A stretch of DNA of 64,000 nucleotides from NCBI GenBank assembly GCA_965603825.1, contig CBFDEM010000013.1, positions 124,001 to 188,000 on the forward strand. The letters are read 5' to 3'. The notes below the pieces were generated by a model. The model saw nothing but the letters and a program-made list of their open reading frames with translations, was not told the DNA's origin and made no database searches. A program made the translations under genes and the position numbers. This DNA comes from Blepharisma stoltei ATCC 30299. Lineage: Eukaryota; Protista; Ciliophora. Shown one piece after another: positions 1 to 64,000 of the stretch (position 1 is its first letter; the number at the start of each line of letters is the position of its first letter).

Positions 1-175
1 AGATATATAGAGAAACTCGGTTGACTATTTGTGTAGACATTTAAAAAATCAATAATAGCGCAAGTGCAATTAATATGGGATTCTTAATGCATTGGCTAAG
101 CATCTAAGACGATTAGCAATATAGCTTGCAATTGCCATATGCGTTAATGAAAAAAATTAACTAAAATATAATGAA

Positions 176-2842
176 TTATATACCATCTTCATCGAAAATA
201 ATCTTCAAATTGTCCAGCGACATTGTAGTTGTATGCGCTGTAAATGCGCCTTCAGATATTTCTTGTTTTCTCGCTTGCAGTTCTAGCATCCTCTCCTCCA
301 CAGTATCATGACAAATCAGCTTTATCGCCCTTACAGTCCGATTTTGCCCAATTCTATGCACCCTCTCAATCGCTTGATTTTCAACAGCAGGGTTCCACCA
401 AGGATCCATAAGGATAACTCTAGAAGCATAGGTAAGGTTTATCCCTACCCCTCCTGCTTTTAAGGTAATCAGCATCACTTGTCGTCCATTTTTAAACAAC
501 TGCAAAGCATTTTCCCTTTGATTTTTATTAAGACTCCCATCTAGTCTTGCATAAGAAATTTCAGCTTTTTTTAAAGCAATTTCTAATAAATCTAGCATTG
601 TGGTCCACTGGCTAAAAACAACGGTAGGCTCATTACTTTCTTGAAGTAAATTAAGCAAATACTCAATTTTGGCACTGCTTCTTCATTCTTTTGTGATATC
701 AAGCTGAAATTTGTTTTCTCTAGGCACAGTCGTAAGGTCATGGGCAGTCAAAACTGCTTTGCAAAGAGGGCAATTTCTGTTTTTTTCGACCTGCTGGACA
801 CCACAGAGCCTACACATAAAATGCCCACATTTGGTAATTACAGCATCGTCAATCATATCTAAACAAACTGGGCAGTCCATCGCTTCGCCTTGCTTTATTT
901 TGTCAACAAGCTCATTTATATAATTTTCACTGGTATTCTCTACAACTTTATTGAAAAATTTATCAATTGATTCTAAAGGGTCAGCGTCGTTTTTATTCAT
1001 AATAAGAAAAGGATGGTTACAAAGCTGCCTTAATCTAAGAAGAAGCTCAAAAACTGAGCTTATATATGATTTTAGCCTGCCTTGTGATATAAGTGACCTA
1101 AATCTTGCTTTTGTGTGGTTAAATAAGCGGTCATAGACTCTTCTTTCTTCTATATGCATTGCTAAATAAATTGTGTCTATATTTAATGGAGGGAGAGATA
1201 TTATTGGTGAGCCATTGGCAAGTTTCGAAGCCTTTGTCCGTCTTAATACAATTGGTTTAAGAAGCCTTCTTAAAGCTTCAAAAACGTTAGGGTCTTGCCT
1301 ATTAAAAGGTTTTGTGATAACCCGGTTCCACCACAAATAGTCATTCCAAGGCTCCACTTCTAGAAAGCTTATAAGTGAATATAGATCGTCAAGCCGGTTT
1401 TGGATTGGGGTTCCAGTTAAGGCTCATTTGTAAAGCCCTTGAAGTTTTAAGCAGGATTTTGTAATTCCAGTTTCTCGATTTCTTATATTGTGAGCTTCAT
1501 CAAGGATAATCCTGAACCAATTCATTTTAAATAGTGGCCCAGACGTTGCACAGTCAGTCTGGACTACTCCATAAGTAGTTAAAACGACGTCAGGGCTCCC
1601 CAGCTCCCTCAGCGATTTTGTTTTTTCTGAATAATATTCCATTACCTTTAGCCCTGTCCCATGGTTTTCAATTTCACTATGCCACTGAGTCATCAAAGAC
1701 AGCGGCAGGACTATTAAAGTCCCCCCTTCATTGATATTTTTTGATTTTTTCGGACTGTGTGTATATCCCCTCCTATGTGTATGCAGCAGCGACACAACCA
1801 TCACAGTTTTCCCTAATCCCATTTCGTCAGCCAAAATCCCTCCTTTACAAAGTGCACCCCCTTCCGGGAATTTCGTAGCAACTTGTCCTGTATAATGATT
1901 AAAATAAATAAATCTCCCATCAATCGCTTTATATTCTTCCCACAAATGATGTAATTCTCCATTATTTCTGTTACTTTTTGTATGTGTTTCTCGCTCATAC
2001 ATCCAGGCAAGTGCTTGCTTTTGATAAGAATAAAGGCAGCTTCTAAAGCTTGGCGCAGGCTCCATTTCTGATAATTCTGATTCCCCATTTAAATCGTCAA
2101 GGCCTAAAGCTTTGTCGACATTTTCCATTCCTTTTGATTCTTCTAAATTTAGTTTATCATTTAAAGGCTCTCGCTTGTGGTTGACTAATGCGCTTTGGGT
2201 TTTTTCTAAGTTTAACAGTTTAAAAAGTTTTTGGAAAGCTTCTCTCTGGGTAAAATATTCATCAGCTGAAGCGTTTTTTTGGGTTATTACTTCTTTAGCG
2301 GTCTGGGCTGGGTCACAGAGCGCTTCTGGCTTCAAAATGACGTTGATAGTCACTTTTAAAGAATCTAATAGGCTTAAGCTGCTTTGAGAGTCCAATACAA
2401 ATACTTCAATTTCTATAAGATTGCCAGAAATCAACGGATATAAAAACTCAGAAACTGCTTGTGGGAATTTTCCTACACTGAAACCATTAGGCTCCATTGC
2501 GAACCTAACTGTCTTGTCTTGGTCTTCTTTCTTTTTATTTTTTCCAAAAGTGTGTTGCTTTGGCAGTCTTATTGATAAGCGGTGCCCATTTTTGACATTT
2601 TGGATGCTTGAAATTGCATAGGCGTCGCTATCAAAAGTCCCGAGCAGGATTCCTTGTTGGCTGTCTTGGAATTTTCGCTTGAGCATGAGCTCTTGGGATA
2701 GGTTTTGTCGGTGAAGTTCTCTGTAATATTGGTCTATAGCTAAATCAACATTGAAATTATTTCTTTGAAGGGAATTGGTGATTTTGATGATATCCTGCTC
2801 TCCAGTGATTTCTGTGAAGAGCTTGAAGTTTTCACTTTCCAT
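176..2842 (-). CDS. RAD5: RAD5/HLTF-like SNF2 helicase with HIRAN and RING domains (888 aa)
   Basis: Three track ORFs in one frame joined by TGA=Trp (1424-1426 gives YK-W-ALTGTPIQN; 683-685). GGILADEMGLGKT, IILDEAH, C3HC4 RING (CPVC..CGHFMC..C..CPLC), VVFSQW, QAIERVHRIGQ. Confidence 0.95.
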
Positions 2843-3525
2843 TTAAATATACCGCTTTGAAAAAATCCATTGTACAAGATTTTTAATATAAGCTAATGCA
2901 AATTTTCAAAAAATTAAAATTGTATTATAAATTATTTGATAAATTGTACCTTTCTTCTGTCAGCTCAGTTTCGCTTGGAGGCTCTGCTGATGCTATCAAG
3001 CTTCGATTGGTTTCGACAGCTTCACTGAGCCTTTTTTGCAAGTTAGAAATAGTTGAAGGTATTGTCGGGAATTCCATGTTTTCTAGGTCTTCCATTATCA
3101 CTTCTAAAGTGTTATTTTCTTTCATCCCTTCTATTAAATTGCCCATATCTATAGATAGTTTATTTTATAAATCAATTAGTATTATACAGGCATTTTCATT
3201 AATATCAGAACTTAAGGTAATTTTTTATTCAAATTTCAATAGATATTGTTTATTTGTATAGATATAAATTGCTATTCTTGCCAAATCATTCGTATTAAAA
3301 TTAATTTAAAGGTTTTGATTTCAATTTGGAAAATCATTTAGTATTTATATTTGTTAGAAAATAAAAGACAGAAATTAAAGTCTATATAAAACTATTTCTT
3401 CAAAGAAACCCGATATTTAAATATAAAGCCATTATACTCTCAATCAATCATAATTTCAATAACATCATTGCTAATTATTCAGCTCTATTGTACATTTATA
3501 TAAGCTTTTATTTCTAATTTAATAA

Positions 3526-4749
3526 ATGTCTAGCAATCCTATTTTTCCTTTTTCGAATCCATCAAATCCACAAAATTCAGTATTTTCCATCAATCCTTCT
3601 CAAAAGCCTACAGCATTATTTCAACCAAACGCTTTACCAGGTGAAGCTCCACAGTCTATTTTTGGTAAACCAACGAATGTATTTCCAGCAAGCCAACCAA
3701 GTGCTTTTTCATTTGGGGAGAAGAACCCAAGCTTGATTCAACCCCAAAAAAAAGAAGCATCGAGTAACCCATTCTTAAACGCCCAAGCTCCTCTAATGCA
3801 AACTCAAGGGGCTTTTTCAATCCCATTTCAAGCTAAGACAGAGACGTCCAGTTCTAAGCAGGAAACTCAAAGTGCCCAAGAGTTAAAATCTAATAATCCA
3901 GAAAAAGAAGAAGAAAAAGCAGAAGAGCCCAAAAACGAAAAAAACCCAGAAATCGAAATCGAGTCCTTGGAATCCTACAAATCAAACTACAAAAAATGTG
4001 ATGATTTAAATAATATATTAAGAGAAGAACTCAAGGCAAAAAGCGAAGAAATTATCTCATTAAAGCAAACATTAACGGAAAAAGATAAAAAGGAAAAAGA
4101 GAAGACTAACGAAATCCAAGCAAAAACTGCAGGACTCAGCCAAGATGCGGCTCAGAAAGATATGCTTATTGCAAAATACAAGGCTGAAATGGAAGAATTG
4201 CATAGAAAAAAGCATCAATTATCCTTAAATAACTTTCATCTTAGGTCGAAAGTTGCGATATTACAAAAAAACTTGGAACTTGCCCACGAAAATTTTAAAA
4301 AAAAGCTTCAAAATCATGATGATTTGCTCAGAGAGCAAATAAAAGAACTAGAAAAACAAAATAAATTCGAAAAAGAGAAATTTGTAAAAGATGTAAAGTC
4401 AATCAAAAGAAAGTTCAAGAGCGAGATGACTGCAGAATTAAAGCAAAACTTGGTAGAAGCTAGCAAATTTCAATTCCATAATGCAGATTACACAGATAAT
4501 CTCGATGAAATTGCCAATTTAAATCAACAAATTTCTAAGAAAACCAAGGAATTAGAAGCAATTAAGGATGAAATTGATTTTAATTCAAATTCATTGGAGA
4601 GAATAAAGGGGAATATTAACACCCTCTCAGCGTATGAAGTACAAAAAAACAACCATTTTATGCAGGAAACTTATGGGGTTGTGCTTGTATTTTTACTTGG
4701 ATTTCTAGCACATATTTTAGTAGGTCCATATCTTGGTTTAATCAAATAA
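3526..4749 (+). CDS. Tail-anchored coiled-coil protein with Phe/FG-rich low-complexity N-terminus (407 aa)
   Basis: Open ATG-TAA frame; N-terminal S/P/Q/N-rich region with SIFG and FSFG; long coiled coil; C-terminal hydrophobic helix VVLVFLLGFLAHILV. Confidence 0.85.
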   Translation: MSSNPIFPFSNPSNPQNSVFSINPSQKPTALFQPNALPGEAPQSIFGKPTNVFPASQPSAFSFGEKNPSLIQPQKKEASSNPFLNAQAPLMQTQGAFSIPFQAKTETSSSKQETQSAQELKSNNPEKEEEKAEEPKNEKNPEIEIESLESYKSNYKKCDDLNNILREELKAKSEEIISLKQTLTEKDKKEKEKTNEIQAKTAGLSQDAAQKDMLIAKYKAEMEELHRKKHQLSLNNFHLRSKVAILQKNLELAHENFKKKLQNHDDLLREQIKELEKQNKFEKEKFVKDVKSIKRKFKSEMTAELKQNLVEASKFQFHNADYTDNLDEIANLNQQISKKTKELEAIKDEIDFNSNSLERIKGNINTLSAYEVQKNNHFMQETYGVVLVFLLGFLAHILVGPYLGLIK

Positions 4750-4847
4750 TAAATATACACAAATTAAAATTAATTTATACTAAAAATCAATAAAATTATT
4801 AAATACAATGCAGCTTTAAATTTTCTCAAATTCTCTAACAGTTAATT

Positions 4848-5720
4848 ATGGAGAAGCAAAATGGTTCTACTAAACCCAAGCATTGTGATAGCTCTCTCAG
4901 CAGCTCCACCAATGGTTGCACTAAGTCGAGCCCCAGTCCAAGCAAGCTCCATAAAGACTATAAAAATGAAGACTTAAGTGAGCTGCAAGACCGCCCCAAA
5001 ATCAATGAAGCTTCTCGGCGATATTTGCCCAATTACATCCCCATACATAAACGAGTTGGAGAACTCGTCCGCCAAAAGAATGATTATATAAAGCAGCTCA
5101 AGTTGGAGTCAGAGGTTAAAAAGCGGTCAAAAGAAGAAGCTGAATGCACATTTACCCCAAGCACGCTCAACCAGACCAAAAGAAGCCCAGTTGAGTTTTC
5201 TAATTATGCATACAGCTGGCTTAAAAAATGCAAAACAGAGCTAGAGAAAAAAGAAAAGGAAGCAGAAATAGAAAAATACGCAGAAATGAAGGAAAAGCCT
5301 GACATACTCGAGATATCTAAACAGATGTCAGCCAGGGTAAGATATAAGTAGAGAAGCACAACGCCTGTGTTTGAAAGGCTGTATAATGATAGAAAAAGAG
5401 AGAAAAATGAGACTGCGAATTCGTTCAGCCCGATGATTAATTCTAAGTCTGCTAAAATGATTGAATTAAAGAGGGATAAAGCAGTGTTTGATAGGCTTTA
5501 CTCTTTAAGAAAAGTTAAAGAAAAGTCCCCTAAAAATGAGGAGGCCACAAGAGTAAAGAAAAGGAGAATGAATAAAAGCTATAATTTTGATGAAAACTGA
5601 AGTAAGAGCTATCAAATTAATGCCAGTCGAGGAAATATTTATGATGAAAACAGCGGTATTAGCAATGTTAGCTATACTGATGATCTGTGTGCATTATTGA
5701 AATCAATTAAAGGATTGTAA
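4848..5720 (+). CDS. Basic hypothetical protein with F-x-P-x-I-N and VFERLY-type repeats (285 aa)
   Basis: Track ORFs joined by a 15-nt intron (5337-5351) and TGA=Trp at 5598-5600; ends TAA 5718-5720. Confidence 0.75.
5337..5351 (+). other. 15-nt spliceosomal intron
   Basis: GTAAGATATAAGTAG; removal deletes an in-frame TAG and keeps the frame. Confidence 0.85.
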
Positions 5721-6395
5721 AAAAATTAAATTTGTTTAGATATATATAAATAGTGAATTAATAATAGAAATAATGATTGATTTTAACCATGTTATTTAAA
5801 ATTTTTGGCTAAAAGCATCTTTGAGCATGATTTTTATAATTATTAAAATCACTTATTGAGGAAAGAAATTTATTAATAAGTCTTGATACTAATGTGTTAT
5901 TATAGTAATAATTTTTTTATTTATATTATATATGGTACTTAAATTTCTATCTTGCTTTACTTTGCCAATAATTAAAATTCGTATAAAAAAAGAATAAGCG
6001 TTTATTATATTTTTATTTTATTTATTCTATTTAAAATTTCATATACCTTTCAAATAACTAAATATTCTTGATATTTTGAATTTTTATAAAATTTAATACT
6101 TTTAATCATAAATAAAAGAAATATTATTCACTGAAAGCTAATAATTCTCTTAATTTTAATAATTCCTTAGTACATGTTGTTTCTATGCAGTTAAAATGGC
6201 GGACAATTTTTAGATTATCTCTTAAGAATCTGAAATTTTAGAAGTGAATTTTCATTATCTAACTCGAGATTTTTGGGATTAATTATCAATTAATACTTTC
6301 TTTTGCGTTTAATTTTTTTTAAAAACCCAAATTTTTACATCTTTCTATCATTTTATTATAAATATAAAATTTATAAGTCAAATTTTTAATAATTT

Positions 6396-6932
6396 TTACA
6401 TTAATTTTTTTGAACAAATAGCATGCCTTTTCATATGCCTTTGCAGCTTATATTTGTTGTAAGCTACATAGCTGCATTCCTTACAACCTACCCGCCTTGC
6501 AGTTTCATGCACTTGCTGGTAGTGAAACTTCAAAGCATACTTGTGTGTAAAAAGTTTGCCACAGATGTCACACAGTGAATTCTTTATGCTTGCAGAATGC
6601 TTTTTTCCCATGTGCTGGCTCAAACCTTGATTACTATTGAATATTTTGTTGCAGATAGGGCAGCAATTGACTTTATCTGATGATTTTTTAGAGCTTCCTA
6701 CCTGTTTAGGAGAAGGAGTGTTAGGATCTAATCCTAATTCTGTGTTAAGAATTGTGATTATATCTCTCTCGATCATGAATTCGTTGACCATATAGTCTCT
6801 CAAAAGAGTTAGACTTTGAAAGGACATATCACATAGATCGAAAAAACTACGAATCTTTTCTTTTGAAGGAAAACATGTGGGCTGCCGCCTTAAATTATCT
6901 TTAACGATGCTTGATACTCTGACTTGATCCAT
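6396..6932 (-). CDS. C2H2 zinc-finger protein, type A copy 1
   Basis: Three fingers CPIC..HMGKKH, CDIC..HYQQVH, CKEC..HMKRH; paralogous to 10603-11121. Confidence 0.9.
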   Translation of the reverse strand: MDQVRVSSIVKDNLRRQPTCFPSKEKIRSFFDLCDMSFQSLTLLRDYMVNEFMIERDIITILNTELGLDPNTPSPKQVGSSKKSSDKVNCCPICNKIFNSNQGLSQHMGKKHSASIKNSLCDICGKLFTHKYALKFHYQQVHETARRVGCKECSYVAYNKYKLQRHMKRHAICSKKLM

Positions 6933-8175
6933 CTTTATTTTATATATGGTGTCATTTTGCAGATTTTATATAATCTAATAAGGCTACTATATAAATGGAC
7001 AGTTTAGACTAGTTCAAATATTAGTTTTAGATGATTGAGCAGGAGATTTGAGATAATAGTAAAGAAAAACTATAAAAATGAATTGAAATCAAAAACGCAA
7101 AATCCAGTAATAAATTAAGTAAGTTGATAGATTAAGATTAGTCGATAATTTATAAGAAAATTGGCCTATCATAATGAGCGAATGGGAATTTTTAATTTTT
7201 GCCTATTCCTGCTTGATTTATAAGAAAAATTGATTTTTGGTTCCAGCTACTTAATTTTCTTATAAAAACAGCCAGTAAAAGCTAACGAGTTATCAAAAAT
7301 TAAATTAAAAAACCCAAAACCCATCCATTTTATGCAAGTTAATAATTTTAGGAAGCACAAAGATCTCACAAGTTCCAAAAAAATTTTCACAAATAAAAAA
7401 ACAAAAAATTAAGAAGCAAAATTTTTGACGAATATTAAACTTTCATGAAGCAAAATTGTTTTTCTGGGCTCAGATGTGAATCTAAATAATAATTAATTGT
7501 TTTATTTCTCTACTTTTGCTTTATCGAACAAAAAAATTTAAATTCTTTTCGACTGAAATTTGCTTTTATGTTCAAAAATACACATAAATAATGAAAGAAA
7601 TTGAAAATAAGATTGATAAAGTTAAAGAGAAATTTCGTCAATTATTTTCACTACAAGAAATTTTCAAAAATTTATGACTGGAGAGATATCTAATTGCTAA
7701 AACTTCGATAAATTGTTTTGCACTGCCAAAAAGTGAGTTCTAAATTCAATAAATCTATTAAGGCTTCCTTATAGTTTGGCAGTCCATTACTAGCTTTTGG
7801 ATTACATATTATGGAAGGAAACAATTAATTTTAATTAATTCTAATTTACTTTAAAATCGCTTAATATATCGATATTAGCACTTTATATAGCTCGCTCATA
7901 TAATTTTAAATATTTATTCATTGCACAAAATAAATTTTTGTTAATTTGACTTCCATATGATTTTCATCTAAAAGTGAAAATTAGAACTTATCAGTGCTCA
8001 CATCGCAAAATATAGTTCTTATAGGGAGTTTACCAGCAATCAAGCGCATAATGCACCCAGTTTATCTGCTTTGTAGGGTTTCTTTTAAAAAAAAATTAAC
8101 TTTTCCTCTTTAAATATTTGGTTAGACATTTTAGTTTAGGTACTTATTTAAGAAGACTTCTAATTAATTTAAGTT

Positions 8176-8706
8176 CTACATGTTTGAGGGCTTTTTAGCT
8201 ATGTGATTTTTCATATGCTTTTTTAGCTTATATTTGTTATAAGCCACGTAACTGCACTCCTCGCAGTTGACTCTTTTTAAAGTTTCATGAACTTGTTGAT
8301 AGTGGAATTTTAAAGCGTATTTATGAGAAAAAAGCTTACCACAGACATCGCACATTGAATTTTTGATACTATTTGAGTGCTTTTTGCCCATATGTTGGTT
8401 AAGGCCTTTTCGGCATTTAAATATTTTATAACATATTGGACAGGAATTCACTGATTTGAGAGTATCTTTGATATTTTCTGTGTAGAGAGTGATAGGTGTA
8501 TTTGGGTCTAGGCCCAATTCTGTATTCAGAAAGGGTACTATTTCACTTTCAATTTTGAATTCAGCGATCATATAGTCTCTCAGGAGCCTCGGGCTGCTGA
8601 AAGAATATCGACTTAGATCACAAAAGCTCGTTGTAAAACCTGTGCTTTTTAAGCTTTCTGGCAACTCGTTTTCGAGTGCGCTTAATAGCATTTCTTCGTC
8701 AATCAT
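8176..8706 (-). CDS. C2H2 zinc-finger protein, type B copy 1
   Basis: Same three-finger array and LLRDYM..ELGLDPNTP motif; paralogous to 11997-12500. Confidence 0.9.
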   Translation of the reverse strand: MIDEEMLLSALENELPESLKSTGFTTSFCDLSRYSFSSPRLLRDYMIAEFKIESEIVPFLNTELGLDPNTPITLYTENIKDTLKSVNSCPICYKIFKCRKGLNQHMGKKHSNSIKNSMCDVCGKLFSHKYALKFHYQQVHETLKRVNCEECSYVAYNKYKLKKHMKNHIAKKPSNM

Positions 8707-10602
8707 TTCTATTATATTTTATATTTTATAATTAAGCCATTTAAAATTAAGATAATGGCATTATCCAAATAAAATTATAACTTAAGAATAGCCGTTATCA
8801 TTTTGCCGTAATTGCCACGTGAATAGGCTAATTCTACCTATGTTGGTATTTAGCGCAGCAATATGCACTTAAATTGTAATATACACGCGGCTCAAATTTA
8901 AATTTGACTGTTAAAAGACCTATTAAATATATTGTCTTGAATTATAGACTATTTATGGTTATCTATTATTTCTAAGTAGTTTTTTTGATAGGATTCTGAA
9001 GTAAACTCAAAGATCGTTTGAAAATAATTTAAATTTGCCTCGAATTTTTTTTCAATAAAATTGCCTTGAATTTATCAAATCACTCAATCCTTATTTTACC
9101 TTGTTCAACTATATTTTATTATTAAAAGAAAAAAATTGTACTTTCACGATTTTAGAATACTTATCTAAATTGTATAATTTTTAAAAATAGCTTAAGAATT
9201 AAATTAAAAATGTCTTAATAAGCAGATGAAGAAAATAGTTTATAATAAAAAGCAATCTACTTTAGTCAATGAGTTGAATTGAGAAAAAATTATTGTGGAT
9301 TTGAAGATAAATTATTTGTAAAAAAATATTTATCTCAAATAGGACCAAAGTGAAGTTAAAGGATTGCATTATATTGAGATGATAGCTTTACTTTGAAAGA
9401 GCTAAAGCAGGTAGCATTGAGCTTGTAGAGGTACTGATAATTGGAATAAGAAGACTATAACGATAAGACTCTAGTTGAGGCTAATTCTAGAGGAGTTAAT
9501 TCAAGAAAGCATTAAATAAGATTTGAAGAAAATGACCAATCTTGCTTGATTATCGTATATTCAGCATTTTTTATAAAATTTTGAAAGTTGAATATCAAAA
9601 ATTCTAAAAGACCAAATTTACAAACAATTTTTGATTTGGTATTTGCATTTTAATTGCAAAATTTTATAATAAGCTAATTTTCATTTTTGTGCTATAAGTC
9701 GAATAAATATCATATGATTATAATAAATTAAAGCAGTGGATACTAAAATTCAAAGCTATATCCACAGTTAATTACAAAAAACAAGAAATTTTCAAAAAAA
9801 TTATCAAAAAATAAAGCATAGAACTAAAATGCCCTTGATAGAAGTCAAATATATTAAAAAATTATGTATTTTCAAAAGGATACAGCCATAAAACTTAGCT
9901 TGACTTAATTAAAAGAAACAATTTAAAAATATTTTGACTTGCATTGGGCGTTCAACACAACAAAAAGGAGTAAAAAATGAATAAATATCCTTAGATAAAC
10001 TATAAATGGTGAAAATAATGAAACAGTTAATTTATTTAAAATTAAATATTTATGCTAATTAAATTTTTATCCTTTAAAAACTCAATGCATGAATCTTTAT
10101 AGTTATTAATATCATTAATTGAGAAAAGAAATCAATTAATAAGCCCTTGAACTAATGCACTATTGTAATAATATATTTTTTATTTATTGGCCATTAATAC
10201 TTAAGATGTCTTCCTGGCTTCCTTTCAAAATTATTAGAGTCGTTGGAAAAGAATAGACATTTAGCTATTTTTTTTGAATATTCTATATACTTTTCAATAC
10301 TTAATATTTTAAATTTATTACTTTTAATCAAAAATAAAAGAAATAATAATTTCCTGAATCTACGAATCCTTCAGTTTATACATTTTAAATACTATTAGGC
10401 TTTCATTTTTTCTATATAGTTGAATATAGCATATTGCATTCAGAAGTGAAAATTTCATTATTTACCTCAAGATTTTTGATATTGCTATGTTTAATGATTT
10501 AAAATGCTTTAATTATCTCTCAGATAAAAAAAGATTTTTACTCCCTATTCTTTTTATTATAATTATATATTAATTAGTCAAATTTTAATCATGATTTTTA
10601 CA

Positions 10603-11121
10603 TTAAATTTTAGGACAAGAAGCGTGCTTTTTCATATGCTTTTTCAGCTTATATTTGTTATAAGCTATATAACTGCATTCCTTGCACCCTACCTGCTTTG
10701 CAGTTTCATGCACTTGCTGGTAGTGAAACTTCAAGGCATACTTGTGTGTAAAAAGTTTGCCACAGACGTCACACAGTGAATTCTTTGTGCTTGCAGAGTG
10801 CTTTTTCCCCATGTGCTGGCTCAAACCTTGGCTACTTTTAAATATTTTGTAGCAGACTGGGCAGTATTTAGCTTTTTCTAATTGTTTTGCAGGGCTGTCT
10901 ATTTGTTTAGGTGAAGGAGTGTTTGGATCTAATCCTAATTCTGCGTTAAGAATTGTGATTATATCCCTCTCGATCATGAACTCGTTGACCATATAGTCTC
11001 TCAAAAGAGTTAGACTTTGAAAGGATATATCACATAGATCGAAAAAACTACGAATCTTTTCTTTTGTGTGCAGCTGCCTTAAATCATCTTTAGCAATAGC
11101 TGATACTCTGGCCTGATCCAT
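10603..11121 (-). CDS. C2H2 zinc-finger protein, type A copy 2
   Basis: Intact ORF with three C2H2 fingers. Confidence 0.9.
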   Translation of the reverse strand: MDQARVSAIAKDDLRQLHTKEKIRSFFDLCDISFQSLTLLRDYMVNEFMIERDIITILNAELGLDPNTPSPKQIDSPAKQLEKAKYCPVCYKIFKSSQGLSQHMGKKHSASTKNSLCDVCGKLFTHKYALKFHYQQVHETAKQVGCKECSYIAYNKYKLKKHMKKHASCPKI

Positions 11122-11996
11122 CTTGATTTTATAATAGGTGTCATTTTACAGATTTTATATAGATTATTATGGCTATTATATAAATGGAAATTATATAGGA
11201 GTATCCGTTTTAATCTTTAGATGATGCTATAAGAATCCTTAGGGCCTATTTGTCATAATAATTTTATGTGCGGGTTTCTTTTAGGTCTTAAAATCATCTC
11301 AATTTTTGGAACATTAAAAACTATACTAATTTTCTCTGACAAAAAATTGAAATAATTGCGTAGGGCCCAGAATGATTTCAAATTAATGATAATTCTAATA
11401 TAGAATTTAGAAAATTATCAAAATTAAATATTAAAGATATCAGCCCTATCCTATTTAACATATTAAATTTTTCACAAAGTCAATCATAATCAAAAAATTT
11501 TTCCTAAAAAAAAAGCAAATTTTTAGTATGAATTTGGTTTGCATTTGAAAAAAAATTGATTTTCTCGCTAATGTGAGAGAAATAAATAATAATTTATAGT
11601 TTATTTTCTTATTTTTTGCTTAATTGAAAAATAAAATTTAAATTTTTTTCGACCGAAATTAATTATTATACTCATAAAATCAACTAAATAAAAAAAAATT
11701 GATATTAAATTGATAAAAATACTTCATAAGGTGCTAAAATTTAAATTATTTCGCCTTGGGAATTTATTTTGTTATTTTTGAAACTTTCTAAAACTAGTAA
11801 TAATAAAATGATAATTTTTCATGGGTGCAGATCGATTCACTCTTGAGAGCTCCTTAATCTAATAGAAATTTAAATAAAAATCATTGCCCTTCAAATACCA
11901 ATTAACTTATCTCTTTCTAGTTATTAATTAGACATTTTAGTTTAGACACTTATTTAACGAAACTTCTAATTAATTTAAGCACTACAAATTTGAGAG

Positions 11997-12500
11997 TTAT
12001 TTAGATAGGTGCTTTTTCATATGCCTTTTTAGTCTATATTTGTTATAAGCCACGTAGCTGCACTTCTCGCAGTTGACTCGTTTTAAAGTTTCATGAACTT
12101 GCTGATAGTGGAATTTTAAAGCATATTTATGTGAAAATAGCTTTCCACAGATGTCACAAAGTGAATTTTTGATACTATTTGAGTGCTTTTTGCCCATATG
12201 CTGGTTAAGGCCTTTTCGGTTATTAAATATTTTATAACATATTGGACAGGAATGCACCTCAGAGATATTTTCTGTGTAGAGAGGGGTAGGTGTATTTGGG
12301 TCTAGGCCCAATTCTGTATTCAGAAAGGGTACTATTTCACTTTCAATTTTGAATTCAGCGATCATATAGTCTCTCAGGAGCCTTGGGCTGCTGAAAGATA
12401 ATCGACTTAGATCGCAAAAGCTTGTTGTAAAACCAGTGTTTTTTAAGCTTGCTGGTAGCTCGATTTCAAATGCGCTTAAAACCATTTCTTCGTCAATCAT
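11997..12500 (-). CDS. C2H2 zinc-finger protein, type B copy 2
   Basis: Intact ORF with three C2H2 fingers. Confidence 0.9.
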   Translation of the reverse strand: MIDEEMVLSAFEIELPASLKNTGFTTSFCDLSRLSFSSPRLLRDYMIAEFKIESEIVPFLNTELGLDPNTPTPLYTENISEVHSCPICYKIFNNRKGLNQHMGKKHSNSIKNSLCDICGKLFSHKYALKFHYQQVHETLKRVNCEKCSYVAYNKYRLKRHMKKHLSK

Positions 12501-13870
12501 TTCTATTATAAGTTATATTTTATAATTAAGCCATTTAAAATTAAGATAATGACATTATTTAAATGAAATTAAAACTTAAGAATAGCCGTTATGGCTATAC
12601 CGTGATTATCACGTGAATAGGCTATTTCTACTTATTTTGATATTTAATATAGCGATATGCATCTTAAATTGTAATATACACGCGTCTCAAGTTTAAATTT
12701 GGACTGCTAGAAGACTCATTAAATCAAAATTTTGAGTATCCATAGGCTGTTCAATGAGATCTTATTTCTAAAGTACATTTCTAAGCAAGTTTCACCGATA
12801 TAGTGAGTTTGGAATCCATTTTAGAGCAAAAAGATTCAAATTCTAGTCAACCCTTTTGAGGATATAGAGAATTTTTTTTCTGTTTTTTCGGCAAACTCTT
12901 TACTTAGGATCTTGGGATAATTTGTCTTGAATTATAGACTATTAAAGTTAACTAACATTTCTAAGTAGTTTCTTGGATAGGATTCTGAAATAAACTCAAA
13001 GATCTTTTGAAAATAATTTAAATTTGTCTCGAATATCTTTTCAATAAAATTGCCTTAAAATAATCAAATCATTCAATCCTTGTTCCACCTTGTTCAACCA
13101 TATTTTATTATTAAAAGAAAAAAATTGTACTTTAAAGTCGCGATTTTAGCGCAATTATCTAAATTTTATAATTTTAACAAATAAATTAAGAATTAAAATA
13201 AAAAATGTCTCAATCAGCATATAAAAGAAAATAATTTATAAACAAAAACAATCGGCTTTAGTCAAAAGTAGAAAAAGAGATAAAATTATTGAGAATTTCT
13301 AAATGCAAAATATATTTATCTCAAATAGAACAAGAGCAAAGCATTGATAGGAAATTTATTATAAATTGCTTGATAATTTTAGTCTGAAAAGTTAAAGCAG
13401 GGAATCTTGAACTTGAGGAGGAAGCTAATAGCTAGAATAAGGAGACTGCAGAGGATAAGACTCAGATTAAGGTTGATTCTAGCAGGAATTAGTAAAAGAA
13501 GGCAATAGTGAATGCTTTGAAGGAAATAATCAAATCTTGCATGTTATCTTCTCTGCACAGCAGCTTATTTCGATAAGATATATCAAAAAATCTTGAAAGT
13601 TTAACACTAACACTCAATGTACAGAAAAATCTTATTTAAAAATAGATTTTGATTTAAAATTTAAGTTTATTTACATTTTTTGCAGTAAAAGAAAATTATT
13701 GATATAAGCATATTACATTCATTAATTAATATATAGAAACTAAAATATGAAATTATTCACTAACTGAAACTAATTGCTTATAAAAAACATTATTATTGCT
13801 GTCATGAGATGCATATAAGTTGAGAAGGACAAGAAGATAATAAACAATGTATTATAATTTGCATTATAAT

Positions 13871-14848
13871 TTATTTTGAGGGAGGAGGAGGGGGATAGAA
13901 CTGACCTGGTGGAGGTGGCTGATAGTTAGACGGAGGAGGCTGTTGATATGGCTGCTGAGGATAAGGTCCTTGTTGAGGCTGATTTTGAGGGTAACTCGCT
14001 GGAGGAGGTATCTGCTGATATTGCTGAGGGGGATATTGAGGCTGCTGATATTGGGGAGGCTGAGATTGAGGTGGTGGCTGAAATTGTGAAGCTTGATTTT
14101 GAGGTATCTGCTGATATTGAGGAGCCTGCTGATATTGAGGAGCTTGCTGATATTGAGGCTGCTGGAATTGAGGTGGTTGCTGATATTGAGGCGCTTGCTG
14201 ATACTGCCCTTGTTGATAATTAGGAGGATATTGAGGAGGTGGCTGCACCGGATACACCTGTGCAGGAGGTTGCGCATTTGGAGCTCCCGGAAAATAATAA
14301 TTAACCCCCTGCTGAGAACCAGGTCCAGCCTGTTGTGGCTGCTGTACAAAAATCGTGCTCGGGTCATTCGGATCGACATATGCTACATTTCTCAGCTGCC
14401 CTGCCGCCACACACTGAATAAATCTCGGATCAGGTCCTGAATGCCCCTGACTTCTTCTTTTTCTGATCTGATCCACAGTGCTATAAAATAATGGCAAAAA
14501 AGTTCCAGTCCCTCCCGACATAAACCAAAATTTAAATTCTGCAGGACAAGGAATCAGCCCATACAAAGGCTCGACCTTCCCATTTATATAATTTGCCCCA
14601 AATATAGGCTGTTTGAACTTTTCATGGCTCATAAGGGCCAGCGGCACATCAAAACTTTGCATGTTTCCACCTTTTCTATTCACAAATACAAGTCTGGCTG
14701 TGGTCAGGTATAAATCGCCTTTTCCTTTATATTTGTTTCCATTATCAAGTGTTATTTCTGCGTCAATATCTGAGCGGGAAAGGACCATGTATTCTCCATT
14801 GACAGGAGCTGGGAGACTATTTGACAATACAGGAGGATTAAGTGCCAT
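13871..14848 (-). CDS. WBP2: WW domain-binding protein 2-like (GRAM/PH-like domain plus P/Q/Y-rich tail)
   Basis: GDLYLTTARLVF, FKQPIFGANYING, AYVDPNDPSTIF; PPxY and YQQAPQ repeats. Confidence 0.88.
   Translation of the reverse strand: MALNPPVLSNSLPAPVNGEYMVLSRSDIDAEITLDNGNKYKGKGDLYLTTARLVFVNRKGGNMQSFDVPLALMSHEKFKQPIFGANYINGKVEPLYGLIPCPAEFKFWFMSGGTGTFLPLFYSTVDQIRKRRSQGHSGPDPRFIQCVAAGQLRNVAYVDPNDPSTIFVQQPQQAGPGSQQGVNYYFPGAPNAQPPAQVYPVQPPPQYPPNYQQGQYQQAPQYQQPPQFQQPQYQQAPQYQQAPQYQQIPQNQASQFQPPPQSQPPQYQQPQYPPQQYQQIPPPASYPQNQPQQGPYPQQPYQQPPPSNYQPPPPGQFYPPPPPSK
13920..14240 (-). repeat. Coding tandem repeats (PQYQQ units)
   Basis: Repeated GCTGATATTGAGG units on the + strand. Confidence 0.85.
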
Positions 14849-14859
14849 TTTTTTAGTAA

Positions 14860-15555
14860 TTAGTAGAGATTAGGGTCGTTTATTAAGGCTCGTAAGCGCA
14901 TAATTTTCTCACCTAGGTTTAAGGCAGGGTCGACTTGTTTGCTGTGATCGATTTTGGAGAGTTTTGGGGAATATTGGGAGATATTGGAGGCTGGGTCTTT
15001 GGTTATGGAAAGAGGACGTGGCTTTTGGAGAGGTTTGAGAAGGGTATGGACTCGTTTGGGGGATAAAGAAGCAGAAATCATAGGGGAGGAGGTATAGAGA
15101 ACTATTGCTGACCGTGGCGTTATTTGAATTTTATTAGGACTGTAAAGCCTTTCTGCACGGGCTGGCCTATATGCTTCTTTTAAATAATCTTTATGCTTAA
15201 GGATTGGGACGTCCTTAATAGGTTTTTTAAATGTACTGGACAAGGACTGCTCACTTCATTCATAGGTAAATGATTTTTGGGGAGAATCTGGGCTTTTCCT
15301 AGATTTTGGTGATTGCTCGTTCAAATTTATTGATAAATTCATTGAGACATTGATAGGTTTTGGAGGCTCGCCTTGGTCTGCAAACCGAAATGCATTTGAG
15401 TATTGTTTCGACTGGCAGGTACTGAAGTTTAAAGGGTAGATCCTTCTTGATGCTTTGGCAATATGGCTGGAATTATTATAATTTAGCTGAGCTCCATTTG
15501 AATTTTGCATCAGCAATGGAAAAGTGCTTTTCTGAGTTATATTTGCAGAGCTCAT
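14860..15555 (-). CDS. Hypothetical S/P-rich protein (231 aa)
   Basis: Two same-frame ORFs joined by TGA at 15256-15258. Confidence 0.75.
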
Positions 15556-15708
15556 TTTAAGTAAATAAATATTAAAAATGTTGTATATCTCTACTGCAAA
15601 GGTAAAGCTTAATAATATTAAAAATCAAAAGAAATTTTTATTTATAAGGATTGCTTTTTAGTATGAGCATTATAGATAAATGAAGTATGTTATAACGTTA
15701 ATATTTAA

Positions 15709-17274
15709 ATGCAAACTGAAAGTCTAGGAATAACTATAATCAGAACTGAAGGCTACGCACACCCTTGCCTAGGGTGCTATATTTCAGTTAATGGAAGACT
15801 TTGTGATGTAATTACTCCTTTAACGGAAGAAAATGAAGCGAATGCAGTCATCATCCCGACGAAAGGAAATTTAAGACTAGCTGTTAATACGATGGGCAAG
15901 CCAGGAACATTTTTGGGATCAGTTAGTTGCTCTCTAGATATAGCTAAAACTCAAGGCTACTATTGATTGCCTCTTCTAGACCCAACACAAAATGATAAAA
16001 TTGACGAAATCCCTAAAGAAATCAGTAACCCAAAAATTTTAATAGCAATTAATCCCAGAACCAACGATAATACTTCAGAAAAATTATCTAAACTTGAGGA
16101 AACAAATGACACAGAAAGATGCTCAAAGTCAAAATCTGAAATCTTATTTAATGTAGGCGATCAAAGCACCATAAAAATAGTTGACCAAGATACCGATATG
16201 GATAGTGACTATAATATCGAAATTGAAAAAATTTCGAAAAATTCTGAAAATTTATTCGGATCATCTGAAATTGAGAGGTATAAACTGCTGGCAAGACGGT
16301 ATTTTGAGCTAAAATCTGAATTAAAATCAACTTTTATTAAACTAGAAAAATCTCAAGAAAAGCAGGCAGAGCTTGAAAAAGAACTAAATTTAAAAAAAGA
16401 AAACGAATCAATTTTAACAGCCCAAATACAAGAAAAAGACAGCAGCATTTCTGCGTTAAAATCTACAATCAGCAACTTAAAAATTTGCAATCTAAGCCTA
16501 GAAAATGACCAAAAAAAGCTGCAAGATAAATTAAATAAGCACCAAAATTCAAGGGCTTTAGAAATTGAAAGCCTAAGAAGCGAAAACGAAAATCTCAAAA
16601 AAAAACTTAACCAATTTGAAACACGGACAGATAAGTTACAAAATGTTATTCATAACTTAAGTGCTGATATGAGCTTTAATGACTCAAAAATAAATGATGA
16701 AAATGTGTTTAAAGACGATTTCAAAGAAAATAAAGGCAAAAATACATCAAAAAACAAAGAAAAATGCTCAAGCCTCGACCACAGTGTGCTAAGTGATATT
16801 GATATTTCTTTAAATAACATTGTGAAAAAGCATAAATTAGAGTCAAGTTTCATTAAAAAGCAAGATCACGTTTATTCTTATGAAAATAAATCAGTTTATA
16901 TCCTCCTTAGAAATGGATCATTATTTTTTAAAAGTGATAATGGCTACAAGCCGATTGTAGATCTTTTTGCGAAGCCTGGAAACCCAAGATCATTGAGCAA
17001 GGGTCAGTCAACTCCGAAAATTCAGTTAGTTACAAATAGTCCATCAAATAAACGTCATAGAAGGTTTGGGTCATCAAATATTATACTGGAGAAGACCAAA
17101 GGATTTGATTTTGATAGAACTATTGAAACCCAGAGACATCAGTCTTCAGAAAGATGCCTTTTAGGTCATGGAAATGAAAAGGGATCGAAAACTCCAAGAT
17201 CGGTTGCACCTTTAACTGATAGGACAAATAGATTCAAAAATGGAAAAGCTATGCATAAGGCCCCGTTTAAATAA
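15709..17274 (+). CDS. Coiled-coil protein, possible degenerate GAS2/GAR-like C-terminal domain (521 aa)
   Basis: Adjacent same-frame ORFs joined by TGA at 15964-15966; heptad region; VYSYENKSVYILLRNGSLFFKSDNGY loosely GAR-like. Confidence 0.75.
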
Positions 17275-17326
17275 AATGCTTATAAATAGTCAGTCTAATT
17301 GAAATTATAAGTTAATCATTTAAGAT

Positions 17327-18346
17327 TTAGGCTTGGTTTTCGTACTCAGCCAAGGTATCTTGTACTCTGCCATTATTTTTGATTAAGGTCACTAGGACTT
17401 CTGATTCAGGAATGAACCTACCAGCCACTTGCCTGCAGCTTACAACAAGTCTGCCAAAGTGAAAAGGAATTTTATTTTCTATGCATTTTCTTCTTAGCTT
17501 ACTGAAATCATTGACGACCCTTTCCTTGTCGCTAACACTAATGCAAATGTCTCTGGGTTGCTCAATTTCATCTGAAAACGTCAAGTTTTCTTCCAACAGT
17601 GATGATATCCCTGATTTTACAGTTTTCGCAGATTTTCCTGACTCAAACAATGACCTTGGTGTATATTTTAACTTATTCTCACTGCTCACCGTTAGTCTTG
17701 CTTGCTCAAGCTGTGGAGATTTGCTTGGTGAGCTTCTTAGCACTCTTTTGGCTGGCGTTATCTCAGGTATATCGCTCTCTTCAGGGATATTTTCTTTTTT
17801 CTCAAAACTTCTCGTTCTCCTCTGAGGTAACGACACAACGTTTACTTTGGGTTTTGGCTGAGATAGCTTTTGAGCCAGCTGAGACCAATGGAATTTCAAG
17901 CTTTCTGAGGAATGGTCTATCCCCAAGCCACTTTTCAAGGCCAGATCCCAGTAACTTCTGCTTTTGGACTTGCCAGGATGCTTTTCGACGTACTCAGTCA
18001 TCAATTTGTCCTCTTCGGGGGAATATTGTTTGCGATTTCCCACCTTGGCGGCTGGGATAGGCTTGGAATGCGCAATTTGGATTTCATAGTCTTTCGTTTC
18101 TTGAAGCTCGCCAAGAGTGACTGAATCTTTAACGATCTTGAATGAATAGACAGGGTGGTCTTTGGCATTTTCTGCTGGAATCCTGAAATTGACGTCAAAT
18201 GGGACCAATTCGATTGAGTCTGATTCGAACTTCCTCGTCATTGTGCCGCCGTATTTCTCCACGAGCTTTCTGATCTCTTCTTTCTCTTTGCAGTTCTGCA
18301 TGAAAAACTTCATTTTGTTCTTCCCGCTCGCAAAAATCTTAACCAT
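17327..18346 (-). CDS. Rap1/TERF2IP-like protein: BRCT + Myb + RCT-like C-terminus (339 aa)
   Basis: BRCT (MKFFM..IRKLVEKYGG..YSFKIVKDSV..DYEI), Rap1-type Myb (RKQYSPEEDKLMTEYV..YW..HSSESLKFHW), C-terminal VLVTLIKNNGRVQDTLAEY. Confidence 0.75.
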   Translation of the reverse strand: MVKIFASGKNKMKFFMQNCKEKEEIRKLVEKYGGTMTRKFESDSIELVPFDVNFRIPAENAKDHPVYSFKIVKDSVTLGELQETKDYEIQIAHSKPIPAAKVGNRKQYSPEEDKLMTEYVEKHPGKSKSRSYWDLALKSGLGIDHSSESLKFHWSQLAQKLSQPKPKVNVVSLPQRRTRSFEKKENIPEESDIPEITPAKRVLRSSPSKSPQLEQARLTVSSENKLKYTPRSLFESGKSAKTVKSGISSLLEENLTFSDEIEQPRDICISVSDKERVVNDFSKLRRKCIENKIPFHFGRLVVSCRQVAGRFIPESEVLVTLIKNNGRVQDTLAEYENQA

Positions 18347-18916
18347 TTTTTATAAATCTATGGGATTTTGAAAGAAAAATAGATTAAATTGATTTGTTGA
18401 AGTTGGTAAAATAATAATTATATGTGATAATGAGTAAGTATGTTATTTATATATTATGAATTTTTAATTTATTTAATGTAAAAATAGGCCCTGCTTTCTT
18501 TTCTTAATTAAAACCATTTTTCTAATCTAATTTTTATTCTATAATTTGGATAAATTTCGCAAGCTATTTATAGCCTATTTTAGCGTGTGTAAAGTAAATA
18601 GAAGATACTTACATTAATTGCAAACTCCAAAAGCTCAAAGTAACATAAAGGATTATCTTAAAGCTAGGGACAATTGTTTTGGTGAGTTATAATAAGCCTT
18701 AAACACAATAAACTCAGCAAGAGATCTAAATGCTTCTTTTAGCCAAGATATAAACCAGAGACCTAATAATTTATTAAAGTAAGCCTGAGCTAATCTAAAA
18801 AATCAAACTAAATAAGCTAAATCAAAAACAAAATTTATTGAAAACTTCATCATTTAGCATATTGCAGCAGTATTTAAACTATTTTCATAAGTTTTAATTA
18901 CCAAAACAATGCTAAA

Positions 18917-19390
18917 ATGGGAGTAAAAGGCCTGCTTCTAGGGTTAAACAAAATTGGTTGGATCATAGCAGGAAAATGCAGCGAATGCATCAATTTAAGT
19001 GTATGAGATCGTGATTTTGCAACTTCAAAGGCACACTCAGAAACTTTTGGAACAAATCCAATACTAGCTCCCAATCCTTTCAATAATGACTGCAGTGATA
19101 TAAATATTTTCTTTTCTCTAACAAGCACTGATGTGGAATTACTTAGATTATCAGAACCTGCAATCTCCTTTAAGCCAGGAGCCATCTGGATATCTCATTC
19201 TGGCTATTCTGAAGCTAATTTTGACTATTTAAATAAAAGAGGCTTAGAATCGGTCTCCGCGATCATACCAGACGAGCCTGAAAAGATCGGATCAGACAGC
19301 TGCACAATAATGGCTCAAGGCAAGGAAAAAACCATTCTAAAAATTATTGGAATCCTTCAAATGATCGGTCAAGTCAATATTGAAAAGTAA
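18917..19390 (+). CDS. Possible short ORF or gene remnant (157 aa under UGA=Trp)
   Basis: ATG 18917 open to TAA 19390 through one TGA; no recognisable motif; upstream DNA looks like decayed coding sequence. Confidence 0.3.
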
Positions 19391-19484
19391 AGATTTTTTT
19401 AAAATAAATAATCTAACATCCTAAACCATTAAGTGGCTGTTCTCTTTCATTAATTATAAAGTAAAAGATACTAAAATTCAGAAA

Positions 19485-21011
19485 ATGGTAGATCAGATCA
19501 AGAAACAATTAATAATGATCATGATGGCTTTTATCTTATCCTGCACTGTTTTTATTATTGCGTCTGTAGAGCCTCTTGACTCTTATCAAGTGGCAAAATA
19601 CGCCAAACTCTATTCTAGCTTTACCGGAAAAAGTGAAAATAGCACCACAAGCATACTAAGTCAAATTTACCCAGAAATTAACCAGCAGCTTTATATCGGA
19701 AAATGATTTGTAAATGGCAAGCTAGATAATTTTGATAATTCCGAAGGCAGAGCACGTCTAAGTATTGGGTATGACCACAAAAAGCTTAGCTTTAAATTGA
19801 ATCTGTTTGATGGAGTGTGAGAAAGCAACACTTTGATGGTCTTTGTAGCCCAAGGGGTTAGTTTTAATGAGAATCTGCATATAGCTGCCCACGAAGGAAA
19901 TATTACTGTAAAATATCATGGAAAGAAGACATATTGTGAAGGGATGGACTATATAAAATTTGAAAAATTAGACAATCAATATCACATGAAAGGGTCAATA
20001 ATTTCTTCAATTTGTCAATTTAACATAAAATTCGATCTATATGAATGTAACCTAGAAATCCAGAAAAAACCTATCGTGACTTATAGTCTATTTGTATCAC
20101 TTCTATCAATTTTACTAATTTTTGCATTGGCGAGCCATATTCAAGAATGCAGCTTATCTGAGTCTTATGCAAGAAAAACCTCCCCTGTGATGCTAGCTAT
20201 ATTAGCTTCTTCGGAATTTGAGCAGTGCATGTGGCATTTCACCAAATCTTTTTCGTCGCATTTTACATTTGACTACTTTATGCTTGCGTCGTTCTGGAAT
20301 TTGACTGTTTTTATTATTATTCATGGAAGATTGATGGTGATTGTGTGGAAAGCTAATAATGCTCCTTATGATGAAGAGTCTTCTGATGAATTTAGAGTTA
20401 TTTTTGGAAAATATGAGACGAAATTGATAGTTATCATGTTTTTTATTGTATCATTTTCAGCCATTTCTTGGATTTTCAGGGGAGTTCTGATTATTATTTT
20501 TCAAAGCTTTTTATGACCTCAAATCTATAAAAACGCTGCAGATGGCACAAAGCAATCTATAAGCACATTTACTCTGACAATCATAATTCTGACCAAAATT
20601 CTAATTTTCATATATTTCAATGGAAACGCGTTCAATTTTCTTGTTTATGAACCGCAGCCAGTTTTATGCTGCTTATTTTGTATCCATTTATTAACTCAAT
20701 TTTTCATTATTTTACTGCAATCCACTGATTTAGGACCAGGGTTTATTTTTCCGAAGTTTCTGCTACCAAATCGTTATAGTTATTTTAGGACAATCGAAGA
20801 AGAAAAAAAAATAGTCTGTGAAGACGCTGATTGTATAATCTGTATGACGCCATTAAATTTGCCTCAGAACTGAGGCTTGGAGATCTCAAATGTGGCTCCA
20901 ACTATGCATTCTCCGTGTGGACATAGATTTCACAGAGATTGTCTCTCTAAATGAATTAAAATCAAAATGGATTGCCCTACATGCAGAGGGTTGCTGCCTG
21001 AAATTAATTAG
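19485..21011 (+). CDS. Tul1/FLY-like multi-pass transmembrane RING-H2 E3 ligase (508 aa)
   Basis: Single frame through several TGA; signal anchor, multiple TM helices, SFL-W-PQIYKN, C-terminal CIICM..PCGHRFHRDCLSK-W-..CPTCR; TAG 21009-21011. Confidence 0.9.
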
Positions 21012-21289
21012 TATGCTTGAGGTTAAAGAAAATGATAAAATCTTAATTTTAATTTTTTTATTGGTTTTTCAATAGAATTAAATCTAATTTTTCTTTATAT
21101 CCGCTGCATGAATTATAATACCTCTCACGAGGCAAAAATGGCTTCACAAACGGAGATCTATGAATTCATATATAAAAATTATTTGTTTCTTCAAACATTT
21201 CTCTAATCGTGAAGGGCAGGGATAAGGTAAAATTCTAATTCTCAAATAAGACAGATTAAATTAAGAGAAAAATAGCATTAATTTTTCTG

Positions 21290-22291
21290 ATGAAGACAAT
21301 TCATAAAAAGCTGCTCTCTATTTGGTTTCACAACCCCGCTGAAAATGTTTCAAATTTCTTCAAAGGAATTGTGTCAAACACAATACAGGCTTCTCGATCT
21401 GCAGCAACCACAAGCTTTTCCTATGCCCTTCGGTGATTTCTACATAGAGTGTTTTTAATTTCTGCTTTATTCTTCAGCTTATTCATAGCAGCTGGAATTC
21501 TGTATGGCTCCGCATATTACTTTTTTATGCCTTACTCGTTCCAGAAAATCCCAATTTCACTCCATTCGTCACTACTGTAAATTAAATTCAGGGACAAAAG
21601 AGGATCAGTGATAGTAGGCCAAGAAATAATTCTGGAAAACGAAAATTACCTTGCATCAGTTCTGTTTGAGCTCCCAGAAAGTCCTGAAAACTTTGACTGC
21701 GGCAACTTTGACGTTGAAGTTTTGCTTGATGACGAAATCAAAGCAAAAGGGATCGGGATCATGAAATATTACAGTCCTGTTATCCGGATGCTTCGGAGCT
21801 TTTTGAAAGCATTTTTAATTGTGACTGGGCTGATTGATGAGAGCCAGTCTGTAAAAGTCAGCTTGCCACTTAGTATTACTGATGCAAGCAATTTTGAAAA
21901 ACTGGAAATAAAAGTCTCCCCTAAAAATTTACAGGTTTATAGTGCCTGGCTGTATTTAGAAGTCCAGCTAACAGGGGTGAGGTTTTTGGCTTTTCATTAT
22001 TTTTATACTTGCCTTATTGTTGGGACGCTATCGTTGTTTACATTTGAAATATCAGGGATAGTTTGCTATATTCTTTACTTAAAGTATGTTAAAAAGGTAT
22101 CTGGGTTTGCATTGAAGTTTATTCCTGAAGAATTTCTGTGTCCAAAAATCCAAAAAGAAACACTAGCTATAGAAGAATTTCCGACTGATTTTTCTCATAT
22201 ATTAAAGCCAGCTCCTCCTAAAAAGGAAAAACTCATAAAAAAATTGAAGCATCAATTGGTCAAACTTAAAAATGAACTAAAATTTTCATAA
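21290..22291 (+). CDS. BSCL2: Seipin (328 aa)
   Basis: Two TM segments flanking a lumenal domain with FELPESPENFDCGNF and QVYSAWL; 15-nt intron 21577-21591; one TGA. Confidence 0.85.
21577..21591 (+). other. 15-nt intron
   Basis: GTAAATTAAATTCAG; contains an in-frame TAA. Confidence 0.85.
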
Positions 22292-22387
22292 TGCATATCT
22301 AATATAGGTTTTCTTTATTTCTATTGAATTATTAGATAAATTCCTTAAGCGAGTCGTAAAAATAATTATTGTTTCATTAATAAGAAG

Positions 22388-22807
22388 TTATCTTGACATT
22401 AAAGAATCAACAGCCCTAGAAATGTCACCTTGTGAATCAATTAGCGCATCTAATATATCATCGTCTTGGTTGAATCCCATCTGTTTAATTGAATTTATTT
22501 CTGATTGATACTTCTCTTTTTGAGCTTTTCTTACTGTTCCTCCAAGTCCTCCATACATAACTGGGCATCCATGTAATAGAGGTCGGCCTGTATTTATCAT
22601 TTCCATCACTTTTCTATGAGTATCAGGATCATCAAGTCGGTGTTTGATATGCTGTAAAAGCTCAGGATCAGATGAAAGCCTTTCTCCTGACTGGGGATCT
22701 CTTAAAATTGCTGCCAGTTCTTCAATTGAAAGATTTAGCTGAGCAGGATTAGGATCGATATGTTGTGCCATGCTAAATGATATCAGAAATACCAAAATAA
22801 TATACAT
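22388..22807 (-). CDS. Small protein with hydrophobic N-terminus and ubiquilin-type UBA domain
   Basis: KYQSEINSIKQMGF..DALIDSQGDISRAVDSL; N-terminal MYIILVFLISFSMA. Confidence 0.8.
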   Translation of the reverse strand: MYIILVFLISFSMAQHIDPNPAQLNLSIEELAAILRDPQSGERLSSDPELLQHIKHRLDDPDTHRKVMEMINTGRPLLHGCPVMYGGLGGTVRKAQKEKYQSEINSIKQMGFNQDDDILDALIDSQGDISRAVDSLMSR

Positions 22808-22861
22808 TTTTCTACTATCAGGAAATAAGAAAAATTTAGGTTAATGTGTTTTATTAAGACT

Positions 22862-23470
22862 TTACGATTTTCCGAATAAGTGAGTTAGCGTCGATCGATA
22901 TGTTGGTTTGATGTATTCAGGCTCATTATTAAGGAAATATGTAAGTGTTCCCATTGCTAATCCCATTAAAAATACTTCAAAATATGGGATCCTGAATACC
23001 CATTTTCTGCTTCTCAGCATATTTCAAATAGTTTCAATAGCTCTTGGTAATAAATAAAGGGTCAGTTCGGTCTTTCTCCCAGGATTCTCAATAAGTATCG
23101 AAAGACTGGCAAGAGGTGTTATAAGAAGCCAGTTCAGTCTTGTCGTTCCTTTGAAAAGTCTATTTGTCAAACATCTTAAATAGACAGTAAGTCCTCCAAT
23201 TAAAGCCCCAAATGTGGTTGACTTGAGGATATTAATTGCCAGGTGCTTAAGCATAGGAATTGGGTCTCGTTTTAGCTGTCTAAGCTTGAAAATCAAAACA
23301 GGAAGGATATGCGCTGGTGCATAAAAAATGAAGGTAAGTTTGTACATGATCAGGACCCTTTTGATGAAATCATATTCGCAGGAGTTGTCAAAAGCTATTG
23401 AGCAAGGCACATATTCGCCGGCTCGGAATTTTTCGATCAACTCTGGGGTGTATTTTTTCACCGGATCCAT
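22862..23470 (-). CDS. TMEM135-like membrane protein (202 aa)
   Basis: FYAPAHILP, SILIENPGRKTELTLYLLPRAIE; extends through TGA at 23024 to TAA 22862. Confidence 0.8.
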
Positions 23471-23629
23471 GGATAACAATTATAAATGCAGATGGTGAAC
23501 TTACAAAAGTAAATATGGATGGACGATCCTTTTAAAGTATATCTTAGCTTAACCTACGATTAATTACTAAGCTGTTGTAAATTAATTATGGTAAATGTCA
23601 GGAAAAATCTTATATAAATCAAGTTAAGT

Positions 23630-24268
23630 TTATCGATTAAGTTTTCTTTCCACGTCTCTTTTCACAAGCTCCAAGCCTGCTTCGTCAAGCTCTTTTAATA
23701 GTGCTAAGACTGCGCAGAGGATGTTTTCGTTCCTTCCTTCTCCTTCTGGTTTAGCTCTTTTTACTCTGTTTCTGCTTTCAGAACTTGTAACAGGTCGTTT
23801 TGGCTCCTCCTTTTTAATTGGAGCCAAGTTTTGGCCATTTTGGCTTGGAGAAGGCTGCTGGTCTCCTGTAGAGTTCCTTTCTTCTGGAGTTATCGCTTGA
23901 TTATCAAGCTTTGACAAATTAGGAAGATGACTTATTATGTATTGTCTATAATTCGGATTTTCTGCACATGGATTATCCCACAGCCAAAGTACTTTCAGAT
24001 TGGGCAAGTTTTGCAGATACCTGACTTCGCTTACATCTGCAATTAAATTTTTCCTTAAATAGAGCTCTGTAAGCTTGGGGCAGTTTCTGAATTCACGGAG
24101 ACTGGCAATTTTATTTACACTTAGTGATAATACTTCGACATTTGGCATATCACGAAGGATTCGGACGTCATCAATGTCGTTTCCCCATAGATTGAGGTTT
24201 TTTACACTATCAAGACTCTCTGCTTTGCTTCTGCTGAGGACGAGTTCTTCGGTCAAAGGTTTTCCCAT
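23630..24268 (-). CDS. CFAP410: Cilia- and flagella-associated LRR protein 410 (C21orf2)
   Basis: VKNLNLWG..VEVLSLSVN..LYLRKN..LWLWDNPC; C-terminal NILCAVLALLKELD. Confidence 0.93.
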   Translation of the reverse strand: MGKPLTEELVLSRSKAESLDSVKNLNLWGNDIDDVRILRDMPNVEVLSLSVNKIASLREFRNCPKLTELYLRKNLIADVSEVRYLQNLPNLKVLWLWDNPCAENPNYRQYIISHLPNLSKLDNQAITPEERNSTGDQQPSPSQNGQNLAPIKKEEPKRPVTSSESRNRVKRAKPEGEGRNENILCAVLALLKELDEAGLELVKRDVERKLNR

Positions 24269-24412
24269 TTTAGAAATTCAATTTATGTGTATTTAAAAAT
24301 ATATGAATAGTAAATATTATCTATATAATATAAATATTAATATTTAAAAGAAAAACGTTTTACTTAAATAATTTAAATAGACTGATTTAAATGGATAATA
24401 AATTAAGCTTCC

Positions 24413-27400
24413 TTATCCAATAGGCTCAATCTTCTTACTCAATCGAGCATTTGCAGCAGTGACTTCTCCTTCAGTCGCAAACATATTGAATATCTGCTCA
24501 AGCGTAGTTTGGCTTAGCGAATACTCACTCACGCTCATTTCTGCTTTATGATGCTCTATCTTCCCAAATATCTCTCCAATGCTAATACCTTCTTGTTTTT
24601 CTAGTCTAAACTTGAAGTACGTCCCATAGTGTTCTGCTAGGCTAATATTATTAAAGTGTGACACAAGCCAACGGTAAATTTTCTGCCCATACCCTTCGAT
24701 GATGCACCACTCAATCAGAGAACTTACCTGAACACTATGAAGATCATTAAGCTCATCTCTTATATGTGACCCTGACCCTTGCTTTGAAATTTCTGACATC
24801 AGTTCAGGACACTCCAAAATTTCTAATGCATATTGCAAATCAGCTTCTTTGACAGCGTCCACATTTAGCCTTGACTTCAGCTTATTTACCCATTGAGAAG
24901 TCTCTTCAGAGCTCGGATAGGTGACTTTTGTGAATAGCTCATATCCACTGCTGAATTTATTCTTAATGTGAGTCGCTGTGCCATAGCATCTCAGTCTGCC
25001 TCCGACCATAATGGCAATATTATTGCATAAAGCTTCTGCTTCGTCCATAGAGTGAGTCGTCAAAATGATGCTGACTTTTTTCTTTTTGATGGCATTTATC
25101 ACTCTCCACATGTTTTTTCTTGCTTCTGGGTCCATTCCTGCACTAGGCTCGTCAAGAAATACAACTGGTGGGTTTCCAATGCATGCGATGGCCACTGAGA
25201 GTTTTCGCTTATTTCCTCCACTCAATGCCCCAGCCCTTACCTTGGCGTATTTTTCAAGTCCCATATCTTTAAGCTGCCTATCGACAAAGTGCTGGACTAG
25301 AGGTTTAGGGATTCCTTTAATTCTGGCATAAAGTCTGAGGTGCTCTGTTGGGGTTAATAACTCACTGAGGGCGTCAAACTGTGGACAGTAGCCAATGTTG
25401 TATCTGGCTTCTGAAAGGTTTTCGACCACATCATAGCCATTGATGTGGGCAGATCCTTTTGTGGGGCCATACTCGCCTGTGAGGATTCTAAACGTGCTTG
25501 TCTTCCCTGCACCATTTACCCCTAGTAATGCAAAAGCTTCTTGGAAGGGCACGGCGAAGGAAATTTCTTGGATAGCAATTTTTACTTGTTCTTTATTAAA
25601 GAGACTTCCATAGATTTTTCTGATCCCGCAGACTCTGACAGCGACATTTTTAGGGTCTGTGCTGAGGACTTCAGCTTTTACCCTTTCTACGTCGTCATCT
25701 GGCCTATACAAGTTTTCACCAGGGTCATGGGCCGCTCCCATATTTCTGAACCATTGTACTGTGCTGATCCATTCAATAAGGAAAATTGCAATCAGTCCAC
25801 CTATTGTATGGAAAACTAGAAAGGCTACATCAGCTCCAGCAATATCCCAATTTAAAGGTGCCTTTAGGTGGCTTTCTCCATATGCAGATTCATATATATT
25901 TCTATTCGCAACATTCATAATCCCAAACCCAAAGCAAAAAATCGGTGAGCTGATTCTTCCTATATATTGTAAAACGTCTGCCACATGTCTGGTGTCGTCT
26001 GAAATAATCCTCAGTGTTCATACCACAGTAGCTAGAATTGCCCCAGTAATTAAGTTATAGATAAAAATGAAGAACTGAGCTATTGAGTAGCTCTTGAATA
26101 GAAAACTGGATGCATAGGTAAATGGACAGATAGCGCATCCATAAAGAATGAATAAAATTCAGACTGATATGAAAACGCTGCTGTCTGAAGTCAAGCTTTG
26201 GAGGTCAAAAGCAGAGATAAGAAGGACTGATACAACTCCTGGGATCATATATTTGGAGAGATCCCAGGCATAAGAAGACAGCCAATATGCAGGGATTGAG
26301 ACACCACTGACCAGATGTTGATGCTTGACGTTATTTTCTCTTTCTTTGACTATAAAAGTAACGAGCCCAGTAGGAATAAATGCCATACCAATTGAAAAAA
26401 TCATAGAGACATAAAATGTTCCGGTGTTTTGACCAATCCCAAGCTGTTTGTGAGTCAATGGAAGAGGGTCATTATAAAGGTTGATTTTAGGAAAAGTCCC
26501 ATAAGCATGCTGTAGGATGCTGTTTCCAATCAAATTCAAATAGGTAGGAGTAGACTGAAGTGAAGTCGTGTTTTGGAATACAACGACTGAGTATTGATTA
26601 TTGGCAGTCTCATAAAAGTAAAAAGAACCCATTCTATACGGGTGATGGTTCCTCATATCATAAGTTGTCTGGTCAAAGTCATCTAGCGTTGCCGCAGATA
26701 CATTAGTGCTAGTCATAAGCTTCTTTTGAGTAGTCTGCATGTTTTTCATGATATTTTCTACCACAGCATTATTTGTAGGGTTGTTATACAAAATATTCTG
26801 TGGGTCGCTATACAAGTTCAAGCTTTCTTTCATTGATTTTTGGTCAGTGAACACATTGAATTTCGTCAACAAAGCAAGCCCAAACAGCACCAGCAGGATA
26901 GGCAGCACAATTTCCAGCACAAATCCTTTATAGTCTCTCCACGAGTATATTATCCTTTTTTGTGTTAGCGCCCAGAAATGAGACGCAAAAAGAACCCCTC
27001 TTTCTCTATCAGTAGCAATATTGAAATTTTTCCCTTTTGGGTCTTCTACTTCTAGCTGTTCACCTGTAAAAGGAGCATCATTAGAATTGAAGCTCTCAGT
27101 AAATCTACTGACTTCGGCGTCATCTAAGGTAATGCTTTTTCGGTTGACTGTATTTTTGTCATCGTCACCTCTGGCGACTCTTAAGAAGACTTCTTCAAGA
27201 GTTGTCACTGACATTCCGTAAGCTTCAATTTTGAGGTCGTCTTTTCGTTTGTCGAGCTCTTTGAAGAAGTGGCTAAAAATGGGAGAAGCTGATAGAGGGA
27301 TTTGGAAAGTACATTCGGCTGAGACGTCGGAAAGCACTTCTGCTTCTGGGATTATTTTTTGGACTAGGTCTTTTATTTTGTGGGATGTTTCTTTATCTGT

Positions 27401-29764
27401 GGCGCCAATGTTTTTAACTATAGTTAAATTATACCCCACTCCAAACCTATTCTTAAGGAACAAAGGACTTCCAAGACAGTTCACTTTCCCATCAGCCATA
27501 ATTGCAATTCTATCTGCCAAAATATCTGCTTCTTCCATATAATGTGTCGTCAAAATAATAATCCTTCCTCTCTTATCATTCCTCAGCATATCCCACATTC
27601 TTCTTCTGGCCGTCAAGTCCATCCCAGACGTCGGCTCGTCCAACATAACTATACTAGACCCTCCAATCAGGGCGATCGCCAACGACAATTTCCTCTTTTG
27701 GCCTCCTGACAAGTTTCCAGCCCTTGTATTTCTCTTATCCTCTAAGTCGACTTCTTTAAGCTTTTCATCAATAGCCTGCTTGATTTCTTCTTTATTAGAC
27801 ACTCCTTTAAATCTACAGAACATATATAAATGCTCATAAACTGTAAGATTTTTGAAAAGGATATCATGCTGAGGACATACTCCAAGGTTCTTTCTGATTG
27901 CTGGCATTTCAGTTCTGAAATCATGGCCATCTACAGTCATGCTGCCTGATGTAGGCTCCAGAAGCCCACTCAGCATTGATAAAGTGGTAGTTTTTCCTGC
28001 ACCGTTATGTCCTAATAAGGCGAAGATTTGGCCTCTGAACATGTCGAGGTCTATCCCATCCACTGCGATTTTATTGCCAAAATGTTTTCTCAGTCCTCTT
28101 ACCACCATAGCTTGGTTTGCTTCAATCTGTTTTAGCAGCCCAGGGTCTGGTTCTTCAAAATTCTTATTTGCTTTATTTTCTCTTCTTCTTTTATCCTCAT
28201 CTTCCTTCATCATTTCAATAGCAGCCTCGTCTAATTCTGAATCATTTGTATTTTTTCCTGTCCAAAATGATTTTGTGAAAGGAAAATACCATTTCAGAGC
28301 TACTCCATATTGTGAAGGGACGACTTTATCGAAATATAAAGCTAAAAGTGTATAGAGGACAGTGTCGATTGTTAGCATGATTATAGAAATTTGGACTGAA
28401 TAATTTTGGTACTCATTGCCAGAAGTGCTGAAATTGACTTCGACTTGGTTTCCTTGTAAAGAAAGAAGAGTAAAAAAGCCTTGGCTCATGGCGACTGTGT
28501 TAAAAATTGATAAACCGACCTTGGTTCCTGCAGGAGTTGTCTGGGTAACTGCAAATAAGGTGAAATAAGTGACAAAAAACACAAGAACGCCGACTAAAAT
28601 TGCAGTTTTCGCCTTAGAAAAGAAAGAGCTCATCAAGCAGCTGAATGCGATGCATGACATGCCATACATGAAGAACAGCAAAAATACCAAGAATTTGTTG
28701 GAGTAGTTAAAAAGTTCCCAGCCGACTAATGTGCAGAGCACTGAAATAAGGCCATAAATACAAATGTACATGAGAAACCAAGACACCCAATAAGGCGTAT
28801 CAGTCAGTCCCATCATTTTCATAGCCTCCTTCACCTTAGTTTCTTTTTCTGTTGTGATTTTGTTGATCAGCCTTGAAACTGGTACAAGCGACGTAATGAA
28901 CATAAAAAAGCCAAGCGTCCCTGCAAAATTTAGCATAAAATTGTCTTGGATGTACTTCATCCCATGGAACGGGACCATGGCAGTCTGCAGAAATGCAGTA
29001 TCTCCTAATTTGTCTGTTAAAAAGTAATTGTAAACTATGTTCTGAATGTGAAGAAACCCAGATTTGACGAAATTGTGCTGGTAGGTCTTGATAACACTCT
29101 TCTGATACTTGTCAACGGCTGGATAAATACTTGTCAAGAAAATATCATACCATGTGCCATATACGGTTTGGTCGTTCGGATTTGTGTCTGTTGCGTTATA
29201 TCTGATCTTTAAAGTGACGTCTGCAGGAGTTCTATCTGCGAGCTGATCGTACTTTATGTTGACAGAAAAACAAATTTTTTGATGATGTTTGTCGTCGTAG
29301 TCAGAATCAGTTATATAATCTTCAAGGTTTTTGTTGGCTTTAAACATGCGTGGCTCTGGAGCTGTGATATTATAGCTGACAAAGTATTTGCTTATTTCAC
29401 TTGCTAAGCTTCCTACTAAATTCTTTTGGTCTGCTTCAGTAGCATTTCCAGTTATAACATAAGCCCAAGTCCAATTGTAAGGAATAACTAAAGCGCACCA
29501 ATTAAAAGGATAGACAGAGTTTTCTGAGAAATCTGAAACATTATAGAGCGACATATTTGCTGTTCTGAGAGGTGCAATGATTTGGCCGTCATCCAAATGT
29601 GATTCTGCCTTCTTGTGAGAAGCTGGCAAGGCGAATCTTAACAAAAGCATAAAGGTGATAAGGATCACTGGGAAGAGAATTTCACAAGCAGAACCAACAG
29701 CTTCTCTTTTTCATACAAGCCAGTTCTTTAGAGACAAAGCTCTTAAATGACTGCGCAAAGTCAT
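24413..29764 (-). CDS. ABCA-family full transporter (1783 aa)
   Basis: ATG 29764, one frame through three TGA; two NBDs (LLGHNGAGKTT/LSGGQKRKL; LLGVNGAGKTS/LSGGNKRKL), TTLEEVF and TTLEQIF motifs. Confidence 0.95.
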
Positions 29765-30399
29765 ATTTATTCAACAATATATTAATTCATAGTTTCACCA
29801 CTATATAATAGCTTTAAGGTGCCAAAATTATAAAAATTGAGGTAGAGTTGTCAAAATCCAAGAATTTTCATTAAAAAGTCAGGAAATTTTATACTAAATT
29901 TATGGGAGAGCTATGTGGAAAGAGCTTACCAGTTATAAATTCGATAGATTAGCATTTGCTTGCTATTATAATTTATATAGGGAAGGGAGAAGGCTTTAAG
30001 GGTAAAGCTGAGAAAAAGATTCTCGTTTAGGCTATTGCTTAGTAAAATATAAAAACTTTATGACATCATAATTCATAAAAAGGTATCTTTATTTAATAGT
30101 GGCTTAATTTTTCAACATTTAAATTTCTATTTCTATGGTATTTCTTGAAATAATTTTTAAATAAAAAAGCAGATATCGAAGAATTTCTATGTAAAGAATT
30201 TATTAATCACATATATACTGATTCTTCACTCAAAGTTCTTCAGTTTTTTTATACCTTTAATATGAGCAATAAATAAATAATGATCACTTTCCATTATTCA
30301 TCCTGAAGGTCTCACAATTTATTTTGATTATTTCCATTTATCTCCTGCACTGACTTTGATTATGTTATTACCAATAGATATAAAAATAAAATCTTAAAA

Positions 30400-30675
30400 A
30401 TGGGCTCATGCACTTCTATATCATATTCTAGAAACCTCAAAAGAAAATTGCCTCGCTCCACAGAGTCAGACATCGACATTGACCAAAACGGATCCTCTGA
30501 CCAAAACGGATCTCCTGACAACCATTCTAAAGAGAACGTCGTTGCCATTGAACAATTTATCCAGATACTTATGAAGGAGCAACTAATCCGAAGGAAGATT
30601 AATGAAGCTCCTCCATTGCTTATATCAAAGAGCGACCTGTATAGTAGAAGACTAAACCAAATGCAGCATGCTTAG
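30400..30675 (+). CDS. Small hypothetical protein with possible N-myristoylation start (MGSCTS)
   Basis: 91-codon ORF with raised GC after A-rich leader; 18-bp internal duplication encoding DQNGSS/DQNGSP. Confidence 0.6.
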   Translation: MGSCTSISYSRNLKRKLPRSTESDIDIDQNGSSDQNGSPDNHSKENVVAIEQFIQILMKEQLIRRKINEAPPLLISKSDLYSRRLNQMQHA

Positions 30676-31916
30676 CTGTAAAAAAAACTGTGTTATTAAT
30701 GTTTTAAATTAATTCAAGTATTTTTTTGATTAAAAGCTTGAAAGCAATATAATTATAATAGATCTCAAGCTTAGACTCTCTAAGAATATTTAAATATTTC
30801 TTCTAAAAATAATTCTCTTTTTCTTGCAGGAAACAATGAAGATCAGAATGTTGAAAATTTTTGAATTTTCAATGAAAGAGAATATTGACAGAACTATTGA
30901 GACTTTGGATTCGATTGAGCTTAAGATCTTTTGATTTTCAACTTAAAAACAATTTAAGCATTAATAGACTTAATGTAAAACTTGTCCAAAATTTTTCTAA
31001 AAATTGTAGTTTTTTAGATACTCTACATCAAAATCCATCCACCAGGATTATGCAAGCCACTCTTCAAAGTATTTATAAATTTGGATATATTATGAGAAAC
31101 TCTAGATCAGTTGTTAGTTTGCATGATTTAAAGCTGTTACAAATTTCGAACAATAAAAAAGAGTTTGAGATCAACAAAAGTAAAATTTATAAAATTTAAG
31201 ACAAAAAATTTGAAACCAATATTTTAAAAATGATATAAGAGTTAGGCTTAAATTATACTTTGGGTCTGTACTTAAAATAGCATTAACTTTTGCGAAATTA
31301 TAAAAAGTCTTTCTGAGTATTAGTAGTAATTGATGAGACGGAATATTATTAGTAATCAACTAGAGAAAGTTTATTAGACTTTTGAACTCAAATTCTTAAT
31401 TATATACTCAAGAGTAGGTATGGCTTAGGATTGAGCGTCCTTTCTTTCATTATGAGTTTCAAATATCAATAATATTTTTTTAGTTTGTTTTTGAGTAAAT
31501 AAAATCTGCAACTACTAGGAGGATGAGCTATAATAAAGGATGAAAAGCCGACCATCACTACACTTGCGGCATAAACTTAAAAGAAATTCTAGAATTCTTC
31601 AAGAAATTGTCTAAATTTCATATATGGGCGAAAATCATTGAATAATCATAATTTATTTTCTTTAACAAATAAATATTTCTAATACTTTATATATTTATTT
31701 CTTAAAAGCTACTAATTTAGAGATATCAGAACGACTTAGCATAGTCCTCATGAACTTAAATATTTATGTACAAATCATTATTTTAAGTCTCATCAAAAAG
31801 ACATCCCACATATATTCGCTTTCTTTTCTAGCATCTATACAATAGACATTTATCTGTATTTATTAAGAAATCCCAACAGCGCCAATAAGAAAATTTATTC
31901 AAATCTTTACACATAA

Positions 31917-32900
31917 ATGGAAGCAAACCCTAACTCAGAGGAGGCCAGAAAGCGCTTTGAAGAGCGATACGAGCAGAATGGTAATTAATATCCAGTAAAG
32001 GATTTACAAAAATCCAAAGAAGATTTCCAGAAAAAGAGGTCTGAAGAAATGAACCCAGATGAGTGCGTGGCCAATTTCGATCTAAGATTTGCTGAAAAAA
32101 TCCGCGGAATCAGAGAAAAGCTGCAATCTTTGACAAGAGAAGACCCAGTAAACGAAAGAATCGAAGAGCTCCGGAGAGAACTTTTGACTTGTTCTGAGCT
32201 ACTGAACCAATCCGTCCATTTTTTAAATTCTTACACAATCATGCAAGGGCAATTCCTCATTACTCAGGTGCAGGACGAAATTTCTAGCACCCAGCAGAAC
32301 CTTGCCCCAAGGAAGAAATTTGCCTTTTCCAAGCGTGCAGCTAAAAAAGAAAACACAAATAGCAATTTGGAGATTAAACAAGAGGAGAAATCTCAACTGG
32401 TGCTTGAAGGGATCAGGGACCAAGCTGGAGGAATCTTTTATAAAACTCCACAAGATATGCAAGGAGTCAGTAGTTATCAATTGCAGAACTTAGAGAACTG
32501 TGAAATTGTCATATCAGCTACTTTAAATGCAATTCATATGGTCGGGCTAAAAAACTGCCATGTGTTTGTAGGAGCTGTTTCTGGGGCTGCCCATATAACA
32601 GACTGCACAGACTGTGTCATTAATGTAGCTTGCCATCAATTGAGGATTCATCAGACTCATAGGTGCCAATTTTACGTATTTGTGGCGACTGGGCCTATAG
32701 TGGAAAATGTAAGTGGGCTAGGATTTGGGCCGTATAGGTTTAGGTATCCAAATATGGAAGAACATTTTGAGAGCTGTGGGTTTAAGGGGGAAAGCCAGTA
32801 TGATCAAGTCCAAGACTTTAAATGGCTGAGAAAAGAGCATTCTCCGAACTGGAATGTCATCACAGAAGAGTTTTACGTGCCAGTAAAAGAAGTATCTTAG
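31917..32900 (+). CDS. TBCC: Tubulin-specific chaperone C (322 aa)
   Basis: LAPRKKFAF, ACHQLRIH, VQDFKWLRKEHSPNW; 15-nt intron 31981-31995. Confidence 0.92.
31981..31995 (+). other. 15-nt intron
   Basis: GTAATTAATATCCAG; contains an in-frame TAA. Confidence 0.85.
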
Positions 32901-33212
32901 CTAAATGTTAAGAATAAGCTTTACAAGCCATGATAGTGTTAAGAACTTTTGCTTTGAGAATTTTGGCATCTTATAATTTTATATAGCAATTTTATTGAGT
33001 TAAAAATTCAGAAAGATTTTCTTTGTCTTTTTTGCCAGTTTAATGCATTATGCAGAATTAGATTCATGCTATATCAAATGCTTATCATTTTATTAAATTA
33101 ATTTTTGATCTGCTTATCTGATTGTCTATTGAACCATTTCACTAAATAAAATTTGTGATAACAAAATTCGTTTATAATTTATTGTTTAATAAAGTAAAAT
33201 GTTTACTTAGCA

Positions 33213-34142
33213 TTATTCTCCACCAGCACCACCTTCAATGCCGAGATAAGCTTGGATTTTGTTGTAAAAGACAAGCACAAGAGCTCCTCCAGTTCCTCTG
33301 ATAACATTGCTTCCAGCACCTTTGAAGAAAGGCAAGAGCCCACCTTCATTGGCAAATATCTTTATGAAGCAGTCCATAGTTCCTTTGTATTGGATATCCG
33401 CTCCTTTTCTTCCACTCTGCATCATCATACGTCTTCTGACTGTATCTAGTGGGTATGAAGCAATGCCAGAGCTAACTGTGACTGCTTGAGCAAATGCCCA
33501 AACTAAGAAAATATTGGCATTCTTGAAGTCTTTGAACAGAATGTCTTTTCCAGAGTCAAACATTCCGAAGTACAAAGCACGGTAAATAATGATTCCTACC
33601 ACAGAAATTCCGAATCCTCTATACAGACCGATAGGGCCGTCGTGCTTTAAGATCTTGAAAATACAGTCGTTAAGTCCTGAGAATTCTCTGTTAGTCCCTT
33701 TTCCTACATCAGTAGCAAGCCTGGTTCTTGCGAAATCAAGAGGGTAGACAAACAGCAGTGAGGCAGCTCCAGCGAGACCACCAGCTGCCATGTTTCCTCC
33801 GAAGAACAGCCAGAAACTCTTTTTCCTATCATAGTAAAACCATCTTCTGAAGGTGTCTTTGAAGGCGAAATTGAGTGCCTGAGTTGGGAAATATCTGATG
33901 ACGTTGGCAAGATTTCCTCTCCAATAGCTAGCAAATCCTTGCTCTTGGTAGACTCTTTTGAAGCAATCCACGATTCCTTTGTACTGATCTTCAGGCTTGA
34001 TTTGTTTGCTGGAAGCCTGGAGCTGTAAAAGGAGCTTGACTCTTTCAATTGGGGCCACTGCTGTCTTGGAAACTGCTGCTGAGACACCTCCTAGTAAGAA
34101 GTCTTGTAAGAAGTTCGATTGCTTGCCCTTCTTTTCCGCCAT
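33213..34142 (-). CDS. AAC: Mitochondrial ADP/ATP carrier
   Basis: [40 protein letters not shown] signature. Confidence 0.98.
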
Positions 34143-34328
34143 TAATTATATTAATATGGTAATTTAGAGCTTACGTAATAAATGATCAGCGATTTTCAAT
34201 AAAACTTTTTAAATATCAGTAAAAATGCTGGAAATTATTTAAATCTGTCATCAATATATTAATGGAAATTCTAGGCTATTACGTTAATTTTAAATTCAAA
34301 GATTTCATATTTGAAATAGATTCAAATT

Positions 34329-34844
34329 ATGAGCCTTGATTGAAAATCAAAAACTCTCTGTGGATGCATGTGCGGGGTGAGCTTTATTTATTATTCTTAT
34401 GAAATTTTGTCACATTTAGATGATTGGTATAGCTATGAAGAGATTAAAGAAATGACAGAATGCAGCGAAGTTTATGCGGTTGAAGTTTGGATGCTAAGCC
34501 AATGCTTTGTTTGGTGACTGGCAATTTTAACTGTTTTTACTATATATCTTGAGCTTCACGTTTATAAAGGATTTTTGGTGTTTTTGTATTTGATTGGGCC
34601 GGTTTATTTTGTATGCACAACGATAATAGTATGATATTTAGGATCTTTTATTATTTGCTGTGATGAAGAAATGGATGAGTGTGTGAATTTTTATCCTTAT
34701 ACACATTTAGCAAGCATTTTGGTGCTGATGGGGCTGTCGATGCTGCTTTCAATTACTATGAACGCTATTTTACTGACTTCATTTCTAGGACCTTACTGGA
34801 GCCATATCAGAGCGTCTCTTATTCAATACACAAATATCTTTTAA
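34329..34844 (+). CDS. Small multi-pass (about 4 TM) membrane protein, not in ORF track (171 aa)
   Basis: ATG 34329 to TAA 34844 open with three TGA; hydrophobic segments and Cys-containing acidic loops. Confidence 0.75.
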
Positions 34845-34930
34845 TAAATATATTATGTAAATTAATTTCGATGTTCAAAAAGTCTTCTTTGAAATTTTTA
34901 TTTTCCTAAAAAATCAAATATTTAAATAAA

Positions 34931-37861
34931 ATGCACAGATTAGTTGATGCAATGACTTGCAGAGGCGAAAAGGTTTTAATTCACATTGAAGGGCACTTCC
35001 TTTCCTCATTCACCTTAAGCAAAACATCTCTTCAAGAAAAATCAAGACTAAGCTTCGACCAAAGAATCGTATTTTCCTTAATTCTAAGAGGAGATGATAG
35101 AGATTGCTTATTTATACTCGGCCAAAATTCTGAATGAGTTTTACTTACAGACTCTTTTGATAAAGTACTTGAAGGGAAGCTTAACTCTATTCCTATCATT
35201 GAGAGTATTGAAGGCTGTGAATGATATGAAAATTCTAAATATAATCTACTGTTTTCGACTCACCCTAGCACTTTACATCACTTTATTTTCAATCTTAATA
35301 AAAACATCCCAAGAGTTAAAACACAAGTCTATAAAATTTCAAATGACGCTCACTGGACAACTCGTACATCTCAAATTATAAATATAGCTCCTATAAGAGG
35401 AGAACAAAACAGTGATTTTGCTGTATTATTTAGATAGGAAAGAAGACAATTTGCCTTTTTAATTCGTTACTCTGACTGCTCATTTGTTCATTTTGCGTCA
35501 CTTGAACCGACTAACGCTGAACTAATTGTAAGTCCATGAGTAATAAAATTTTTGCCTGCTGACTGTTATAAAGTGATTTCTGTGCACAGTTCTGTCATCA
35601 TTTTTTCAGCAGCAAAAGCTTTTCAATATAAATTAATCAATGAGCAAGTATTTTTCATGCAGGAGTCATCACTAATATGTGAAAATCCACTATCAGCAGT
35701 TATGACTTACAGTGACAACTGCAATCGGATCCTAGTTGCTTCAGGAACAAAACTAGGCTGGCTTCATGTAAAAGAAAACCAATTAAAAATCTCTCTGGCT
35801 GCACAGTTGCCTATAAATGGAACAGTAGAAAAGCTTGTAAACCTAACCCCTCTAGCGCTTTCACAACAAGTATACGCCCTATGCTTTATACCATACTCAA
35901 ATTCTATAGTAATTGGGATAAACCTAAAAAGCCTTACAATCGGACAAATTGTAAATCTTATCTAGTGCTCATGGACAGCAAATTTCAATTGGCCAATCAA
36001 AAGCATCGGATCTATTGCCAACAAAGCTTACTCAATTGTAGGCGAATTTCCTTCTCTTTATTTAAAAATTTGGGAATCTGGGCTATGTCTTAAAAAAGAG
36101 TCAACTTTTTTATCAAATGCATCAAAAATATTCCGCATTGATGAAAACAATTTTATTGCTACGTCTGATATAGGACTCTGGACTATGTGTTTTTCAGTCA
36201 AAGATTTTAATATTTCAGTGAAAAAATTAAAAGGGATTATTGAAAATGATTATACCTTGTATACAGGAAAGCTAAATAATGAAATTCTACAAGTAACCAT
36301 TAAGTAGATAACTCGCCAATCATTGAATCATGTGAATAGAAAATCAACAATATTGAATGATATTGCAAAATTCTGTGTGGTAATTGGAGGGAATGCAGTC
36401 CTTGCATTTTATAATTCTTTGCATTTATATCAAAATCTTGAAGTTGTCCATATTGTTCCTATTAATGAAGAAGTTTTATCGATGACTGATTACAAAGGCT
36501 GCATTTTTGTTTGTGTCAGAAAAAAAGCAAGCGTGCTAAAGTTTTCTGTTTTAAGAGATTCTTTGGTAGAGGCTGAAGAGATTCCATTAGTTATTAAAGG
36601 AAGAAATGCTTTCCCTATTTTTTATCAAGAAAATAGTGATTTCAAAATTTTTATGACTGAAAAATTAATTGTTTTGCAAAAAAATACTGAAAAAATTGTT
36701 TATGAAGTTGATGCTTTTAGATGCAGCGTTATTAAAGATACAGGAAGGATGTATGAAATTTTTGTAGAAGGGCTAAAGAGCGGACATATATTGCAAGTTT
36801 GGCAAAAAGATAAATCTGTAGCTGGGCTAACTCATCAAATAAAGCCTATTCATGGTTCAATTATACGTGATATTTTTTATATATATGATAATCTATGTAT
36901 ATTTGCTGAAATAGCAAATCTGTCAATAGGGCAGTTAGAGGAAAAAATTAATGAGCAGAAGCTTGAACTGTCGTTTCCTTTTAAAGTGGTGTGCGCTGAT
37001 ATCTACAATTTTTATTTAATTGCAAATAATAAACTTGAAATTATTGGGAAAAATCTTACCAAACAGTGAGAAGTATCATTTTCTGAAAGCCAAGAAATCA
37101 TATGCTGCCACATCTATAATAAAAAATTAATATTTTCATCAACTATTTGTGAAACATTTTACATGAATGTGCTGGATTTAATGACTTTTGAGCTTGAAAA
37201 ATCTATTTCATTCCAAAACCAAATAGAAGAAATTAGTAGTTACCAAGACATCCTTATCTTAAAATTCAAAAAATGCATAAAATTTCTTACAAAATTTCAT
37301 GCAAGCGCTGGGATTGATATTTCCTTTGAAAAGCATGATTTTAATGAAATTAAGCTTAAGCTTGATGATGACGAGAGTAATTTATTGCTGGAGCTCGCAA
37401 TAATTAATCAGTTCCAAGACATTATAAAATTTTTATTTATTAACACAGCAGAGTCATGAGAAGAAGAAGCTGAGCAAAAAGAAAAACCTGAATTTTTATG
37501 CTTGACAGCTTCACATGTCCATTGAGGAAGGTATGAATTCTCTTCAGTTAAAATTTTGGATTCAATTGTATGATTTATTTAGAAAACTGAAATAAAAATT
37601 TCGAACTTACTTGTGACATACAAAAAAGAATTCGTTTTATTTGGAGAACAACAATTATGGAAAGGAAGGCTGGAAAGAACAGAATCTCCTGCTGCTCTTT
37701 TAAATAAAGCTCAAATTGATTGAAGAACACATAAAATAAACATCCAGCAATTTTCAAATATTATTGATACTGAAGAAGTAGTACACATCAAATCTATTAA
37801 CAAACTTGCTGCTATTTCTATAAATAGTAGGCTCGAAATAATCGATATTGATGATAAATAA
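34931..37861 (+). CDS. Large beta-propeller-like protein, possibly divergent DDB1/CPSF160/SF3B3 family (956 aa)
   Basis: One frame over 2.9 kb interrupted only by TGA and four TAG-ending 15-nt introns; beta-strand-rich; TLYTGKLNNEILQITRQSL resembles the DDB1-family middle propeller. Confidence 0.7.
35423..35437 (+). other. 15-nt intron
   Basis: GTATTATTTAGATAG, phase 0. Confidence 0.8.
35951..35965 (+). other. 15-nt intron
   Basis: GTAAATCTTATCTAG, phase 0. Confidence 0.85.
36293..36307 (+). other. 15-nt intron
   Basis: GTAACCATTAAGTAG, phase 0. Confidence 0.85.
37568..37582 (+). other. 15-nt intron
   Basis: GTATGATTTATTTAG, phase 0. Confidence 0.8.
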
Positions 37862-38721
37862 TCTAATTTAAAACGTAAACTTTATAATAGATCAATTATA
37901 AATTTTTTTATAATTTCAAATTTATATTTCTTTTTTAAACGAGCCATCTTTGATGAAATTTTTAGGGCAGTTTTTACATAAAGAATTAGAAGTGAGCAAG
38001 CTTAATGTATGAAAGATTAATTATTGATCATTTTAAAGGATATAATTAACTGATTTAGGGTGACTTTTTAAGTTAGTTTATTATATGGTCTTCAAGCATC
38101 TTTCATACATATAAGCATTGCAGAAAGAGCAATAGCAGCTTTTATGTAAATATTTGCCCATTTGCATCAAATGCTAAAGATTATCCATAAATATGTTTTC
38201 GAAGCCTCAACTAGTGCCTTACATAGATTTCTCGTTTTGAACTCTTCCTTTCTGAAACCTATAAAGATTTTATGCTTCAGATTTGACTCGCATAATAGAA
38301 AAAACTTTGAAACCTCATTTTTCTAGCTTAATTCGTATAAAATGCTTCAAAACAAAGCCGCGGTTGTCCCTGAATATAAAAATATTACAATAAGTAGTGC
38401 ATCTGAGCTATAAATTGTCTTAAAAGAATCAATGAAAGAGCTGATTGCTCTCTTGTGAACTCTGGAGGAATCATTCTTATCCACTCAGAATTCAGAATTG
38501 TTAAGTCATTTTTTCTGAACTCCTTTAGGTGGCAAACTTCTTTAAGCGGCAAGCAGCATCCTATCCCATATCTTCATCCCACAATTTTCTGACATATGAA
38601 AATTGGTGAAAATGAAGGAATTTATTGCAATAAATTTATCCCATATTTTTTATTAGTAAAGCAAATATCATGGGGTTTAAGATGATATAAAATCAAAGCT
38701 ATTTGGTTTATTTATATATAT

Positions 38722-39258
38722 ATGGGTTCATCTATAACAAGAATTTGGAACAAACTTTTCAAAAATCAGGAAATTCGCATTCTTATGGTTGGGCTTGATG
38801 CGGCAGGAAAAACAACAATCTTAGATCAATTCAAATTAGGAAAATTTGTACAAACAATCCCAACAATTGGTTTTAATGTGGAAACTATTAAATATCGGAA
38901 TATCTCATTTGTCATATGAGATATTGGCGGAGGGGACAAAATCCATCTTCTATGAAAGCATTATCTTGAGAATGCAAAGGGCCTTATCTTTGTTGTCGAT
39001 TCTGCAGATCATGAAAGAATTGATATTGCTAGGCACCGTTTTTTAGAGCTTGTTAAGCTAGATAAAAGTGTTGCTGTTTTAGTTCTAGCAAATAAGGCAG
39101 ATTTACCAAATCATATGAGTATCAATGAAATTGTGAACAGACTCGAGATAGAATCAATTGAAAACAAAAAATGATACGTTCAAGCTGCTTGTGCAGTTTC
39201 AGGAGATGGATTAAGAGAAGGATTAGAATGGCTTTCATGGGTATTAACTAAAAATTAA
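38722..39258 (+). CDS. ADP-ribosylation factor (Arf) family GTPase, divergent (178 aa)
   Basis: MG start, [18 protein letters not shown](TGA)DIGGG, NKAD, CA motif; three TGA at conserved Trp. Confidence 0.93.
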
Positions 39259-39513
39259 ATTATTTTTATATTAATTACTCAGAATCAAGTAAATAAATAT
39301 TTATTTTTAATTTAATAATAATAATAAATTTAGAATAAAGTTCTAAAATAATCACTATCAAAAATATATCGGTAATATAGATTTAAAATTCATACTGTTT
39401 ATTTTGATTACTTTTTTTTCGCTTATTGATAAAAATAAAAGAAGCTCTTACGCCCATTCCATTTTACATTAATGAAATTAATTATGCAATCTAACTTTTC
39501 TCATTATGGCTGT

Positions 39514-40200
39514 CTATATTAAACTATCTAATTGCTTAGCAGACCACTCTTCCACTTCCTCTATTACTTGGCTTTCAAACCAATCCTTCGCCATTTTGCA
39601 CGCTTCTGCATTTGTCGTCTTATATGCCCATTTTCACCTACAATTGATCCCGAGCCGATTTAGCATCCCAGTAATTTCAATTCACTGCTTATAATATCGA
39701 ACGACTGAAGCCCTGGATTTTTGGTCAAAAGTCTGGACAATGCTATCCTCTTCTGTATACATAATGATGTCATTGATTTTATTTTCAGCACAAAACTTAA
39801 TTGCAAAAACAGCGTGCTTTAGCAACCCCAATGATTTTGAGTTTGTATAATAGGTGTCCACTGATTTACTTAAGACTTCATTAGAAGGATTTTTAATAAT
39901 GTAGGAGCATCCTATTGGCCCAAAGCTGAGTTTTCTATAGGCAGCAAGCCAAATTGAGTGAGGCTTTGCGCTGCTTTGTTCGTCTACTTTGGGTGGATCT
40001 GGGACTTCTAGAATTTTTGATATTTTTTTATTAGGTAATTCGACTTCCCCAATAGAACTGGTGCTTGATGATTTTTCTAATGACTCTGTTATGTCAAACA
40101 CTTCAGGAATTAATCGTTTTTCTTGAGCTTCGTTTGAGCCTTCTGACAGTATTTTTCTCTTTTTGTGTGGAGAATCATAAATGTCATCGAAATCGGACAT
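39514..40200 (-). CDS. Protein with degenerate RNase H-like domain and N-terminal basic NLS-like motif (228 aa)
   Basis: Extends through two TGA to TAG 39514; GPIGCSYII, AIKFCAENKINDIIMYTEEDSIV, WAYKTTNAEACKMAK follow RNase HI/RVT_3 spacing; HKKRK. Confidence 0.65.
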
Positions 40201-40476
40201 GGTTTAAATTAATAGAGTTTAAGCCCCCGAATAAAACTTTGTGGTATAATAAGTAATATGGGTTTGCATTCCAGCGGGGGTAAATGGAATGGATAATTGA
40301 AAATAATTTAAGATAATCAATTATCTTAATAAAAAAATTAAACTTAATATGAAGATTTAAATAATAAAAGTTATTAATTATAAAATTATTAGATTAAATT
40401 TAATAAAAAGGGCACGATTTTATCAATGAAAAATATTTTTTAACTATTTTACAAGGGGGCTTGAAAATATAAAAAT

Positions 40477-42612
40477 ATGTCTGAAATTCAAGAATCCCTA
40501 TTGACAAACCCGCCCAGCACTTTTTCAGCTAATGAAGATTCTTCATCTCCGCTTAGACTTCCCCAAAAAAGACAACGTGAAGTCGAGCTTCAAGAGAACC
40601 CTTTGCCCACTTTTGAAGAAGCATACTCAAACAATAGAATGTTCATAAAGCTCGTCAAAGAATATTTCAAACAGAAAATTGATCCTTCTCTCCATTTCAA
40701 AATCAAAGAAATTGTTAACCAAAAAGAATATTTATTTCAATTACTCAAAGAAACTTCTACTCGTGGCGGCTGGAGACGTATGAATGCTTGCCATGGATGG
40801 CACCAAATTGCTTCTCTTTTTGGAAATCTAAGCCCAGAACAGCTCAGAAAAGATTATGACGAGCATTTATTTATCATAGAAAAAGGTCTTTCACCATTAA
40901 CAAAATATGACAATTCCACAATAGAAAATTACCTAGAAGAGCTCAACCCAGAACTGATGCAGCAAGCTGTCCTTATTAGGCCTTCAAAATTCGATACAAG
41001 TTTGACAGCAAAACAATGGAATAGCTATGTGTTTTCAAGCTTTGGGCTTGCAAGAGGCTACTCTACCTATATTTTGAATATTGATATTTCAGTGTTTAAG
41101 ATTGATAGAATTACAAATGTCTACTCCAACAACCCAATTACTATAAAAATTGAAAATGATCCTAAAGAAACGTGGTATAAAGATATTACACTTGGTGGAT
41201 TTTTAGATGAGTTACTTACAAGCAATAACCCGAAAATTGTGGCAGAGGCAGACTTAAAAGAATTTTCAGCACTTTATGAAGAACTGTCAAAGAAACTGCC
41301 AAATGCTCTCCATTGGAACTCAAAAAATAATCTGCTGCGTTATTATCCCAAGCTTCTAGGAATTACATCACCTATGCTACTTATTTTAAACAATAATTTT
41401 ATCTTCACAGGAGGCCCAAGCTACTTGAATTCCAGCGGAGTCTACTTGAACTTTGACACAACCATAGAATGATGGGCAATAGACTCAAAGCAGTTTCCAG
41501 TCCTTCAGCAAAAAGTTCTGAGAGATTTTTCAATTGATATTTCCAAAGAAAAATGGCTCCCAAACGACCAATATCTGCTTGTCCAAAACATCCCTTTCTG
41601 GCACACAACTCAAAGACCAGGCGACATTATTTTTGCTCCAAATGATAAGGTTTATTGGATTACCTCAGTGCTAAAAACTACACTTATTTATTGGAATTTA
41701 TTATCAGACAGTCCTCTATCACTTGAAGACGCCTGGACAATCCACAAATCCAATTTCAGCAAAGAATACCCCAAAAAAATCAACCTGCCAAGGCTTGTGG
41801 TCGAATATTTAAACAGAGAACTCGGAAAAATCAGCCAATCAACCTTTGAGTTCTGCAAAGAGATGATAAATGAGTGTACAGAATCACAAGAGCTGCCAAA
41901 TAAAACAAGACCAGAAGACTCTGACTGCTTATTTTGTGCTTTTTGTGGAAAAGATATTATCTGGAAATACTCAAGATGCATAAAATGCCATATGAACAGA
42001 GGAATTGACGCTATTTGTTTATCATGCACAACAGGCCATAAATGTTTAGAAATTGTATTTTTTGAAAAATACCCTGAGGAGGAATGGAAAGCATTTTTAG
42101 CCAGGATTAATGCGCCACAGGTGGAGAGTTTCCAAGAAAAAATATGCAGGACTGAAATTAATGAGTTTTGTGGCTGCGGAGAAAATATTGCTATTTCTCC
42201 GAGCACTGTTGAAGCTATTTATAATGCACCTCTGATAAATGCACATATTCAAATTGAAGCTGTAGATGATCCTGAAGAAGTTGAACAAAACTGTGAAGAT
42301 AAGGTTGTGGCACCGATTAAAATGCCAGATATCAATGATTTGTATAAGAATAAAGGGAAAAAGCAGAGAGATATTAGGAAAGCGATGGAAAATCCGCTGT
42401 CTGGGCCGAGGTTTACGTATCAACTTGAAGAGAAGGAGTATCAGTCTAAAGCAAAAGATGATGGGAATGATATTTTGAAGAATTTAATGAAGGGGAGGAA
42501 TAATGAATCTGCTCTGTCAAGCTTGGTCAAAAAGCCGTCTTCTATATCTGGGTTAAGCAGGCTAATTTCAAAAGCAAAAACTGATAAGCAAAATGTTTAT
42601 GATAAATATTAA
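40477..42612 (+). CDS. ARID + degenerate KDM6-type JmjC + Cys-rich zinc-binding protein (711 aa)
   Basis: Joined through TGA 41470-41472; ARID (LFQLLKE..RGGW..WHQIA..LRKDYDEHL); JmjC (EWWAI..WLPN..NIPF..QRPGDIIF..VYWI..IYWN); CAFC/CIKC/CLSC. Confidence 0.82.
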
Positions 42613-42816
42613 ATAAATATTTTTTATCAATAATAATATAAAAAAATGTAAAATAATTCATTTAAGAATAGGTAAGTATGGTAATATTGGCAATTTTTTA
42701 CTTAAAAATTAATAAAATTAAAGAAATCAAGTATATTTAAGCCACAAGTCCAAGAAATAAATCGTCAGTTCTGCACCATTTTTTAATTTGAAATAAATTT
42801 AATAAATAATTTTAAA

Positions 42817-43626
42817 TTAAGCCATTAACTGAGCAAACTGCGCTTCATTATAATCAGTCTCCAAAAGATTAAGCACCATTTGATTAGCTTTTTCCTCAAC
42901 TGCATGCTCTTCTTGTTGCTGTTTTATCTTTTCTAAAAGATAATAATCGTCATTTATCGCCTTATTTACACCAAGACTGATTGCTTCGACATTTAATTCA
43001 TCAGGTCTTCATTTAAACGAAATTTCTGGCAATGGTGGGATATTTGCTTGCATTTTTTTTAAACTTTCTTTAATTTGGTTAGAAAAATCAATGATCTTTT
43101 TGCTTTCTTCCAGTGGATAAAATGTATTGACGACATTTATTACATAATTTGGGTCCATATTTGGTGTGCTTGGCATATACATCTGCAATTTTTTGTCTTT
43201 TTTTACATAGGACTTCGCAAGGGATGTAAGGACACTTTTGTCTGGGCTTGGAATTAGTTTTATTTTGGATTTCGGAAGCAAGGTTTTTGAGCCAACAATT
43301 AGCTCATCAAGGAAATTTGGGGTGAAAAAGCCGAGGTCAGGTAAAAAGTAGTCGTTTTCTTGAAGTTTTTTATAGACAGCGTCTTTAGAAAGTTTGAGTC
43401 TCCTGAGGTAGTCTGTAAAGTCTATAAGGAGGGTAGAATCATAAATATGCCTAATTCTTTTAATATGGAAAAATTCATGCAAAGTGTTGATTTGGACGTT
43501 GTCCCAGATGTAGTCTTGAGGAGATTCAACGTATTTGCCGAGAGCTTTATTTATTTCAAACCTAACCATTTTGGAGAGATCATCTCTGAAAGTGTGCAAA
43601 AAGCTTTTCAATTCTTCACTGTTCAT
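42817..43626 (-). CDS. Hypothetical protein (269 aa)
   Basis: Track ORF extends through TGA 43009 to TAA 42817. Confidence 0.75.
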
Positions 43627-44014
43627 TTATGTTTATAAAAGCCCCTCTAGAAAAAAAATTTTGAAAATTAATAAATAAGGGACAATATCATAATATAATA
43701 ATATTTGTCTTATAAATATATCAATTAAACCTAATTGCTACTGAAAATTGATATTAAGCCATAACTTAATTTTGCTTAACTCAAAAGAATTAAAGCCAAT
43801 AATTTTAAATAAAATCCACAATTTATGATATAAATTTCTATGCTATTTTCTCATATTATTAATGTTTCTGGTGCCGAATATTCCTTTAATAGCCTTCCTT
43901 TATTTATCATGAATTCCTGCCTTCTTCAGCTATTTATTTCTTATTTTTCATTTATGATAAGGCAAAACCTTTTTTAACATTTCCCATCATGCTAATTATA
44001 ACAAAGAATTCAAT

Positions 44015-46480
44015 ATGAACAAAGAAGAGCCTCGAGCTTTCAAAGTTTACGTTAGAATCCGTCCTCCATCAGAAAGAGAGCTTCTCCTAAAACAAATATC
44101 TTGCGAGCACTATCTTCGGGTCCAAGATGAAGTGGTAAAACCTCCATAGATTTGGATAAAAGAACAACGGAGCTCCCTGGCAAAAGAATACAGCTATAGT
44201 TTTGATGGAGTTTTCACAGAGTCTCACAATAACTCAATAGTCTATACAGATTCAGTTAGCTTGCTAGTCAGCCAAGTTCTACAAGGATTTAATGCTACAA
44301 CGTTTGCATATGGGACAACCGGTGCAGGTAAAACTCATACAATGTTTGGTAATATGATGCTTGAAGGGGTAACAGAATCAGGAATCCTATATTTAGCTTT
44401 AGAAGACTGTTTTTCACAAATAAATGCAAAGAGATCAGATTTTATATTGAAATTAAGCTATTTAGAAATTTATAACGAGCACGTTATTGACCTGCTAGAC
44501 TCCACAGGAAAGTCGAACAATTTACTTATTGTGGAAGACCCAATAAAAGGTATTGTGGTGCCTGAGTTATTAGAATACCAGATCAGCAATTTGCAGGATG
44601 CCCATGAATTGATTGTAAAAGGAAACCAGCAGAGAACGATGGCCTCTACAGCGATAAATCAATTTTCAACCAGGTCGCATGCTGTGCTGAGGATTACAAT
44701 AGAGCAAAGGGCAAGAGAAAGAAATATTATAGAAGAAGTGGCTAATTCAAAACTTTCGTTAATAGATCTAGCTGGCAGTGAAAGAGGAGCAGCTACTGAG
44801 AACCGTGGACAAAGAATGGTAGAAGGCGCTAATATAAATCGGTCCTTATTAGCTCTTGGAAATTGCATCAATATTTTAACTGACTCAAAAAATAAAGGAA
44901 AATACGTCCCTTATCGAGATTCCAAGCTGACAAGAATCCTTAAAGATTCACTGGGAGGAAACACCAAAACAATAATGATCGCGTGTATTTCGCCTTCTAT
45001 AATTCAGTTTGAAGAAACTATGAATACCCTAAAATATGCAGAAAGAGCTAGGAATATAAAAAATGATGCAGTCAGAAATATAAAAGAAGTAGAAGCACAT
45101 GTTTCTGAATATAAAGAAATAATACAATCTTTAAGGCAAGAAATAGAGTTTCTAAAAGTCCAGCTAAATAGGCAGGAAGAATCATCTCCAAAGCAGTCAT
45201 TCCAGACTGAGCAGACAAGTGCGAAATCTCCTATCAAAAGAGTCAGAACCCAAGCTGAAAATTCTAATCTTAACTTGGACGATTCAGAATTTGACGTCTT
45301 TTCTAAGCGCTTGCTAGATAACTTTGAAGAGCATTGAGAAATAAAAAACAGCATAAAAGAAATTGATATGCTGAACCAAGAAAACAACGCAAAGCTAAAA
45401 CAATATATAGGGCAGTCTGAATCAGGAATTTCCAATAGGAATATGAGGGAGTTCAGAAATGAGCTTCAAGCTCTTCAACAAAATATAAAAGAAAACGAGG
45501 ATATGAGAAATGAACTATTAGAAAGCTTATATTCTAATTTAAAAGTCAAGACTGAGCTGCAAAATTCTATAGGTAATATGAAAGTTGACAAAAAAAGAGA
45601 AATTCTTGAGCTCCAAATTGCGCTGAGAAACTTAAAGCTGGAGAAGCTTGATCTGCATATACAAAATACACAAATAAAACAAGAAGCTTTAAAGGTAAAA
45701 CAAGAAAGTGAAGCGAAAGACAAAATAATTTCTCAAATGAAAAGTGAATTGGATACGATGAAAAAGCAGCTCACAAAACAAGCTGCCCTGCCTCGTAGGA
45801 AAGATATCTATCATAGTGCTTCTACAAATTCATTCCACAAAGCAGAAGACTACCCAAAGCTCCAAAACGACTTATCGCAAGAATTTGTGACAAGCTTTGG
45901 ATATGTCTCATCCCCCAAAACACAAAAAATAATAAAACTTTCAGGTCTTGACGAAGCTCGAAGGGCACGAAAACTTGAGCTCCAAAGCTTGTCTTCTTCA
46001 AAAAAGAATATAAAACACCAAAACAGCTACATTCCTAACCATCCTGGAGATATTGATGAAGTTCCTGACAAAAAAATAGAAGTAATTCGGTCTTCTTCAG
46101 TATCTGGAAGTAGACCAATGAGCTCTAAGTTGGATTCTAGTAAAAATTCAAAAAAGGGAACAGTGGTTCATACCTCGGTTAGAGGGGTTTTCAGTAATTT
46201 GCAAAAAGCAAATGAGAGGTTTTTGAGTGCTGACAGAAGAAGGGCTACTCCTAAAGAGGAAAGGCCAAAAGCAGAAGACACAAAAATTATTACGATTGCT
46301 AAAGAGAAAACTGGGAAAGATATAAAGAAAAAAGAAGAGGTGACGAAAATGAATTTGAGCAAGCTGGCAAAAAGCTTGAACCAGAGGATTTTGACAGCTG
46401 AGGAAGCAGCGGAAATTGTGAGGCAGCAATGGAGGAAAAAGCCAACACCACTTGTGAAAATATCGCTGTCAAAAATGTAA
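44015..46480 (+). CDS. Kinesin-8 family (KIF18/KIF19-like) motor (816 aa)
   Basis: VYVRIRP, AYGTTGAGKT, STRSH, LIDLAGSER, NINRSLLALGNCIN, VPYRDSKLTR; intron 44135-44149; TGA 45335. Confidence 0.93.
44135..44149 (+). other. 15-nt intron
   Basis: GTAAAACCTCCATAG, phase 0; lacks the A at position 10 seen in the other introns. Confidence 0.75.
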
Positions 46481-46577
46481 AATAGAGGAGGATAATGATT
46501 TTTGTTTGAAATTTAAAATAAATCAGTTGCATGTATCAATAACATTATAAAATTGCCGTATTTAATTTAAATTAAGA

Positions 46578-47312
46578 ATGAATACTGAACAAAGAAGTGA
46601 GGCACGTCTGCTTAAAGAAGTTAAAGAGCTTATATCAATCCTAAAAATGAAAATTCGAACTGACTGCCCTAAAAATAAAGTCTATGAACAACTAACTCTT
46701 CGAATTGACTCACTAGCAAAATTCGAAGAGCAAGCTATTTCTGAAATAAATTACACAAAAGAACTAGAAGAAGAAGTTTTTCGCTTGAGGAAAACATGTG
46801 ATAAATTTTCTGAGCTTTCAAGCTCTGTACAGCTGCTGCATGAAAATTATAAAGAAGAAATCAAAAGTTTGACAAATGATAAAAATCAATTGGCAAATGA
46901 AAATTCGCAGCTGAAATCTTCAATTCAAGCTGCAAATGCACAAATCAGTGTTTTAAACAAAGAAATAGGGGTATTAAAGGAAGAAAATAAAAACCAAAAA
47001 GATCAATGGGATAGAGATCGAGCTATTTTTGCTCAAGAGCAAATTGGAAAAAAGGCTCAAGAGCAGAAATTATTGCATGCATTGGATAAATTGGAAAGAA
47101 TAAAGAAATCTAAAATTCAAGAAGACAAAAGCATGATGGAAGAGTGCATGAATCTAAAGAGAAGTTTAGAAGAAATGCAAAATAGGGTGAGTGAGCAAGA
47201 AGAATTCGAAGAAATCATAAGGGAAAAGGATGAGCAGATTGAAGCGTTGAAGAGAAAGTGCAGATTATTTGAAAAAGAGTTAAGCCTAAGAGAAGATGAA
47301 GATGAGTTTTAA
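46578..47312 (+). CDS. Coiled-coil protein (244 aa)
   Basis: Intact E/K-rich heptad ORF. Confidence 0.8.
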   Translation: MNTEQRSEARLLKEVKELISILKMKIRTDCPKNKVYEQLTLRIDSLAKFEEQAISEINYTKELEEEVFRLRKTCDKFSELSSSVQLLHENYKEEIKSLTNDKNQLANENSQLKSSIQAANAQISVLNKEIGVLKEENKNQKDQWDRDRAIFAQEQIGKKAQEQKLLHALDKLERIKKSKIQEDKSMMEECMNLKRSLEEMQNRVSEQEEFEEIIREKDEQIEALKRKCRLFEKELSLREDEDEF

Positions 47313-47337
47313 ACTGTTTTATTATCTAGATTTATTA

Positions 47338-50300
47338 TTAACCTATTGAACTTGGAGGGGCTTGCCCAATTTCAATTCCTTGAATTTTTTCAAACTTCTT
47401 GTCATCTAAACCAAATTTATAGAATCCATCTGTATTCAAGAATCCGACATAAATCGATCCTTCCCTATAGGCTCTATAAATTTGCTCTGGATTATTGCTT
47501 AGGTTTGATATAGCAACTTTTTTTCAATTATTTTCATCTCCTACTTCACTCTCATATATGGCTCCGCTGCTTTCAATTAGGAAGAGCCTAAATATCCCTG
47601 AAACTAAGATTTTGTTCCCTCCACTTCTGACTAAGAGACTTGATATTTCAGTATAGCTGTTTTGAATAATGCTATAGCTGTACAACTTTGAGTAATTAAA
47701 TCCTGTGATTATAATATTTTGCTTATAAACTATGCAAGAGCATCTTCTCGAAGGTGCTGGGAGAGGATTTAGCTTAATCCACTTATTTTCTACCAAATCA
47801 TATGCTTCAGCCAGAGCCAGATCTTTTTTGTTGTCTGAGCCACCAAACACATAAACGTTGTTCTGGTAATATACTGATCCTGCTTTATTGCAGGGTGTTC
47901 CTGAAGGAAGCACACGAACATTATACTTTGAATCAATGATGCATGTAATTCCAGAGAGAGGGTTCCAATTACCAAAGCAGAATAGCTCATAATTAGGAAG
48001 CTGAGTAATGCTTGTAAAGCAACACAATGGTTCAGGAGTATCAATGTACACAAAGTCACGCTTCTGCAACTCCGAGTCAAATATTATTAATTTTGTTTTC
48101 GTTTTTTCTCTTTCCGTTAAATATATATACTTATCTGCATATATGTTGTATTCATATTCCTTCATTTTAACCATTTCATAAAAAATATGTGACCTTTTCA
48201 TCATTTCTTCATATTTCGCAACCACCCCTGTATACCGATCTGAGTACTCATTAAATGTTTTAGCGATTTCTCCGCTTAAGTCACAAAGGCATTTTGTCTC
48301 TTCACTCTTTGCGTATAAATAAGAAACACTTTCATATTCTTTAGTCAGCTTTTCTAGCCTGCAATATAAATCTTGTATCTTAATTTTCTGCTGAGAGATT
48401 TCGTCAAAAAATGACCATGTGATGCATTCTTGGTTCATTTCTGAAAATATAATTTGACTGTCAAGCCTGTCAAGCTCATTTTCAAAAATCATGAGGTCTC
48501 GTATTTTTAGGCCAAACATTTTGAGCTGTTCATCTTCTGAAGTCATACACATGATACTTTTCTTCAGCTTGCCAAAAGGATCAGTAGACATAACACTATT
48601 GCCTTCTGGAAGTGCCAAGGAAATTTGGTTGACTTTTTCAATGAACTCTTGCTTTATATTTTCAATTTTTTCATCTTGTTTTACAATTCCTTGCTTTATC
48701 TCAGCTTCTTCCACAGTTAAAGTTACAAGAGATGAGTCAATGAGCTCTTTATACCTCTTAATTTCATTGGTATTGAAGCTGATTTTGGCCACCATTTCAT
48801 TAAAAGATGCTGAAATTGGAGCAATGATGGTGTTATAGCTTTTGAGGGTATCAGTTTGTGCTTTAATTTCGTCCTTCATTAAATTAAACTTCTCTTGATG
48901 CTCGTTTAGCTTTGCGATTTGTTCTAAGCTTCTCTGCTCAAAGGAGAGGAGCTTTTCTGATAAAACTTGGTTGTTTTTGTCTTTTTGCGTTTCTAAGATT
49001 TCGTAGACTTCTGTTTTGAATGAGGAGAGTTGACTGCTTGTCTTGTCAATCCTTGAGGACAGATTTTCTGCAAGCTGATTCATTATGATTGTGTCTTCTT
49101 CTCTTTGTTTTGCTAAAAATTGGTTGGTTTCTGCTCTTAAATTCGCTATTTCTTTGATAGTTTCATTGTTCAATGACGTGTTTCTTTCTTCCAGGCCACT
49201 TGCTCTAAGTTCATTTATTTTTTTTTGCTCTTCTAAGGTTTTCTTAACTTCTCCTTTGAATGAAGCAATTTCTGTTGAGAGCTGGCTTAGTATTGAGGCG
49301 TTTTGTGTATTTTGATTATTTAGATTTTGAGTACTTATTGCTGCTTTAGCATCAGCTTCTTTTAACGATTTAGTAATTAAGTTCATCTGGTCACCAAGCT
49401 GCCTAACAAAGCTTATCTGTGATTCAAAATCTGCTTTTAATTGGCTGATTTTTTCTTTTTGATTGCCTATTTTTTGGCTTTGTGAAGTGGTAGTTTGTTC
49501 AATTGCTAAAATTTTTTCATCTAATTGTTTGCGGTCGAGCTCGGTTCTCTGATTCAGCGACTCTCCAATTTCCCAAATTATTTTACTGATTTTTTTTTCT
49601 TGTTCTTCTATACATTTTTTCAATGTATAGCACTGCTTTTCAATGATTGTTACTTTTTCTATATTTTCTTTTCTTTCTTGCTCCTTTTGTGCTCCAAATA
49701 TTCTCTCTATTTCACTTTTCATGCTCACTATTGCGTTTTCAAAGTTCTTGAACATTTGGTTTGACCTCTCGTTAGATAGTTTAGTATCATTGATATTTGA
49801 GTAGACTTTTTCAATTAGATCATTGATGGTCACAGAGGTTGATCCCATCCAGTCGTCATGGTGCTTAATAAACTCTTTTTGGTTTTTAACCTCTTCTTCT
49901 AAAGCGCTGACTTTTTTACTAGAGTTATTAGTGTCATTGAGGGTTGAGCGCATTATTTCATTTATGTCTCTTATAGAGACTGATGTGGAGCCCATTCATT
50001 CCTCGTGCCGCTTCAGAAGTTCTTTATTTATTTTTATTTCTTCTTCTACAACACTAATTTTCCCTAAAGAATCTGCTAGATTTAAGTGCATCTTATCATT
50101 TATTTCGTTAATAGTTGCAGAAGTAGCCACCATCCAATTTTCATGGTTCCTCAAAAATTCCTTATGCGATTTTACTTCTTCACCTACCGCGTCCACTTTT
50201 CCAATGAACTCATTAAATTGCCTGGACTGCTCCAGCACAATTTGGCTGTATTCTATTGATTTTTCTGCCATAGCTTGTGAAAATTTCTCAGTTTTTGTCA

Positions 50301-50862
50301 ACCTTTCCAGCACTTCACTAATCTTAATATCAATGATATTCCCTATAACATTTTCAATTTCTCCATCATAAATATAAGCATACTTAATTAACTTATCATA
50401 TTTTACCGTCCTAGATGGCAAAAGCCCTATAAATTTGTCATGTGCGTCTCTAGGAGATAAAATCAAGCAGCTTAAGACAGGATTATTTTCATATTTTGAT
50501 ACCTGATTAGTGCTGATGACCTGAAGGATGACGTTTTCTAAGTCTTTTATGTCACGGTCTAGCTGGGCTAGCCCTTGAGTAATAATAGACTCTACATCAA
50601 CAAAATTAGCTGAGAATCTTTGGAGGATTTTGGTTTTTATGACATTAAGGTCAGTTTTTTCAGCATTCAATAATCTTATGATTACGTTTTTGGATTCTGC
50701 AATGGGCGGTGCATGAATCCTTTCGATTTGGTGAAGTGCAGCAGCGATTTTCATATGTTTACTCATATGAGCAGAGCACATAAAGGTGGGATTAGATGCA
50801 CATCTGCAAACATGTTCTGGGACTCGCTCACAGCCACTATAGAAGCACTGAAACCCTTCCAT
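47338..50862 (-). CDS. B-box-like zinc finger + long coiled coil + Kelch-type propeller protein (1174 aa)
   Basis: Joined through TGA 49996 and 47524; N-terminal CFYSGC..CRC..MCSAHMSKH; VYVFGG..AEAYDLVENKW Kelch repeat. Confidence 0.85.
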
Positions 50863-51250
50863 TTATTAAATCTACAAAGATAGCTTAAGAAGTTTATATA
50901 AGAAGATGGGAATGAGACTTAACTGGATAAAAATTTTCTAGTCTCCAAATCCTTTGCTTTTCTTCGTTAAAATAAATATATACTGAATTAAATAATATTT
51001 TAATTAAATTTATGTCAGAGTAGTTATATTAAAATAGCAGCTTAAATCTGAATGCTACTTGCATATAAATATATTTCTTTCATTTTTCTCCATTAATTTG
51101 CTATTTGCCTTTCTTAAATATCACTTTTCAATTTTATAGCTTTTGAATTAATATAAATCTATATGGATTTGCATCATCAACTTTATATCGTTCAAAGAGA
51201 ATGGCTGCATTTTCCTTTGTTTTAGCTAATTTTGGGGATTAGTTTATTGC

Positions 51251-51945
51251 TTAAAATTTTATGGCTAGATCTTCAGAATTTCTTTGCTGAGTTCTTTGTA
51301 TCAACAATTGCAATATAATATTATTAGGAATTTTAGCACCTTTATTGTCAAATTTTTTAGTTTTTTCAGCTTTCTTATTAATAAAATTTATTATATTAGC
51401 ATTTTGTGAAGAGTTCTTGTTTTTAGAAGTTGGCTTAGCTTGAATGCAATTCATTAAGATTTCAGAGTAATTTGGTATCTTTAAAATCATTTTATTCTGC
51501 AGTTTTTTTTAAAATTTTGCTTATTTTATTTAACTCTCCCAAAGGTTGCTGAGGCGATAAGGACGTATCTTTTAAAAACCCATATTTTTTATGGTTCATG
51601 AGGGTTTTGTCCATCACTCTAGTGAGTCTTTCGATTTTTGGTTTCTTATTAATCATTTCCTCATCAGACTTCTCCTCTTCATTATCTTCTTCTATGCCTA
51701 TTTGGATTTCTTTATTGGGATTTCAAATCAGGCTATTTAAAACTTCTGTTTTATTGTGAGATTCTTTAACTATTTGTTCATGTTTATTTGAAAATTTCAT
51801 AAGAGCTTTTCAATCTCCACTTGTCATATTTCAAGGTAGGCTATTAGAAACTTTAAAATAAAGACTTGGACTGAAACTTGAGCATTCTCAAATGTCTGTG
51901 ACTGCCCAAGATTAAATCCTTATTTTTATTATTCCTCTCTAACAT
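51251..51945 (-). pseudogene. Possible disrupted gene
   Basis: About 140 open codons (51910-51490, with TGA) of coding-like composition; frame changes near an A8 run at ~51503-51510 and no clean start. Could be an assembly homopolymer error. Confidence 0.3.
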
Positions 51946-52047
51946 TTTATTAACAAAGGGCTATTAAGGGTGCAAATTATTACTGTCGCTGAAGCACTGG
52001 TCAAAAGATTTATGACTACACAAAGAATTTCAGAACATGCTATTAAT

Positions 52048-52995
52048 TTATTTGGCTTTTCTTATTGCTTCTTGCATCACTGAATGGATTATTCCTAGCA
52101 CCGCAAAAATCCCTCCTAAAATTGCACTCATCGAAACCAGCAGACTTGGCAGTGATTTTGTGACTCTTGTATACCTCATAGTGATACCATCAACATCATA
52201 CCTAAAATAAATAATCCCAAACACAGAGTTAAACGGCTCATTAGACCCCACCATGGAATACTGGTAGCTATTCAGTTCTTCCCCAGAGCTTTCATCATAA
52301 TACTGCACAGGTATAACCTTAATATTATATTCATATTTTATGACTTGCCCAGGTGCGTCATTTTTTTCAAGCCCATCATAAGGTGCAAAATTAGTTTGTT
52401 CTCCATTGCCAAAAATCGAGTGAATATAATGGTTTCTCTGTTCTTTCCCATAGCTCAGATGGTTTATTCTGTGGCTTAGCCTGACTTTTGATAAAGTCTG
52501 TCGAGGGATTGATGTCATTATTTGATGTGTCGCATGAAAACTTATATGGAAATTCCCAGGGGTCTTTGTGACTGAAAAATTGCCTGAGAGTTCGCAGCCT
52601 TCTTCTTCTTCGATCATTTTTATAGCGTTGCTTATATCGAGATTTGGCAATTTCTCAGTAATTCGATTACCATTTTTATCGAGACGTGTCTTAGTTAATG
52701 CTCCACCTACGTCAACGACATGGTTGCCTAAGCTGTCTAGCTGATCCAAGCTTACAGTGAGGCAGGGTGATCTAAATAGTGTGATATTTAGGTTAATTGG
52801 GAGTAGCTTGGCACCTCTGTCTTGATCTATCATTGTTTCTTTATTGATGGTATTCTCAAAGTAATACGAAATTTCTGAGAAGAAGAGTATTCCCATAGAG
52901 GAAAGTGCTATAAGAGTGATTATTCCTCCTAATGATGTTTGTTCAGAGATCCCAATTGATTTTCGGAAAAGGTCAAGACCTTTGATGTTTCTCAT
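52048..52995 (-). CDS. ER-Golgi intermediate compartment protein (ERGIC3/Erv46-like)
   Basis: GLDLFRK, EGCELSGNFSVTKTPGNFHIS, LSHRINHLSYG, two TM, C-terminal lysines. Confidence 0.92.
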   Translation of the reverse strand: MRNIKGLDLFRKSIGISEQTSLGGIITLIALSSMGILFFSEISYYFENTINKETMIDQDRGAKLLPINLNITLFRSPCLTVSLDQLDSLGNHVVDVGGALTKTRLDKNGNRITEKLPNLDISNAIKMIEEEEGCELSGNFSVTKTPGNFHISFHATHQIMTSIPRQTLSKVRLSHRINHLSYGKEQRNHYIHSIFGNGEQTNFAPYDGLEKNDAPGQVIKYEYNIKVIPVQYYDESSGEELNSYQYSMVGSNEPFNSVFGIIYFRYDVDGITMRYTRVTKSLPSLLVSMSAILGGIFAVLGIIHSVMQEAIRKAK

Positions 52996-53010
52996 TATTT
53001 ATTATAATTA

Positions 53011-53760
53011 TTATTTGTCGATTTTTTTTAAATAGTCAGGCTTCTTTGTGGCGAGTTTACCATGATGTGACTTTTTGCTGTGGACTTTTTGGACGAGGTT
53101 ATAGTGAAAAGCATAATACCACAGGACGTTATCATACTCGCCAGCATAGTCCTGCTCCCATAGTCCTCTTTTAAACATTTCTCTGTGAAAATCAACTAGA
53201 AAGTAATAGACAGCTTCAATTGTAGCTAAAGAGTGCTTAGACTCGCTTTGGTACCTCCAAAACGTCGTTATGTGGGTTTCAAGCTTAATCATAGGCATTG
53301 ACGACAAAACTCGGTCTTTTAGCATTGAATTGGTTTGGTTTCACGTAGAGTCTATAAATACAGCAGTTTTTATTTTTTGTAGCTCTTCTGTTGACAATTC
53401 TGGGATCGATCTTGCATTTTCGCCAGGAAATACAAGAACTGCTGTATCTGGGTATTCAGGAACTGACCTATCTTCTCCTAAACAGCCTATAACTTCGCTA
53501 TGATCAGGAGCTAGGACTTTTATAGGAACTGCAGAGCTCTTGCTTCTTGCTTCTTTTATGCATTTCAGAATATGGACTTGCAAAGGTAGAACCACCTTTG
53601 GGATGTCTGGGGTAAGCCCAATGCAGCAGTCATAGCAGTAATATTTCCTATTTCTATCACATTTTGGGCACTTTTGTCTATTTGTTGCATTTTCTAGCGG
53701 CTCAAAAGAAGCCAGTTCTAATCTTTCTAGTAAATGCTCATCATGAGCTTCTCTTTCCAT
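53011..53760 (-). CDS. DTWD1: DTW-domain tRNA-uridine aminocarboxypropyltransferase (249 aa)
   Basis: CPKC..YCYDC, FIDST-W(TGA), TTFWRYQ, LATIEAVYYF, YDNVLWYY. Confidence 0.92.
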
Positions 53761-53769
53761 TTTATTATA

Positions 53770-54773
53770 ATGAAAAGGGTTTTTTCAGGAATTCAGCCAA
53801 CAGGAATTATCCACATAGGAAATTATTTGGGAGCTGTAAAAAATTGGGTGGCCCTGCAAGAGCAGTATGATTCTTTATTCTCCGTTGTAGACATGCACGC
53901 AATCACATCTTCTTATTTCCAAGTAGGCTCAGGGACACATATTGCAGAACAGCTTAAAGAGTCAACTAAAATAACTGCTGCAACTTTGCTGGCGTGCGGG
54001 GTTAAAAATATTTTTATTCAAAGCCAAGTTCCAGAGCACGCTTATTTGATGTGGATTTTCAGCTGCATTTCTCCTATGTCTTGGTTTCAAATCATGACAC
54101 AGTTCAAAGAAAAAAAGTCAGCTTTAAACGGAGCAAGCCTAGGACTTTTTGCATATCCAGCTTTGATGGCAGCTGATATTTTGCTATATAAAGCAGAATT
54201 AGTCCCTGTAGGAGACGACCAAACACAGCACCTTGAGCTTGCAAGAAATGTCGCATCTCGGTATAATGGGCTTTTTGGTGATTTTTTTCCACTCCCACAG
54301 CCTCTTTATAGTAAGTTCTATCTTTAGCCACTGGGACAAGAATTATGAGTTTAAGAGACGCTACTACAAAAATGAGCAAATCAGCGAAATCTGAGATGTC
54401 GAGGGTAAATTTATTGGACTCGCCTGATGAGATCCGCAATAAATTTATTAAAGCGAAAACAGACTCTGAAGGAACTGTCAAATATGACCTTACAAGAATA
54501 GAAGTAGCGAATTTGTTCCATATCTTGTCAGAGTTCACTGGAAAAAAGCCTGAAATGCTTGAAGCTGAGTATAGATGGGGCGACTCTTTGGCGTTTAAAC
54601 AGACAATTGCTGAAGTCGTTATTGAAAAGCTGAGGCCAATAAGAGAAAAAACAGAAGAACTTATGAAAGGTGATAATTTGTTTGAGGATTTAGAGAAAGG
54701 AAGGCAAAAGGCTGGGGAATTGGCAAGTTTGCATATAAAAGAAATTAAAAAAACAGTAGGATTCACAGTTTAA
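53770..54773 (+). CDS. WARS2: Bacterial-type (mitochondrial) tryptophanyl-tRNA synthetase (328 aa)
   Basis: FSGIQPTG.IHIGNY, YPALMAADIL, VPVGDDQTQH, KMSKS; frames joined by a 17-nt intron. Confidence 0.93.
54311..54327 (+). other. 17-nt intron
   Basis: GTAAGTTCTATCTTTAG; the only short GT-AG here that restores the frame to RIMSLRD..KMSKS. Confidence 0.8.
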
Positions 54774-54923
54774 TATAACGATATAGTCAGACTTATGCTT
54801 TATTATAGATATAAATAATATGTCCTGCTTTATAAAAGCTTCATTAAAGATTAGAACACAAACTTTTAAGGATAAGCATATAAATTAATTAGAGAAATCC
54901 CCGAATGATTCTGGTAATAGAAA

Positions 54924-56189
54924 ATGGACGACTTGTTCTCAAAGATAACCTCTTTTTACTCTCGTCAAAACCACGAAGAACTTGCAAGCTACCTGAGATC
55001 TAAATCTAAACTTCTGAAAGACCAACATACAAAATTAGAGCAGCTTTACAATGCTTTTCAAGGCCCTGAAGCAACACTTGTCCAGATATCAATATTCAAG
55101 AAAAGATTGTCAACTTTGACTCAAGTCTCCATGAACGATTGGGAAAAGTGGCTGCAAAGGATCTCGACTTTCCTGATTAATTTTGACCCGCTGCAAGCTC
55201 AGTTTAATAAGAAATCCTTCTGTGGGCTGTGCTTCAAATATGCTCACTATTCTTTTGAGCTGGGAGTCAACTACCCAGAATTTGCGAATCGCGCTTTCTG
55301 TTCTCTTTTGAATGCTTATCATAGGATTGGGCTATATGGGAAGGTTACACCAATTCATACAGCTTTGTGTAAGCTTGCATTGAAAACTAAGCAAATTTCA
55401 GCTGTTCGAAGCATCATTGAAGAACATTATCTAAGTATTGATGCCCAAGAAACTGGAATTAAGGCCGAGCAGGCAATCTTATTTTTTTACTATGCAGGAT
55501 CTATTGCAACCGTTCTTAAAAGATACGACATCGCCGCTCATTTCTTTGAACTTGGTATTACAACACCTTCTCAAGCAGTTCACGCTGCATCAATTGAATG
55601 CTACAAAAAACTTGTCCTCATAACAATAATTGTAACAGGAAATGAATACTCTCACCCTAAATACGTATCCCCTCCTGTGCACAAGATGATAAATATCTTA
55701 TGTGGCGCTTACAGCAAGCTTGCTAGCACTTTTCATGATATTTTAGTTGACCAACAAATCCCAGAAGCTTTGACTAAAATTATAGTAGAAGCAGGGGCCC
55801 TATGGAGCACTGACAGCAACTATGGCCTTATAAAGCAGGTACAAAAAGCATTGATTAAGCATAAAATAAAGCGATTAACCAAAACCTATGTCACTTTATC
55901 ATTTGCTGACATTTCGGCGGCGACTGGCATAAGGGAGTGCGAAGAAATGCTTGTTGATATGATCATTGATGGAGAACTCAATGCAAAAATAGATCAAGAG
56001 CATAAGATGATTATTTTTGAAGAAAAAGATAACCAGCTTAACATTGATGACTTGGAAACGGATTGCCACACCTTGCTGAATCAGCTGAGAGAGGTGGAAA
56101 ATATGATTGAAGTGGTGTCACTTGACCCTCGCTATGCGAGAAGTGTGCTTCCTACAATGGAAAAGAAATCGTCATCTATAATGGCTTAA
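54924..56189 (+). CDS. CSN3: COP9 signalosome subunit 3 (PCI domain)
   Basis: LFFYYAG, ECYKKLVL, DSNYGLIKQV..IKRLTKTYVTLSF..MIIDGELNAKI. Confidence 0.9.
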   Translation: MDDLFSKITSFYSRQNHEELASYLRSKSKLLKDQHTKLEQLYNAFQGPEATLVQISIFKKRLSTLTQVSMNDWEKWLQRISTFLINFDPLQAQFNKKSFCGLCFKYAHYSFELGVNYPEFANRAFCSLLNAYHRIGLYGKVTPIHTALCKLALKTKQISAVRSIIEEHYLSIDAQETGIKAEQAILFFYYAGSIATVLKRYDIAAHFFELGITTPSQAVHAASIECYKKLVLITIIVTGNEYSHPKYVSPPVHKMINILCGAYSKLASTFHDILVDQQIPEALTKIIVEAGALWSTDSNYGLIKQVQKALIKHKIKRLTKTYVTLSFADISAATGIRECEEMLVDMIIDGELNAKIDQEHKMIIFEEKDNQLNIDDLETDCHTLLNQLREVENMIEVVSLDPRYARSVLPTMEKKSSSIMA

Positions 56190-56213
56190 GTAATTAGTTA
56201 GAATAAAATAAAC

Positions 56214-57878
56214 TCAAAAAGAATATAATATATTATAAGATTTTTTGTTCCAAGTTTGCTCGTTATACTCGTCATGATAAGCTCCAGGCCCCGGCAGCTC
56301 TTCTGGTGTCTTCTGCTTAAACCTTTCTTCTTTAGAAATAGAAAATTTCGGAGAATGGGCTTGGCGTTTGATAGTTGGATCAACTTGATAAGACCCCGGC
56401 CCCAGCGGATCTTTTGCATTTTTATCTAGGTCAAATCTCTCGACATTTGAATTAAATCCAACCTTCTTCGGTGCTTCAGTTGAGTTTCCTATAAGAGAAA
56501 CTGCAGTTTTATGGGAAATACGCCTAGATCCAGAAATAGAAGTAGATATTTCATAATGCCCAGGAGCAGGGGATTCTGACTGATTCGGTGAAAAATCCCT
56601 TTTAACTCTACTGGAAAAAACAGAGGACGGCTTATGCTTTGAAGAATTATGAATTCCAACCCTTGATTCATCAGCCACATAATATCCTGGCCCTGGGGTT
56701 TCATTAACTCTATGAGCCACAAATCGCTTTTCTGTGCTTCCAAAGACGCCTTCTTTCCCTCACACTTTTTTCTGAATATTATCCAGAATATTTTCATCCT
56801 TATAGCTGCCTGGCCCTGGGTTTGGATCTACAAATTCTTTAAACCTGTTTTCAGTAGAGTCAAAAGGAGCCTTTGCAGTTTTTTTGGTTGTAATTGATTT
56901 TCTAGTCTCCTGATACTGCCCAGGGGCAACTTTTACATCAGGATTTTTATATTGGAATCTTGAACTCCTGCTTCCAAAGTTTTGGAGATGTCTGGGGACT
57001 TCTGTTTTCTTGAACCCTGTAAAGGCTTCTTCTTTATAATAATACCCAGGTCCAGGAATTCCTTCATCTCCTTCTGTGCTGCTTCCGTCTTCATTTTCTT
57101 CAGTTACTTCTGATTTAACATTTATTATTCCTATCCTTTTCGTAGTGCTTACAAAAGAAGCACTCGGTTTACTTTTATATAGCGGAGCAAGCGGTAATTT
57201 ATTCTGTGAATAACTCCCAGGGCCGATTATATTGCCTGTTTGGGGTTTTGCAATAAAAGTTCTTTTGGTGTTGCTTTTATATCACTCTGTTCCTTTGCCT
57301 GGAGACAACTCTCATGGGTCTTTCGGGTTATAATGTCCAGGGCCTACACAGTCTTTTTTAGTCCCACTGTATATCTTTTGAGGGCTTTTCTGCATCACAA
57401 GGACTCCGGACGGTGCTTCTTCGTATCCATAAGCTTGATTTTGTGCAGGAATTGAAGGGGCAGACGGCATCCTGATCCAGTTAATTGCGTCATCTCTTTT
57501 TAATGACTCTTTTCTTTGAGGAGCCCACTCAGCGACTAGATCATAACTGCCTGGCCCTGGCGAGTTTTCTCTTCTTTTCTCTTTGAATCGGCTTAATTTG
57601 CTTGCAAAATTAGAAGAAAGCTTGGAAAGGTTTTTTGCTTCAGAAATTGAGTGTGGGTTTAATATAGATTCAGCTGTGGTGGTCGCATAACTGCCAGGAC
57701 CAGGCCCTGAATTTGTGGGTAATGATTTCATTACGTTTCTTTCAGTAGTTGTCGAAAATGGAGCATATGACGGCTTTGGCTTAGACTCTTTTGCTGTAGA
57801 ATAGGACCCTGGGCCAAGATTTGAAGTGCCTGAAGAGTAAAAGTCAAGTTTTCGCTCAGCTTTATTCACAAATGCCAT
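56214..57878 (-). CDS. Sperm-tail PG-rich (STPG/SHIPPO) repeat axonemal protein (554 aa)
   Basis: More than ten PGPGxY repeats in one frame through three internal TGA; apparent end at TGA 56214-56216. Confidence 0.88.
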
Positions 57879-57918
57879 TTAGATTTTAAATATCATTTTC
57901 AAAGTTAATTATAAAGAT

Positions 57919-58608
57919 TTATGAGACACTGAAAAGACTGTTAGTCCGCTTATGGGTGAAAAAAGGCAGCATCCAGGAGTGGTAGGAAGGCCGATTATCC
58001 CTGATTACATTGAAATCAGGCCTTTCATTTTTTACCCATGGAGAGTTATAAGCTATTTGTTGAACTCTATAGATAAGGTCAATATAGTCCTGCAGATCTT
58101 TGCTAGTAATTTTATTGTCAATTAATTCAAACATTGAGTCATAGAATTGACTGAAGACAATTCCTTTGGAATTTCCAAAGTCAATTTCAATGTCTTGGGC
58201 TATATGATAAGGGTTTACATTGGAATAAAAAATTCTGGAAATTTCTTCATTTAATTTTTTGTATAAACTTTTAGGGACTAGTTTTACATGATTGGGATTG
58301 ATTGCTGTTCAAAGACCATAGAGGCTTGAAAAAACTTCATGGTTTCTCTTAATATTTGTGCGATTAAGAAATTCTGGAAGCAGGATAAATACTACTTCTC
58401 CTCTGTTTCTATGAATTTGTAAAGCTGAGCGGGCTTGAGAGTCTCTGATAATTTGGATGTCGCATCTGCGTGGAATTCTTAATTTCTCCAAAACTGCGTT
58501 AATTGTTAAAGGCCCTGCTTCTCATTTTTGATTGCTTCGCCTTAAGGGAGAATAATCAATTGAATGAATTACAGCTTCTTGGAGCACAGAGTCTAATTCT
58601 TTGTTCAT
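57919..58608 (-). CDS. Hypothetical protein (229 aa)
   Basis: ATG 58608 to TAA 57919 open through two TGA; joins two track fragments. Confidence 0.72.
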
Positions 58609-58863
58609 TATTTTTTAATTATTTTAATAGACGTTAATTTTATATATAATAGTCATAAAATTTTTTAATTAAAATAGTTCAAAATCCTCTCTATTGTAAG
58701 AAATGGCAAATTCAGAAGAAAGGAAAGATATATTTTCTTAATTAAGCTTAATTAGAAAATAAGCATTTGTAGCTAACTATAAGAGGTCTATATCAATAAA
58801 ATACAGTCCAAATTCCTTTAAAATATTTATCACTACCAATTTGATACATTAATACTCTAAAAA

Positions 58864-59871
58864 ATGAGGAGCTCAAAAGAAACTCTGGTGTGCCCATACA
58901 ACAAAACCCATGTACTGCCTATTAATAAGCTTGAATGGCATCTCACAGAGTGCAAAGACAAAATAAACCAGTCAAGTGGCTTTGCTATTTGTCCTTACAA
59001 TCCACTGCATCACATGCCAGCCCAGCTGCTTGAAGCACACAAACAAGTTTGCAAAAACAAGACTCAGGAGAAACAGGAAATTTTGAGAGAAGCTCCAATT
59101 GTAGGCAATAAGAACTCATCTCATTACAGCCGTCCAACTCAGCAAAAAGATCTCCCACCTGGCTTTGCACCTGTTGCTGCTAAGAAAAAGAAAAAGAATA
59201 AGAAAGTGAAGGATGAGCCTAAGGTCCTGAAATTTGAAGACCCAAATGATGAATTTTTACCTACTTCTAAATGGCTGCAGCCAGACTTAGAACTCATCCA
59301 GTGCATTGAAGGCTTACAATTTGGTCTTCCGCCTGGTTTTGAGAACTACTTGCCAGAAGTCAAAGAGCCAGAACCAACACCTAAAGAGCCAGAACCAAAA
59401 CAGAAAGAGCCAGAACCAATCCTCAAAGAATCATTTTCTGAATCCAAGCTGCAGGATGAGCCGCCAGAGCCTCTCGCTTCTCCAACAGAGTCAAAACCCC
59501 AAGACGAGCCTAAACTTTCCCAATCTGAGCCACACATAATCCTTTCCTCAAAATCTCAATCACCAGTAAAGCCCCTCAATCCTAAGCCAGCAGACGAATG
59601 GGTCACAATTAAAGCAAAACCCAAAAAGAAAGCTCCCAAAAAAGTCGAATCCAGCGGCTCTTTGCCCATCTCCCAGTCAGACTTTAACACCTTAGCAGAA
59701 TTCCAAGTCTCTGCGTCCCTCACAAAGAACAAGAAAACCCTCAAAAAGAAGCTCAAAGAAATCCAGCAGCTTGAAGAGGCCTACAACCGAGGCGAAAAAC
59801 TAGACCCTCAGCAGCTCCTAAAATTGCAATCCAAAGACAAAACCGAGCGCGAGCTGGCCAGCCTCAAATAA
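58864..59871 (+). CDS. GTSF1/Asterix-like tandem CHHC (U11-48K) zinc-finger protein with basic helical C-terminus
   Basis: CPYNKTH..LEWHLTEC and CPYNPLH..LEAHKQVC; KEPEP repeats; tail LKKKLKEIQQLE..GEKLDPQQLLKL. Confidence 0.82.
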   Translation: MRSSKETLVCPYNKTHVLPINKLEWHLTECKDKINQSSGFAICPYNPLHHMPAQLLEAHKQVCKNKTQEKQEILREAPIVGNKNSSHYSRPTQQKDLPPGFAPVAAKKKKKNKKVKDEPKVLKFEDPNDEFLPTSKWLQPDLELIQCIEGLQFGLPPGFENYLPEVKEPEPTPKEPEPKQKEPEPILKESFSESKLQDEPPEPLASPTESKPQDEPKLSQSEPHIILSSKSQSPVKPLNPKPADEWVTIKAKPKKKAPKKVESSGSLPISQSDFNTLAEFQVSASLTKNKKTLKKKLKEIQQLEEAYNRGEKLDPQQLLKLQSKDKTERELASLK

Positions 59872-59920
59872 GTTAATAACTAATGATCCATTCTTAATAA
59901 GCCCATGGAGCTGAAGAGTT

Positions 59921-61168
59921 TTAGGTATATAAAGACTTATCAATAATTGGTGGGATTGGCTTGATCTCAGTGTCCAGTTCTTGCTCGATCGCGAATAAGT
60001 TTTCTTTATCCTCTTCAGTTATGAAATTGATTGCCAGCCCAAGGTGGCCAAACCTCCCTGACCTGCCAATCCTATGCAAGTACGTTTCAGCGTTCTTGGG
60101 GAAGTCAAAATTGATGACGACATTTACAGTCTGAATGTCAATCCCTCTCGTACATAGGTCAGAAGACACCAAACAGCGGCAGCCGCCATTTCTGAAGTCG
60201 TGGAAGACCCTATTTCGGTCTTGTTGTTGCATTTTGGCGTGTATGAAGAAGCAGGAGTAGCCTAGTTCTGTTATTTTCTTGGCAAGTAGCTCCACACGAA
60301 GTGTGGAGTTGCAAAAAATCATGGCCTGGTTGATCTGCAGCCTGGAAAACAGCGTGTTCAAGCAGTGGACTTTTTTCTTTTCTTGCACGTGGGCGTAGTA
60401 CTGCGTGACGCCAATTAATGTAAGTTCGTCCATCAGGTTGATTTCGTGGTGCTCGGGCAAGTATCGGAGCACAAACTCTTTGACAGTCACTGGGAACGTT
60501 GCGGAGTATAACAAGATCTGGCGGTCAGCAGGGAGGAACACGAGCAGCCTCTCGATGATGGGCTGGAAGTCAGGTGAGATCAGCTTGTCAGCCTCGTCCA
60601 TAACACAGATTTGTGCTTTGGACAGGTCCGCAACGTGCTTGGAAGCGAGGTCTAAAACTCTTCCAGGGGTTCCCACAAGGATGTGGACTGTTTTATAAAG
60701 CCTGTAGATGTCGTCTCTCAATGAAGTGCCCCCAGTAGTGACCATGCACTGCACGTTCATGTGTTTTCCGATTTCCTTGATTACATTGCTAGTCTGCAGC
60801 GCTAGTTCTCTTGTGGGGACGAGGACCAAGGCTTGGATGTAGTTCTGAGACGTGTCACATTTCTCCAGGATCGGGATTACAAAGGCGGCAGTCTTCCCCG
60901 TCCCGTTTTTGGCTCTTGCTATAATATGCTGTCCAGCAAGAGCAATGGGGATGCTTTCTTCTTGCACAGGAGCTGGCCTTTCAAAGCCTTTCTCGAAAAT
61001 CCCCATGAGAAGCTCTCTCTTTAAGAAGTAGTCTTCCCATTCATTTCCTTTGGTGTTGGTCACGTCTGTCGTTTTAAACCTAGTGTCTGCTTGGGGCCGC
61101 ACAATTGCTTCTCGTGGCTCTTCTGAGTTTTGCACTTTTGGGGTATATTGTCGTCTATCTGCGTTCAT
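59921..61168 (-). CDS. DDX6: DEAD-box RNA helicase DDX6/Dhh1
   Basis: [47 protein letters not shown]. Confidence 0.98.
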
Positions 61169-61250
61169 TATAAAATTATGGCGATTTCGACGAAATATAA
61201 GTCAAAGGAATATGAAGGCAGCCTGGGTTATTAATGGTTATAATTATAGG

Positions 61251-62948
61251 TTAATAGCTGTTATGTTTCAGACGCAAATTTTCTTCTTTGAGGTCGCTGA
61301 GTTCTTGTAGCAGTTTGGAATTGGCGGAGGAGTATTCTTCCAGAAGGGATCTCATGTCGTTCTACTAAATGGAGGTTACTTGTTGGATCATGAACTGACG
61401 GATTAGCTCAATGTGCAGGTTGTGGATGTCGTCTCGGAGGCCTGTAATGGCTTTTTCTTGGCTTTCAAGCTTGTTCTCGATAGTTTCTAGGCGGGATGTG
61501 TCGAGAGGTTTGTCGTTTAGGATGCTCTCGACCTTTTTGCGGGCTTCAGAAACGACAGACTCAGGAGGCTTCTTTGCTTCTTCTTGTGGGATTTCTTGGA
61601 GCTTGGCTGGGATTTTGTCAGGCTGAGGAACTTTGGGCGGGATTTCGACAACTGGTTTTGGAACTTCAGGAGTAGGAGGAGGCTTAGGAGTCAAAGGCTT
61701 TTCAGTCGGCTTAAAAGTCTCAGGAATTTTCAAGGCAGGCTCAGATACAGTTGTAAGATTTTCTTGAGGTTGAGGCACAACTGGAGGTTTCACACCTGGA
61801 AAGGGAGACACAGAACGGTTATTTATTTCAGGGTTAGTCCCTTCTCTTTGTTCACGTCTCTTCATTTCTACTCTTAACTTTGCTTCTTGCTTAATTTCTT
61901 CTATTGTCCTAAACCTTCCCCCAGGATATGGGCTTTCATCCCCAGACTTTAGCGATGTCGCTGATGATGGCTCTTTCGCCTGAGTATTATAGCTTGCTGA
62001 CCTGGATGGAGCTGGTCTTTCTCTGCCTCTTACCTTAGAAAACTCAATTCAATTAACACTGCTTCCTTCATGTCCTCTTAGATTGGATTTTGCAGCATTT
62101 GTAGACCTCAGATCATAAATTTGGACTCCACCATACAAAGTTCCAATTGCTATTGTGTGGCCTTCACCATTAAAAGCGAGAGAAGTGATGGGAGCTTCAA
62201 GTTCCATGGTTTTTACTACTCTGCGCTCTTGTATATCGTAGAAGTGCACTTTATGATCAAGCCCTGCTGTACACATTAGCATGTGATTGACTGATGAAAA
62301 GGCTAAACCAGTGACTGGAGAGTTGTGGAAATTTGGAAAACTTGCTGTGACCGTCCTACTGTTGGCATCCCAAATGTAAACAGAGCCATTATCAGTTGCA
62401 GCACCAAGGAGTTGCTTTTTAAGCTGTGAGAACTGCAGTAGCTTTATTCCTCCTGAGCCTTTTTGTTTCAAATTAGCAACAGAGACTTGTGTAAGCATAG
62501 AATGCAATGCAATTTCTCCACTTAAAGATCCGCTTGCTACCTGTGTATCAGTCGCATTCCACGATACACACGATACAGAATCAGAGTGCTGCCTAACATT
62601 CATAGAGACTTCTTTTTTATGTAGATCCCACACTTTTACAGTGCCATTGGCATAGCCGCTTGCAAGTAAATCACTTTTCGACGTGAATGCAATTGAATTC
62701 ACAGGAGAAGGCTGCTCTTCTTTTACTTCGAAAACTCCAACTCTCTCTCCAGTCTCTGCTAATGATAGAAAAATGCTTGAATCATCTCCAGATGATGCGA
62801 GAATTCGATTATTGTGATTTCACGTGACACAATTGATCTTCCCTGAGTGGTTTTGGATTCGGAGAAGAAGGTTAGAGCTGTCAAAATCGTGGGTCAGAAT
62901 CACCTAGATGGAAAATACGGTGCTACATGAAGCTATTGAAGTTGACAT
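61251..62948 (-). CDS. NEDD1: NEDD1/GCP-WD gamma-tubulin complex adaptor (554 aa)
   Basis: N-terminal WD40 repeats, Pro-rich linker, C-terminal DIHNLHIELIRQF..NDMRSLLEEY..LKEENLRL; introns 62904-62918 and 61362-61379. Confidence 0.9.
61362..61379 (-). other. 18-nt intron with tandem TAGTAG acceptor
   Basis: GTAACCTCCATTTAGTAG; only the distal AG restores the conserved C-terminus. Confidence 0.7.
62904..62918 (-). other. 15-nt intron
   Basis: GTATTTTCCATCTAG, phase 0. Confidence 0.85.
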
Positions 62949-62976
62949 TATTATTATTTTATAGAGAATTGAACAG

Positions 62977-63100
62977 CTTTGGCGGATGAAAACTTTTGCT
63001 CCCTAACGGAGCACAGTCATTCGTTTGATCAAAGATAAAAAATTATATATCAGTTCACGAATCTCATAATGAGGGATCAATGAAAGAAGCTGCTACAATT
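62977..63100 (+). ncRNA. Candidate H/ACA snoRNA-like structured RNA
   Basis: Hairpin (TGCTCC/GGAGCA, CGGATGA/TCATTCG, CTTTG/CAAAG), ATAAAA H-box at 63035-63040, second hairpin, ACA at 63095-63097. Confidence 0.35.
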
Positions 63101-63502
63101 TTATAGCTCACATAGCTGACAGCAATAATCCCTAAATTCAATGCTTTAGATTATTCAGGGCTAAATGGCAATATAGAGTGATTTTAAAAGAGAAAATTCA
63201 TGTTTTGATATAGATACCCAAATAGCAAGAGCAGGTTTCGGGATCCATATATCGTTATCATTGACAGAAACATTTTTAATGCAACTAAACAGAGGCATAT
63301 CAATCCAATTTCTGGATTGTTTCCTGCTAAAGCTAAAAAATAAAGTTTGCTGCAATATAAATGATAAATCCTAAAATATATTTGTTTTTATATAGAATAC
63401 TGCAATTTTTGACTGAAAACTCATTTATAAGGAACTAAACGCTGGCAGATTATTATGTAGCGTATTGGACAGGATTAAATAAAGAGTAATTAAGCGATTA
63501 CA

Positions 63503-63916
63503 TTATGATCTTTCTCCTCTGATTCTTCTAGCTAGCTGCATATCTCTTGGCATAATTGTAACTCTTTTGCCGTGGATTGCACAAAGGTTAGTGTCTTCGA
63601 AGAGTCCTACAAGGTAAGCTTCTGCAGCTTCTTGGAGGGCCAGAACAGCTGAGCTCTGGAATCTGAGGTCAGTTTTATATTCTTGGGCGATTTCTCTTAC
63701 GAGTCTTTGGAAAGGAAGTTTCCTTACAAGGAGCTCAGTGCTCTTTTGATATTTCCTAATTTCTCTGAGAGCCACAGTTCCTGGTCTGAACCTGTGTGGC
63801 TTCTTGACGCCTGAGGTGGTGGCTGATACTTTCTTTGCAGCCTTGGTTGCTAGGTGTTTCTTAGGTGTTTTTCCTGCTGACGTGGTCTTTCTTGCGGTTT
63901 GTTTAGTTCTTGCCAT
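63503..63916 (-). CDS. Histone H3 (variant N-terminal tail)
   Basis: [43 protein letters not shown]. Confidence 0.98.
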
Positions 63917-64000
63917 TTAATACAACCTTTTATCCTCCAATGGCATTATATATACAAAATTTATCTCAATTTTCTACAATCTGCCTTCTGATAGGCCAAA

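Follow-up and report, generated by a model that had tools for sequence, protein, structure and literature searches.

The window analysed here is a stretch of 64,000 nucleotides from Blepharisma stoltei ATCC 30299 (positions 124,001 to 188,000 of contig CBFDEM010000013.1). On its minus strand lies an intact open reading frame (ORF) of 339 codons, running from ATG to TAA (C13 in the genome), in which neither an in-frame TGA, TAA or TAG codon nor a credible tiny intron (15–16 nt) was found. The initial annotation had described its product as an N-terminal BRCT-like block followed by a Myb, an S/P-rich linker and a helical C-terminus, and had proposed it as a candidate ciliate Rap1. The quoted strings and the four parts are all present in the 339-aa ORF: the Myb strings GNRKQYSPEEDKLMTEYV...YW...HSSESLKFHW occupy aa 103–155, and VLVTLIKNNGRVQDTL is located near the C-terminus of the protein. 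Pfam BRCT_2 matched the window protein at aa 7–88 with 35.9 bits (cutoff 27.3), which bears out the BRCT-like block. Pfam Myb_DNA-binding scored 21.3 bits at aa 105–156, below its cutoff, and the Pfam profiles Myb_Rap1 and Rap1_C had no match in the window protein. An AlphaFold2 (AF2) model was computed from a 36-member family alignment (mean pLDDT 81). The BRCT domain, the three-helix Myb and the C-terminal domain were modelled confidently, and the C-terminal tail reached a pLDDT of 88.7 when modelled alone. The linker (aa ~163–260) was disordered in the model; it has a net charge of +4 and a pI of 9.5, and the Myb domain has a net charge of +2. The features of the gene, and the members of its family in the genome, are collected in Table 1.

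Table 1. Features of the window gene (window coordinates) and family members found in the genome
Feature	Coordinates	Strand	Length	Description
Complete coding sequence	17327..18346	-	339 codons + TAA stop (17327–17329)	Intron-free
BRCT domain, aa 1–95	18062..18346	-		Pfam BRCT_2, RAP1 profile match, AF2 pLDDT 92–98
Myb domain, aa 103–162	17861..18040	-		Invariant W133, HSxxSLxxHW helix 3; three helices, pLDDT 96–98
S/P/K-rich basic linker, aa 163–262	17561..17860	-		AF2 pLDDT 42–60, without secondary structure
C-terminal domain, aa 263–339	17330..17560	-		Beta hairpin, short helix, three-helix UBA/CUE-like bundle (aa ~292–339)
3' UTR and poly(A) site	17296..17326	-		Contig ends of 4 runs, T8 loose end
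C13 (window gene)			339 aa	Full BRCT-Myb-tail
C55			330 aa	Full BRCT-Myb-tail
C38			444 aa	Full BRCT-Myb-tail
C32			513 aa	Full BRCT-Myb-tail
C15			295 aa	Full BRCT-Myb-tail
Partial (L015)	G000:C32:808574-808963		325 aa	Myb and two tandem tails, BRCT-less
Partial (L014)	G000:C6:249535-249774		246 aa	Profile match in linker-tail part only

Transcript contigs were available from four runs of one study. The label of these runs as RNA is a guess, and their discrete gene-by-gene contigs, like the poly(A) trace in one of them, are consistent with RNA. The contigs are colinear with the window gene and have no internal joints. A discrete contig of 1.0 kb covers the gene in all four runs, and one of these contigs spans 17296–18338. 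The contigs end at 17296–17299 in the four runs, and in one of them a loose end of T8 precedes 17296; on the minus strand this reads as poly(A), 31 nt downstream of the TAA. The window gene gives rise to an unspliced, polyadenylated transcript. Tiny introns within the ORF, or a hidden extension of it, were ruled out by the jointless contigs, by the poly(A) 31 nt downstream and by the identical end residue of the orthologue described below. Upstream of the gene, the AT-rich interval 18339–18880 has no transcript contig in the four runs, and the next contig starts at ~18881. On the other side, a 435-aa coiled-coil-like ORF at 15967–17274 (+) converges on the Rap1-like gene; its contigs end at 17259–17265, so that the 3' ends of the two convergent mRNAs lie ~30 nt apart.

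In the genetic code of this genome, UGA stands for tryptophan. An orthologue encoded on a public contig (L007:3653-4720, plus strand) is 62% identical to the window protein and writes the Myb tryptophan as TGA, where the window gene has TGG (W133). Because of this TGA, gene callers using the standard code break the orthologue in two, a BRCT piece (P0006, 141 aa) and a tail piece (P0002, 189 aa), and the break hides the BRCT-Myb-tail architecture in public protein sets.

The single window protein was used as a phmmer query over 1.84 billion representative sequences. This search gave 74 matches, and names were looked up for 30 of the 74. The strong matches form a family sharing the same three-part architecture. 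Beyond this family, the search reached bona fide Rap1s, namely Thecamonas P0049 (3e-7), P0053 (2.4e-6) and Salpingoeca P0057 (7.7e-6), as well as vertebrate-type sequences. Pfam finds BRCT_2 and Myb_Rap1 in those bona fide Rap1s, and Rap1_C too in most of them. The close relatives of the window protein scored 18.9–24.2 bits on Pfam Myb_Rap1, for which the cutoff is 27.1.

A profile of the family was then compared with all PDB sequences. Human TERF2IP (chain 8rd4_D) came first, with an E-value of 1.4e-20, and the human RAP1 strings given in the initial annotation agree with this chain as aligned. The RAP1 BRCT structure 7oz0 (E 5.3e-8) ranked ahead of the BRCT domains of REV1 and PARP4, and the RAP1 Myb structure 1fex was matched at E 4.2e-5, while the next Myb chains stood at E 0.27. 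When the family profile was aligned with that of 11 bona fide Rap1s, hhalign returned a probability of 99.7% and an E-value of 8.8e-27 over 156 contiguous columns, covering both domains at the same spacing. Foldseek with the full model placed 8rd4_D ('Telomeric RAP1:DNA-PK complex') at the top, with 7oz0 also among the top two. The profile and structure searches that had been proposed for the candidate divide: BRCT_2 matched and RAP1 chains came out on top for the full model, but the Myb_Rap1 and Rap1_C profiles found nothing in the window protein.

The reverse searches pointed the same way. Against the whole genome, the vertebrate-type Rap1 P0059 matched only the four closest paralogs of this family, with the window gene second (8.1e-10). 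The Salpingoeca Rap1 P0057 likewise matched only these four, with the window gene first (2.4e-10). In a comparison of language-model features, the ten best named matches were all clusters of the Rap1/BRCT_2 type, and TERF2IP was the best of them (0.90, with 179 shared features). A six-frame search of the whole genome with Pfam Rap1_C and Myb_Rap1 did not match the window locus. Its sole matches were three sub-threshold loci of 15–18.5 bits: L001 (G000:C11:552198-552359), L003 (G000:C14) and L005 (G000:C5:256341-256484). The ORFs read at L001 and L005 are ordinary R2R3-type Myb proteins, and their matches are cross-matches between Myb repeats; both were rejected as Rap1. Since only R2R3 Myb genes were recovered by this six-frame search, the rest of the genome contains no better candidate for Rap1.

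That the Rap1 likeness reflects chance or convergence, in which an unrelated BRCT protein came to carry a generic Myb, would fit the failure of the window protein alone to match Pfam Myb_Rap1 and Rap1_C, but the 156-column profile-profile match, the lead of human RAP1 far ahead of every other PDB chain and the agreement of the reciprocal matches effectively refute this explanation and leave it a negligible probability. At the level of sequence, these comparisons demonstrate that the N-terminal BRCT domain and the adjacent Myb domain are one module homologous to Rap1/TERF2IP.

The named members of the family come from Fabrea salina, Stentor coeruleus (SteCoe_24969), Climacostomum virens and B. 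stoltei, and their public annotation reads only BRCT-domain or hypothetical protein. The database matches establish a family found across the heterotrichs Blepharisma, Stentor, Fabrea and Climacostomum. To collect the paralogs, the genome was searched with the window protein, matches were translated with UGA as tryptophan, and the products were scored with the family profile. We found at least five full BRCT-Myb-tail genes and two partial ones in the genome, so that the single candidate Rap1 of the initial annotation gives way to one member of a paralogous set. The paralogs are 23–39% identical to the window protein. Each of the four other full genes carries one TGA somewhere within its BRCT-Myb match. 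A maximum-likelihood tree computed quickly from the BRCT-Myb region joins the window gene to its orthologue and to one sequence from Fabrea. Duplications in this tree are deep and its backbone is unresolved. Two Rap1-like rows on long branches lie within the ciliate-type group, and the tree neither orders the paralogs nor parts them from Rap1. A word-indexed search with the family alignment added nothing.

The C-terminal tail resembles that of Rap1 only weakly. The C-terminal domain of Rap1 (RCT) is a six-helix bundle that contacts its partners mainly through helices 1 and 2 (PMC8653790). The initial annotation had called the RCT truncated. The tail is indeed as short as described, but this is not a defect of assembly or annotation: its end position is identical in 46 of 46 aligned relatives and in the orthologue, and the poly(A) site follows 31 nt after the stop codon, so that shortness of the tail characterises the family and the gene is not truncated. 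In every member the tail closes with a conserved bundle of three helices and ~50 residues. Within the alignment of 46 tails, L321 and G326 are invariant and F297, L300 and C304 are near-invariant, and a helix with the pattern F-x2-L-x3-C is conserved across the family. At most three of the six RCT helices are present in the tail, and helices 4–6 are absent.

Pfam Rap1_C matched none of the 46 family tails, Pfam CUE matched 3 of 46 weakly (best E 0.0034) and Pfam UBA matched 1 of 46 (E 0.087). In the PDB sequences, the matches of the tail profile were limited to designed TPRs and a fragment of Cas3, with no Rap1 in the list, and a feature search with the tail alone gave no usable match. Foldseek of the tail model listed nothing below E 0.1, and the RCT of S. 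pombe Rap1 was among the entries listed. An exhaustive structural search with the last 48 residues gave many UBA and CUE domains at Z 5.0–5.8, versus Z 4.1 for the RCT; values up to 5.8 are in the range that the tool calls common for small helical bundles. The RCT match at Z 4.1 was human RAP1 309–353 (3k6g_A), which superposes on the tail at 1.9 A over 45 residues. Alignment of the tail with a six-member RCT alignment by hhalign gave 69% and E 4.4e-5 over 27 columns, and set the tail motif EVL-x2-L-x4-G-x-V-x2-T on RCT helices 2–3 (VTKALL-x2-SG-x-V). In six bona fide Rap1s, the best segment for the tail profile lay at this position of the RCT as well, with tiny scores.

These results can be read in two ways. 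If the tail were a true ubiquitin-binding CUE or UBA domain, the protein would be a BRCT-bearing reader of ubiquitin in DNA damage and not an adaptor of the shelterin type. The best structural neighbours speak for this, since they include SMARCAD1 CUE1, NBR1, TNK1, EDD and HHR23A at Z 4.9–5.8, as do the weak Pfam CUE matches and the atlas structural neighbours EF-Ts, NAC/HYPK UBA and GIP1_N. However, all of these scores remain within the range common for small helical bundles, the N-terminal half of the human RAP1 RCT superposes just as tightly, and hhalign places tail and RCT in the same register. We regard a ubiquitin reader as very unlikely. The alignments and the model weakly indicate that the tail is related to the N-terminal half of the Rap1 RCT. 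Because partners are bound mainly through RCT helices 1 and 2, the ciliate tail could be a minimal RCT that retains the binding half. The Rap1 identity proposed for the candidate stands for the BRCT-Myb part, where profile, hhalign and reciprocal searches agree, and is weak for the RCT, where Rap1_C found no tail and the fold is a generic UBA-like one.

Taken as a whole, the observations are best explained if the window gene encodes a heterotrich protein of the Rap1 family that would protect chromosome ends as an adaptor, via a DNA-bound partner. We put the probability of this reading at roughly 60%. The net charge of the Myb domain is modest and similar to that of vertebrate Rap1, so the window protein probably does not itself read telomeric DNA. 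It would act as an adaptor, as human and fission-yeast Rap1 do. The C-terminal bundle, taken as the equivalent of RCT helices 1–3, would dock on a helical motif of a DNA-bound partner, and the BRCT-Myb module would contact factors that act on DNA ends, much as RAP1 does in the human RAP1:DNA-PK complex, which would keep the very many macronuclear chromosome ends from being handled as breaks. The basic linker may contribute non-specific contacts with DNA or serve nuclear import. The telomere role of the window protein is one that we infer from its homology.

The partner search was limited in power. A Pfam TRFH search of the genome gave no match, and neither did its controls, which makes the blank uninformative. 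The telobox pattern DLKDKWR had no match in the genome, and the pattern KDKWRN had two, both in short non-Myb frames and ascribed to chance. The earlier suggestion that heterotrichs keep a double-strand arm of shelterin is so far unsupported, no TRFH or telobox partner having been found by these weak tests.

A different function for the family has to be weighed against end protection. The family may descend from Rap1 and have been re-used, either as adaptors of chromatin and transcription or in the handling of breaks during macronuclear development, with a telomere role in at most one paralog that need not be the window gene. The size and diversity of the family would suit such a history: at least five full and two partial paralogs stand at 23–39% identity and include BRCT-less forms and one with two tails, and the tree has deep duplications and an unresolved backbone. 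The lack of a detected TRF-like partner would suit it too, within the reach of silent TRFH controls and two telobox patterns, as would the known non-telomeric roles of yeast and mammalian Rap1 (PMC8657031, PMC5889507). Nevertheless, the BRCT-Myb module has kept the conservation pattern of Rap1, the best match of the Salpingoeca Rap1 in the genome is the window gene itself, and our results hold no pointer to another function. Re-use is an unlikely explanation, albeit one with an appreciable chance of being right.

Returning to the adaptor reading, a broader version of it can be drawn. Heterotrichs would then keep a shelterin-like system on the duplex side of the telomere, built on expanded Rap1 paralogs with a minimal three-helix RCT. 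The paralogs would be split among end contexts, namely macronuclear, micronuclear and newly healed ends, and would perhaps control end factors of the Ku/DNA-PK type in the manner of human RAP1. We offer this as speculation and consider it rather doubtful. If it were true, ciliate telomere biology would gain a Rap1 arm.

Ciliates are classic telomere models. The ciliate telomere proteins treated in the reviews we examined are OB-fold end binders only, and in agreement with the initial annotation no Rap1 from a ciliate was found in the literature searched, a body from which subscription journals were largely out of reach. The window gene represents a variant of the Rap1 family in a lineage for which this literature describes none, with a half-length tail and an expansion of paralogs that is unusual for Rap1. 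A heterotrich BRCT-Myb family that is firmly related to Rap1 traces Rap1 to a very early ancestor of the eukaryotes. The shortness of the tail suggests that the RCT may have had helices 1–3 as its ancestral functional core. The family also offers testable candidates for the shielding of very many macronuclear ends from break repair, and knock-down by RNAi is established in Stentor. This significance rests on homology read from sequence.

BRCT, Myb and RCT are common to all known RAP1 homologues (PMC10813129), and the ciliate protein follows the human one in most of this plan. Like human RAP1/TERF2IP, it has, in this order, a single N-terminal BRCT domain, a Myb with the helix HS-x2-SL-x2-(H/R)-(W/Y), a linker that is disordered and a C-terminal domain made of helices. 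It differs in that its tail ends with the third of the RCT-equivalent helices, in that the bundle is preceded by a beta hairpin, and in that the ciliate gene is multi-copy. The aligned linkers of vertebrate Rap1 are acidic (−4 to −14), whereas that of the window protein is basic, as given above. The net charge of the vertebrate Rap1 Myb is 0 to +5, a range that includes the value of the window protein. Human and fission-yeast Rap1 have no DNA binding of their own and are recruited by TRF2 and Taz1, respectively (PMC10813129).

Among the distant relatives, the proteins of Thecamonas trahens (AMSG_09791, P0049) and Salpingoeca urceolata (P0057) are direct phmmer matches of the window protein. 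Both score above the cutoff of Pfam Rap1_C, at 26.1 and 29.0 bits respectively, in contrast to the ciliate family. The UBA and CUE domains among the structural neighbours of the last 48 residues (SMARCAD1 CUE1 6h3a_B/6qu1_D, NBR1 UBA 2mj5_B and TDP2 UBA 6q00_B, Z 4.6–5.7) differ from the ciliate tail in having no significant sequence relation to it. A protist precedent is RAP1 of Trypanosoma brucei, which, going by its description (PMC10813129), is likewise a highly divergent Rap1 with a BRCT and a Myb, recognised by weak sequence likeness only. Unlike the ciliate protein, TbRAP1 has an extra Myb-like domain that binds DNA and RNA, and it carries an RCT (PMC10813129).
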